Source: Scenedesmus sp. PABB004 (lineage: Eukaryota). Taken from it: a stretch of 51,601 nucleotides of DNA. Under the pieces are notes generated by a model. It searched no databases and was not told the DNA's origin. It saw only the letters and a list, made by a program, of their open reading frames with translations. Below, piece after piece: positions 1 to 51,601 of the stretch. The translations under genes and the position numbers were made by a program. The stretch is taken from positions 1,736,001 through 1,787,601 of the forward strand of contig JABVCE010000004.1 in the NCBI GenBank assembly GCA_014905635.1. The letters are read 5' to 3'. The first letter of the stretch is position 1. The number at the start of each line of letters is the position of its first letter.

Positions 1-513
1 CTCCGGGTCGCCGAGCAGCGTCTCCGCGAAGCGCGCGAGGTCGAGCTCCGGGATGAGCGGCCGCGGCGCGGGCGGCGCCGACGCGGGCCGGCGCCGCGCC
101 GCCGGCGCGGGGGCGGCCGGGGCGGCCGGGGTCGCCGCGGCGGGCGCCGCGCCCTGCGGCGCCGCGCCTGCGACTGCCGCCGGCGTCGGCGCAGGCGGCG
201 CGGCCGGCGCGGCGGGCGCGGGCGCGAGCACCGCCTCGGGCGCCTCCAGCTCCGCGACTGCGGCGGCGGCAGCGGCGGCCACACGCGGGCGCGCGCGCGC
301 ATGAGCGGCCGCCGCGGCGCTGCGCGGCGCCCCAGGGCTGTGTCCGGGGCCGGGGCAGCCGCCGGCGGCGCGCGCACCTCGCCGCGCGAGCCGCGCGCCG
401 CGCCGCGGCGCGCGGCGCTGCTCGTGGCTCGCGCGGGCCGGCGCCGCCGCGACGGCGGCGCCGCCAAGGGCCGCGCGTCCGGGCGCGAGCCGGCCGCTCT
501 GTTGAGCCAGCAT
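1..513 (-). CDS. 5' part of an unknown protein (continues beyond window start); N-terminus resembles an organellar transit peptide
   Basis: ATG at 513 reads MLAQQSGRLAPGRAALGGAAVAAAPARASHEQRR and is in frame with a protein-like segment at the window edge (PLIPELDLARFAETLLGDPE, 60..1). No stop seen in the parts checked; a small internal intron cannot be excluded. Family not recognised. Confidence 0.55.
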   Translation of the reverse strand, partial: MLAQQSGRLAPGRAALGGAAVAAAPARASHEQRRAPRRGARLARRGARAAGGCPGPGHSPGAPRSAAAAAHARARPRVAAAAAAAVAELEAPEAVLAPAPAAPAAPPAPTPAAVAGAAPQGAAPAAATPAAPAAPAPAARRRPASAPPAPRPLIPELDLARFAETLLGDPE

Positions 514-1056
514 GGCTGGCTGGCGGGCTGGCGCGCGCGCGTGCGGGCTGCTCCGCTGCTGCGGAGCGCGCAAAGTGTGGGTGCGGCGGTTGCGCCAACC
601 GCGTCGAGCACCGCGTTGAAGGAGAGCCGGCGCGGCGAGTGAGCGTGGGCAGAGCGGCGAGGCGCGCTCGGGCTGAGCGGTTTTCCCTGCGCCCGCGCTG
701 CGCCTGCCCCGCGCCGCGGTCGCTGATCAATCCCGGAGGCGCGCAGAGGAGAGGCACTGGCGTCGCAATCCGCCTCCGCGCCCGCGCTGCCATTCGAGGC
801 GCCCCTCACCAACCTCGCCGCCTGGGCCCCCGCGCGCCCCCGGCGCCTCGGGCGCGGTGCCCTGAGCGCTGAGACGCCGGCGCAGCCGCTGCGGGGCTGC
901 CGGCGCGGCGTGGGGGGCGCCGGCGCGTGCTGCTCTTGAGAGCATGGCCTCGCGCCCTCCCGAGGGGTGGGCGCCGTCCTGAGGAGGAGCCTGAGAAGGC
1001 CCCCCGGCGCCCGCACGGGCCCGGCAGGCAGCCCGGCCGCGCCGCAGCGGCAGGCG

Positions 1057-4000
1057 ATGGAGGCGCCCACCGCCAACGGCGGGCCCGAGCCCCCCGGCCC
1101 GCCCCCGCCGCCCCCGGAGGACGAGCCGGAGGAGCAGGAGGTCCGGGCCGTGGAGACCGACCCGTCGCGGCGCTACACGCGGGTGCGCCGCGTGCCGGCA
1201 CGGCGCCGCCGGCAGCAGCGAGCGGCAGCCGGGGGCAGGCGCGCGGCGCGGGCGGCGCCGGCCGGCCCGCGGCAGGCGCCCTGCCGCGCCAGCGGCAGTA
1301 GCGCGCGTTGCCTGCGGGCGGCGCGCGGGGGCCGGCCCGCCCGCGCGGCGCGCAGCGCGCCGACGCCGCCACCGCGCCGCGCGCCGCGCGCCGCCGCCAC
1401 CGCGCGCGCAGTACGACACCGTGCTCGGGCGCGGCGCGTTCAAGACGGTGTTCAAGGCCTTTGACGAGGCGGAGGGCATCGAGGTCGCGTGGAACCAGGT
1501 GAAGGTCAACGACCTCGCCAACTCGCCGGCGGAGCGGGAGCGGCTGTTTGCCGAGATCCGCGTGCTCAAGCAGCTGAAGCACAAGAACATCATGAGCTTC
1601 TACGACTCCTGGCTCGACCAGAAGAACCTCACCGTCAACTTCATCACCGAGCTCTTCACGTCCGGCACGCTGCGCCAGTGAGCGGCCCCCGCGGCGGGCG
1701 CGGCGGGCGCGAGGGCGGGAGGGACGGCGGGCGAGAGGAGAGGGAGCCGGCAGCAGCAGGCGCCGCCCAGCCCCAAGCGCGCGGGCGGCTGACGCGGCGG
1801 TGCGGCCGCCGCGCGCGCAGGTACCGCAAGAAGCACAAGATGATTGACGAGCAGGTCCTCAAGCGCTGGGCGTGGCAGATCCTGCAGGGCCTCGTCTACC
1901 TGCACGCGCACGAGCCCGCCATCATACACCGCGACCTCAAGTGCGCACCCGCCCGCACCCGCAACCCGCGCCCGCGTCGGCCGGGGCGGGGCTGGCCCAC
2001 CGGGGCGCGCGCGGGGCAGCGCGGCCGCGCTGCCGCGCCGGCGCTGCCGGCTGCTGACGCCGCGCGGCCCGTGCGCGTGCGGCGCGCGTGTCTCAAGGTG
2101 CGACAACATCTTTGTCAACGGCACCAGCGGCGTCATCAAGATCGGCGACCTCGGCCTCGCCACGCTCTGGCGCGGCCTCACGACGCCGCAGAGCGTGCTC
2201 GGCACGCCCGAGGTGCGCGGCTGCGCCGCTCGGCCGCGCCGCGCCGCCGCCGGACCGCGCCGCGCCCGCGCGCTCACGCGCGCTAGCTGCGCGCCGCGCC
2301 CCCCTCTGCCTCAGTTCATGGCGCCCGAGCTGTACGAGGAGAAGTACGACGAGAAGGTCGACGTGTACAGGCGCGCGCGCCACGTCACAGCACGCGCAGC
2401 ACAGCACGCGCCGCGCGCTCGGCGGCGCCCGTCCCGCGCTGCGCCCTCACCCCCCGCGCGCGCGCGCGTGCCGTGGCGCTGCAGCTTTGGGATGTGCATG
2501 CTGGAGCTCGCGACCATGGAGTACCCCTACTGCGAGTGCCGCAACGCGGCGCAGATCTACAAGAAGGTCACCCAGGGCATCTACCCCGCTGGGCTGGAGA
2601 AGGTGAAGAGCACGGAGCTGCAGGAGTTCATCACGCTCTGCATCGCGCACAACCCCGCGGAGCGCCCCGACACGCGGCAGCTGCTGAAGCACCCCTTCTT
2701 CGAGAGCATCCGCACCGGCAAGGTCCAGGTCGAGCGCGGCGGCGGCGCGCTGCTCGACCGCCCGAGCGAGGAGCACCAGGTGCGGCGCGCTGCCCTCGTG
2801 CGCGTGTCGGGGGCAGGGCGGCGGCCGCGGGCGCGCGGCGCGGCCGCCAGCGGCCGCCGACGGCCACCGACGGCCGCCCGCCCGCCCGCGCCCGCCGCCG
2901 CGCCGACCAGGCGTCGCACACGCCGTCGAGCTCTAGCGACGCGGGCGGCGACGAGACGCCGTCGCCCAAGAGCCACACGACGCAGCTGATCAACCTCAAG
3001 GAGATTGAGCAGCTCAGCGCGCAGGAGACGCTCGACGACGCCGGCGCACGCCAGCTCGCGGCGCAGCAGGCCGCGGCGCAGCAGCGCCTGCAGGCGGCAC
3101 ACATCACGGCGCTGCAGCAGCAGCTCGCGCGCGAGTCGCTCGACGCCGGCGGCGCCGGCGCCGGCGCCGCCGCTCCCGCCGGCGCCGGCGGCGCGCCGGC
3201 GTCGCTGTCGGACGGCGAGCTGCTGGCCGCGGGCCTCGGCACGCGGCTGCTCGGCAGCAGCGAGTACAGCGACCCGGGCGGCGGCGGCGAGGGCGGCGCG
3301 CTCGCGCTGCTGAGTGACGAGGAGCTCGGCGACGACCGCGACCTCAGCGTCGCGTGCCAGCAGGCGGAGGAGAACAAGCTGAGCTTCCAGCTCAAGTTCA
3401 CGGAGCCCGAGGGGCACTGCAAGACGGTGGAGTTTACGTTTGACATGGCCGAGGACACGGCCGAGTGCATCGCGCACGAGATGATGGAGGACCTCAGCCT
3501 CTCCGCCGACGAGGCGGCCTACATCGCAGACAAGATCAAGGAGGAGATCGGCCGCATGGGCACCGACTTTGTCGACGCCCTCTCCCTCGGCGCCCACGAC
3601 CACCACGCGGCGTCGCCGGGCGGCGGCGGCGGCGGCGCCGGCGGCGGCGCCGGCCCCGACGGCGCCGCGTCGCACGACAACAGCGTCAGCCGCTGCAGCG
3701 GCGGCGGCGAGCTCGACCCCGCGGTGCGCGAGGCGGTCGTCGCGCACGCGGCCGCGGCGGCGGTCACCGCGTTTGCGTCGGCCGCGGCGGCGGCCAACAG
3801 CAGCGGCGGCGGCGCGCCGCCGGCGCGGCTCAGCAGCCAGGGCAGCGCCGCGCCGGCGCGGAGCAAGTCGGGCGTCGCGAGCCCCCGCGACGCGAGCGGG
3901 CGGCCGCCGAGCTACCATGACCTCGCGCGCGCGATGCGGGAGTTCCACGAGCAGCAGCTCGCGGCAGAGGCGGAGGCCGCCGCGCGCGCGGCGGCTGCCG

Positions 4001-4287
4001 CCGCGGCCGCGGCCGCGGCGGCCGGCGGCGCCGGCGGCGCGCCCGACGGCGGCGGCGGCCTCGACCCGACGTGCAACCCGCTCGTCAGCGCGCTGGAGTC
4101 GCCGCCGCTGGAGGTGCGCCTGCCCAACGGCCACGCGCTCGACCCCGCCGTGCTGGCCAAGGTCGCGGCCACCGCCGCCACGGCGGCCGCGTCGGCGCTG
4201 AACGAGGTCATGCCCGGCCGCAGCGGCCAGTCCCCCGTCTGCACCGTCACGAGCTTCACGACCTGCGGCGACCCCGGCGGCGCCTGA
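1057..4287 (+). CDS. WNK: WNK (With No lysine K) serine/threonine kinase, 7 exons
   Basis: Exons 1057-1182, 1412-1677, 1821-1940, 2098-2212, 2315-2370, 2485-2779, 2911-4287. The spliced protein has [35 protein letters not shown] (no subdomain II Lys), [48 protein letters not shown] and DVYSFGMC. It also has the C-terminal WNK conserved segment [25 protein letters not shown]. Confidence 0.95.
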
Positions 4288-5995
4288 GGCGCCAGGCCGG
4301 CGGCGCCCGAGCGGCTGCCGGCAGCGGCCGGCGCCGCTCGGGCGCAGCGGCCTGGCCCGGCTGGTGGGTGGGTGTGTGCGTGTGTGCGTGTGTGTGTGTG
4401 TGGGGGGGGGGGGGTCGGTCCAGGGGGAGAGGGGCTGCGGCTGCTGCAGGCAGCAGCCGCGGCGGGGCCGGCGCGTCTGCGCCGTGGCGGGCGGGTGCGG
4501 CCCGGCGGCTCCATCGGCGGGCCGGGCACGCGCCGCGCGGGCGGGGGGCTGGGGGCGGGGGGGGCGCCCACCCTGGTTGTAGCGCAGGCGGCAGGGCCAG
4601 CAGCGGGTAGCAGCAGAGCGCCAGTGAGCCAGCTTGTCCCCTGCGTGGGCCTCTCGGCAGTGTGTTGTCGCGCCGTCGTGCGCCGGTCGTCTCTTTTTCC
4701 ACCTTGCTAGCCGCCGATCGCCGCGGCGGCGGCCGCCCGCCTGCCGGCGGGCCCCCTGGCGCGCCGCGCGTGCGCGCCGCCAGCAGCCTGCGGCGGGGGC
4801 GCGGCGGCCCCGTCTGTCTGTCTGTGCATTCCATTATTTGTGCGGCGCGCCGCGCGCGTCATGCGTCGGCGCGCGCTGCGCCCCCGCCGCCGCCCCTCCC
4901 TCCCGCCTGCCGGGCCCGCCTCGCGCAGCGCGGCGGCGGGGGCGGCCCGGGGCCGCGCGCGCGGCGCCGCCCCTCGAGGGCCCAGGCGCCGCGCGTGCCA
5001 TCAAGAAGAGAGCGCGGCGGGCCGCGCGCGCGGGGCCGGCCCCCAGCGCGCGCTGCCCGCCGACGCTGGCGCGTGGCTTCGGCGGCCGCGCGGCCCACCC
5101 ACGCGCCGCGGCTGCGGCCGCGCCGTCGGCCCCGGCCCTGCCCCGCGCGCCGTCATTGGCGGCGGGGCGGCCGGGCGCCTCGTGCGTGCGTGCGCGCCGG
5201 ATCGTTGGACTGCTGCACGCACGTGCGCTGCGCGGCGTATTTGTTCGCCTTGTTCGGGCATGCTCTCTCCCTCCCACCTTCGCGTGCGCCCGCGGCCGCC
5301 GATTGCGTCGCGGGCCGCGGGCCGCGGGCGCCGCCGCACCGTGTACAGCGAGCGAGCCGCGGCGTCGGTGATCTGATCTGATCGGCGGGGCGCCGGGCGG
5401 GTGCGCCAGCGTCCCGCGCGTAATCGGCGGCACCGAGCGCGCGCGGCACAAACTCGTGCAAACGTGACCGCGTGCACCCCGCGCACGACCGGGGCGCCGC
5501 CGCCCGCGCGCGAGCCTGGCGTCTCCCCACCACACGCGCCGCCGGCTCACACCAGCGGGGCCCCTGCACGCAGCGCGAGAGCTGCGACAGTCGTGCCTTC
5601 GCGGCGCGGAGCGCGGCACCTGCAGGCGGATCGAGCGGCCGTCGGGCAGCTCGGTGTGGCCCCCCTGCACCGCGTGGTGTGGCGCGCGGGAGCCGGGGCG
5701 CGCCCTGCAGTCCGCAGGGGGCGGCATTGCAGCTCGCCCTTGCCGTCCCGGCCGCTGGAGCGCCGGCCAGCTGCCGCACGCGCGTCCGGCCGCTCCAGTG
5801 CCGGATCAAACCTGGCTCCCGGCTCAGCAGGGCGCCGCCCGGCAGCCCCAGCGGCGGCAGCGGCGGCGGCAGCGGCGGCGCGTCCAGTTGGCCGCCGCCG
5901 CGCCGGCGGGGGCCCCGCCTGATCGCGCCGCCCGCCCGACCCCCGCTCCCCGCCCCTCCGCCGTCCCGCAGGCGGTCGCGCAGCGGGCGACGGCG

Positions 5996-7713
5996 ATGCT
6001 GAGCCGCCTGCACGGCGCGGCCGGCCGGCGCGCCGCCGGCGGCGCCGCGCCCGCCGGCGGGGCCGGCGGCCCGCGCCGGCCGCACCTGCCGCCGCCGCTG
6101 CGCGTGGCGCGGCCGCACCGCGCGGGCAGCAGCAGCAACGGCACCGCCTCGACCGGCGACGCCGGCAACGGCGACGCAAAGGCGGCAAAGGCATCCGCGG
6201 CGGCGGCGGGCGCCGGCGCGCGCCCCGCGGCCGCGGCGGAGCTGCCGGCGAGCCTCAACCTCGCGTTTGAGTCGATGGAGAAGACGTCAAAGGCGATCAA
6301 GACGACCGGCCTGCGCCGCGCGCCGCTCTCGGGCGGCGTGCGCAACGCGACGCAGCGCTTCGACCTGCCCTCGCCGTGCGTGGCGGTGCGCAACCTGGTG
6401 GAGCAGGCGCAGTTTGCGCACCTCTGCACCGTGATGAGCCACATGCACCACAGGCGCGCGCGGGGGCACGGGCGGGGGCCCACGGGCGCGCGCGGGCGCG
6501 CGCGGGGGCGCCGAGCGCCGGCGCCGCCGCGCCGCGCCGCCGCCCGCGTCGTCGCCGCCCCGACTCACGCGCGCGCGCGCGCGCCCTGGGCGCCGCCGGC
6601 TCCCCGCAGGCGCGCGGGGTACCCCTTTGGCACGCTCGTCGACTTTGCGGCCGACGGCGGCGGGCTGCCGATCTTCTGCCTCAGCCCGCTCGCCATCCAC
6701 GCGCGCAACCTCATCGAGGACCCGCGCTGCAGCCTCGTCGTGCAGATGCCCGGCTGGACGGGCCTCGCCAACGCGCGCGTGACGATCTTCGGCGACGTCT
6801 ACCAGCTGCCCCCAGACATGCAGGCGCGCGCACACGCCCCCGCGCCCGCGCCGCCCGCGCCCGCGCCCGCACACCGCGCCGCCGCCTCACTGCCGCCTCC
6901 CCGCCGCGCCGCGGCCCCGCGCGCCGCCGCCGCCGCCGCCGCCGCCACGCGCGCAGGACGCGGCGCGCGAGGTGTTTCTCGCGAAGCAGACGAGCGAGCG
7001 CAGTGAGAAGTGGGTGCTGGGGAACTTCATGTTCTTCCGCATGCACCGCATCACTGGTGCGCGCCGCCCCGCCCGGCCGGGGCAGGCGGGGGGCAGGCGG
7101 CGGCGGGATACCAGCGCGGCGCGCGCCCGCGGGGGCTGCTTGCTGCGCCGCGCCGCGCCGCGCCGCGCCGCGCCGCGCCGCCCGCCGACCCCTGCCGCCG
7201 CCCCCTTCCGCCCCCTCCTCGCGTGCTCAACGGCCAGACATCTACTTTGTGGGCGGCTTTGGCACGGTGCAGTGGATCGACGTCGGCGAGTACCTCACCT
7301 CCACGCCCGACGCCATCGCGACGCACCAGCCCATGCGCACGCTGCAGGCGCGCGCCCGCGCCGCCCGCGCCGCCGCGCCGCCGCGCCGCCGCGCCGCCGC
7401 GCCGCCGCGCCGCCGCGCCCCGCGCCGCCGCGGCGCGCGCGCCCACGCCCGCACCCGCCCACGCACGCCCACGCGCGCCCGCCCGCGTGTACGCGCGCAG
7501 GTCCTGAACGAGACGTTCAGCGCCGACCTGAAGCAGTACCTGTCGCCCCACTTCTCCCTGGACGACGCATCGTTCATCTCCATCGACGCCACCGGCGCCG
7601 ACGTGCGCGTGCGCCTGGGGCGCGACTTCAACGTCGAGCGCCTCGGCTTCGACGGCCGCGTCGGCACCGTGGACGAGGCCATCGCCGCGGTGCGCGCCGT
7701 GCTGCACGAGTGA
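5996..7713 (+). CDS. Pyridoxamine 5'-phosphate oxidase-like / FMN-binding split-barrel protein, probably plastid-targeted, 5 coding exons
   Basis: Exons 5996-6453, 6610-6823, 6957-7056, 7238-7347, 7501-7713. Motifs AVRNLVEQAQFAHLCTVMSHMHHRRAGYPFGTLVDF, SPLAIHARNL, DPRCSLVVQMPGW, DIYFVGGFGTVQWI and DDASFISIDATGADVRVR match the plant split-barrel family as recalled. The N-terminus is Arg/Ala/Pro-rich. An acceptor-like CCCGCAG at ~5971 suggests an upstream exon, so the start is uncertain. Confidence 0.9.
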
Positions 7714-7814
7714 GCGGGCCGCGGCGGCGCGGCGATCAGCGCGGCGCGGCGCGAGCGGCGGCGCGAGGGGCGGCGCGGGCCCCGGTTTTTGTGGCTGCTG
7801 GACTGCTAGCCGGG

Positions 7815-7819
7815 TGTAA
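7815..7819 (+). promoter_or_regulatory. TGTAA polyadenylation signal (chlorophyte type)
   Basis: TGTAA lies ~100 nt downstream of the stop at 7713 and is rare in this GC-rich background. Confidence 0.6.
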
Positions 7820-8274
7820 AGAGTCCTGATCGTCGCCTCTCGTTCATAGCCGACGGCCGCTGCCGCCGCCGCAAACCGCGCGCTCCCGTGCTGGTCTGGC
7901 CGCGCGCTGAGCGATCCGGCGTGACGTGCAGAGTGTCACCCGCCGGCGGCACAGCCGATCGCCTCGTTTACTCGTGTACACGACGCCGCGGCCTGCGGCC
8001 GCAGGGTAGTACTAGTGGCAGCTGCCGGGGGCGTCACCGCCCACGACGCAGCGCCCAACAGCAGACACGCATGCGCGCGCGCGGCGTTCAAAATCGCCGG
8101 GACGGACCCCCCCCCCCCCCTCACGCACGCTCGCTCGACGGGCTGGGTTCTGTGCTGGTCAAAAACCTGACCCACACTCTTCGATGCGCGCCCCCCACCC
8201 CCGCCGCTCCGCTGCTCCGCCGCTGCACGCCCGCTGCACGCCAGACCGCTCCTGCCTGCCTGCGGCCCCGCGCC

Positions 8275-10853
8275 TCACGCCGCGCTCGGCGCGGGCGGCG
8301 GCAGCCAGCAGCAGATGCTGGTGCCCGTCTCGAGCTGGCCGCTGATCGCGTTGATGAAGCTGGTCGGGTAGGCCACGCTCAGGCGGCCGCCGATGCCCGC
8401 GAGCACCGAGCCGGCAAAGTCCAGGCTCACGAGGCTCGCCGAGGGCTTCAGGCTCGCCCCGCCGCCGGCCTCGTCGCGCGGCGCAAAGGCCCGCGACGTC
8501 GTATGCAGCCTCCCGGGCTGCACCTGGCCCGTGTGCAGCAGCTGCACCTCCACGCCGCCGCCGCTCTGCCGCGCCGATACGCAGAGCTGCCCCCCGCGGG
8601 GGCAGCACTGCAGCGCGACGTCCACGACGTGCCCCAGCACGCGCCGCGCGGTCGCCGCCGCGACGCCCACGAGCAGCGGGCGCACGGGCGGCGGCCGCAG
8701 CGCGACCGCGCCGCCGCCGTCGCCCGGCGCGGCGCCGCGCTGCTGCGCGGGCGGCGCGCCGCCGGCGGCGTCGAGCTGCAGCGGGTGGGAGACCACGAGG
8801 TTGACGCCCTGGGCGCGCGCCATGGCCGCCGCGGCGGTCAGCAGGTGCTGCAGCGCCTCGATCACGTTGCAGCTGCCGGCCGCGCCGCCGCCGCCGCCCG
8901 GCGCCGTCGGCAGCGCCTGCTGCCGGCGCTCGCGCCGGCTGGGCGCAGCCGGCGCGGCGGCGCCGGGCCCGTCGTCGCTGCCGCCGCCGCCGTCGCCGTC
9001 GCTGCTGCCGCTGCTTGACAGGCTCCAGCTGGGCGCCAGCACGGTGGCAGCGCTGCCCGCGCTGCCCGCGCTGCTGGCGCTGGAGCCCGCGGGCTCCAGG
9101 TCGATGGTGCGCGTGGCGTCGACGTCGCTGCCCGCCGCGTAAAAGGCCGTGCACGTCGCGGGCGTGGCGGCGCCGGGGGCGTCCGCCTGCACGCCGCTCC
9201 ATCGCACGTCACGCCTGCCCTGCTCCAGGCGCGCCGCTGTGCCCTGGCCGGGGAGGTGCACGACCACCGCCTGCTGCTGCTGCTGGTCGCCGCCCGGCGC
9301 GCTGGCGGCGTCGCCGGCGCCGGCAGCGCTCCCATCGCCGGCGCTGCTGCTGCTGCTGCTGCCGCTGCTGCCGCTGCTGCCGCTGCTGCTGACGCCGCTG
9401 ACGCTGCTGCGCTCGGGCAGCCCGCGCCGCGCGCCGGGCGGCGGCGGCAGCGCGCGCCGGCCGTCGCCGCGGGCGTCCGCGGCGCCCTCACGCAGCTCGT
9501 CCGCCGCCTCGCCCGCCCACGCCGCGCCGCCGCCCGCCACGGGCAGCGCGAGCTGCTGCCGCGCGCCGCCGGGGCCCGCCGCGGGGCGCAGCGCCGCCTC
9601 CAGCGCCGCCACGACCTCGGCGAGGCGCTGGCCCTGCAGCACCATGCCCTCGGCCATGTCGGGCTCGGGCTGGCCCGCGAGCTCGGCGCGCAGGCGCGGC
9701 GTGAGCATCTGGCCAAACGTGCCCAGCACCTTGAGCGGCCCGCGCGCCTGCACCAGCAGCGAGCGCGCGAGCCGGTCGCGCGCCTCGAGCTGCGCGCCCG
9801 CGAGCGCCGCGCGCAGGTCCATCGCGCAGCCCTTGGCCAGCGCCGGCACCGCGGTGCGCAGGCACCACAGCGCGTCGTCGGGCAGTCCCGCCGCCGCGTC
9901 GTCGTCGTCGCCGCCGCGCCGCGCCGCCGCGACGGGCGCCGCCTCGACGACGAGCAGGCCCACCAGCACGCCCGCCTCGGACAGCGGCAGCACGAGCAGG
10001 TTGGAGTTGGGGAGCACCACCACCTCCTCCTGGCACAGCGAGCTCTCGGTGTCGGCGCCCTCCCACGCGGGGCGGTGCAGGGTGAGCAGGTCGTCCAGCT
10101 CGTCGTAGCTGCTGCCGCCGTCGCCCGCCCACGCCCCCGGCGGCGGCGCGGCCGCGGCGCCGCCGGCGCCGGGCGCGGCGCCGCCGGCGCCGGGCGCGGC
10201 GCCGCCGGCCGACGCGCGCGGCGGCCAGCACGCGACGCGCTGGAGCCGGATGTGCGGCGAGCCCAGCGACTCGGCGCGGCGCGCATAGACGCACGCGCGC
10301 ACGCTGGCCGCGCTCGCGAGGCGCGACAGCACGGCAAACATCGCCCGCAGCTGCGCGCGCGCGAGCTCCCGCAGGTCGTGGCTCGGCTCAAACGCCTCCT
10401 CGTCGTCGAAGGCGTCATACACGAGCGCCTCGCCCGCCATCACCTCGCCTGCGCGGCAGCGGCGGCGCGCGCGCGGCGTGTGGGCGCGGCGCGGCGGCGC
10501 GGCGGCGGCGCGCGCAGGCCGAGGTCGCAGCTGTCGGAGCCTGGTTGCTCAGCGCCGGCTGGATGCCATTGCGCCCTCCCCGCGCGCGGGGCCGACCGCA
10601 TCGCCACGCAAGCGCGCCCCGGCGCACCTGCAGCGCCCGCTGCCACGGCGGTGAGGCGACCGACCCGCTGACGCGCCTCGCCCAGCGCCACGAGGAGCCG
10701 TGGCGCCGCGCCTGCGCCGCTGGGGACCGGGCCAGCGCGCCCGCGCATCGAGCGCGCGGGCGCGCGCCGCGGCTGGTCGTCGGGCATCGCCGCGACGCCA
10801 TGGCCAGGGCGCCGCGCGCGGCCGCGCAGCGACTGCCCCGGCGCCAGCAGCAT
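8275..10853 (-). CDS. CSK: Chloroplast sensor kinase (CSK/Hik2)-like modified histidine kinase: GAF-like + DHp + HATPase-like
   Basis: Exons 10853-10628 (transit-peptide-like, start uncertain) and 10448-8275, joined by a phase-1 GT-AG intron. EPSHDLRELARAQL, VYARRAES..RLQRVACWP, LLVLPLSEAGVLVGLLVVE, LAKGCAMDLR, LLVQARGPLKVLGTFGQML, DMAEGMVLQGQRL, CNVIEAL and GTSICCWLP are collinear with plant CSK segments as recalled. Confidence 0.8.
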
Positions 10854-11274
10854 CGCGACCCCCGCGCGCAATCAGGCGCGCATGGGGCTGCCGCACGCCC
10901 GGCGCTGGTGCGCAGCGGCAAAGTGGTGGTGTGCAGCGCGCGGGCACGCGGCGAGCGCGTTCGTTCGGGTAAGGCCTCGAGTGTCATGCGCTGCGCCCTC
11001 GGCCGCGAGAGACGCCCTTGCCCCGCACCGCCGCCCGTCGCGCCTCACAGGCCCGTTGCCGCGCTCGAGCCGCGCGCGCGAGAGCCGGGCCCCGGCTGCG
11101 GCCAGCGCGCCCGCGGCCCCCGCGCTGGGGCCGCCTTTCTTGGGCTCCAGCTGCGCCAGGACTGCAGTACAGGTCACCCAGGCCGTGAGTGGCCGCGCAG
11201 CAGCCGCAGGCGCCCCTGCTTGTCCGGGGGGCCGCATGCCTTCACTGTCCTCTTGCCCCTGAGCCAGCGCCAGC

Positions 11275-11918
11275 ATGGCGCCCCCCACCGTCGTGCTGGG
11301 CGGCGCCACGCCGGGCGTGGGCATCACCACGCTCGCGGCGGGCGTGGCGGCGGCGCTGAGGTGCGCAGCGGAGTCGCGCGGCGCCCGCTGTTTGCACGCC
11401 GCGCCGCCTCCCGCGCCCCCGAGCCCCTCCCGCCGCTCGCCCCGCAGGTCCCAGGGCCTGCGAGTGGCCAGCTTCGCCGTGGGACCAGGTGCGGCGGCGC
11501 GCGGCGGCCGCGGCGCCCGCGGCGCCACGAGCGGGCGCGGTGCCGCTGCTCACGCGCGCCGCGCCGCGCCCCTTGCGCGCGCGCGCGCGCGCGCAGGCCT
11601 GCCGGCGCGGCCGCCCCGGACCAGCAGTGGCGGCGGGAGCGGCGACGGCGCGGAGCAGCAGCAGGCGGGCCTGGACGGCTGGCTGCTGGGCGAGGACGGC
11701 GCGCGCGCGGCGCTCGCGGCGCTCGGCGGCGCGTCCGACCTCGCGCTCGTGGAGGGCTGCCGCGGCGTGCTCGACGGCCCCGCGGGCGACGGCAGCGAGC
11801 GGGGGAGCACGGCGGCCGTCGCGGGCGCGCTGGGCGCGCCGCTGGTCCTGCTCGTCGACGGCGCCGCGTTCCCGACGCCCCGCGGCGTCGCGGCGCTGCT
11901 CAAGGGCTTCTGCGCCGC

Positions 11919-11954
<36 letters not shown>

Positions 11955-14403
11955 GCCGGCGCTGCGCGTGAGTGGCGTCATCGTCAACCGCGCGCACAGC
12001 GCCGCGCCGTCGGCGCGCGGCGCGCTGGCAGACGCGCTCGCTGCGGCGGGGCTGGGCAGCGTGGAGGTGCTGGGCCTGCTGCCCAAGGTGCGGGGTGTGC
12101 CGGACCCGCGCCCTGCGCCGCGCCGCGCCCGCCAGTCGCTCACGCGCGCGCGCGCCCGCGCCGCAGCTCAACCAGCTCGCCGGCGAGCCCGGCGCGTGGA
12201 GCCCCGCGGAGCTGCAGGCGCTCGGCGCGCTGGTGGCGCAGCACGTGGACCTGCCGCGCCTGCGCGACGTCGCGGCGCGCGCGGACGTGCCGGCGCCGCG
12301 CGCGCCGCTGCCGCCCCCGGTGCGCACGTTCCGCGTGTCGCTGGGCGTCGCGCGGGACGCGGCGTTCTTCTCCTACTTCGCCCAGTGAGCGCCGCCCCAG
12401 CGCGCCGCCCACGCGCCGCGGCAGCTGCGGCGGGGCGGGCGCCGCGGCAGCTGCGGCGGGGGACGGGGCGCCGACACCCTCCCCCTGTGCCCGCCCCGCG
12501 CCCGCTCCGCGCCCGCGCAGGAATTTGCACATGCTCGCGGCCGCGGGCGTGCAGCTCGTGCCGTTCTCGCCGCTGCGCGACGCTGCGCTGCCGCCGGGGC
12601 TGTCGGGCGTGCTCCTGGGCGGCGGCGACGTCGTGGCGTGCGCGCCGCAGCTGGCGGCCAACACGCCCATGCTCGCGGCGCTGCGTGCGTTTGCGGGTGC
12701 CGGCGGCCTGGTGGTGGGCGAGGGCGCGGCGGTCATGTACCTGGCGCAGTCGGTGCAGCGCCCGGGGCAGCAGCAGCGCCACGACATGGGTGCGCGCCGG
12801 GCGGCGCGCCGCTGGCGGCAGCAGCCCAGCAGCGACGCAACGCGGCGCGACGAGCCGCGCCGCCGCGCCGGCGCGCCGCCGCCTCACTCGCCGCCGCCCG
12901 CCCGCCCGCCCGCCCGGCCGCAGTGGGCCTGCTCCCCTTCCACACGCAGGCGCTGTCCCAGGCCGGCGACGACGCGCAGCCCGGCTACGTGAGCGTCAGC
13001 GTGGCGGCCGACCCCCACCCGCTGCTGCTGCCCGGCAGCCAGCTGCGCGGCCTGGCGAGCTGCTGCTGCCAGGTGGTGGAGGAGCGGCTCGTGGGCGGCC
13101 TCTCCGCGGCGCTCGTGGCGGCGGGCGCACGGCAGCAGCAGCTGGCGGCGTGCGGCGACCCCGCCCGCGCGGGCCCAGCGGCGGCGGCGGCAACGGCGGC
13201 GCCGGGCGGCGCCGCGGCGGAGCCGCCGACCCAGGGCGGCAGCCCGCCGGCGCGCGGCGCGGCGGTGAGCTACAGCTACAGCTGCGTGCCGCTGGCGGCG
13301 CAGCCGGGCACGCCGGCGGTGGCAGAGGGCTACACGTGCGGCACGGCGCTGGCGAGCTGCGTGCAGCTCCACTACGGCAGCTGCCCGGAGCTGGTGCAGC
13401 ACATGGCGCAGCGCTGCCTGCGCGTGGACGTCGCGTCCGTGACGGCGGCCGCGAGCGCGGCGGCCACCGCGGCCGCCGCGGCGCTGCCGCGAGCGCCGCC
13501 GCTGGTGCTGCCGCCCAGCCCGCGCGGTGACGCGCCGCCGCAGCCAGGCGGCCTGCACTCGCCCGGCCAGGGCAGCCTGTCGGCGCCCGACCTGCAGCGC
13601 GTGCTGTGGCAGCAGCACGTGGCCGCGGCGGCGTGCGGCACGCCGTGCGTGGCCGGCAGCAGCCCCGGCTCGGACTCGTGGATGGCGACGGGCTGCGCGG
13701 GCCTGGCGGCCAGCCGGCAGCGCAGCGCGAGCATCCCGGCCAACATGTGGCAGCTGGGAGCGGCAGAGCAGTACGCGCACTACCAGCAGCACGTCGCGCT
13801 GCTCGCGGCGGCGCAGGGCGCCGCGGGCGCGCCCACGGCGATGCACGGCGCCGGCAGCTTCAGCGCCGCCGGCGCCGGCGGCGGCGCGCAGGCGCAGCAA
13901 GCGCACAGCGCGGGGCAGCACGGCTGGCACGGCCTGCCGCTGCACGTGCCCAAGCGCTGGAGCCTGGAGCTGCAGCGCCTCGGCAGCCTGACCAGCCAGC
14001 TGCTGCCGGGCGCGAAGAGCCCCACGGGCCAGTCGCAGGCGGGGCAGCACGGCGCCGGCCGCGGCGCGCCCGGGCACTCGCGCAGCACCAGCCTGGGCGT
14101 GGGCATGGGCCACCTGCCCGAGGAGGCGCCGCTGTCCGAGGACGCCATCCGCGTGCTCGACAGCAGCCTGCCCGCGCTGCTCGGGCGCACGCACCAGACC
14201 CACATCGGCCTGGCGGTGCCGCTGAGCGGCGCGGCGGCGGCGGCCGCCGCAGCCCACGCGAGCGGCGGCTCGTGCGGCGGCGCCGCGTTCGGCGCCTCGC
14301 CCGGCAGCACGGCGGTGCGGCCCGAGGGCGGCGGCATGTCGCGCAGCAGCAGCGTGCACGAGCAGATGTCGCAGCTCGCGGCCAGCCTGGCAGCGCACGA
14401 GGC

Positions 14404-14443
<40 letters not shown>

Positions 14444-15396
14444 TCGGCAGCGCCCTCGCTCGCCGACGACAGCACGGCGGCGCCGGCCACCACCACGCAG
14501 GCCTCCGAGTGCGAGCTCACGGCGTGCCTGGCGGTCGAGGCGCAGCTGGCGCCGCCGCAGCCGCAGCTGCTGCTGCGCGGGCTGCGGGGGCCCGACGGCG
14601 ACGGCCTGCCGCCGGCGGGGCCGCACCACCACTACCACACGCCGCGGCCGGCCGCGCCGCGGCTGTCGCTGGAGCAGCACAGCCAGCAGCAGCAGCAGCT
14701 CGCGTGCGCGGCGCGGCCGTCGTTCGACTCGGCCTTCCCGCCGGCGCTGGCGCGCATCCAGCAGCAGCTGGAGAGCGACGGCGGCGCGGGCGCCGCCGCG
14801 GCGCGGGAGGCGGCGCTGCGGGGCCTGCTGCCCGGCGGGCAGCACGGCAGCGCGGACAGCCTCCTCTTCAGCGCCGGCAGCGGCGGCAGCGGCGGCGGGC
14901 GCCCGCCGCACGGCGGCGGCCTGCCTAAGAGCGCGAGCAGCGGCAAGCTCAGCGTCGGCGGCGCGCCGCTCACGCCCGCGGCGCGGCACGGCCCCGGCGG
15001 GGCCATCATCAGCCTCTCGCCCGCCGCCACGGACTGCCTGGTCGCGCTGGGCCTCGCGGGGCGCCTCGCAGGCGTGACGGACGCGTGCAGCACGCAGCAG
15101 CTCAGCGCCGCGGCGGCCGGGCCCGGCACCCGCTTCGCGCCGCTGCTCGACGCGATCGGCGCGCCGTGGGCGGCGGAGGCCGCGGAGGAGGCGGCCGCGG
15201 CCGACGCGCGGCGCGGCGGCGCGCCCGTGGTGTGCCGGCTCGTGGACGGCCCCGACGGCCTGCCGCGCTACAAGCTCGACGAGGACGCCATCCGCGCCGC
15301 GCAGCCGGGGCTCGTGGTCGTGGCGTGCGAGGAGGGCGCGGACGAGCAGCCGCCGCAGCCGCACCAGCAGCTCGCGCGCGGCGGCAGCGGCGGCGG

Positions 15397-15429
<33 letters not shown>

Positions 15430-16309
15430 CGGCGTCGGCGCGTCGATGAACGGCGCGGTCGCGGTGCCGGGGCGGGTGCGGCTGGAGGTCGCGGTCGTGC
15501 AGCGCGTGCTGCAGCGCGCGGGCGTGCTGTGGCCGAGCGCGCGCGCCGCGGTGCTGTACCAGCGCTGCCACAGCCTGTCGGAGGTGCTCGAGTTCATCCT
15601 CGTCCTCGCCGCCGCCGCGGGCGCGCCGGCGCGCGGCCTCGCGCTCGTCGCAGGCCTGCGCGCGCGCCTGCGCGCCGCCGCGGCGCGGCTGTGCGCCGCG
15701 GGCGACGGCCCCGCGCGCCGCGCGAGCAGCAGCAGCAGCGGGAGCGCGAGCGGCAGCGGCACCGGCACCGGCAGCGCCAGCGGCAGCGCCAGCACCGTTG
15801 ACGCGGCGCCCGCGCGGCGCGCGCGCGCGCCGCGCGTGGTGGTGCTGGAGAGCGTGACGCCGCTGCGCCTGGCCGGCTTCTGGGTGCCTGAGCTGCTGGA
15901 CCTCGCCGGCGCGGAGCAGCCGAGCCTCGCGCCGGCCGCGGGCGAGCCGCCCGCGTGCGTCGCGTGGGCGGCGCTGCGCGGCGCGGCGCCCGACGTGCTC
16001 GTGCTCGCACTGTCGGGCCTCGACGCGGGCGCGGCGGCGCACCACACCGCCACGCTGGCGGGCCTGCCGGGCTTCTGGTCGCTGCCCGCGGTGCGCGCGG
16101 GCGCGGTGTACGTGGTCGACCACGCCCTGCTGCTGCGCCCGGGGCCGGGGCTCGTGCTCGGCCTGGAGCTGCTCGGCCACGTCGTCGCGCCGGAGCGCCA
16201 GGCGCCGCCCGCGGGGCTCGCGCTCGGCAGCGTGCTCAAGCTGGGCCTGCACGGCGGGCAGCGCTGCCGCCCGCGGCTCGTGCCGCACTACCTCGCGCGC
16301 TGCGTCTGA
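11275..16309 (+). CDS. Fusion protein: N-terminal cobyrinate a,c-diamide synthase (CbiA/CobB)-like region with degenerate active sites, long low-complexity linker, C-terminal BtuF/TroA-like substrate-binding domain
   Basis: Exons 11275-11360, 11448-11488, 11597-12087, 12167-12384, 12521-12789, 12924-16309, all joined by GT-AG introns with consistent phase. CbiA-like motifs: LDGWLL, DLALVEGCRGVLDG, GSTAAVAGALGAPLVLLVDG, GVIVNR, LGVARDAAFFSYFAQNL, PFSPLRD, LLGGG, MVGLLP. BtuF-like motifs: IISLSPAATDCLVALGLAGRLAGVT, AGFWVPELLDLAG, PDVLVL, LPAVRAGAVYVVD, RPGPGLVLGLELLG. Confidence 0.88.
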
Positions 16310-16840
16310 CCCTCGGAGGCGCCGGGAGGGGCGCGTGTGTCGCCAGCAGTCTAAGCAGTCTTAGCAGTCAGGCCCAGGCGGTGTGCGTGCGGAGGGACGG
16401 GTAGTGCCAGCGGCAGTGGACAGGCAGGCCTCAAGTGTGCAGACAGAGAGGGAGCGTGCGGCGCGTGGTCGCCGTGACGGGCGCTGGATCGCGCGAGCGC
16501 TGCGGGAGGTTTGATTCTGCGCGCCCGTCGATGATCACGGCACTCGGCATGGCATGTACATCACCAACTTCACGCGCCGCCGCACAGCGGCGCGCGTCAT
16601 CATGTCTCGAAACGAGGGTTGAAGGACGAGGGCAACTGTGGTGTCGTTCGCTGCGCCCCGCATGCGCCAACAGCCGTGCCTCCCCCGCACAGCCCGGAAC
16701 CGCGTGCGCACGGCAACAGAGCGGCGGCAGCAGCAGTGGCCGCAGCAGCAGCGCGCGCTTGCGACGCAGCCAGCGCGCGCCAGAGGGGCAGCCGCCGCGC
16801 CTGTGCTTCCGGCTGCGTCCCGTGCACACGATCAGGCAGC

Positions 16841-17870
16841 ATGCGGCGGGCGGTGAGCCGGCTGGGGGGCGCCCTGGGCGCGGCCATCACCTCGAGCGCC
16901 CCGGCCGGCAGCGCCGCGCTGGGCGGGCTGGGCGGCGCGCTGGGCCAGGTGCGGCGCTTCAACTTCATTCCCTACGTGATCGAGACCTCCAGCCGCGGCG
17001 AGCGGGCGTATGACATCTACTCGCGCCTGCTGAAGGAGCGCATCGTGTGCGTGAACGGCCCCATCGACGACGCCACCTCCAACGTCGTCGTCGCGCAGCT
17101 GCTCTACCTGGAGAGCCAGCACCCGGAGCAAAAGGCGCGCCGGCGGCGGCGCGGCGCGGCGCGGCGCGCGGCCGCGGCGCGCGTGTGCGTGCCGCAAGGC
17201 GACCGCCGCGCGCCGAGCACTGGCCGGGGCGCCGCGCAGGTCTCCATGTACATCAACTCCCCCGGCGGCGTGGTCACCGCGGGGCTGGCCATCTACGACA
17301 CCATGCAGTACGTGCGCTGCCCGATCAGCACGCTGTGCGTGGGCCAGGCGGCGAGCATGGCGTCGCTCCTGCTGGGGGCGGGCGAGCCGGGGGAGCGGCG
17401 CTGCCTGCCCAACGCGCGCATCATGGTCCACCAGCCCATCGGCGGCGCGCAGGCGCGGCGCGGCGGCGCGGGGGGCGCGGCGCGCGCAGTGCCTGCGCGC
17501 TGCGGCTCACGCGCCTGCGCCGCGCGCGCGCGCGCTCGCGCGGCAGGGCCAAGCCAGCGACATCCTGATCCAGGCCAAGGAGATTGAGCGCCTGCGCGAC
17601 CTGCTGGTACAGCTGTACGTGAAGCACGCGGGGCAGACGACCGAGGCCGTGGGTGAGCGTGGGGCCCCCGCGCCAGCCCGCACGCGGGGTCGCGGGCCGG
17701 CCGCCGCGCGCGAGTCCTGTCGCGCTGACCCTGCCGCGCCGCGCTGCGGTGCGCGCGCAGACAAGACGCTGGACCGCGACTGCTACATGAGCCCGACCGA
17801 CGCGCGGCGCTGGGGGCTGGTGGACCACGTCATCGAGCACCGCCCCCTCGAGACAGCGCGCTCGAGCTGA
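16841..17870 (+). CDS. clpP: ATP-dependent Clp protease proteolytic subunit, mitochondrial type (ClpP2-like), 4 exons
   Basis: Exons 16841-17134, 17240-17452, 17547-17652, 17761-17870. Motifs [58 protein letters not shown] (Ser), IMVHQP (His), DRDCYM (Asp). The N-terminus is Arg-rich and lacks acidic residues, like a presequence. Confidence 0.96.
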
Positions 17871-18404
17871 GACCTCTGGCGTCTCTGGGCGCAGCGACTG
17901 TCTCTCTCTCTCCCCGAGGGCGGGGCGCAGGACTTGGATGCGCGCACGGCCCGCGCTGGCGGCGTCAGCCGCGTGCGGCGGGCGCGCGGCGACGCGCGGC
18001 GGCGCGTGGCGAGCGCCGGGCGGGCGTAGCGCGCTGGTGACCGGGGTGGGCGTCGTGTGGGCTGTGTCGTGAGCGGCGCCGGCCGGATGGGTCGTCGCGC
18101 GCCCGCAATGTTAAGAACTCGCTCGAAACGTGCCGCCGCGTCGCTCCCGAACTCACACCCTGCCGCACGCGGTCCTGGGCCATCGACCGTGCCGCGCCCC
18201 CGCCGGGCACCGCGCCAGCGCAGCAGCAGGTCGCTCGCCGGCGCGCTGAGCTCCCGTTCGATTCGCCGCGCACGCTCATTGCGCCCGTCAATCTCGCCGA
18301 GCGCGCTCCCCGCGGCGGCAGCGGCCGGGGGCGCGCAGGCGGGGCGCGGCGCAGCAGCAGTCGCGCGGCAGCCCTCGCCGGCCACAGGGGGCCCGCGCTG
18401 CGCC

Positions 18405-19200
18405 ATGCAGGCGCGCCTGCGCCTCAGCCAGCCGGTCGGCGGGGCCACCCGCCGCGGCGCGCCTGCGCGGAGGCTCGCGCTGTGCAGGGCGGCGGCGCCA
18501 CCGCCAGGGCAGCAGCAGCCGCCCACCGGTGCCGGCGCGCCGCCGCAGCAGCCCGGTGCGGCTCCTAAGCAGCAGCCAGCGGCGCCGCAGCAGCCTGCGC
18601 CGGCAGCAGCTCAGCCGCCAGCGACGCAGCAGCCAGCGCCGGCGGCGCAGCCTGCAGCGGCGGCAGCTCAGCCTGCAGCGGCGGCAGCTCAGCCGCCTGC
18701 GCAGCAGCAGCCCGCGGCGGCGGCGGCGCAGCCTGCAGCAGCTCAGCCGCCAGCGGCGCAGCAGGCGCCTGCGCCGGCGGCGCCGTCGCGGCGCACGCGG
18801 CGCAGCGGCATCTCGGACCGCATCGAGCAGCTGCGGCGGCAGAACGACTCGTTGAAGCAGGCGATCGGCGTCTTCCTGGACCGCCCCCAGGACGTGGGCG
18901 TCGTCACGGGCAAGCCCACGGGCTCGTGGGACCAGGGCGGCACCGCCAGCCTGCTCGACCAGCTGCGCAAGCGCCCGCCCGGCGAGGGCGAGCAGGACGC
19001 GTCGCCGTCGGCGTCGCCGCGCGGCTCGCGAGACGAGGGCGAGGCAGCGGACGAGCTGCCGGTGGGCCCCACGTTCAGTACCAGCCTGTCCGCCCCCGAG
19101 TGGCCGCAGGCGGAGCCCGCCGCAGCGGCGACGGGGGCGGCGCCGGCGACGGGGGCGGCGCCGGCGGCGCCAGCAGCAGGAGCTGCTGCCGCGGCCGCCG

Positions 19201-19236
<36 letters not shown>

Positions 19237-22200
19237 GCAGCAGCAACGGCGTGCCGCCGGCTGCTGCCGCGGCGCCCGCGGCAGCGCCGCCGGTGCCGAC
19301 GCTGGAGCCAGCGGCCGCGGCCGCGGCAGCAGCGGCGGCGTGGACGGCAGCGCCTGCGGCAGCAGCTGCCGCGGCGCTCGCAGCCGGCGCGCAGGCCGCG
19401 GCGGCGGCCGCGCCATCGTTCGCGGTGGCGCCGCCCGCGGCGGCGCCCGAGGCGCCCGCGCGGCCGCGGCCTGCCATCCTGGGCACCATCCACGAGCGCC
19501 TGGAGGAGATGCAGCGCGAGCTGCGGGAGCACCAGGCGCAGCAGCAGGCCGCGAGCAAGCTGCTGGCGCCGCAGCCGGTAAAGCCGCGCGCGACAGGTGA
19601 GCTGGTTTTGGGAGGGGGGCAGGGCTGGGCGCGCTGGGCGCGCGGGGCAGCGCCGCCGCTGGCCCGGACGCTGCGCCGGTGCGCGGCGCCTGACGCCCAC
19701 GCGCTGCCGCCCGCGCCCGTCCACGCGCGCGCAGCGCGCAAGCGCAACGTCGGCGCGCTCGCGCCGCTGAGCATCGTGTTTGTGTCTGCCGAGGTCGCGC
19801 CGTGGAGCAAGACGGGCGGCCTGGGCGACGTCATGGGCGCGCTGCCGTCGGCCATGGCGGCGCGGGGCCACCGCGTCATGGTCGTCACGCCGCGGTGAGC
19901 CCGGGGGGGGGGGGGGGGGCGCGCGGCGGCCGGGCGACACGGGCGCGCCGCGCCGCGGCCCGCGGCCCGCCCGGGCTGGCCGAGGGGTGGGCGGCGCCCG
20001 AGCCCGGCCCGCCCGAGGGCCCCGCCCGCCCGAGCGCCGCGCCGCGCCGCGCCGTGCCGTGCAGGTACACCAACGGCGGCAAGGACGTGGCGCGCTACAA
20101 GGACACTGTGCCGGTGAAGGACAAGAGCGTGTGGGTGGAGCTCAACGGCGGGTGGCACGAGCTCAAGTTTTACACCGCGCTGCGGGGCGGCGTGGACCAC
20201 GTGTTTGTGGACCACCTCGCGTTCCAGCGTGAGGGCACGCCCTACGGCAACGCGGGCGGGCCGTTTGGGGACAACCTCTTCCGCTTTGCGCTGCTCTGCA
20301 TGGCCGCGCTCGAGGCGCCGCTCAACCTCAAGCTCATACGCGACAGGTGGGTGTGTGTGTGTGGGGGGGGGGGGGGAGCGTGGCGCGCCGCGTGGCAGCG
20401 TGGTGTGAGCCTGGCCGGCGTGCTCACGCCGCCGCTCACGCCGCCGCCGCCGCCGCCGCCGCCGGGGTCTGGCGGGCAGGTTTGGGCTGCCCACGGGCAA
20501 GACGTACGGGCAGGACGTGATGTTTGTGGCCAACGACTGGCATGCGGCGGCGCTGCCGCTGCTGCTGGCGGCGCGGTTCCGCCCCCACGGCGTCTACCCC
20601 AACGCGCGGTGCTGCCTGGCCATCCACAACCTCTCACACCAGGGCAGCTTCGAGCCGGCCCGCTTCGGCGAGCTGGGGCTGCCGGGCGACTGGTACGGCG
20701 CGCTGGAGTGGCAAAACCCCGAGGACGCGGCGCGGCGGCGGACCATCAACGTGCTCAAGGTGCGACCCCCGGGGGCCCGGCTCTGGCTGGCGGTGGCGGC
20801 GGCGGCGGGGCGCGCGCCCGCCCGCGCGCCCGCGCGCCCGCGCGCCGCGGTCTCCCCCCCCCCCCCCCCCAGCCCGCCGTCGCCGCGGGCTGTGTGCGTG
20901 TGCGCCGGGTGTGCGTGTGCAGGCGGGCATCGTGATGAGCGACGTGCTCGTGACGGTGAGCCAGGGCTACGCGGCCGAGATCAGCGGCACGCGGCAGGAG
21001 GGCCGCGTCGACATGCTCATCGCGCAGCGCGCGCCGCGCCTGCGCGGCATCGTCAACGGCATCGACACGTGCGAGTGGGACCCCGCGACGGACAAGCACC
21101 TCGCCGCCACGTGCGCGCGCCGCGCCGCGCCGCGCCGTGCCGCGCCGGCGGGCGGTCGCGCGCGCGCGCCGCGCGCGCCGCCGGGCCTCCTCCCGTCACC
21201 GCCCCCCTTCCCCTCCCCGCCGCCGCACGCGCAGGTACAGCGCGGGCGACCTGTCGGGCAAGGCGGCGTGCAAGGCGGCGCTGCAGCGGGAGATGCGGCT
21301 GCCGCTGGAGGACGTGCCGCTGATCGGCTTCATCGGCCGCCTCGACTACCAGAAGGGCCCAGACCTCGTGCTCGACGCGCTGCCCCGCCTCGCTAACCTC
21401 GACTGCCAGCTCGTCATGCTCGGCAGCGGCGCGGCCGACTACGAGGCCCGCCTCGCGGCGGCGAGCCGCGAGTGGGGCTGGTTCTGCCGCGGGCACGTGG
21501 GGTTCAGCGTGCCGCTGAGCCACAAGATCATCGCGGGCTGCGACATTCTGCTCATGCCCAGCAGGCGCGACCGGGGGGGGGGGGGGGGGGGGGCGAGGGC
21601 GCGCGGCGGCGGGGGCGGCGGGGGCGGGGAGGAGGCGGCCCGCCGCGCGCGCCGCACCGCCGCGCCGCCGCCGCGCCGCCGCCTGACGCCGCGCACCGCC
21701 GCGGGGTGTCGGGGCGCGTCCGTGCCACCACCAGGTTTGAGCCGTGCGGGCTGAACCAGATGTATGCGATGCGGTACGGCACGGTGCCCATCGCGCACGC
21801 GACGGGGGGCCTCATTGACACGATCGCAGACTACAACCCCTTCGCCAAGGGTGTGACCCGCACACGGCGGCCCACCACAGCGCACGCAGCGCGCGCCGCG
21901 CCGCGCGGCTGGCTGCCGGGGCATGCGGCCGCGCGCGCACGCCCCGTGGCGGGGCCGCCAGCCGCCGCCGACGCGCCGCCGCCGCCGCCGCCGCGCCGGG
22001 CCGCCGCAGGCGCGGGCGAGGGCACGGGCTGGACGTTCTCTCCCGCCGAGATTGAGCCCATGATCGCGGCGGTGTCGACGGCGGTGGAGCTCTACCGCGA
22101 CGCGCCGGAGCGCTGGCGCGCGCTGCAGCTGCGCGGCATGGCCGCCGACTCGAGCTGGGACCGCGCGGCGGCGCAGTACGAGGCGGTGCTCTGCGAGGCC

Positions 22201-22260
22201 ATGGCCGACGGCGTGCAGTACGCGGGCGCCGCCGGCGCGGCCGCGGGCGCGCGCAAATGA
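18405..22260 (+). CDS. Soluble starch synthase (SSI-like, GT5), plastid-targeted, 8 exons
   Basis: Exons 18405-19596, 19735-19894, 20065-20346, 20480-20759, 20923-21110, 21235-21564, 21735-21850, 22010-22260. Motifs [89 protein letters not shown] and RPHGVY are SSI-like. Confidence 0.93.
18510..18780 (+). repeat. Coding minisatellite-like Q/P/A repeat ([14 protein letters not shown]) in the starch synthase N-terminus
   Basis: Repeated gcagctcagcc / cagcctgcagcggcggcagct units translate as [11 protein letters not shown] and AAAAAQP. Confidence 0.7.
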
Positions 22261-22776
22261 GGAGGCCTGGGCGAGGGCGACGGCAGCGCGCGCGGCGCGC
22301 GTGCTGCCCGCGGCGGCCGCGGCGGCCGCGGCGGCACGGTGCGCGGCTGCGCTTGCCGCGCGGTGGAGGTCGGCTGGAGGACTGGCCGACGCGCCGCGCG
22401 CGGGCAACTCGAGCGGTGGCACGGGGCGCAGCGCTCGACGTACCGCTCGTTGGCTCGCGACCCCGCGTCGGGCTCCCGCTCCCGCCGCGCACTCACTCCG
22501 CGTTCAGGAACTCGTTGACGACGCAGCGCGTGCCGCGCCCGCGCCTGCCGCCCGGGCCGCCCTGCGCGCCTCCCGCCCTGCACTCCAGCTGCTCGCTGGC
22601 TCGCTGCCAGGCGTCCTCCAGCTCGCTGTAGACGCATACAGGGTCGCTCCAGCCTCTCAGCCGCCCGCAGCGCCTGGCCGGGCCCCCGCGCGCTCGCTCG
22701 GCCCCTGCTGCTCGCGGCCGATGCGCGCGCGCTGAGCGGGCGCCGAGCGGGCTCGGCAGCGGCGTGCGGGGGGGCC

Positions 22777-23443
22777 ATGGGAGCGCATGGCCGTCTGAGC
22801 GCCTGGGCAAACGGCTGCCTGGAGCGCGAGGGCCTGGCGCGCCTGACCATCAGCATACTGGTCCTCACCACAGTCGGCTGCCTCGCCTATACCTGGGGCT
22901 ATGCAGAGGTGCGGGGGCGCGCCATGAGACCGGGACCCGGCCGCTGGCGGGCGCCCGGCAGCGGTGCAGCGCTGCGACGGCTGGGCGGCGCGGCGCAGCG
23001 CGGCATGCCGCTGCTGCTGCGCCGCGGCGGCGGGCGCGGGCGGCCGCGCTCGCGCTGCTGACCATCGCCCGCGGCGCGCGCAGGGCGTGCACAACGCCAA
23101 CACGGTGATTGCGGCGTCCGCGCCCGCCACGCCCGTGCTCTTCCACGCCGGCGCGGCGGAGGTGAAGCTCCCGCTGCAGGACGCAGCGCCGCTCCGCCTC
23201 GCTGAGGGCAGCGACGGCAACGACACGGCGCTGCTGCACACGGCCAAGCGGGTGCACAGACGACGGGCACGCAAGGCGGCGCCGGACGACCTGCCGTTGC
23301 TGCCGCCCTCGGACGGCCTCGACGCGGGCGCGGCAGGCACCGTCGCAGGGGCGGCGGCGGCGGCGGCGGACGCGGGCGTGGGCGCCATGGGCCCGCAGAC
23401 GCACGAGGCGGCAGCGGCCGCTGCGGCCGCTGGCGCGCGGTGA
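22777..23443 (+). CDS. Hypothetical small protein (~163 aa) with one N-terminal transmembrane segment, 2 exons
   Basis: GCCATGG start. Exon 22777-22908, GT-AG intron 22909-23083 with a GCTGAC branch point, exon 23084-23443 in matching frame. Hydrophobic stretch LTISILVLTTVGCLAYTWGY. Confidence 0.65.
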
Positions 23444-23841
23444 TGGCGGCGGCGCGGCGGCCGCCGTTGGAGCAGCCAGGCATCGAGTGGGCGATGCGTG
23501 TGGACGTGCAGTGCACGTGCAGTGCAGGACAGGGCGTCGAGCCAGGCGCGCGGACGCGCTGTTGCCCTAGCGCAGGCGCCGCGCTGCACACAAGTTGAGT
23601 CGGCGCCACGTGCCCGACAGCAGGCAGGCAGGCAGGCAGGCAGGCGGGACCGGGCTGCAGCAGCGCCGGAAGTGAGCACCTCGCGTGGGGCGGGGGCAAA
23701 CTGGCGTGGGTGCAGCTGGCTATTGACGGCCGCTCTGACGGGAGCGGCCGCGCGGCGGGTCGTTGCACAACGGCGGCGGTAACTCGCCCGCGTCCAACTC
23801 TGCGCCAGGCAGCCGCGAGCCAGCCAGCCCCGCAGGTCCCC

Positions 23842-24432
23842 CTAGTCCTGCGCCTGGCGGCCCCGCTTGCGCGGGTGCGCCGCCTCTGGCTGCGTGCCCG
23901 CGCCGCGCTTGGGGCTGCCGTCATCGCTGCAGCTGCTCCCCGCCGCGCCGCGCGCGCTGCTGGGCGGCGGGCTGCCGCCGCTGTGCTGAGGCGGCGGGGC
24001 GGCGGGCTCCGCCTCGTCCTCGGACTCCTCGCCGGACGCCGGGCCCTGCATGTCGTAGTATGGCTGAGCCTGCGGGCTCGGCGCAGCAGCCGAAGGGCTG
24101 AGGCGGCTGCCAGCGGCGGCACACGGCCGCGGCGCTGGCCCCGTGCGGCGCCCGGCCTGCGCCGCGGCCGACCTGGGGGCGCGGCGCGGCGTCAAAGTGC
24201 TCCACCTCGGGCGTGGCCCAGCCCGGCGCGGAGAGGTGTGCGACCGCGCCGCGGTTGTTGTGCCGCTCCTCGCCGGCCATAAACTGGGGGTAGTCCGGCG
24301 CGCTGCGCGCCGCGGCAACCAGGCGCTCAGCGCGCAAGGCGCCTCCCCCAGCCGCCAGCGGGCAGGGCAGAGTGCCCGGACGCCGCAGCGGCGCCGCCGC
24401 ACCTGAACAGCGTGGCGAGCTGGCCGTCTGCG

Positions 24433-24476
<44 letters not shown>

Positions 24477-25882
24477 TCTCGGCATGCGTCGGTCAGCTGC
24501 CGCAGAGCGCCAGCCAGCCAGCGCAGCGCTGCCGGCAGGCGCAGCGCGCTCACGGGGGCCGTCGTGGTCGATTGACCAGCCAGAGTCAATGTCAGGCATG
24601 CGCTCCGCCGCGCTGCGCTTGCGGCGCGCGTCGGGGCCCTCGTGGCTGCGGATGATAAGCCGGACGCCGTTGGAGGCGGCGAGGAAGGCCTGGGCGGGGG
24701 GGCGCGGGCGCAGGGCACGCAGCGCGTCGGCGCGCGGGGCTCCGCGGCTGCGCCGGCGGCGCGCGGCGCGGCGCGCCTCGGTGACGTCGGGCCCGAAGAC
24801 GGTGCCCACGCCGCGCAGCGCGTTGGGGCGGTGCGGCCCGCGCGGCGACGGGTCGCTCCACAGCACGTCCGACGCGACGAGCTGGCTCAGGCTGCCTGCG
24901 CGCGTGGCGGCGCCGGGCGTGGGCGGCCGCGCAGCTGCGCAGCGCGGCGGCTGCCGGTCACGAGCGGCGGCTCACGCTCGGGGTCGGGGTCGGCGCCTAC
25001 GAGCAGTGCGGCGGCCGCGGGCAGCGCGGTCAGGCGGCAGCAGCCGCAGCGGGCGCGGCGCCTCCCCGGGCACGGGCCCCACCGCGCCGCGCCGGGTCCG
25101 AGGGGCGCACCTCCTTTGCTCGCGGCGCGGAGGTCCTGCAGCCCCCCCAGCGCCAGCGCCGACTCGTCCAGGTCGAGCAGGCCCCGCGGGCGCGGCTGGC
25201 CCTTGGCGGGCCGCGGCGGCGCGCGGAAGAGGCCGCCGTGCAGCACGAGCGTGCGGCCGCCCACGAGCGCGGCGAGGGGCAGGCAGGCGAACAGCGCCAG
25301 CAGCTCCTTGTAGACGCCCCCGCCAGCCTTGCCGTACTTGGCCGCCACCTCGGCCTTCAGGCCGTAATGCGTGGTGCAAAAGCGCCCCTCGTGGTTGCCG
25401 CGCAGCAGGTAGACGTGCGCCGGCAGCGCCACCTTCCACGCGAGCAGCAGTGCGAGCGTCTCCACACCCCACGCGCCGCGGTCGACGTAGTCGCCGTTGA
25501 ACACGTACACGCGCTCCGCGCTCGGGTGGCCAAAGAGCTCAAACAGGCGCGCCAGGTCGTGGAACTGGCCGTGCGTGTCGCCGACGATCGTCCAGCGCTG
25601 CTCCGGCGGCGGCGCGAGCTCCAGCAGCGTCGGCTCCTTGTCCAGCAGCGCCGCCGCCTTGCGCAGCAGGCGCGTGAGCTCCTTCGCCGGCAGCACCTGC
25701 GCCGTCGCCGCCACGCCCGCCCAGGACGCCGCCGCCAGCGCGGCCTGCAGCTGCAGACACCACGCTGGCGTCGGCGCGCCACCCGGCGGCAGCGCCTGCG
25801 CCGCGAGCGGAGCCGCTGCCGCCGCGCCGCACGCGTCCGCAGCTGCCACGCCCCCGTCTGCCACGGCCGCCGCCTGCGCCAT
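23842..25882 (-). CDS. PP7: Serine/threonine protein phosphatase 7 (PPP family), 7 exons
   Basis: Exons 25882-25111, 24996-24976, 24895-24777, 24689-24554, 24427-24403, 24302-24173, 24069-23842. Motifs GDTHGQ, FNGDYVDRGAWG, LRGNHE, HGGLFR, DVLWSDP, IIRSHEGPDAR, WSIDH, TLFSAPDYPQF, PRPQAQPYYD (PP7-type). Ends in a basic NLS-like PRKRGR. Confidence 0.93.
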
Positions 25883-26612
25883 GGAGCTGAGGCAGGGGGC
25901 GGCCCGCGCTCCCAGGCGGGGCTGCGCTGGGCCGCCGCGCGCAGCGCCGCTGCTGCGCGCGCGGCGCAAGAATCATGCGCGAGGCGGCAGCGCCCACAAA
26001 GCGTGCAGGGACAAGAGAAGAACGTGGGAGAGCTGACCGTGCGGCGCCGGGGTCGCTGGCGCCTCACACGCGGCACACGCCGCGGCGGCGTGCGCGCCGC
26101 TGTCGTGAGCCCTGGGCGCGCGGGAGGGTTTGGGAGAGCGCTTGCAGTGGGCGAGCCAGTCGCAGTGCACAGCGCCAAGCCTCCACGCACCGCCTGCTGC
26201 CACCAACGCGCGCTCGGCAGCGAGCAGCAGCGTCGAGACAGATGCCCTGGGCTCGGGCGCGCCACGGCGGCGACGGGTGCGCAGGCGATGCTGTGTGATC
26301 GCGCCAAGACGCCTGCGCACGATCAACGCCGATCGGGGGCAGCAGGCAGCGCCAGCGCAGCGGCGGCAGCAGCGACCGCGCCCGGCAGCAGCGAGGTGGC
26401 GGCGCCGTCAGCGCCGCCACTGCGCAGGGCGCGAGGGTCCGCCCCGCCAGGCCGCCGGCGTGTACAGCAGCGCCGCTGCTGCGCGGCGCATGCACGCGCG
26501 CCCGCGCCCGCTGGGCGGGCAACTGCCCGCACGCCGCCGCTGCCTGCCGCCGCGCCGCCGCAGCGCGGCCGCCCGGCCCTGACCGGCGCGACACGCCGGC
26601 CCAGCGGGCGCC

Positions 26613-29600
26613 ATGGTCGAGGCCTTTGTGCTGGGGCAGCTGAACAAGAACCTTCAAAAGTACTTCCATGCCATCGACAGCCGCGCGCTCAGCGTGTCGG
26701 TCTGGCGCGGCGACGTCCGGCTGCAGAACCTGCGCCTCAAGCCGGAGGCGCTCGACAGCCTCAACCTGCCCGTCACTGTCAAGGGGGGCATCCTCGGGCA
26801 GCTGACGCTCAAGGTGGGCGCCGCCGAGCGGCGGCGGCAGCTGCGGGGGGCGGCCGCTGCTGAGCGCCTGCTCGCCTGCCCTGTCGCGCCCGCTGCGCGT
26901 GCAGGTGCCGTGGGCCAAGCTGGGGCAGGAACCGGTGGTGGCCGAGTTTGATCGCCTGTACATCCTGGCCGGCCCCCGCGAGGACGAGAGCCAGCGCAGC
27001 GCAGCCACAGCCGGCGCGGGCGATGGCAGCGACGGCGGCGGAGGCGGCGGCAGCGGCGAGCAGCAGGCGCCGGGCTCGCCCGGCGACGCGACGCGGCGCG
27101 CGGAGGCGGAGGAGCTGGCGGACAAGCGCGCGCGCGTCGCCAAGGCCGAGGCCGCCTGGCTCAAGGCGCGGCGCGCGGCGCGCGGCGGCAGGCCCGCTGG
27201 CAGCGGGGCGGCGCGTGCACGCCGCGCGCTCGGGCGCGCTCTCAGCAGCTCGCCCCCCGCAGGACACGGCGGCCAAGGAGGCGGAGGCGGAGGCGCCGCC
27301 GCCGCGGGGCGGCGTGGGCATGCTGCGCGCGATGGTTGACAAGATTATCGGCAACCTTGAGCTGCGCATCACCAACGTGCACGTTCGCTACGAGGACAGC
27401 AGCAGCTACGAGGGCCACAGCTTCAGCATCGGGGTCATGCTGTCAGAGATCAGCGCCCACACAGTCAACGCAGACTGGGCGCGAGCGTTTGTGTCGGAGG
27501 ACGTGCTCGCCATCCTGCGCAAGGCGCGGCCGCGCGGCAGCCGGGCGCCGCGCGAGCAGCCGGGCGCCGCGCCGCGGCGCCGCGCCTGGGCGGCGCGGCG
27601 CCCGACCCGTGCGCGTGCGCGCGCCGCCGCCGCCGCGGTCCGCAGGCGGTGCAGCTCAAGGCGCTGTGCATCTACTTCGATTGCGACGCGCCGCTGATCG
27701 ACCTCGGCGCCGCGCGCGCCGACCTGGTGCTGCCGGACGTCTGGGACCGGGAGATGCTGCCGGCGCGCCACCTGGGCGGCCTCGGTGCCGCGGCGCAGCC
27801 GGCCGGCGCGCCGGGGCAGCCGCAGCTGGCGCCGGGGCAGGCGGCCGGCGGCGGCGACGCCAGCGGCAGCGGCGGCAGCGGCAGCACCGGCGGCGGCGGC
27901 GGCGCGGAGGGGCCGCGGGCGCACACCTTCCTGCTCTGCCCCGTGGACGGCACGCTGCGCTACCTGCGGCGCGGGCGCAGCGCGCGGCGCAGCGAGAGCG
28001 ACGCCGAGCAGGAGCTAGACCTGCGCCTGCACAGCATCGCCGTGCGCCTGGCCCAGCAGCAGTACCACAGCACCCAGAAGCTGCTCACGGAGTTTGACCG
28101 CTACGCCGCCAGCGCGCCGCACAGGCACCTGCGCCCCAAGTGCCGCCCCACGCCAGGCGCGCGCGCGGGCGGACGGGCCCGGCGCCGCGCGGCCGCTGCC
28201 TCGCGCGCGCCGCCGCGGGCGCGCCCCGCCGCCGCCCCCCACGCGCCGCCGCCCGCCCGCCCGCCCGCCAGGCGCCGCGGCGCGGCAGTGGTGGCGCTAC
28301 GCCATCACCGCGGTGTCGCGGCAGCAGCAGTCGCCGAGCGCGCGCGCGTGGTCGCAGCTGCGCCAGGTCGCGCTGGGGCACAAGGCGTACGTGCCCACCT
28401 ACATGCGCGCGCTCGCGGCGGGCCGGGGCCGCGACGACCCCGCGGTCGCCGCGCTCGACGCGCGCCTGGATGAGGCCGTCATCCTGCTCTTCCGCCGCAT
28501 GGCGCACGCCAAGCTGCGCGCGGCGCGGCAGGAGGCCGCCGCCGGCGCGGCGGCGAGCGCGCCCGCGCAGCAGGGCTGGATCGGGTGGCTCATGGGCAGC
28601 GGGCAGCGGCCCTCGCAACAGGCCGCCGCCGCCGCCGCGACCGCGACCGCGGCAAAGGCCGGCAGCGGCGGCGGCGCGGGCGGCGCCAGCGGCGGCGGCG
28701 CGGAGGCCGAGCCGGAGCTGGACGCCAGCCTGGGCGTGGAGGAGTGGAACAAGCTGGAGCAGATGGTCGCGGAGCAGGCGGTGCGGGCGGGCGGCGCACT
28801 GGCCGCCAGCAGCGGGGGCGGGGCGGCCACCGGTCCATGCAGCGCGCCGCGCACGCCGGCCCCCAGACCCCGCCCCGCGCCCCGCCCGCCCGCCGCCGCT
28901 GCCGCAGGCGGGGCTGGGCATGGACCAGCGCGACACGCCGACCACGGTCAAGCTGGTGATGCGGCTGCAGGTCGAGATGGCCGCGCTGGAGCTGCAGCAG
29001 GGCGCGGGGCCGCTCATCCTGCAGGCCGCCATGAGCGGCGTGTCCAGCGAGGTCACCTCATACCCCACCACGCTCGACCTCGGCTTCAGCGTGTCAGAGG
29101 TGTGCCGCCGCCGCCGCCGCCGCCGCCCACGCGGCGCGCAGCGCACGGCGCGGAGCGCACCGTCGCCGCCTGCTCACGCCGCCGCCGCCGCTGCGCGCCG
29201 CACCGCACTGCGCCGGTCCGCCGCCAGTTTGGCGTGAGCACCGCGCACGGGCCGCTGATGGCGTCGGGCCTCATCACCACGAGCAGCCAGGCGGGCGCGC
29301 TGGCGCTGCGGGTCGTGCGCAACCCCCAGGACGGCGCCGCCGACCTGGTCGTGGAGCTGGGCGTGGCGCCGAGCTACGTGACCTACAACGCGGCCGCGCT
29401 GTCCGACGTGGCCGGGTTCTTCGCCTCCGACGACGCGCTCGAGCTGAGCCGCCTGCAGGCGCAGGCGGCGGCGCGGACCGACAAGTGGCGCCACATGGCG
29501 CAGCTGCACCTGCGCGCGCTCTCGCAGCGCGCCGAGGCGCAGAAGCCGCGCATGGCGCTGTCCATGACGCTGCACGCGCCCAAGGTCGCCGTGCCGGGTG

Positions 29601-32600
29601 CGCCCGCCCGCCGCACGCCCGCACGCCGGCCGCACGCCTCGCCGCCCCGCTCGCCGCCCACCCGCGCGCCAGCCGCCGCCGCCGCCGCTGTCGCCGCGGT
29701 GCGCAGACGCGTCTGGGCGCGTCACGCTCATCGCCGACCTGGGCTGCTTCACCGTCGCGACGCACCCGCGCGCGCTGGCGGGCATGTCGGCCGAGGAGGC
29801 GGCCCTGTACGAGGCGTTTGCGGTGCACGTGGATCACGTCGCCGCGTACCTCCTGGAGGGGCCCTTCGCCTGGCCGTCAAACCAGGAGCTCCTCGACGCA
29901 GCTGCCGCGCCCGCGCCCGCGCCCGCGAGCGCCGGCGCCTGCGGCGGCGGCGGCGGCGGCGACATGAGCCCGCTGCAGGGCCTGCTCGCGCGGCGCGCGC
30001 GCGTCGTGTCGCTGCTGGAGCGCTTTGGCGTCGCCCTGGACCTCCACGTCGCGACGAGCGTGCACCCGCGCTGGCCCGTGATGCGCCTCGCGCTCAACGC
30101 GTCGCCGCTGAAGCTCTGCCTCAGCCCCGCGCGCTTCCAGGCGCTGATGACGGTGCTCGCCTCCCTCGCGCCGCCCGCGCACCCCGGCGGCGGGCCCGAC
30201 GCCGCGGCGGCGGGGCAGGGCAGCGGCGCCGACATGCCGCTGTGGCTGTCCGAGGCAGAGTACAGCGCAAAGGTGCGGCGCGGCGCGCGCGCGCGCGCGA
30301 GAGCGCCCCGTGCTGCGCTGCACGTCGTGCGGGGGCCGCGCGGCTGGGCGCCGCTGACGAGGCCGCCCCGTCTCTCTCTCTCTCTCACGCGCGCCCCGCC
30401 AGGTGTCGCTGCTGAGCTGGGAGGGCATGACGAGCAGCGTGGCCAAGTGGCAGCCGCACCGCTGGGTGCACGTGTGGCGGGGGCGGCTGTACGTCACCGC
30501 GCACCGCGGCGACACCGAGCCCGCGCTCACGCGCAACTACTGGATGGCTGACCGCGTGCTCGCGCTGCCCCCCGCGGTGAGGCAGCCCCCCGCGCGGGGG
30601 GGGGGCTGAAGGGCCTGGGCGGCAGGGCGGCTGCAGCGCCCGCGGCGCAGCGCGGGCGGCAGGCAGTGCAGGCGCCGAGGTGGCGGCGCGCGCGCCCCGC
30701 AGGCGGTGGGCGGCGCGGACAACGTCGTCGCGGTGCTGCCCAAGAGCGTGCGGGCCGACGCCGCGGCGGAGAGCCCCGACGCGCTCGTGCTGCGCGCGCC
30801 GGACGCGGCGACCGCGGTGGAGCTGCGCAAGCGCCTCGCGGCGTCGGCCAGCCAGATGGCGGCGGTCGCGGGCCTGCTCTCGGTGCGCCCCCGCTGGCCG
30901 CCGCCACCGCTGGCGCGCGCGCGCGCGCCGCTGCCGCCGCCGCCCGGCCTGCGCAGCCCGCCGTGCTGACCCGCGCCTCGCCCCGCGCGCGCCCGCAGCT
31001 GGGCGAGGCCGACGAGGACGCTGCGGTGGGGACGACCAAGGACGTCTTTGACGAGCTCTTCAGCCACCAGCTGCTGGTGCAGCTTGTGGGCAGCATCAGC
31101 GAGGTGTCTCTCCTCGTCTGCGGCCGGCCCCCGGTGGCCTGGTGGCCCGCGCCACCCCTCGACGCGCTGCCCTCAAGCAGCAGCATCACCGGCCACCTGC
31201 CCGCCCCCGCCGGCGGCCCGGGCCCCGGCCCGGCGGCGCGGCGGCGGGCGCGGAGCAGCCGCAGCCGCAGCCGCAGCCGCAGCCGCAGCCGGACGGCCAG
31301 CCGGGCGCCGCCGCGTCCAGCCGGTCGCCGTCGGCCGACGCTGCCGCCGTCGCCGCGCTGGCGACAACCGCCTCGCTCGCCGGCGGCGGCGCCGGCGCCG
31401 GCGGGCCCGCCGGCCCGGGGGCGGCGGGCGGCGGCGGCATGGTAGTGCGGCTGGACGAGGAGGTTGAGCTGGTGGCCATCAAGTTCCAGGGCGCCCAGGT
31501 CGGCGTGCGCCTGAGCGGCGAGGCGTTCAGCGCTGAGTTCTTCATGGCCGCCCTCACCATGGACGACCGCCTCGTGGGGGCGCGCAACCCAGACAAGGCC
31601 CACATGGCTCGCTCCAGCATCGCCGCGGCGCCAGCGCAGGGCGCGTCGCCGCCGCGCCCGGCGCAGGCGCAGGACGCGGCGACCAGCCCCGCCGGCGCGG
31701 CGCAGGCGCAGGCCGGCGCGCCGGCGGCGGTGCAGCCGGCGCCGGAGCCGCCGCCCGCAGCTCCAGGCACGCCGCGGCGCGGCAGCGACAGCGGCGAGGA
31801 GCCAGCGGCGGCGGCGGCGGCGGGCGGCGACGCCGGCAGCGACGGCGCTCCGCGCACGGAGGAGGAGGACGACGAGTTTTTCGACGCCCAGGAGGACGAC
31901 GACCCCGCCACGCCCCGGCTGCGCCGCCGGTCGTCGACCAGCAGCAGCAGCCCACGGCTGGCCGCGCCCGGCAGCGGCCCGGGCGCGCCGCGCGGCGCGC
32001 CGCGGTCAGGCCTGGGCGCGCACCCGCTGCTGGGGAGCTTCAAGCTCAGCCTGCACACCCACGACGACGCCGGCGGCGCGGAGCTGCCGTCATTCGCGGC
32101 CGCGCTCGCCGCGTTCAACGCCGCGGCGGGCGACGGCGACGGCGACGGGTGCGGCGGCGAGCTGGTGCGGCTGCAGTTTGCGCGCTTCAGCCCGACCAGC
32201 GCGAGCTACAGCGGGCTGGACATGGAGGTCGGGCTGCGCCTCGCGACGCTGCTGTTCTTCTGCAACCGCCCCACCGTCGCGGCGCTCATGGTCTTTGGCA
32301 CGGACATGGCCGCCATCAACACCCTGCTCAGCGCGCCGCCGCCGGCGCCGCCGACGACGCCGGCAGCCAAGGCGCGCGCGCCCTGCGCGCGCGCGACATG
32401 GCGGCGGCGGCCGCGCACGCGCACCGCGCCGCCCACCCCGCTGCGGCTGCCGCCACGCGCGCGCGCGCAGGCGGACGAGGCGGGCGCCGACAGCTCGACC
32501 ACCGACGGAGAGTCGGTGAGCGACGCGCAGCTCGTGCGCGGCGGCGGCGAGACGCACACCATCTTTCGGCTCAAGCTCGAGGTGTCCAAGGTGGAGCTGC

Positions 32601-35600
32601 ACCTGGACTACGAGGGCGACGTCACCGCCCCGCTCGCGGTGGGGAGCATCGACGACTTCAGCCTCGCCCTGGACCTGCACCCCACCACGCTGGCGCTCGA
32701 CACGAGCCTGGGCAACCTGGTGGCCGAGTACGGCGCGCTGCCGGTGGGGCACCCCAACCGCGTCATGGTCTCAATGCGCGACGCAGCGGCGGGCAGCCTC
32801 ATTCGCGTCAAATTCAGGTGCGAAGCGGGCGGGCGGGCGGGCGCCACAGTGCCGCGTCGCTCGGGGCGCGCCGCGCCGCACCGCGCTGCGGCGGCGCGCG
32901 TCCGACCCGCCGGCGCGCGTGCCGCGCGGCGCCAGGATGCACTCGCTGGAGGACTCGTTTGCCGAGGGCCGCGTGCCCGGCGGGCTGACCTACATGAGCG
33001 TGTGGACGCGCCTCTCCACGGTGCAGGTGCGCCCCGCACCTGCACGCGCGCCTCGCGCGCAGCGCGCCGCCGCGCGGGCGCCGCCCCCCTCGGCCCGCAC
33101 ACACAACACAGCACACAACGCACGTCGCACTCGCCCCGCGCCCCGCACGCGCAGGTGGTGTTCATGAACCGCTTCCTCGCCGAGTTCCTGGACTACCTCG
33201 CCGCGCTGCTGGCCATGCAGGCGCCGCCCCCACAGGCCGTGCTCGACGCGCAGGCGGCGGCCGAGGCGGCGGCGGCGGTGGAGGGCGAGGGCGAGGGAGG
33301 GGAGGCGCAGCCGCCGCAGCAGCAACAGGGCGGCGGCGGCCAGACGCAGCAGGGCGGCGCGGGCGCTGCCAAGCCGCTGGTGGTGCTGTTGGACGTTGAG
33401 CTGGACGCGCCGGTGCTGCTCATGCCCCTGGACAGCGGCGCGGCGGACCACGTGGAGGTGGACCTGGGCACGCTCAGCCTGTCAAACCGCGTGGTGTGGG
33501 AGTTGCGGCCCGACGCGCAGCGCCAGAAGCTGCTGCTCGACGACATGCAGGCGCGGGCGGCGGCACTCTGCACGCGGCGGCAGCGCACGCGCGCAGCGCG
33601 TCGGGCGGCGAGGCGGCCGTCACGCCCACGCGCCGCTGCTGCTGCGCCGCCGCCGCCGCCGCGCGTGGCCGCCGCCGCCGACGCCGCAGATCACGCTGCA
33701 GAAGGTGTCGGGCTGCGTGGTGCAGGGCGGCGCGCGGGGGCGGAACATCATCCGCGAGATGGGCGGCGGCGTGGACGTGCGCGTGCGCCGCCCGCTCAGC
33801 GCCGACCCGCTGCCGCTGCCGCCGATCAGCACCGCGGTGGAGGTGTCCAAGCTGCGCGCCAGCCTGCTGGACAGCGAGTATGCGCTCATACTGGCGGTGC
33901 TGGCGGCCAACTTTGGCGAGGGCGCGGCGCCGCCGCCCGCCATCGCCACGCTGCACGGCGAGCTGCTCGCCGACCGCCTCGCCGCGCCGCCCGGCGCAGC
34001 CGGCGGCGGCGGCGGCGTCGCGGGCGCCGCCGCGGCGGCGGCCGCGGGCGGCGCGCTCGGCGGCGTGGCCAGCCCCCGCGCGCGGCGCGACAGCACCGCC
34101 AGCGTCGGCGGCGGCAGTGGCGGCGGCGCCGCCGCCGCCGCGGCGGCCGCGACGCGGACGCCGAGGTGAAGCGCGCCGTGGTGCGCGACTTCAGCGCCAC
34201 CGCGTCGTCGCTGCTGGGCGTGCTGGGCGAGAGCGTGACGGTGCGCAGCACGGTGGCCATCGGGGAGGCCAAGCTCATGCTCTGGGAGGCGCAGCCGGGC
34301 GGCGGCCCGCCGGTCGCGCTGGGCAGCGTGGAGGCGAGCACCCTGTGGCTCGTGGTGCACCTCACCGCCGCGGGCAGCCTGCTGGTGAGCCTGTCACTGC
34401 CGAGCGTGTGCGCGCGCGACCTGCGCCCGGGCGTGCCCAAGGAGGCGTCGCTCGTGCTGTCCACGGCCGAGATCGGCGCGACGCCCGACGACGGCGGGAG
34501 CACGGAGCCGGGGCTGCTGCCCAGCCTGCTGACCCTGGAGTTCCGCGCGGTGAAGAGCCTCGGCCCCGACCCCGCGGCCGCGCTGGCGGTGCGGCTGCAG
34601 CGCCCCACGCTCGTGCTGGACGTGGGGTTCATACTCAAGGTGCTCTCCTTTGTCGCGCCCGACGCGGGGCTGCAGGGCCCCGTGCCGCGGCCGTACGACT
34701 CGCGCGAGCTGCGCCTCGGCGGGGCGCCGCACGTCGCGGGCGGGCACCTGTGGCTGAGCCCCGCGTTCCGCCTCATCGCCGACGCGCCGGGCCTGGCCGA
34801 GGCGGTCTACGACGGCGCCGGCCACGCGCTCGTGCTGCCCGACTGCGTGCCCGCGGTGGAGCACGTCCCGCTCATTGTCGTCGGCCGCGGCGCGACGCTG
34901 CGCCTGCGCAACGTGCGCGTCATCAACCGCGACGCGCTGCCGGGCGTGCTCGCGCTCGCGCCGGGCGCGCGCCTGCTCGCCGAGGCGGCCGACGGCGTGA
35001 CGTGGCACGGCGCCGACGAGCTCGCGCGCCTGCGCGGCGCCGACGGGCGGCGAATCTTCGCCCGCCGCCACGCCGGCGAGCTGCGCGGCGGCGCGCAGGA
35101 GGGCGGCGCGGCGCCGCCGCCGCCGCCCGGCGGCAGCATGGCCATCGACGTCGCGGCGGTGGGCGCGGCGGTGTACCTGATCGACGCCCACACCGCCGCG
35201 CACCACCCGGGCCTGCAGGACCTGCCCCCGGGCCGCACGCCCGGCAGCGCCGCGGCCGCCGCGGGCGGCACCAGTGTGCCCGCGGAGCCGCCACGCCCGG
35301 GCAGCGCCGACGGCGGCCACGCGTGCGCGGGCTGCGGCACCGCCGCGGACGCGCCCGGCGCGGCGACGAGCAGCAGCGCCGCGCCCGCGCCCGCGGCAGC
35401 GGCCGGCGGCGGCGACGAGGGCGGCGCCGGCGGCGCGGAGGTGCTGCGCATGCTGGCGCTGAACCTCGACCTCGGCCTGACCATGCGCGTGGAGGTGCGC
35501 GCCTCGCGTGGGCGGCGCCGGCGCCCGGGCGCGCGGACGCGCGCCGGCTGACCGCGCGCCGGCTGACCGCGTGCCGCCGCGCTGCGTGCGCCGCCCCGCA

Positions 35601-38600
35601 GGGCAGCAACGCCGACATCCGCGCCAAGCTGGCGGGGCTGTGTGTCAAGGCCCAGGCGCGGCTGCTGGAGGACGCGGCCGAGCCCGGCGCCGACGCACGC
35701 GAGGACGCCCCCGCCGGCGGCACGCTGGACAGCGGTGACGCGGGCGAGGCGGCTCTGCCGGGCGCGCGCTACGTCCCGCGCGTGCAGGAGCAGAGCGCGA
35801 CGAGCATCCTGGAGCCGTGTGACGTGGCGCTGCAGCTCAAGGCAAGCGACAGCCTCGCCGACGTGCGCCTGGACGCGGGTGACCTGCAGCTGCGCATGTC
35901 GCCGGACGTCATGCAGCTCGTGCAGCACCTGCTCGAGGTGCGGGGCGGTGCAGTGCAGAGCGGGCGGGCGGGCCTGCGCGCACGCGCCCGGGCTGCGGCG
36001 CCGGCGCCGGCGACCCTCCCTCCGCTGACGCCCCTCGCCGCCGCGCGCGCCGCGCAGGTCGTGGCGGAGCCGCTGGCGGTGCCGCCGCCGAGCCAGCCCC
36101 TGGCGCGCGTGGACCGCTTTGGCTGCCTCTGGAGCAGCCACGGCGCGGGCGAGGGCTGCGCCGCCGGCGCGCACGCGTCGTACGCCGCCGCCGGCGCGGG
36201 CGGCGTGGAGCTGGTGGGCAGCGACAAGGGCGTGACGGTGTGGCGGCCGCAGCCGCCGGTCGGCTACGCCATCCTGGGCGACGTGCTCTCGCCGGGTGCG
36301 GCGCGGCGGCGCGCTGCGTGCCCTGCGCCCGCCGCGCACCCCGCGCCGCGCGGCCCCGCCCGACCTCCTCCCCCGCTCCCCGCTCCTGGGCGCGCCACAG
36401 GCCGCAGCCAGCCCGGGCACCAGGTCATTGCGGTGGCCATCAACAGCGGCCTCGTCACGCACCCCGCGGGCTTCACGCCCGTGTGGGAGGCGCCGGGCGT
36501 GACGCTCTGGCGCCCCCGCCCGCCGCCCGGCTACGTCGCCATGGGCTGCCTCGCCACGCTCAACGACGCCGGCGCGCCCGTGCCGCCGCCGCGCCGCGCG
36601 TGCGTGGTCGTCGCGGAGGCGGTCGCGGTGGAGGCGCTGCTGGCAGAGTGCATGATGCTCTGCACCAACGGGAACCTCTGGTGCATCCAGAACAGCGCGG
36701 GCACGTTTGAGGTGTCGCCGCCCGAGGCGCACACGCCCGCTGTGCCCCTCTACGACCTGCGCTCCCCGCTCGGCATCACGCCCGCCGCGCTGCCGCCGCT
36801 CACCGCGCCGCTGCCGGCCGCGGCCGCGGGGCAGCAGCCCGGCGGCAGCCTGCTGCCCGTGCCCAGCGGCGGCAGCCCCTTTGGCCGGGCGCCGCCGCCG
36901 CCGAGCCTGCTCGCGGCGCGCGCGTTTGCGGCCGAGCGCGCCGCACTGCGCGCCAAGGTCGCGCGCTCCGGCCAGGTGCGGAGAGGCGGCGCCGGCGCGC
37001 CGCGCCGCGCTCGGCGCTCGGCGCTCCACCCCCCCCCCCCCCCCCCTCTCCCTCCCGCCTCGCCAGGTGACGACGACGGTCGAGTTTGCGCGCGTGTGGT
37101 GGGACAAGCGCGCCAAGCACCCCAGCATGACCAAGGTCAGCTTCTGGCGCCCCGTGCCGCCGCCCGGGTACGTCATCCTCGGCGACGCCATGGTCCCCGG
37201 CGCATACTGCCCGCCGCCCAGCGTGCTCGTGCTGCGCGACACCGACCCCAGCGAGGCCGTGCCGGGCCAGCCGCCGCTGCTCGCGCGCCCGCTGCAGTGC
37301 GTGCCGGTGAGCGGCGGGCGCACGCCGCGCCGCGCCGCGCCCCGCCCCGCCGCGGCGGCCGCGCCCCGCCGACCAGCGGCCGAGCCCCGTCTTGCTCGCT
37401 CGCCTGCACCGGCGCCCCGCCCGCCAGGTGTGGGTTGACAGCCACAAGCGCTCCCGCGGCGACCCCGCCTACCTCACGCTCTGGCGCCCCATCCCGCCCG
37501 CCGGCTACGTCGCCATGGGCGTCCTCGCCGGCACCGGCGCGCGCGAGCCGCCCAGCCTGCCGCTGGTGCGTGCCGTTGCCGCCGCGGCGGCTGCACGCCC
37601 GCGTGCGTGCCCTGCTGCGCGCGCCCCGCGTCCACCGCCGCAGCCGCGCCGCGCCGCACCACGCCGCGCCGCGCCGCACCACGCCGCACCACGCCGCACC
37701 GCGCCGCGCGCAGGTGCGGTGCGTGCGCGCGGACATGGCGGTGCGTGCTGAGCTGGCGCCGAGCAGCCCGGGCGTGATCATCTATCCCTACAAGACCCGC
37801 CCCGCGCTGGCGGCCTGGGTTGCGGACGAGCGCGCGGCGAGCTTTGTGGTCGTCAGCCACGACGGCTCGCCGCAGCTGCTGGAGGGCTACCGCCTGCGCG
37901 ACCTGGACCCGCCCCGGCACGACGGCGACCCGCACGACCCCGCCGCGCCGCCGCCGGCGCGCGCGCTGCAGCTGTCGCTGAGCGTCGGCAAGGCCAACCT
38001 GCTGCTGCGCAACCTGCTGCGCACGCCGGTGTTGGAGCTCGAGGCCGCCAAGATCAACCTGGGTGCGCCGCGCCGCGCGACGGCCGCGCGCGCGTGCCCC
38101 CGCCCCGAGTGCGGCGCCGACGCGCCGCCGCGTCGCGTCGCCGCGGTCGCGCCCTGCGCAGGTGTGAGTCAGGAGGCGTGCGGCGTGCGGCGGTGCTTTG
38201 CGTACCTCACCGCGGGGCTGTGGTCGTACCACCAGAGCCTGGAGGTGTGGGAGCCCATCCTGGAGCCCTGGACGGTGCTGGCGCACATGGACACCAACCC
38301 CAACCCACACGGCAGCGCCGGCGTCGCGCCGGGGACGTGGGTGCGCGTCACCAGCCCGCACGGCTGCCTGCACGTCACGCTCGCGCAGGCGGCGCTGTCG
38401 CACGCGCTCGACGCGCTCACAGACTGGACCGCGCCGCCGCGCGGCGCGGGCGGGCCGGGCCGCGCGCGGGCGGCGCGGCCTCGCGGCGAGCGACGGCGTG
38501 AGCGTGACGACGCGCCTGGCCAACACGCTGGACGTGCCTGCCTACCTTCAGCTCGACTACGGCGGCGGCGCGCGCGCGGTGGTGGCGCTGCCGCCCCACG

Positions 38601-41600
38601 CCGTCACGCCCATCGCGCAGCCCCTGCCGCTGCCGCCCGTCAGCCACGCGCCGCGCACGGGCGGGCAGCCGCCGCCGGTGCGGCTGCTGGTCGACGTGCG
38701 CTCCGCCGCGCTGGCGGCGGGCCTGGGCGGCGCGGGCAGCCTGCCGGAGCTGTCCGTCACGGTGCGCGGGCCGGACCGCGGGGCGCGCAGGCGCGGGGGC
38801 GCCCCCTGCGCGCGCCGGCAGGCCGGGCGGCGAGCTCGGCCGCGCCGCCGACGCCCGCCCGGCGCACCGCAGGTCGAGGTGGTGGGCAAGCAGGCGCAAG
38901 CGCTGGCTGCCGTGAGCCGCGGCATGGAGACGCGCGCGCTGCTGGTGGCGCCCAGCGGCGGCGGCGGCGGCGGCGGCGACGCGCCGCTCAGCGTGCGCTG
39001 GGACGAGCGCTTTGTGCTGCCGCTGCCGGCCGAGCTGGCGGAGCAGCTGCTCACGCCCGCGCCGGGCGACAACCCCTTTGCCGGCGTCGCGCTGGAGCTG
39101 CGGCTCACGCTGTGGGACGGCAGCGGCGAGCGGGGGCTCGGCAGCGCGGTGGGCAGCGCCGTCGCGCCCGTCGCCTTTGACTGGCTGCAGGGCCAGGTCA
39201 GCGCCCTGCTCGGGCTGAGCCAGGCCGCCGCCGCGGCCTCCAGCGGGCCGCCGCCGCGGCAGCCGGCACGGGCGCAGCCCCTCCGCGCCCGGCCTGGACG
39301 CCGCGGCGGAGCAGCTCGGCGAGACGCGCACGCTCACGCTGGCGCCGGCCGGCGCCGAGGCGCCCGCGCCCCCCAGCGGCGGCGACGCCGCGGCGCGGCC
39401 GGTGAGCCTGGTGGTGTGCCTGTCGCTTGACGACTCCCAGGTCGCCACCAGCTGGTACCCCCACGCCCGCATGCGCCGCCAGCTCGCGGCGGCGTCCGGC
39501 GCCGCGACGTCCGGGCAGCTGGCCCTGAAGGCGGGCGGCAGCGCCGGCGGCGGCGGCGACGGCGGCAGCAGGCAGGCGCTGCGGCTGGAGGGGTCTGACG
39601 TGTGGTCGCCGTTCAGCTACACCTCACTGCGCCGCCTCGCGGGCGCGGCGTGCGGGCCTCACGGCGGCGTCGTGCCCATCCGCGCGGGCCAGGGCCTGGT
39701 GCTGGAGCTCAGCTACGCGGGCGGGCAGTACAGCGGGCGGCTGCGCAGCCTCGCGCAGTTCTTCAACGCCACCGACATGGCGCTCGAGGTCGCGCTGCTG
39801 GAGGAGGAGGACGCCGCGTGGACGCTGCTGCCCGCGCCGCCGGGCGGCGCCGGCGGCGGCGCGGTGGGCGAGGTGGTTGAGGAGGAGGTGTTTGAGTATG
39901 AGCGCTACCTGCCGCTGCGGGGGTGGTCGCCGGACCACCTCAAGGGCCTCGACCCGCACCGCTACAGCCGGCAGCGCAACGGCGCACGCGGCACCACGGC
40001 CTTCCCCAAGGTGCCGCTGCCGCCCTGCTGGGAGTGGGAGGGGCCCTGGGAGGTGGAGGTGCACGGCAACGTCGACCCCGAGGGCTGGGCCTATGCGTTT
40101 GAGCCGACCGGCTTCAAGTGGCCGCCGCCGCCGGCCGCGGGCACCAAGAAGGCCCACGACTTTGTGCGACGGTGAGGAGGCAGGGGCGGGGGGGGGGGGG
40201 GGGGGGGGGGCGGGAGCAGCACAGTGCGGCGCCGGGCGCCCACGCGGCGCCACCGGGGCGGCGCACGCGACGCGCACGCGTCGTGCCCCGGGCGCCTGAC
40301 CTCGCCGCGCCGCGCCGCGCGCTGCCCTGCAGGCGGCGGCTCGTGCGCAAGCGGCGGCGGGTGGCGCTGCCGCCGAGCGTGCTGGACGTCGCGGCGGCCG
40401 GCGCGAGCACGGGCAGCGCGCCGGCGAGCCGGCGCCGCCGGCGCAGCAGGGCGAGGCGCAGCAGCGGCGCGTGCTGGGGCGCGTGGAGCCGGGCGGCAGC
40501 CTGCCGCTGCGCAGGACTGGCGGTCGGACAACAAGCAGCTGCAGCTGCGCCCCCTGCTCGCGCCCAGGGCGGAGCCGGGCGGCGCCAGCCCCGCGCCCGG
40601 CGGCGCCGGCGCCGCGCCGTCGCACGGCTGGAGCTACGGCGTGAGCGCGGGGCAGCAGGCGGTGCAGCTGCGAGCATGGAGGACGGCGCCTCGCGCCTGC
40701 TCTGCTGCACGGCGCTGGGCGGCGACGGCGACGGCGCCGCGGACGGCGCCGGTCAGCCGCCGCCAGCGCCCGCGCGCGGCAGCAGCGGCGGCGGGGCCCT
40801 GAGCCCGCGCGCCGCGGCCGCCGCGGCGCCGGCGGTGTGGTTCAGCGCGTCGTGCGAGGCCGCGGAGCTGGTGCTCGCGGGCGGGCTGGACGTGCTGACC
40901 GACTGGTCCATCACCGCGCGCCCGCCGCTCACGGCTGCGCAACGACCTCCCCGTCGCGGCGCACTATGCGCTGTGGGAGCGCCCCGCGCGCGGCGGCGCG
41001 GCCCGCGCTGCGCCAGCAGGGCCGGCTGGCGGGCGGGTGTGAGGTGCCGGTGTACGGCGTGGACATGCGCCAGGCGGTTCTCATGACCTTCCACCCGGAG
41101 GGCGCCGAGTGGGCGGAGCGCGAGCCCGTCCTGCTGAGCGAGGGCTTCCTGGGCAGCACAGCAGGCGCGCGGGCGCGCGAGCGCACGAGCGCGCCCGCCG
41201 ATCAAGCGCGCCGCCGCCGACGCGCCGCCGACGCGCCGCCGCCGCTGACGCGCGCGGCCGCTGCCGCCGCGCAGGCGTTGAGTCTGGCGCGCCCGCGCTA
41301 CCGGACAGCTTCACCGTCGCGTACGCCAACAGCCAGGCGTCCGGCGCGCGGCTGCGCGTCGGGCTCGTGCGGCACATCGACACCGAGCTGCTCGACTCGC
41401 AGCGCATCCGCGCCGCAGCCGCGCGCGCGTCCGCGGCCGGCGGCAGCAGCGCGGCGGCCGCCGCGGCGGCCATGGCTGAGACGGCGGGCGACGGCTGGCG
41501 CATGAGCCACGGCGCGGCGCTGGCGCAGGGCCGGCCGCTGCTCGTGTCGCTGTCGGTGCCGGTGTGGGTCGTCAACGGCACGCAGCTGCCCGTGGCCATC

Positions 41601-44600
41601 GGCATCCTCCCCCTCGACGCGCCGCAGGGCGGCGGCGACGCGACGCCGGGCGGCGACGGCGACGCGGGCGGCGGCGGCGGCGGCGCGGGGCTGCGCGTGG
41701 TGGACACGGAGGCCTTCACCTCGGTGCCGCGCCCCGCCAGCCACGTCACGGTCTGCGGCAACAGCGTCGAGCTGCTCAGCTTTCCCAGGGGAGGGCCCCG
41801 ACGGCGCGCGCCTCGGCCCGCTCGCCGCCGGGCTGCGCGGCGGCGGCGGCGGCGGCGGCGAGGCGGGCGCCGTGGCGCAGTGGGCGGCGGTGATCAGCGT
41901 CATGGGCAGCCGCTGGAGCTCGCCCCTGGTGCTCGCCGCGGCCGGCGCCAGCGGGGGCCTGCCCGCGGGCGCGGCCGGCCCCGGCGCGGCGCCCGTGGCG
42001 GAGGCGGTCGCGCGGCTGCCGCGCTTTGAGCCGGTGCTGCTGCGCGCCAAGTGTCGCGACGGCTGCGTGTACGAGGTTACGGTGCGCCTCGAGAGCGGCG
42101 GCACGGGGCTGCCCCTCTCCACGGTGCTGCGCCTGGACCCGCACCTCGTCGTCTCCAACCGCACCGGCTACCCGCTGCAGCTGCTGCAGCCGGAGCCCAT
42201 CTGGCGCGCGCTCGGCGGCGCCACCGCCGCGGCGGCCTTCCCCGGCGGCAGCAGCGGCGGCAGCGGCGGCGGCGCGGCCCAGCCGGGGGCGCGTGGTTTG
42301 GCGCCGGCGCGGACCCCGGCGCCGCGCCGCGGCGCGGGCCGCCGACCGCCGCCAGCGCCACGCCGGTCAAGGACGCCACGCTCGTGCTGCGCCCGGGCTC
42401 GCAGGCGGTGCCGCTGTCGTGGCCGCAGGGCTGCGCGCGGCGGCTGCTGCTCTTCACGCTCCCGCCGCGCGCGGGCGCGGGCGGCGCCGTGCCGGTGAGC
42501 GGCGAGGCGGTGGAGCCGGCGCTGTGGAGCGAGCCCTTCCGCGTCGACTACCCCGCCAGCGGCGTGCTGCAGGTGCTGCTGCCGCTGCACCAGCTCGGCA
42601 CCCCCGGCGCGCCCGCGCCGCTGGACGATGCAGCGCTGGCCGCCGCGCACGCCGCGTTCCGCGCGCTCACCGAGGCGCCGCACACGGCGCCGGCCGCGGG
42701 CCGGCCGCCGCTGCGCCCGGCGCGGCGCCGCGCGGCGGCGGCGGCGCGGCGGCGGCGGCGACGGCGGCGGCGGCGGCGGCCCCGCGCCGCTGCTGGTGCA
42801 CATCGCACGGCGCGCGGAGGGCGGGCTGGCGGAGTTCCTGGCGGTGGCGCTGAACCTGTCGGTGGAGATGCCTGCGCCCGGCTGCCTGCACCTGGTGCTG
42901 CAGTCGCTCGGCGGCGACCCGCAGCACTGCCTGATCAACGCCACGCCCAGCCCGGTGCGCTACCGCCAGGCCACGCCCTCGGCGGCGTGGCAGGTGCTGC
43001 CGCCGTTCAGCGGCGCGGGCCTGGTGCTGCTGCAGCCCGGCGGCGGGCTCGCGGGCCTCACCGGCGCGGCGCCGCCCAGCGGCGGCAGCGACACCGCGCT
43101 GCTGCCGCCGTGCGCCGAGGTGGAGCTGCGCGACGCCGACCCCGCGACCAGCGGCAGCGCGCTGTGCAGCCTGGACACGGACAGCACGGGCCTCGCGCTG
43201 GCGGGCGCCAGCCGGCGCAGCAGCAGCGGCGCCGGCGGGCCGGCCGGCGCGCGCGGCGGCCCCGACTCGCCCGCGGTGTTCAGCATCGCCGGCGGCAAGG
43301 CCCAGGCGCTGGCGCAGGTGCTGCCGATCCTGGAGTCTGTCATGGCTCCGGCGGGGCCGGCCGAGGTGGCGGGTGCGGGCAGCGTCAGCGTGGGCCGCAC
43401 CCAGACGGACCGCCTGCTGCGCGTGCTGCCCAAGCCGCCGTCGGTCAACATGAACCAGCTCCGCCTCGCGGCATGCATCGCTGGCCAGGACCAGGTGCGC
43501 CCGCGGCCTTGGCGCCCGCCCCCGCGCCGCGCCCTCGCGCCGCGCCGCCCTCGCGCCGCGCCGCCCGCCGCCTCGCCGCCCACCGCGCCTCGCCCGCCGC
43601 TGCGCGCCGCCGCGCAGGCGCGGCTGTCGCCCGCGTCGTGCCTGCAGCTGGTGGTGGAGCTGCCCGCGCTGGACGTGTCGCTCGTGGACGGGCGGCCCGC
43701 GGAGCTGGCGCTGCTGACGCTAGACGGGCTGGCGCTCGAGTACCGCGCCGGCAACAGCGCGGGCGTGGGCTACAGCCAGGTCTGTGTGCGCCTCAACACC
43801 GCGCAGCTGGACGACATGCTCCACGCCTCGCCCTTCCCCGTGGTGCTGCGCCCCGCCGACGCGGCGGTGCTGGACGGCAGCGCGTCCGACCCGCTGCTGT
43901 CGGCGATGCACGTCGAGCAGCCGGGGCGCCTGCGCGGCGCGCTCTACACGCCCACCATTGCCGGCCACGTCGCGGGCCTGCGCCTGCAGCTCTCCGAGAC
44001 GCTGCTCTGGCGCCTGCACGCGCTCGCGCAGGAGCTCGCGGCACCCGGCGGCCCGGGCGGCGGCGGCGGCGCGGCGGCGCTGGGCGCCAGCGCCCGCGCC
44101 GGCGCCGCCAGCCGCGGCCGCCTGGCGGGCGCGGCGAGCAGCGGCAACCTCGCCGCCGCGGACGCCGCGGCGCCCGGGGGCGGGGCTGGCGGCGGGGCGC
44201 CGCCGCAGCAGGGCGGCTCGTCCGCGGTGCAGCAGATCGCAAGCGCAGACCTGCCGCTGCAGGTGCGGCGCGGCCGCGCGCGTGCGCGGCGGCGCGCACC
44301 CGCGCACCGCGGCGGCCCGCTGACCCGCGCCGCGCGCGCAGGTGGACCTGCTGTCGCTGGACGACCTCCCGCTGCGCCTGAGCTTCCGCACTGACAAGTC
44401 GACGCGGCCGCGCTGGGCCAACGGCGTGTGGGTGTTTGACACGCTGGGCGACATGCTCAACTTTGAGGACCTGTGCATCACGCTGCCCGGCCTGGAACGG
44501 GAGGGCCTGCGCACCGCGCGCAGCGCACTGCTTGCCGACGCGCTGCGCCAGCTGCAGGCGCAGGCGCTGAGCATCACCTTCAGCGTGTTCAAGTGCGACC

Positions 44601-46967
44601 CCCGGCGCCCCCGCGGCGGGGAGGGGGGGGGAAGAGGGGGAGGGGGCGCAGTGCGGGGCGCAGCGCGGGGCGCAGCGCGCGCGGGGGGGCGCGCGCGCGG
44701 CCTGCCCGCCCACCCCTCGGCGCCGCCGCCGCGCCCCGGCCGCGCGCGCCACACAGGTCATACGGCGTGCTGGGCACGGCGACCAAGCTGCTCGCGGTGG
44801 GCAGCAACATCACGAGCGCCATCACCGGCGCCAGCGGCGGCCCGCTCGGCGGCGGCGAGGCCGTGCGCGTGGGCAACGTGGGCCAGGGGCTCGTGGAGGG
44901 CGGGCGCACGCTGGGCGAGGGCCTGCTCAAGGGCGTGACCGGCATCGTGGCCGACCCGCTCGCGGGCGCCAAGAGCGGCGGCGTGCTGGGCTTTGTTAAG
45001 GGCGTCGCGCGCGGCGTGGTGGGCGTGCCCGGCCAGATCATCGGCGGCACGCTCTCCGCCGCGTCAAAGGTCACCGAGGGCCTCGACGCCTCCATGAACA
45101 AGGCGCGGACGCGGCGCGACGCGGCGCGGCGCGACGCGCGTGGAGCCCCGCCGGGGACCGCTTCGGGCGCAAACCCGGGGCCGCGGCGTGCTGACACCTC
45201 CCTTCCCCTGCTCCCCCCTGGGACCCCCCCCCCACCCGGGTGCATGCGCAGGTCAAGGAGCAGATCACGGGCAGCGAGGTCCCGCCCGCGGCGCGGCGGC
45301 GCCTGCCGCGCTGCATCCGCGGCGATCGCGTGCTCACGCCTTTTGCGCTGCGCCCCGCCATGGGCCTGGCCCTGCTCAACGCCAGCGGCGGCGCGTCGCT
45401 GGAGGGCCTGGTCAAGGGCGCCGCCGGCAGCCTGCTGGCGGGCGGGCGCGGCGCGCGCGGCGGGGGGCTGAGCGACGCATACGAGACCCACATGAGCCTG
45501 CCCGGCGGCAGCGTGGCGGTCATCACCAACGTGCGCCTCATCCTGCTCGCGGCGGAGGCCTTCACCGCGCTCGAGGCGGAGGTCGACGCGGGGCGGCGCA
45601 CCACGGTGCGCACGTGCGCGGGCGCGCGCGCGGTTGCGCGCGTGCGCCTCCCTCCTCCCTGCACCGAGTGCGCGCGCCACCCGCCGCGCACCCGCGCCGC
45701 AGGTGGAGTCTGTGCCGCCGGGGCGTGTGCTGTGGCAGCTGACGTGGGACCAGATGCTGTCGGCGGAGCTCGCGTACCACCGGCAGCAGCCCGGCGCGGC
45801 GCCCGACGGCGTGATCGTGCACCGCAAGTACCGCAGCGACGACGGCGACGTGCTGGTGCACGACGTGCGCTGCGCGCCCGGGTCCACCCAGGCGCTGCGC
45901 CTCTACGACGACCTCACCTCCGCGCGGACCAAGTACTACCTGGAGCCGCGGCGCGAGGCGCGCGGCTGGAAGGTCACGCCCGTCATCGCCGCGGAGCAGC
46001 AGGTGCGCGCGCGCGTGCGCGCGGCGTGCGGGGGCACGCGGGGCCGTCGCGCGGCGGCGGCGCGCGGCTCTGACCGACCCCCCCCCCCCCCCACACACAC
46101 ACACACACACGCACACATGCACGCGCGCTCGCTCGCTCGCAGGGCGACCAGGAGATGCCAGACGCAATGCTGTCCATGGACTTCAAGCGCGTGTGGCAGT
46201 CCAGCCGCGCGGGCAGCCGCCCGTTGTCAGTGTGGCGCCCCGTGGGCCCGCCGGGCTACGCGCCGCTCGGCGACGTCGCCATGCCGGCCGCGAGCCGCCC
46301 GCGCGGCCCGTGAGCATGTACAAGGACGACGCGGCACCTGGCGCGGCGGCAAGGGTGCGGCGGGCGGGCGGCGGGCGGGCGGGCGGGCGGCGGGCGGGCG
46401 GGGCGGGCGGGCGGGCGGGCGGGCGGGCGGGCGGGCGGCACGGCGCGCGCGCGCGGCGCTTCGCTGCGCACCGCGCTGAGCCTCGTCGCTCGGCCGCGCA
46501 GGATGGCGCGCCGCCGCCCGCGCTCGCGCTGCCGGAGCGCTTCCAGCTCATCTTCAGGGACAGCGGCGCCAACGGTTGCGCGCTGTCCGTGTGGCGCCCG
46601 GTGCCGCCCAAGGGGTGAGCTCGCACGCGCGGCGACTGCCCTGCGCGCCACGCGCGCCACGCCGCCAGGCGCCGATCGAGCCGTTGCGCACGCGTCCCGC
46701 CGCGCGCACGCCAGGTACGTCGAGCTGGGGTGCGTGGTGGTGCCGGCCATCGAGGAGCCGCCCGCGGGCGTGGTGCGCTGCCTGCGCACGGACCTGGTCA
46801 AGCCGGCGCGGCTGTACGACTACCCTGTGTGGTCGGACACGAGCTCCGACAACATGTACTGGCAGTGTAGCGCGTGGCAGGTGGACAACACCTGCGCAAC
46901 CTTCATCGCCGTCAAGAGCAGCGACGCCAAGCCGCACCCCCGCCAGGCGCTCTGCCCGACCTACTGA
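26613..46967 (+). CDS. VPS13: VPS13 bridge-like lipid transfer protein, plant multidomain (VPS13M-like) type, ~33 exons; apparent frameshifts in this sequence
   Basis: Chorein_N (LSVSVWRGDVRLQNLRLKPEALDSLNLPVTVKGG..VPW; IIGNLELRITNVHVRYED; WWRYA). PH-like region ~30240-30860. Vps62/DUF946-like repeats (VWRPQPPVGYAILGD) at ~36100-37900 and ~46150-46960. C2-like ~38680-39190, dysferlin-like ~39870-40360, VAB-like ~40860-43000, ATG2_C-like ~44760-45100 (KGVTGIVADPLAGAKSGGVLGFVKGVARGVVG). Stop TGA at 46965-46967. Confidence 0.92.
31874..31894 (+). other. FFAT motif (VAP-binding) encoded in VPS13
   Basis: Encodes EFFDAQE, preceded by EEEDD; this matches the canonical EFFDAxE motif with an upstream acidic tract. 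Confidence 0.8.
46360..46438 (+). repeat. Intronic (GGGC)n microsatellite
   Basis: Run of gggc units inside VPS13 intron 46355-46501. Confidence 0.8.
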
Positions 46968-47089
46968 CCTGACCCGCGGCGGAGGAGGGGGGGGCGTCTT
47001 AATGATAGCAGCTTGCTTGTTGCCGTTTGCAGGGCCAGGTCGCGGCTGAATGTGACTGTGAAATGAAAACAAGGCCGGCCGACACCTCA

Positions 47090-50000
47090 CGGCCGCTGGC
47101 GGCGGCCCTCGCCGGCGCAGCCCGTGGCCGGCCACGCAGCATGTTGGAGCCGCGCACCTCCGCTCCGCAGGGGCGGCGGGGCAGGGGAAACGGCGCACGG
47201 CAGCGCCGCGCCGCGGCGCCGGCGAGCGGCGCGCGCGCGGGCGGCGCGCGGCCCGCGGCGCAGCGCGGCCGCCGACGGCGGCCCTCGCCGGCGCAGCCCG
47301 TGGCCGGCCAGGCAGCATGTTGGAGCCGCGCACCTCCGCTCCGCAGGGGCGGCGGGGCAGGGGAAGCGGCGCACGGCAGCGCCGCGCCGCGGCGCCGGCG
47401 AGCGCGCGCGCGCGGGCGGCGCGCGGCCCACGGCGCAGCGCGGCCGCCGGCGGCGGCCCTCGCCGGCGCAGCCCGTGGCCGGGCAGCATGTTGGAGCCGC
47501 GCACCTCCGCTCCGCAGGGGCGGCGGGGCAGGGGAAGCGGCGCACGGCAGCGCCGCGCCCGCGGCGCCGGCGAGCGGCGGCGCGCGCGGCGGCGCGCGGC
47601 CCCGGCGCAGCGCGGCGGCCGCCGGCGGCGGCCCTCGCCGGCGCAGCCCGTGGCCGGCCACGCAGCAAGCTGGAGCCGCGCACCTCCGCTCCGCAGGGGC
47701 GGCGGGGCAGGGGAAATGGCGCACGGCAGCGCCGCGCCGCGGCGCCGGCGAGCGGGCGGCGCGCGGGCCGGCGCGGCCGCGGCGCGGCGCGGCCTCGGCG
47801 GCCGACTCGCGGCGCAGCCCGTGGCCGGGCAGCATGTTGGAGCCGCGCACCTCCGCTCCGCAGGGGCGGCGGGGCAGGGGAAATGGCGCACGGCAGCGCC
47901 GCGCCGCGACGCCGGCGAGCGGCGGCGCGCGCGGCGGCGCGCGGCCCGCGGCGCAGCGCGGCCGCCGGCGGCGGCCCTCGCCGGCGCAGCCCGTGGCCGG
48001 CCACGCAGCAAGCTGGAGCGCGGCACCTCCGCTCCGCAGGGCGGCGGGGCAGGGGAAATGGCGCACGGCAGCGCGCGCGCCGCGGCGCCGCCGAGCGGCG
48101 CGCGCGCGGGCGGCGCGCGGCCACGGCGCAGCGCGGCCGCCGGCGGCGGCCCTCGCCGGCGCAGCCCGTGGCCGGGCAGCATGTTGGAGCCGCGCACCTC
48201 CGCTCCGCAGGGGCGGCGGGGCAGGGGAAGCGGCGCACGGCAGCGCCGCGCCGCGACGCCGGCGAGCGGCGCGCGCGCGGGCGGCGCGCGGCCCGCGGCG
48301 CAGCGCGGCCGCCGGCGGCGGCCCTCGCCGGCGCAGCCCGTGGCCGGCCACGCAGCAAGCTGGAGCCGCGCACCTCCGCTCCGCAGGGGCGGCGGGCAGG
48401 GAAATGGCGCACGGCAGCGCCGCGCCGCGGCGCCGGCGAGCGGCGCGCGGCCCGCGGCGCGGCGCGGCCGCCGGCGGCCGACCTCGGCGGCGCAGCCCGT
48501 GGCGGGCAGCATGTTGGAGCCGCGCACCTCCGCTCCGCAGGGGCGGCGGGGCAGGGGAAATGGCGCACGGCAGCGCCGCGCCGCGACGCCGGCGAGCGGC
48601 GCGCGCGCGGGCGGCGCGCGGCCCGCGGCGCAGCGCGGCCGCCGGCGGCGGCCCTCGCCGGCGCAGCCCGTGGCCGGCCACGCAGCAAGCTGGAGCCGCG
48701 CACCTCCGCTCCGCAGGGGCGGCGGGGCAGGGGAAATGGCGCACGGCAGCGCGCGCGCGGCCGCGCCGAGCGGCGCGCGCCGCGGGCGGCGCGCGCGCCC
48801 ACGCAGCGCGCGCCGGCGGCGGCCCTCGCCGGCGCAGCCCGTGAGGGCATGTTGGGCGCGCACCTGCTCCGCAGGGGCGGGGCAGGGGAGCGGCGCACGG
48901 CAGCGCCGCGCGCGCGACGCCGGCGAGCGCCGCGCGGCGCGGGCGGCGCGCGCCCGCGGCGCAGCGCGGCCGCCGGCGGCGGCCCTCGCCGCGCAGCCCG
49001 TGGCCGCCGGCCACGCCGGCCACGCAGCAGCTGGAGCCGCGCACCTCCGCTCCGCAGGGGCGGCGGGGCAGGGGAAATGGCGCACGGCAGCGCCGCGCCG
49101 CGGCGCCGGCGAGCGGCGCGCGCCCGCGGCGCGGCGCGGCCGCCGCGGCCGACCTCGGCGGCGCAGCCCGTGGCCGGGCAGCATGTTGGAGCCGCGCACC
49201 TCCGCTCCGCAGGGGCGGCGGGGCAGGGGAAATGGCGCACGGCAGCGCCGCGCCGCGACGCCGGCGAGCGGCGCGCGCGCGGGCGGCGCGCGGCCCGCGG
49301 CGCAGCGCGGCCGCCGGCGGCGGCCCTCGCCGGCGCAGCCCGTGGCCGGCCACGCAGCAAGCTGGAGCCGCGCACCTCCGCTCCGCAGGGGCGGCGGGGC
49401 AGGGGAAATGGCGCACGGCAGCGCCGCGCCGCGGCGCCGCCGAGCGCGCGCGCGCGGCGGCGGCGCGCGGCCCGCGGCGCGGCGCGGCCGCCGGCGGCCG
49501 ACCTCTGCGGCGCAGCGCGTGGCCGGGCAGCCTGTTGGAGCCCCGCACGCCCGCTCCCCAGGGGCGGCGGGGCAGGGAAACGGCGCACGGCAGCGCTGCG
49601 CCGCGGCGCCGCCGAGCGGCGCGCGCGCGGGCGGCGCGCGGCCCGCGGCGCGGCGCGGCCGCCGGCGGCCGACCTCTGCGGCGCAGCGCGTGGCCGGGCA
49701 GCTGTTGGAGCCCCGCACGCCCGCTCCCCAGGGGCGGCGGGGCAGCGGAAACGGCGCACGGCAGCGCTGCGCCGCGGCGCCGCCGAGCGGCGCGCGGCCC
49801 GCGGCGCGGCGCGGCCGCCGGCGGCCGACCTCTGCGGCGCAGCGCGTGGCGGGCAGCCTGTTGGAGCCCCGCACGCCCGCTCCCCAGGGGCGGCGGGGCA
49901 GCGGAAACGGCGCACGGCAGCGCTGCGCCGGGCGGCCCGAGCGGCGCGCGCGCGCGGCGCGCGGCCCGCGGCGCGGCGCGGCCGCCGCGGCGGCCCTCGC

Positions 50001-51601
50001 CGGCGCAGCCCGTGGCCGGCCACGCAGCAAGCTGGAGCCGCGCACCTCCGCTCCGCAGGGGCGGCGGGGCAGGGGAAATGGCGCACGGCAGGCGCCGCGC
50101 CGCGGCGCCGGCGAGCGGCGCGCGGCCCGCGGCGCGGCGCGGCCGCCGGCGGCCGACCTCGGCGGCGCAGCCCGTGGCCGGGCAGCATGTTGGAGCCGCG
50201 CACCTCCGCTCCGCAGGGGCGGCGGGGCAGGGAAAATGGCGCACGGCAGCGCCGCGCCGCGACGCCGGCGAGCGGCGCGCGCGCGGGCGGCGCGCGGCCC
50301 GCGGCGCAGCGCGGCGCCGGCGGCGGCCCTCGCCGGCGCAGCCCGTGGCCGGCCACGCAGCAAGCTGGAGCCGCGCACCTGCTCCGCAGGGGCGGCGGGC
50401 AGGGGAAATGGCGCACGGCAGCGCCGCGCCGCGGCGCCGCCGAGCGGCGCGCGCGCGGGCGGCGCGCGGCCCGCGGCGCGGCGCGGCCGCCGGCGGCCGA
50501 CCTCGGCGGCGCAGCGCGTGGCCGGGCAGCCTGTTGGAGCCCCGCACGCCCGCTCCCCAGGGGCGGCGGGGCAGCGGAAACGGCGCACGGCAGCGCTGCG
50601 CCGCGGCGCCGCCGAGCGGCGCGCGCGCGGGCGGCGCGCGGCCCGCGGCGCGGCGCGGCCGCCGGCGGCCGACCTCTGCGGCGCAGCGCGTGGCCGGGCA
50701 GCCTGTTGGAGCCCCGCACGCCCGCTCCCCAGGGGCGGCGGGGCAGCGGAAACGGCGCACGGCAGCGCTGCGCCGCGGCGCCGCCGAGCGGCGCGCGCGC
50801 GGGCGGCGCGCGGCCCGCGGCGCAGCGCGCCGCCGGCGGCGGCCTCGGCCCCCGCCGGCGCAGCCCGTGGCCGGCCACGCAGCAAGCTGGAGCCGCGCAC
50901 CTCCGCTCCGCAGGGGCGGCGGGGGCAGGGGAAATGGCGCACGGCAGCGCTGCGCCGCGGCGCCGCCGAGCGGCGCGCGCGCGGGCGGCGCGCGGCCCGC
51001 GGCGCGGCGCGGCCGCTGGCGGCCGACCTCTGCGGCGCAGCGCGTGGCCGGGCAGCCTGTTGGAGCCGCGCACCTCCGCTCCCCAGGGGCGGCGGGGCAG
51101 CGGAAACGGCGCACGGCAGCAGCTGCGCCGCGGCCGCCGCCGAGCGGCGCGCGCGGCGGGCGGCGCGCGGCCCGCGGCGCGGCGAGGCCGCCGGCAGCGG
51201 CCCTCGCCGGCGCAGCCCGTGGCCGGCCACGCAGCAAGCTGGAGCCGCGCACCTCCGCTCCGCAGGGGCGGCGGGGCAGGGGAAATGGCGCACGGCAGCG
51301 CCGCGCCGCGGCGCCGCGAGCGGCGCGCGCGGCCCGCGGCGCGGCGTGGCCGCCGGCGGCCGACCTCGGCGGCGCAGCCCGTGGCCGGGCAGCATGTTGG
51401 AGCCGCGCACCTCCGCTCCGCAGGGGCGGCGGGGCAGGGGAAATGGCGCACGGCAGCGCCGCGCCGCGACGCGGCGAGCGGCGCGCGCCGCGGGCGGCGC
51501 GCGGCCCGCGGCGCAGCGCGGCCGCCGGCGGCGGCCCTCGCCGGCGCAGCCCGTGGCCGGCCACGCAGCAAGCTGGAGCCGCGCACCTCCGCTCCGCAGG
51601 G
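47090..51601. repeat. GC-rich tandem satellite, ~170 bp monomers (154-181 bp), about 26 copies, running off the window end
   Basis: The anchor GGAGCC(G/C)CGCAC recurs (two copies degenerate) at 47146, 47322, 47493, 47672, 47839, 48015, 48186, 48362, 48516, 48692, 48854, 49033, 49188, 49364, 49537, 49707, 49863, 50034, 50192, 50367, 50536, 50708, 50889, 51062, 51241, 51399 and 51575. Confidence 0.97.

Follow-up and report, generated by a model that had tools for sequence, protein, structure and literature searches.

A eukaryotic CobB-BtuF fusion family and its member in Scenedesmus sp. PABB004, in which the CobB-like half is most likely a pseudoenzyme

Scenedesmus sp. PABB004 carries, at positions 11275-16309 on the plus strand of the window (the whole 51,601-nucleotide stretch of contig JABVCE010000004.1, assembly GCA_014905635.1, that was analysed), a gene belonging to a eukaryote-wide family of fused proteins. 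Judged from their sequences, these proteins consist of a CobB/CbiA-type tetrapyrrole a,c-diamide synthase, a linker that varies among members, and a predicted BtuF/TroA-fold domain that lacks a signal peptide and ends in a GQRCRP tail. The architecture is already present in public databases as an uncharacterised family, and no functional study of a CobB-BtuF fusion was found in the literature. What is particular to the sub-clade of PABB004 is the loss of catalytic residues from the enzyme half, and we tentatively regard the PABB004 protein as a candidate cytosolic protein that no longer amidates and, without catalysis, binds a tetrapyrrole or serves as a scaffold for handing it over; the ligand would most likely be a corrinoid.

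A single gene encoding both modules

The gene consists of six exons separated by five introns, all of them with canonical GT..AG borders, and its intact 4491-nt frame ends in a TGA stop and encodes 1496 amino acids. The single spliced polypeptide proposed by an earlier, sequence-only reading is thus borne out. Its parts are the following:

11275..11360, plus strand: exon 1, with the ATG start codon (preceded by an in-frame stop 12 nt upstream) and, from the CobB-like module, the first strand and a degenerate P-loop
11448..11488, plus strand: exon 2, strand that runs up to the site where PDYIDP (substrate/catalytic motif) would stand; the GPGLPARPP found there spans the exon 2/3 junction
11597..12087, plus strand: exon 3, synthetase (AAA_26/CbiA) core, with GLDGW and VEG..LDG kept (NCBIfam NF002204, Pfam AAA_26)
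12167..12384, plus strand: exon 4, inter-domain segment followed by the first GATase_3 strand (NF002204, 17.2 bits, E 0.0019; alignment)
12521..12789, plus strand: exon 5, GATase_3 core, with the nucleophile position in GEGAAVMYL at 12717-12743 (Pfam GATase_3, 31.7 bits)
12924..13426, plus strand: first part of exon 6, C-terminal third of GATase_3 (own CobB HMM, alignment)
13427..15004, plus strand: middle of exon 6, 526-aa linker rich in Ala, Gly, Ser and Gln, predicted to be disordered (no Pfam family, low pLDDT)
15005..16210, plus strand: exon 6, predicted two-lobe domain of BtuF/TroA fold (Peripla_BP_2-like) with two low-complexity inserts (HMM, AF2, Foldseek)
16211..16309, plus strand: end of exon 6, family-specific C-terminal tail and TGA stop (tail conservation, pLDDT about 95)

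The window has a G+C content of 75-87%, and 62 ORFs of at least 60 aa were counted over 7.5 kb, with long ones in every frame, including an antisense one of 1158 aa. ORF length by itself therefore proves nothing, and what supports the gene as more than chance is its homology. The HMM envelopes of the CobB-like half (residues 5-536, positions 11287-13426) and of the BtuF-like domain (residues 1063-1464, positions 15005-16210) agree with the limits first drawn at about 13420 and about 15005-16200, and the last exon, given as 12924-16309, was recovered exactly when the gene model was re-derived.

As the model was read from DNA alone, it might wrongly merge two genes, but this is hardly credible. 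Within exon 6, one frame runs without a stop from the final 128 residues of the CobB-like half through the entire BtuF-like domain, the transcript-derived relatives P0007 (a transcriptome assembly, 1499 aa) and P0018 (an MMETSP transcript) cover both modules, and the trees of the two domains are congruent. The shared exon and these relatives uphold the earlier statement that this is no artefact of gene joining. The same can be said of the targeting signals: with the CobB HMM match starting at residue 5 and the in-frame stop just upstream, the modelled protein is predicted to have neither a signal nor a transit peptide.

The CobB-like half: homology kept, catalytic residues lost

Homology of the first half to CobB extends over the full length of the synthetase and GATase_3 domains. 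With our own CobB HMM, for which 18 named bacterial sequences were used, it reaches 189 bits (model positions 3-477), where intact family members score 498-532 bits, and Pfam recognises GATase_3 with 31.7 bits (cut-off 27). The curated NCBIfam equivalog model for CobB, NF002204, whose cut-off is 254 bits, was run exon by exon and not on the spliced protein, giving 59.8 bits (E 2.2e-16) for exon 3 and 17.2 bits for exon 4.

In the alignment, the Lys of the Walker-A motif GxGKT is absent, with an Ile instead in GVGIT at 11314-11328. The motif GPDYIDPxxH, whose PDYIDP part reportedly proved catalytic or substrate-binding in mutagenesis of CbiA, is replaced by GPGLPARPP. The nucleophile Cys of the glutaminase (ECGG) is a Gly within GEGAAVMYL, and both histidines of the GATase_3 motif GHEFH are absent, the segment there being GLASC at 13046-13069. 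Among the bacterial CobBs compared, GxGKT and ECGG occur in all, GPDYIDP in nearly all and GHEFH in most. The 54 fused proteins that can be aligned to the HMM have 36 Lys, one Ile (PABB004), one Ser and 16 gaps in the Walker-A column, and 41 Cys, 10 Gly, two Ser and one Ala in the glutaminase column. In the 13-row clade of PABB004 (support 97), none of the 10 members covering the position has the Cys, and PDYIDP is replaced throughout.

Since the glutaminase Cys, the GHEFH histidines, PDYIDP and the Walker-A Lys are all lost, the CobB-like half would be a pseudoenzyme, most likely binding its ligand rather than modifying it. The CobB/CbiA homology first noticed is real, but amidation cannot be assumed with the catalytic motifs gone. 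It is improbable that this half is still an enzyme, that is, an ammonia-dependent amidoligase or a ligase of altered chemistry tolerating the substitutions, even though amidotransferases that lose only the glutaminase Cys usually retain ammonia-dependent activity, and even though the match spans the fold (model positions 3-477), GLDGW and VEG..LDG are retained, and GVGKS, with the P-loop Lys, is still found in P0011 and P0009 from the same clade. That position has become Ile in PABB004 and Thr in Raphidocelis, the loss of PDYIDP is clade-wide, and the score has dropped far below that of intact members. What may persist within the clade is residual nucleotide binding, given the Lys of P0011 and P0009 and the conserved acidic motif VEG..DG.

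Distribution and origin of the fused family

The fusion is not a peculiarity of one alga, as it might have been taken to be. Both of our HMMs are matched by 62 of the 291 sequences examined, PABB004 included, and GATase_3 and Peripla_BP_2 occur together in 19 of 28 long representatives. The named carriers, drawn from green algae, a haptophyte, mosses, oomycetes and a dinoflagellate, comprise Tetradesmus, Raphidocelis, Myrmecia, Micractinium, Prototheca, Tetraselmis and Pavlova besides the mosses, oomycetes and dinoflagellate themselves. Database examples are Raphidocelis Rsub_12472, Tetradesmus OEZ86_000587, Myrmecia bisecta WJX72_001237, Physcomitrium LOC112282540 and Saprolegnia SDRG_01916. 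The PABB004 protein has both modules in the order CobB, then BtuF-like, in one polypeptide, and in the mosses Physcomitrium and Ceratodon the fusion is kept with the Cys intact.

In the per-domain trees, which like this search of other proteomes were proposed with the first reading, the fused proteins form one clade with either domain. Support is 99 in the BtuF-domain tree, against 24 prokaryotic BtuF-like proteins, and likewise 99 in the CobB-domain tree, where 53 fused and three CobB-only or partial proteins make up a 56-row clade against 99 bacterial CobBs. As one clade, the fused family would have a single origin. PABB004 nests inside the family with either domain, and these trees place it in a chlorophycean-type sub-clade whose nearest named relatives are Tetradesmus obliquus and Raphidocelis subcapitata (CobB-domain tree: 99 with Tetradesmus, P0007 and P0009, and 100 with Raphidocelis added; BtuF-domain tree: 99/99/97). 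Compared with relatives from its clade, PABB004 is 44-53% identical in the CobB-like half; the figures are 54-61% for the BtuF-like domain (148-473 aligned residues) and 39-46% where the linker is conserved.

These comparisons also bear on whether the gene is a decaying relic without a selected function, which we consider very unlikely. The missing catalytic residues, the extreme composition and the long low-complexity inserts would fit a relic; against it stand an unbroken 4.5-kb frame with five canonical introns and the conservation of both modules, the tail and the linker motifs in at least eight clade members. Moreover, as the loss of the Cys is common to the 13-row clade, the protein has persisted long after it.

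Linker and C-terminal tail

The linker had been described as about 520 aa of low complexity. Its length (526 aa) and predicted disorder fit this description, but it is not featureless. No Pfam family was found in the 526 aa at E <=0.01, and pLDDT in the predicted structure is mostly below 50, with short helices at islands conserved among relatives. These islands, together with the conserved stretch of the tail, are:

13721-13738, plus strand: linker island RSASIP (motif conservation among relatives)
13946-13987, plus strand: linker island VPKRWSLELQRLGS (motif conservation among relatives)
14114-14227, plus strand: linker island LPEEAPLS...GRTHxTHIGLAVPLS (motif conservation among relatives)
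14351-14392, plus strand: linker island SVHEQMSQLAASLA (motif conservation among relatives)
16253-16285, plus strand: C-terminal tail GGQRCRPRLVP, conserved from Pavlova to moss to PABB004 (pLDDT about 95)

RSASIP may resemble a phospho-dependent 14-3-3 site. The tail of PABB004 has the family pattern LKLxLxxGQRCRP.

The BtuF-like domain and its prokaryotic relatives

The AlphaFold2 model of the C-terminal domain (pLDDT 83.1, pTM 0.82) predicts a two-lobe TroA-type fold, and Foldseek returned 160 matches at E <=0.001, all of those listed being TroA-type class III binding proteins. The top matches are the haem binders BhuT, RhuT, PhuT and ShuT together with Vibrio cholerae BtuF; the first four entries either bind haem or have an unknown ligand, and four haem-binder entries stand above BtuF, which ranks 8. 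In the profile-to-PDB comparison, V. cholerae BtuF is the best match (E 1.7e-28, 103 bits), with 97 bits for an iron-binding protein and 88.5 bits for ShuT. The predicted fold would thus be about equally close to haem binders and to BtuF.

The BtuF-like part matches its fused relatives with an E of 2e-153 and an HMM of the prokaryotic relatives with 171 bits. For Pfam PF01497 (Peripla_BP_2), PABB004 stays below the cut-off (18.8 against 27.5 bits), which relatives such as P0030 (47.6 bits) and P0069 (65.2 bits) exceed. Of the domain as originally named, the fold is supported by AF2, Foldseek and the BtuF profile; of the Pfam families then expected, GATase_3 passes its cut-off and Peripla_BP_2 does not. 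A secreted or periplasmic location and a cognate ABC importer are not indicated, the domain being internal to a protein without an N-terminal signal.

Its nearest stand-alone relatives are prokaryotic BtuF-like proteins (e.g. P0065 and P0151; loci L001-L008). Around them, no cob/cbi gene or FecCD-type permease was found at any of the eight loci, 43 of 73 neighbouring ORFs having been scanned.

Proposed role and ligand

In the role that we tentatively favour, the PABB004 protein would no longer amidate. The BtuF-like clamp would hold a tetrapyrrole ligand, most likely a corrinoid, the dead CobB module may act as a second docking surface for the ligand or for a partner, and the conserved short motifs of the linker, predicted to be disordered, could serve regulated protein contacts. 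We lean towards a corrinoid because intact family members pass the NCBI CobB cut-off of 254 bits (P0044, P0096 and P0161, with 452, 393 and 369 bits) and fall short of that for CfbB (374 against 560 bits). The first idea of a B12 sensor, chaperone or scaffold is supported insofar as two such modules share one protein, but the ligand may be other than a corrinoid, the predicted fold being as near to haem binders as to BtuF.

A non-corrinoid ligand, be it haem, a siroheme-type isobacteriochlorin, an iron chelate or a metal centre, would imply a part in endogenous tetrapyrrole or iron handling, which we judge less likely. Most of the listed fusion taxa are algae or protists of groups known to use B12, the solved structure that the sequence profile matches best is that of a B12-binding protein, the CobB-domain tree does not group the eukaryotic clade with the one DsrC-fused marker, and the CobB and CfbB cut-offs point the same way. 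Speaking for such a ligand are the rank of BtuF behind haem-binding or unknown-ligand entries in Foldseek, the closeness of the profile-to-PDB scores, and the 0/8 prokaryotic loci adjoining cob genes. In addition, the conserved His/Cys motifs of the prokaryotic relatives (HEC, LCxVC, PCG) would suit a metal or cluster site; the fused family has retained the first Cys and gained another in its tail. Mosses, which keep the fusion, are reported to have lost B12-dependent metabolism and its enzymes (PMC11439496), which likewise tells against a corrinoid. Furthermore, the homologues of CobB include CfbB, an a,c-diamide synthase acting on Ni-sirohydrochlorin (PMC7242693), and DsrN, linked to siro(haem)amide (a reference title in PMC3397948), so that enzymes of this superfamily are not restricted to corrins. 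With a ligand of this kind, intact members may amidate sirohydrochlorin or siroheme, and the clade of PABB004 would only bind or chaperone.

Comparison with known systems

Like CobB/CbiA, the first half of the PABB004 protein has two domains, and it is homologous to that enzyme along its full length (model positions 3-477). It differs in lacking the Walker-A Lys, PDYIDP, the glutaminase Cys and the GHEFH histidines, and in being fused to a binding domain and encoded by an intron-containing eukaryotic gene; eukaryotes are not expected to have the remainder of the B12 pathway.

BtuF has in common with the C-terminal domain the class III/TroA-type two-lobe fold (target-normalised Foldseek TM 0.72 for V. 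cholerae BtuF). However, the PABB004 domain has no signal peptide, lies within a cytosolic-looking protein, bears extra inserts and a conserved C-terminal tail, and implies no BtuCD partner. The haem binders ShuT, PhuT, HmuT, BhuT and RhuT head the Foldseek list (E 3e-10 to 2e-8, target-normalised TM 0.71-0.78), at 13-19% identity. In the profile alignment, the haem-ligand Tyr of ShuT lies ahead of an insert specific to the family, so that no equivalent residue can be named.

The prokaryotic BtuF-like relatives, uncharacterised and without a CobB fusion, are 26-37% identical to the PABB004 domain and start at the first strand without a signal peptide, and P0065 and P0060 have a tail resembling the eukaryotic one. 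Their HEC, LCxVC and PCG cysteines are conserved, whereas PABB004 keeps them only partly. CBA1, according to PMC10828217, is a proposed B12 binder with structural similarity to BtuF, ER- or membrane-associated and with a role in uptake; as described there, it has no CobB module, which sets the PABB004 protein apart from it.

Within the fusion family, finally, the catalytic Cys is present in 41 of the 54 alignable members and absent from the clade of PABB004, and the oomycete and dinoflagellate fusions carry added Kelch repeats and DUF5522 in place of the tail.

Gene model of the fusion

The window is extremely rich in G+C, with values of 0.75-0.82 in 2-kb windows over the whole of 1-51601 and of 0.87 near the 3' end (48001-50000). 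Such a composition makes stop-free frames plentiful on both strands, so that ORF length is worthless as evidence here: 62 ORFs of at least 60 aa overlap 10000-17500, each of the six frames contains long stop-free stretches, and an antisense ORF of 1158 aa spans 12884-16360. Gene calls made from ORFs in this window are unreliable, and the model of the CobB-BtuF fusion is supported by homology and GT/AG borders, not by frame length. All five introns are GT..AG, and the resulting frame of 4491 nt encodes 1496 aa and closes with a TGA stop.

Features of the fusion gene (exons as in the GT/AG-bordered model; parts of the protein mapped to window positions)
11275-11360, + strand, exon 1
11448-11488, + strand, exon 2
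11597-12087, + strand, exon 3; NCBIfam CobB NF002204 at E 2.2e-16 on this exon alone
12167-12384, + strand, exon 4; weak match to NCBIfam CobB NF002204
12521-12789, + strand, exon 5; Pfam GATase_3 at 31.7 bits (cut-off 27)
12924-16309, + strand, exon 6
11287-13426, + strand, CobB-like half, from HMM limits
13427-15004, + strand, linker of 526 aa, between the HMM-defined modules
15005-16210, + strand, BtuF-like domain, from HMM limits
16211-16306, + strand, tail

Exon 6 is identical to that proposed in an earlier sequence-only reading, whose approximate domain limits also agree with those mapped from the HMMs. That reading had the protein start at the first CbiA strand, and it does begin four residues ahead of the first CobB strand, with an in-frame stop 12 nt 5' of the ATG. 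Of the Pfam domains that it expected, GATase_3 scores above its cut-off, but Peripla_BP_2 reaches 18.8 bits on the BtuF-like domain, below the cut-off of 27.5. Against an HMM built from its prokaryotic relatives, the same domain obtains 171 bits, and it has relatives at E 2e-153. The next gene, downstream at 16535-17870 (+), is spliced and encodes a ClpP protease, with matches to Pfam CLP_protease in two frames (E 9e-47 and 9e-13), and the open frame of 757 aa upstream, at 8275-10548 (-), matches no Pfam family at E 0.01 or better.

The claim that the fusion is not a gene-joining artefact is borne out, since the CobB-like half ends in exon 6, which also contains the entire BtuF-like domain, and since the transcript-derived relatives P0007 (a transcriptome assembly, 1499 aa) and P0018 (MMETSP) cover both modules. 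We find it hardly credible, on these grounds, that the gene model is an artefact.

Distribution and origin of the fusion

A HMMER search of the library with the BtuF-like domain gave 1816 matches at E <=0.001, 23 of which reached E <=1e-30, and many of the matching proteins have 900-1600 aa with the domain at the C-terminus. Of 28 long proteins scanned with Pfam, 19 had GATase_3 together with Peripla_BP_2, two had GATase_3 alone and seven Peripla_BP_2 alone; among 291 sequences (290 collected proteins plus the spliced window protein), 62 matched both the CobB HMM and the HMM of the prokaryotic BtuF-like relatives. The architecture, which the sequence-only reading had thought worth looking for elsewhere, is found in green algae (Tetradesmus obliquus, Raphidocelis subcapitata, [Myrmecia] bisecta, Micractinium tetrahymenae, Prototheca wickerhamii, and Tetraselmis), in the haptophyte Pavlova lutheri, in the mosses Physcomitrium patens and Ceratodon purpureus, in the EukProt entry SM000072S21159, which is placed with the mosses in both domain trees, and in the oomycetes Aphanomyces and Saprolegnia and the dinoflagellate Polarella glacialis. 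The oomycete and dinoflagellate members (P0133, P0166-P0170, P0172, and P0184-P0192) carry Kelch repeats and a Cys-rich C-terminal DUF5522 instead of the conserved GQRCRP tail.

Trees built for each domain, as had also been suggested, both give a single fused clade and the same position for the window protein. In the tree of the BtuF-like domain, which comprises the 62 fused proteins and 24 prokaryotic stand-alone proteins, the first ones of an alignment of 42, a branch with support 99 separates all the fused proteins from the others. In the CobB-domain tree (FastTree, 155 rows), 53 fused and three other proteins, namely a partial protein and two CobB-only ones, form one clade with support 99 against 99 bacterial CobBs. 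The window protein falls together with Tetradesmus, P0007, and P0009 (support 99 in either tree), and then with Raphidocelis (99 in the BtuF-like tree, 100 in the CobB tree). By its sequence, it clearly belongs to the eukaryotic CobB-BtuF fusion family, and the simplest reading of both trees would be that the fusion arose once and then descended within eukaryotes. An origin of the eukaryotic CobB from the DsrN-like enzymes of sulfate reducers, which are high-ranking matches, was examined; the CobB-domain tree places the eukaryotic rows in one clade without a specific bacterial sister.

Two members of the eukaryotic fused clade in the CobB-domain tree are CobB-only proteins, P0203 (chytrid fungus Polychytrium aggregatum) and P0209 (trebouxiophyte 'Astpho2'), for which model truncation or a secondary loss of the binding domain may be the explanation. 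The Tetradesmus obliquus protein P0011 (OEZ86_000587, 794 aa) is without the linker and parts of both flanking domains when compared with its relatives of 1400-1500 aa, and this database model is probably a mis-spliced prediction in the public annotation.

Loss of catalytic residues in the CobB-like half

In CobB-type enzymes, the conserved Cys is the glutaminase nucleophile, as in Triad amidotransferases, and the Walker-A Lys binds ATP, as in P-loop ATPases. In our motif table, GxGKT is present in all the bacterial CobBs compared, GPDYIDP in nearly all, ECGG in all, and GHEFH in most, and at those columns the window protein reads GVGIT, GPGLPAR, EGAA, and GLASC. Thus, every catalytic signature tested in its CobB-like half is shown by the alignment to be lost. 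Lacking these four defining features of active CobB/CbiA, the window protein is not to be classed as that enzyme, whose reaction uses ATP and glutamine for the amidation of the a and c acetates (as described in PMC7242693), and its CobB-like half is, as judged from these residues, a predicted CobB-derived pseudoenzyme. That it keeps some residual catalysis is improbable in view of the loss of all the tested signatures.

The loss extends beyond a single protein. At the nucleophile column, the 54 alignable fused proteins (eight of the 62 scored too low for alignment) have 41 Cys, 10 Gly, 2 Ser, and 1 Ala, these rows being cluster representatives and not independent events. Within the 13-row chlorophycean-type clade of the window protein (support 97), Cys is found in none of the 10 members that cover this position, the other three rows being N-terminally incomplete, while a neighbouring clade of the BtuF-like domain tree, with Prototheca and Micractinium, keeps it in most members; the loss is therefore old and common to the clade of the window protein. 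The Walker-A Lys is replaced by Ile in the window protein and by Thr in Raphidocelis, and is retained in P0011 and P0009. On the HMM built from 18 named bacterial CobBs, the spliced window protein scores 189 bits, over model positions 3-477, versus 498-532 bits for intact members, which also clear the 254-bit cut-off of the curated NCBI CobB model (452, 393, and 369 bits). Identity to clade relatives is 44-53% over 325-509 residues in the CobB-like half, and 54-61% in the BtuF-like domain.

The glutaminase Cys is also gone outside this clade, in P0030, P0050, P0059, P0069, P0082, and P0122 (Tetraselmis, a moss-related pair, and others), which suggests that glutaminase function may have been relaxed repeatedly.

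The BtuF-like domain and its prokaryotic relatives

The AlphaFold2 model of the BtuF-like domain, made from a 68-sequence alignment, has a pLDDT of 83.1 and a pTM of 0.82, with an ordered tail and two less confident low-complexity inserts. Its TDxC loop and the GQRCRP tail each carry a conserved Cys. Foldseek returned 160 PDB matches at E 0.001 or better, headed by the haem-binding BhuT (E 3e-10), the haem-binding RhuT, and a Veillonella binding protein; Vibrio cholerae BtuF ranks eighth (E 6e-9), PhuT and ShuT (haem) are also among the leading matches, and the target-normalised TM of these is 0.68-0.78. The PDB matches by sequence were obtained with a family profile and not with single sequences, since phmmer against the PDB returned nothing for P0011 and low-complexity noise only for the window domain. 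With the profile, V. cholerae BtuF is best (E 1.7e-28), followed by an iron-binding protein (1e-26) and ShuT (5e-24). Profile and model together place the domain among the class III binding proteins, in their B12/haem branch. A residue equivalent to the haem or B12 ligand was sought in HMM alignments to ShuT, HmuT, and BtuF, and none was assigned because a family-specific insert occupies that alignment point.

The nearest stand-alone relatives of this domain are prokaryotic proteins of ~300 aa whose sequences open with the first strand. Their residues 2-7 are matched to BtuF model positions 22-25, which indicates that they are made without signal peptides. The neighbourhoods of relatives of one such protein, P0151, were surveyed at eight loci from MAGs of Armatimonadota, Bathyarchaeota, Planctomycetales, and others, a narrow and closely related sample. 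No cob/cbi genes and no FecCD-type permease were found in the 43 of 73 ORFs scanned; an MFS transporter, PEP carboxykinase, and phosphofructokinase recur in two to three of the eight loci, and an ABC-2 membrane protein lies 4 kb away in one.

These prokaryotic proteins belong to a large family in its own right (P0053-P0156), free of signal peptides and with cysteines conserved in HEC, LCxVC, and PCG motifs. It looks like a cytoplasmic family with a binding-protein fold, which possibly binds a metal or a cluster.

The linker

The 526-aa linker is enriched in Ala, Gly, Ser, and Gln, lies almost wholly below pLDDT 50 in the AlphaFold2 model of exon 6, and has neither a Pfam family at E 0.01 or better nor a usable match in the ESM Atlas. 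It contains islands that clade-member alignments show to be conserved: R/K-S-A-S-I-P-x-N-M, VPKRWSLELQRLGS, LPEEAPLS...GRTHxxxIGLAxPL, the last part of which is kept out to P0101 in the neighbouring sub-clade, and SVHEQMSxLAASL. At three of them the model predicts short secondary-structure elements, and nowhere else in the linker does its confidence rise. RSASIP, at 13721-13738 (K/R-S-A-S-I-P in relatives), resembles a mode-1 14-3-3 or basophilic-kinase site, and is offered as a lead only. With both folds, the tail, and these linker motifs conserved, it is very improbable that the gene is a relic.

Ligand and function

We tentatively favour, at a little under even confidence, a protein of the cytosol that binds a tetrapyrrole, or acts as a scaffold for one, without catalysis, the ligand being most likely a corrinoid. 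Retention of the protein in a clade that has lost the catalytic residues argues that binding or scaffolding, and not just amidation, would be under selection. A corrinoid is favoured for two reasons, although the case is a weak one: the intact relatives resemble genuine CobBs and not CfbBs, and the best structural relative at the sequence level is a B12 binder. These two points also stand against a ligand of another kind, which we consider rather unlikely even though several observations favour it. Haem binders fit the fold equally well, no association of the prokaryotic relatives with B12 genes is seen in the eight loci, CobB homologues also serve F430 (PMC7242693) and have been linked to siro(haem)amide (a reference title in PMC3397948), and mosses, which are said in PMC11439496 to have lost B12-dependent metabolism, retain the fusion with its Cys intact.

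A bolder proposal, which we regard as unlikely, is that an ancestral corrinoid-amidating enzyme became, in the chlorophycean lineage, a dead-enzyme receptor acting as an intracellular B12 sensor or chaperone, the intact fusions elsewhere being cytosolic enzymes for corrinoid re-amidation or salvage. The clamp of the BtuF-like domain and the pocket of the inactive CobB would jointly read the corrinoid (or tetrapyrrole) status of the cell, and the disordered linker, regulated by phosphorylation, would pass it to partner proteins. In the wider family, the intact fusion would re-amidate or salvage incomplete corrinoids in the eukaryotic cytosol, an activity of which, to our knowledge, there is no eukaryotic example. 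Such a sensor could underlie B12-responsive regulation in green algae.

Relation to known systems

In the full-text literature searched, which leaves out most subscription journals, no paper describes the fusion or its function. Algal 'CobB' transcripts are merely listed in passing in PMC4057078, a figure legend mentions CobB-like ones (10.1101/2020.07.01.177865), and the available portion of the CBA1 paper (PMC10828217) does not mention the fusion. The architecture itself is already present in public databases; what is particular to the clade of the window protein is a version of the fusion that, from its residues, appears naturally catalytic-dead.

The handling of B12 and related tetrapyrroles after uptake is, as far as we know, poorly known in eukaryotic cells outside animals. 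This fusion pairs a tetrapyrrole-type binding domain with the sole 'B12-biosynthesis' enzyme module seen in these eukaryotes, and the clade of the window protein represents a natural experiment in which the protein was kept after its catalytic residues went. Orthologues that look active can be compared biochemically with matched dead ones from this clade. The family is an attractive and testable problem in eukaryotic B12/tetrapyrrole biology, with the moss members and the absence of cob genes near the prokaryotic relatives as a caution against presuming a B12 ligand. With BtuF, the window domain has the fold in common, whereas the location and the transporter context of BtuF are absent in the window protein.
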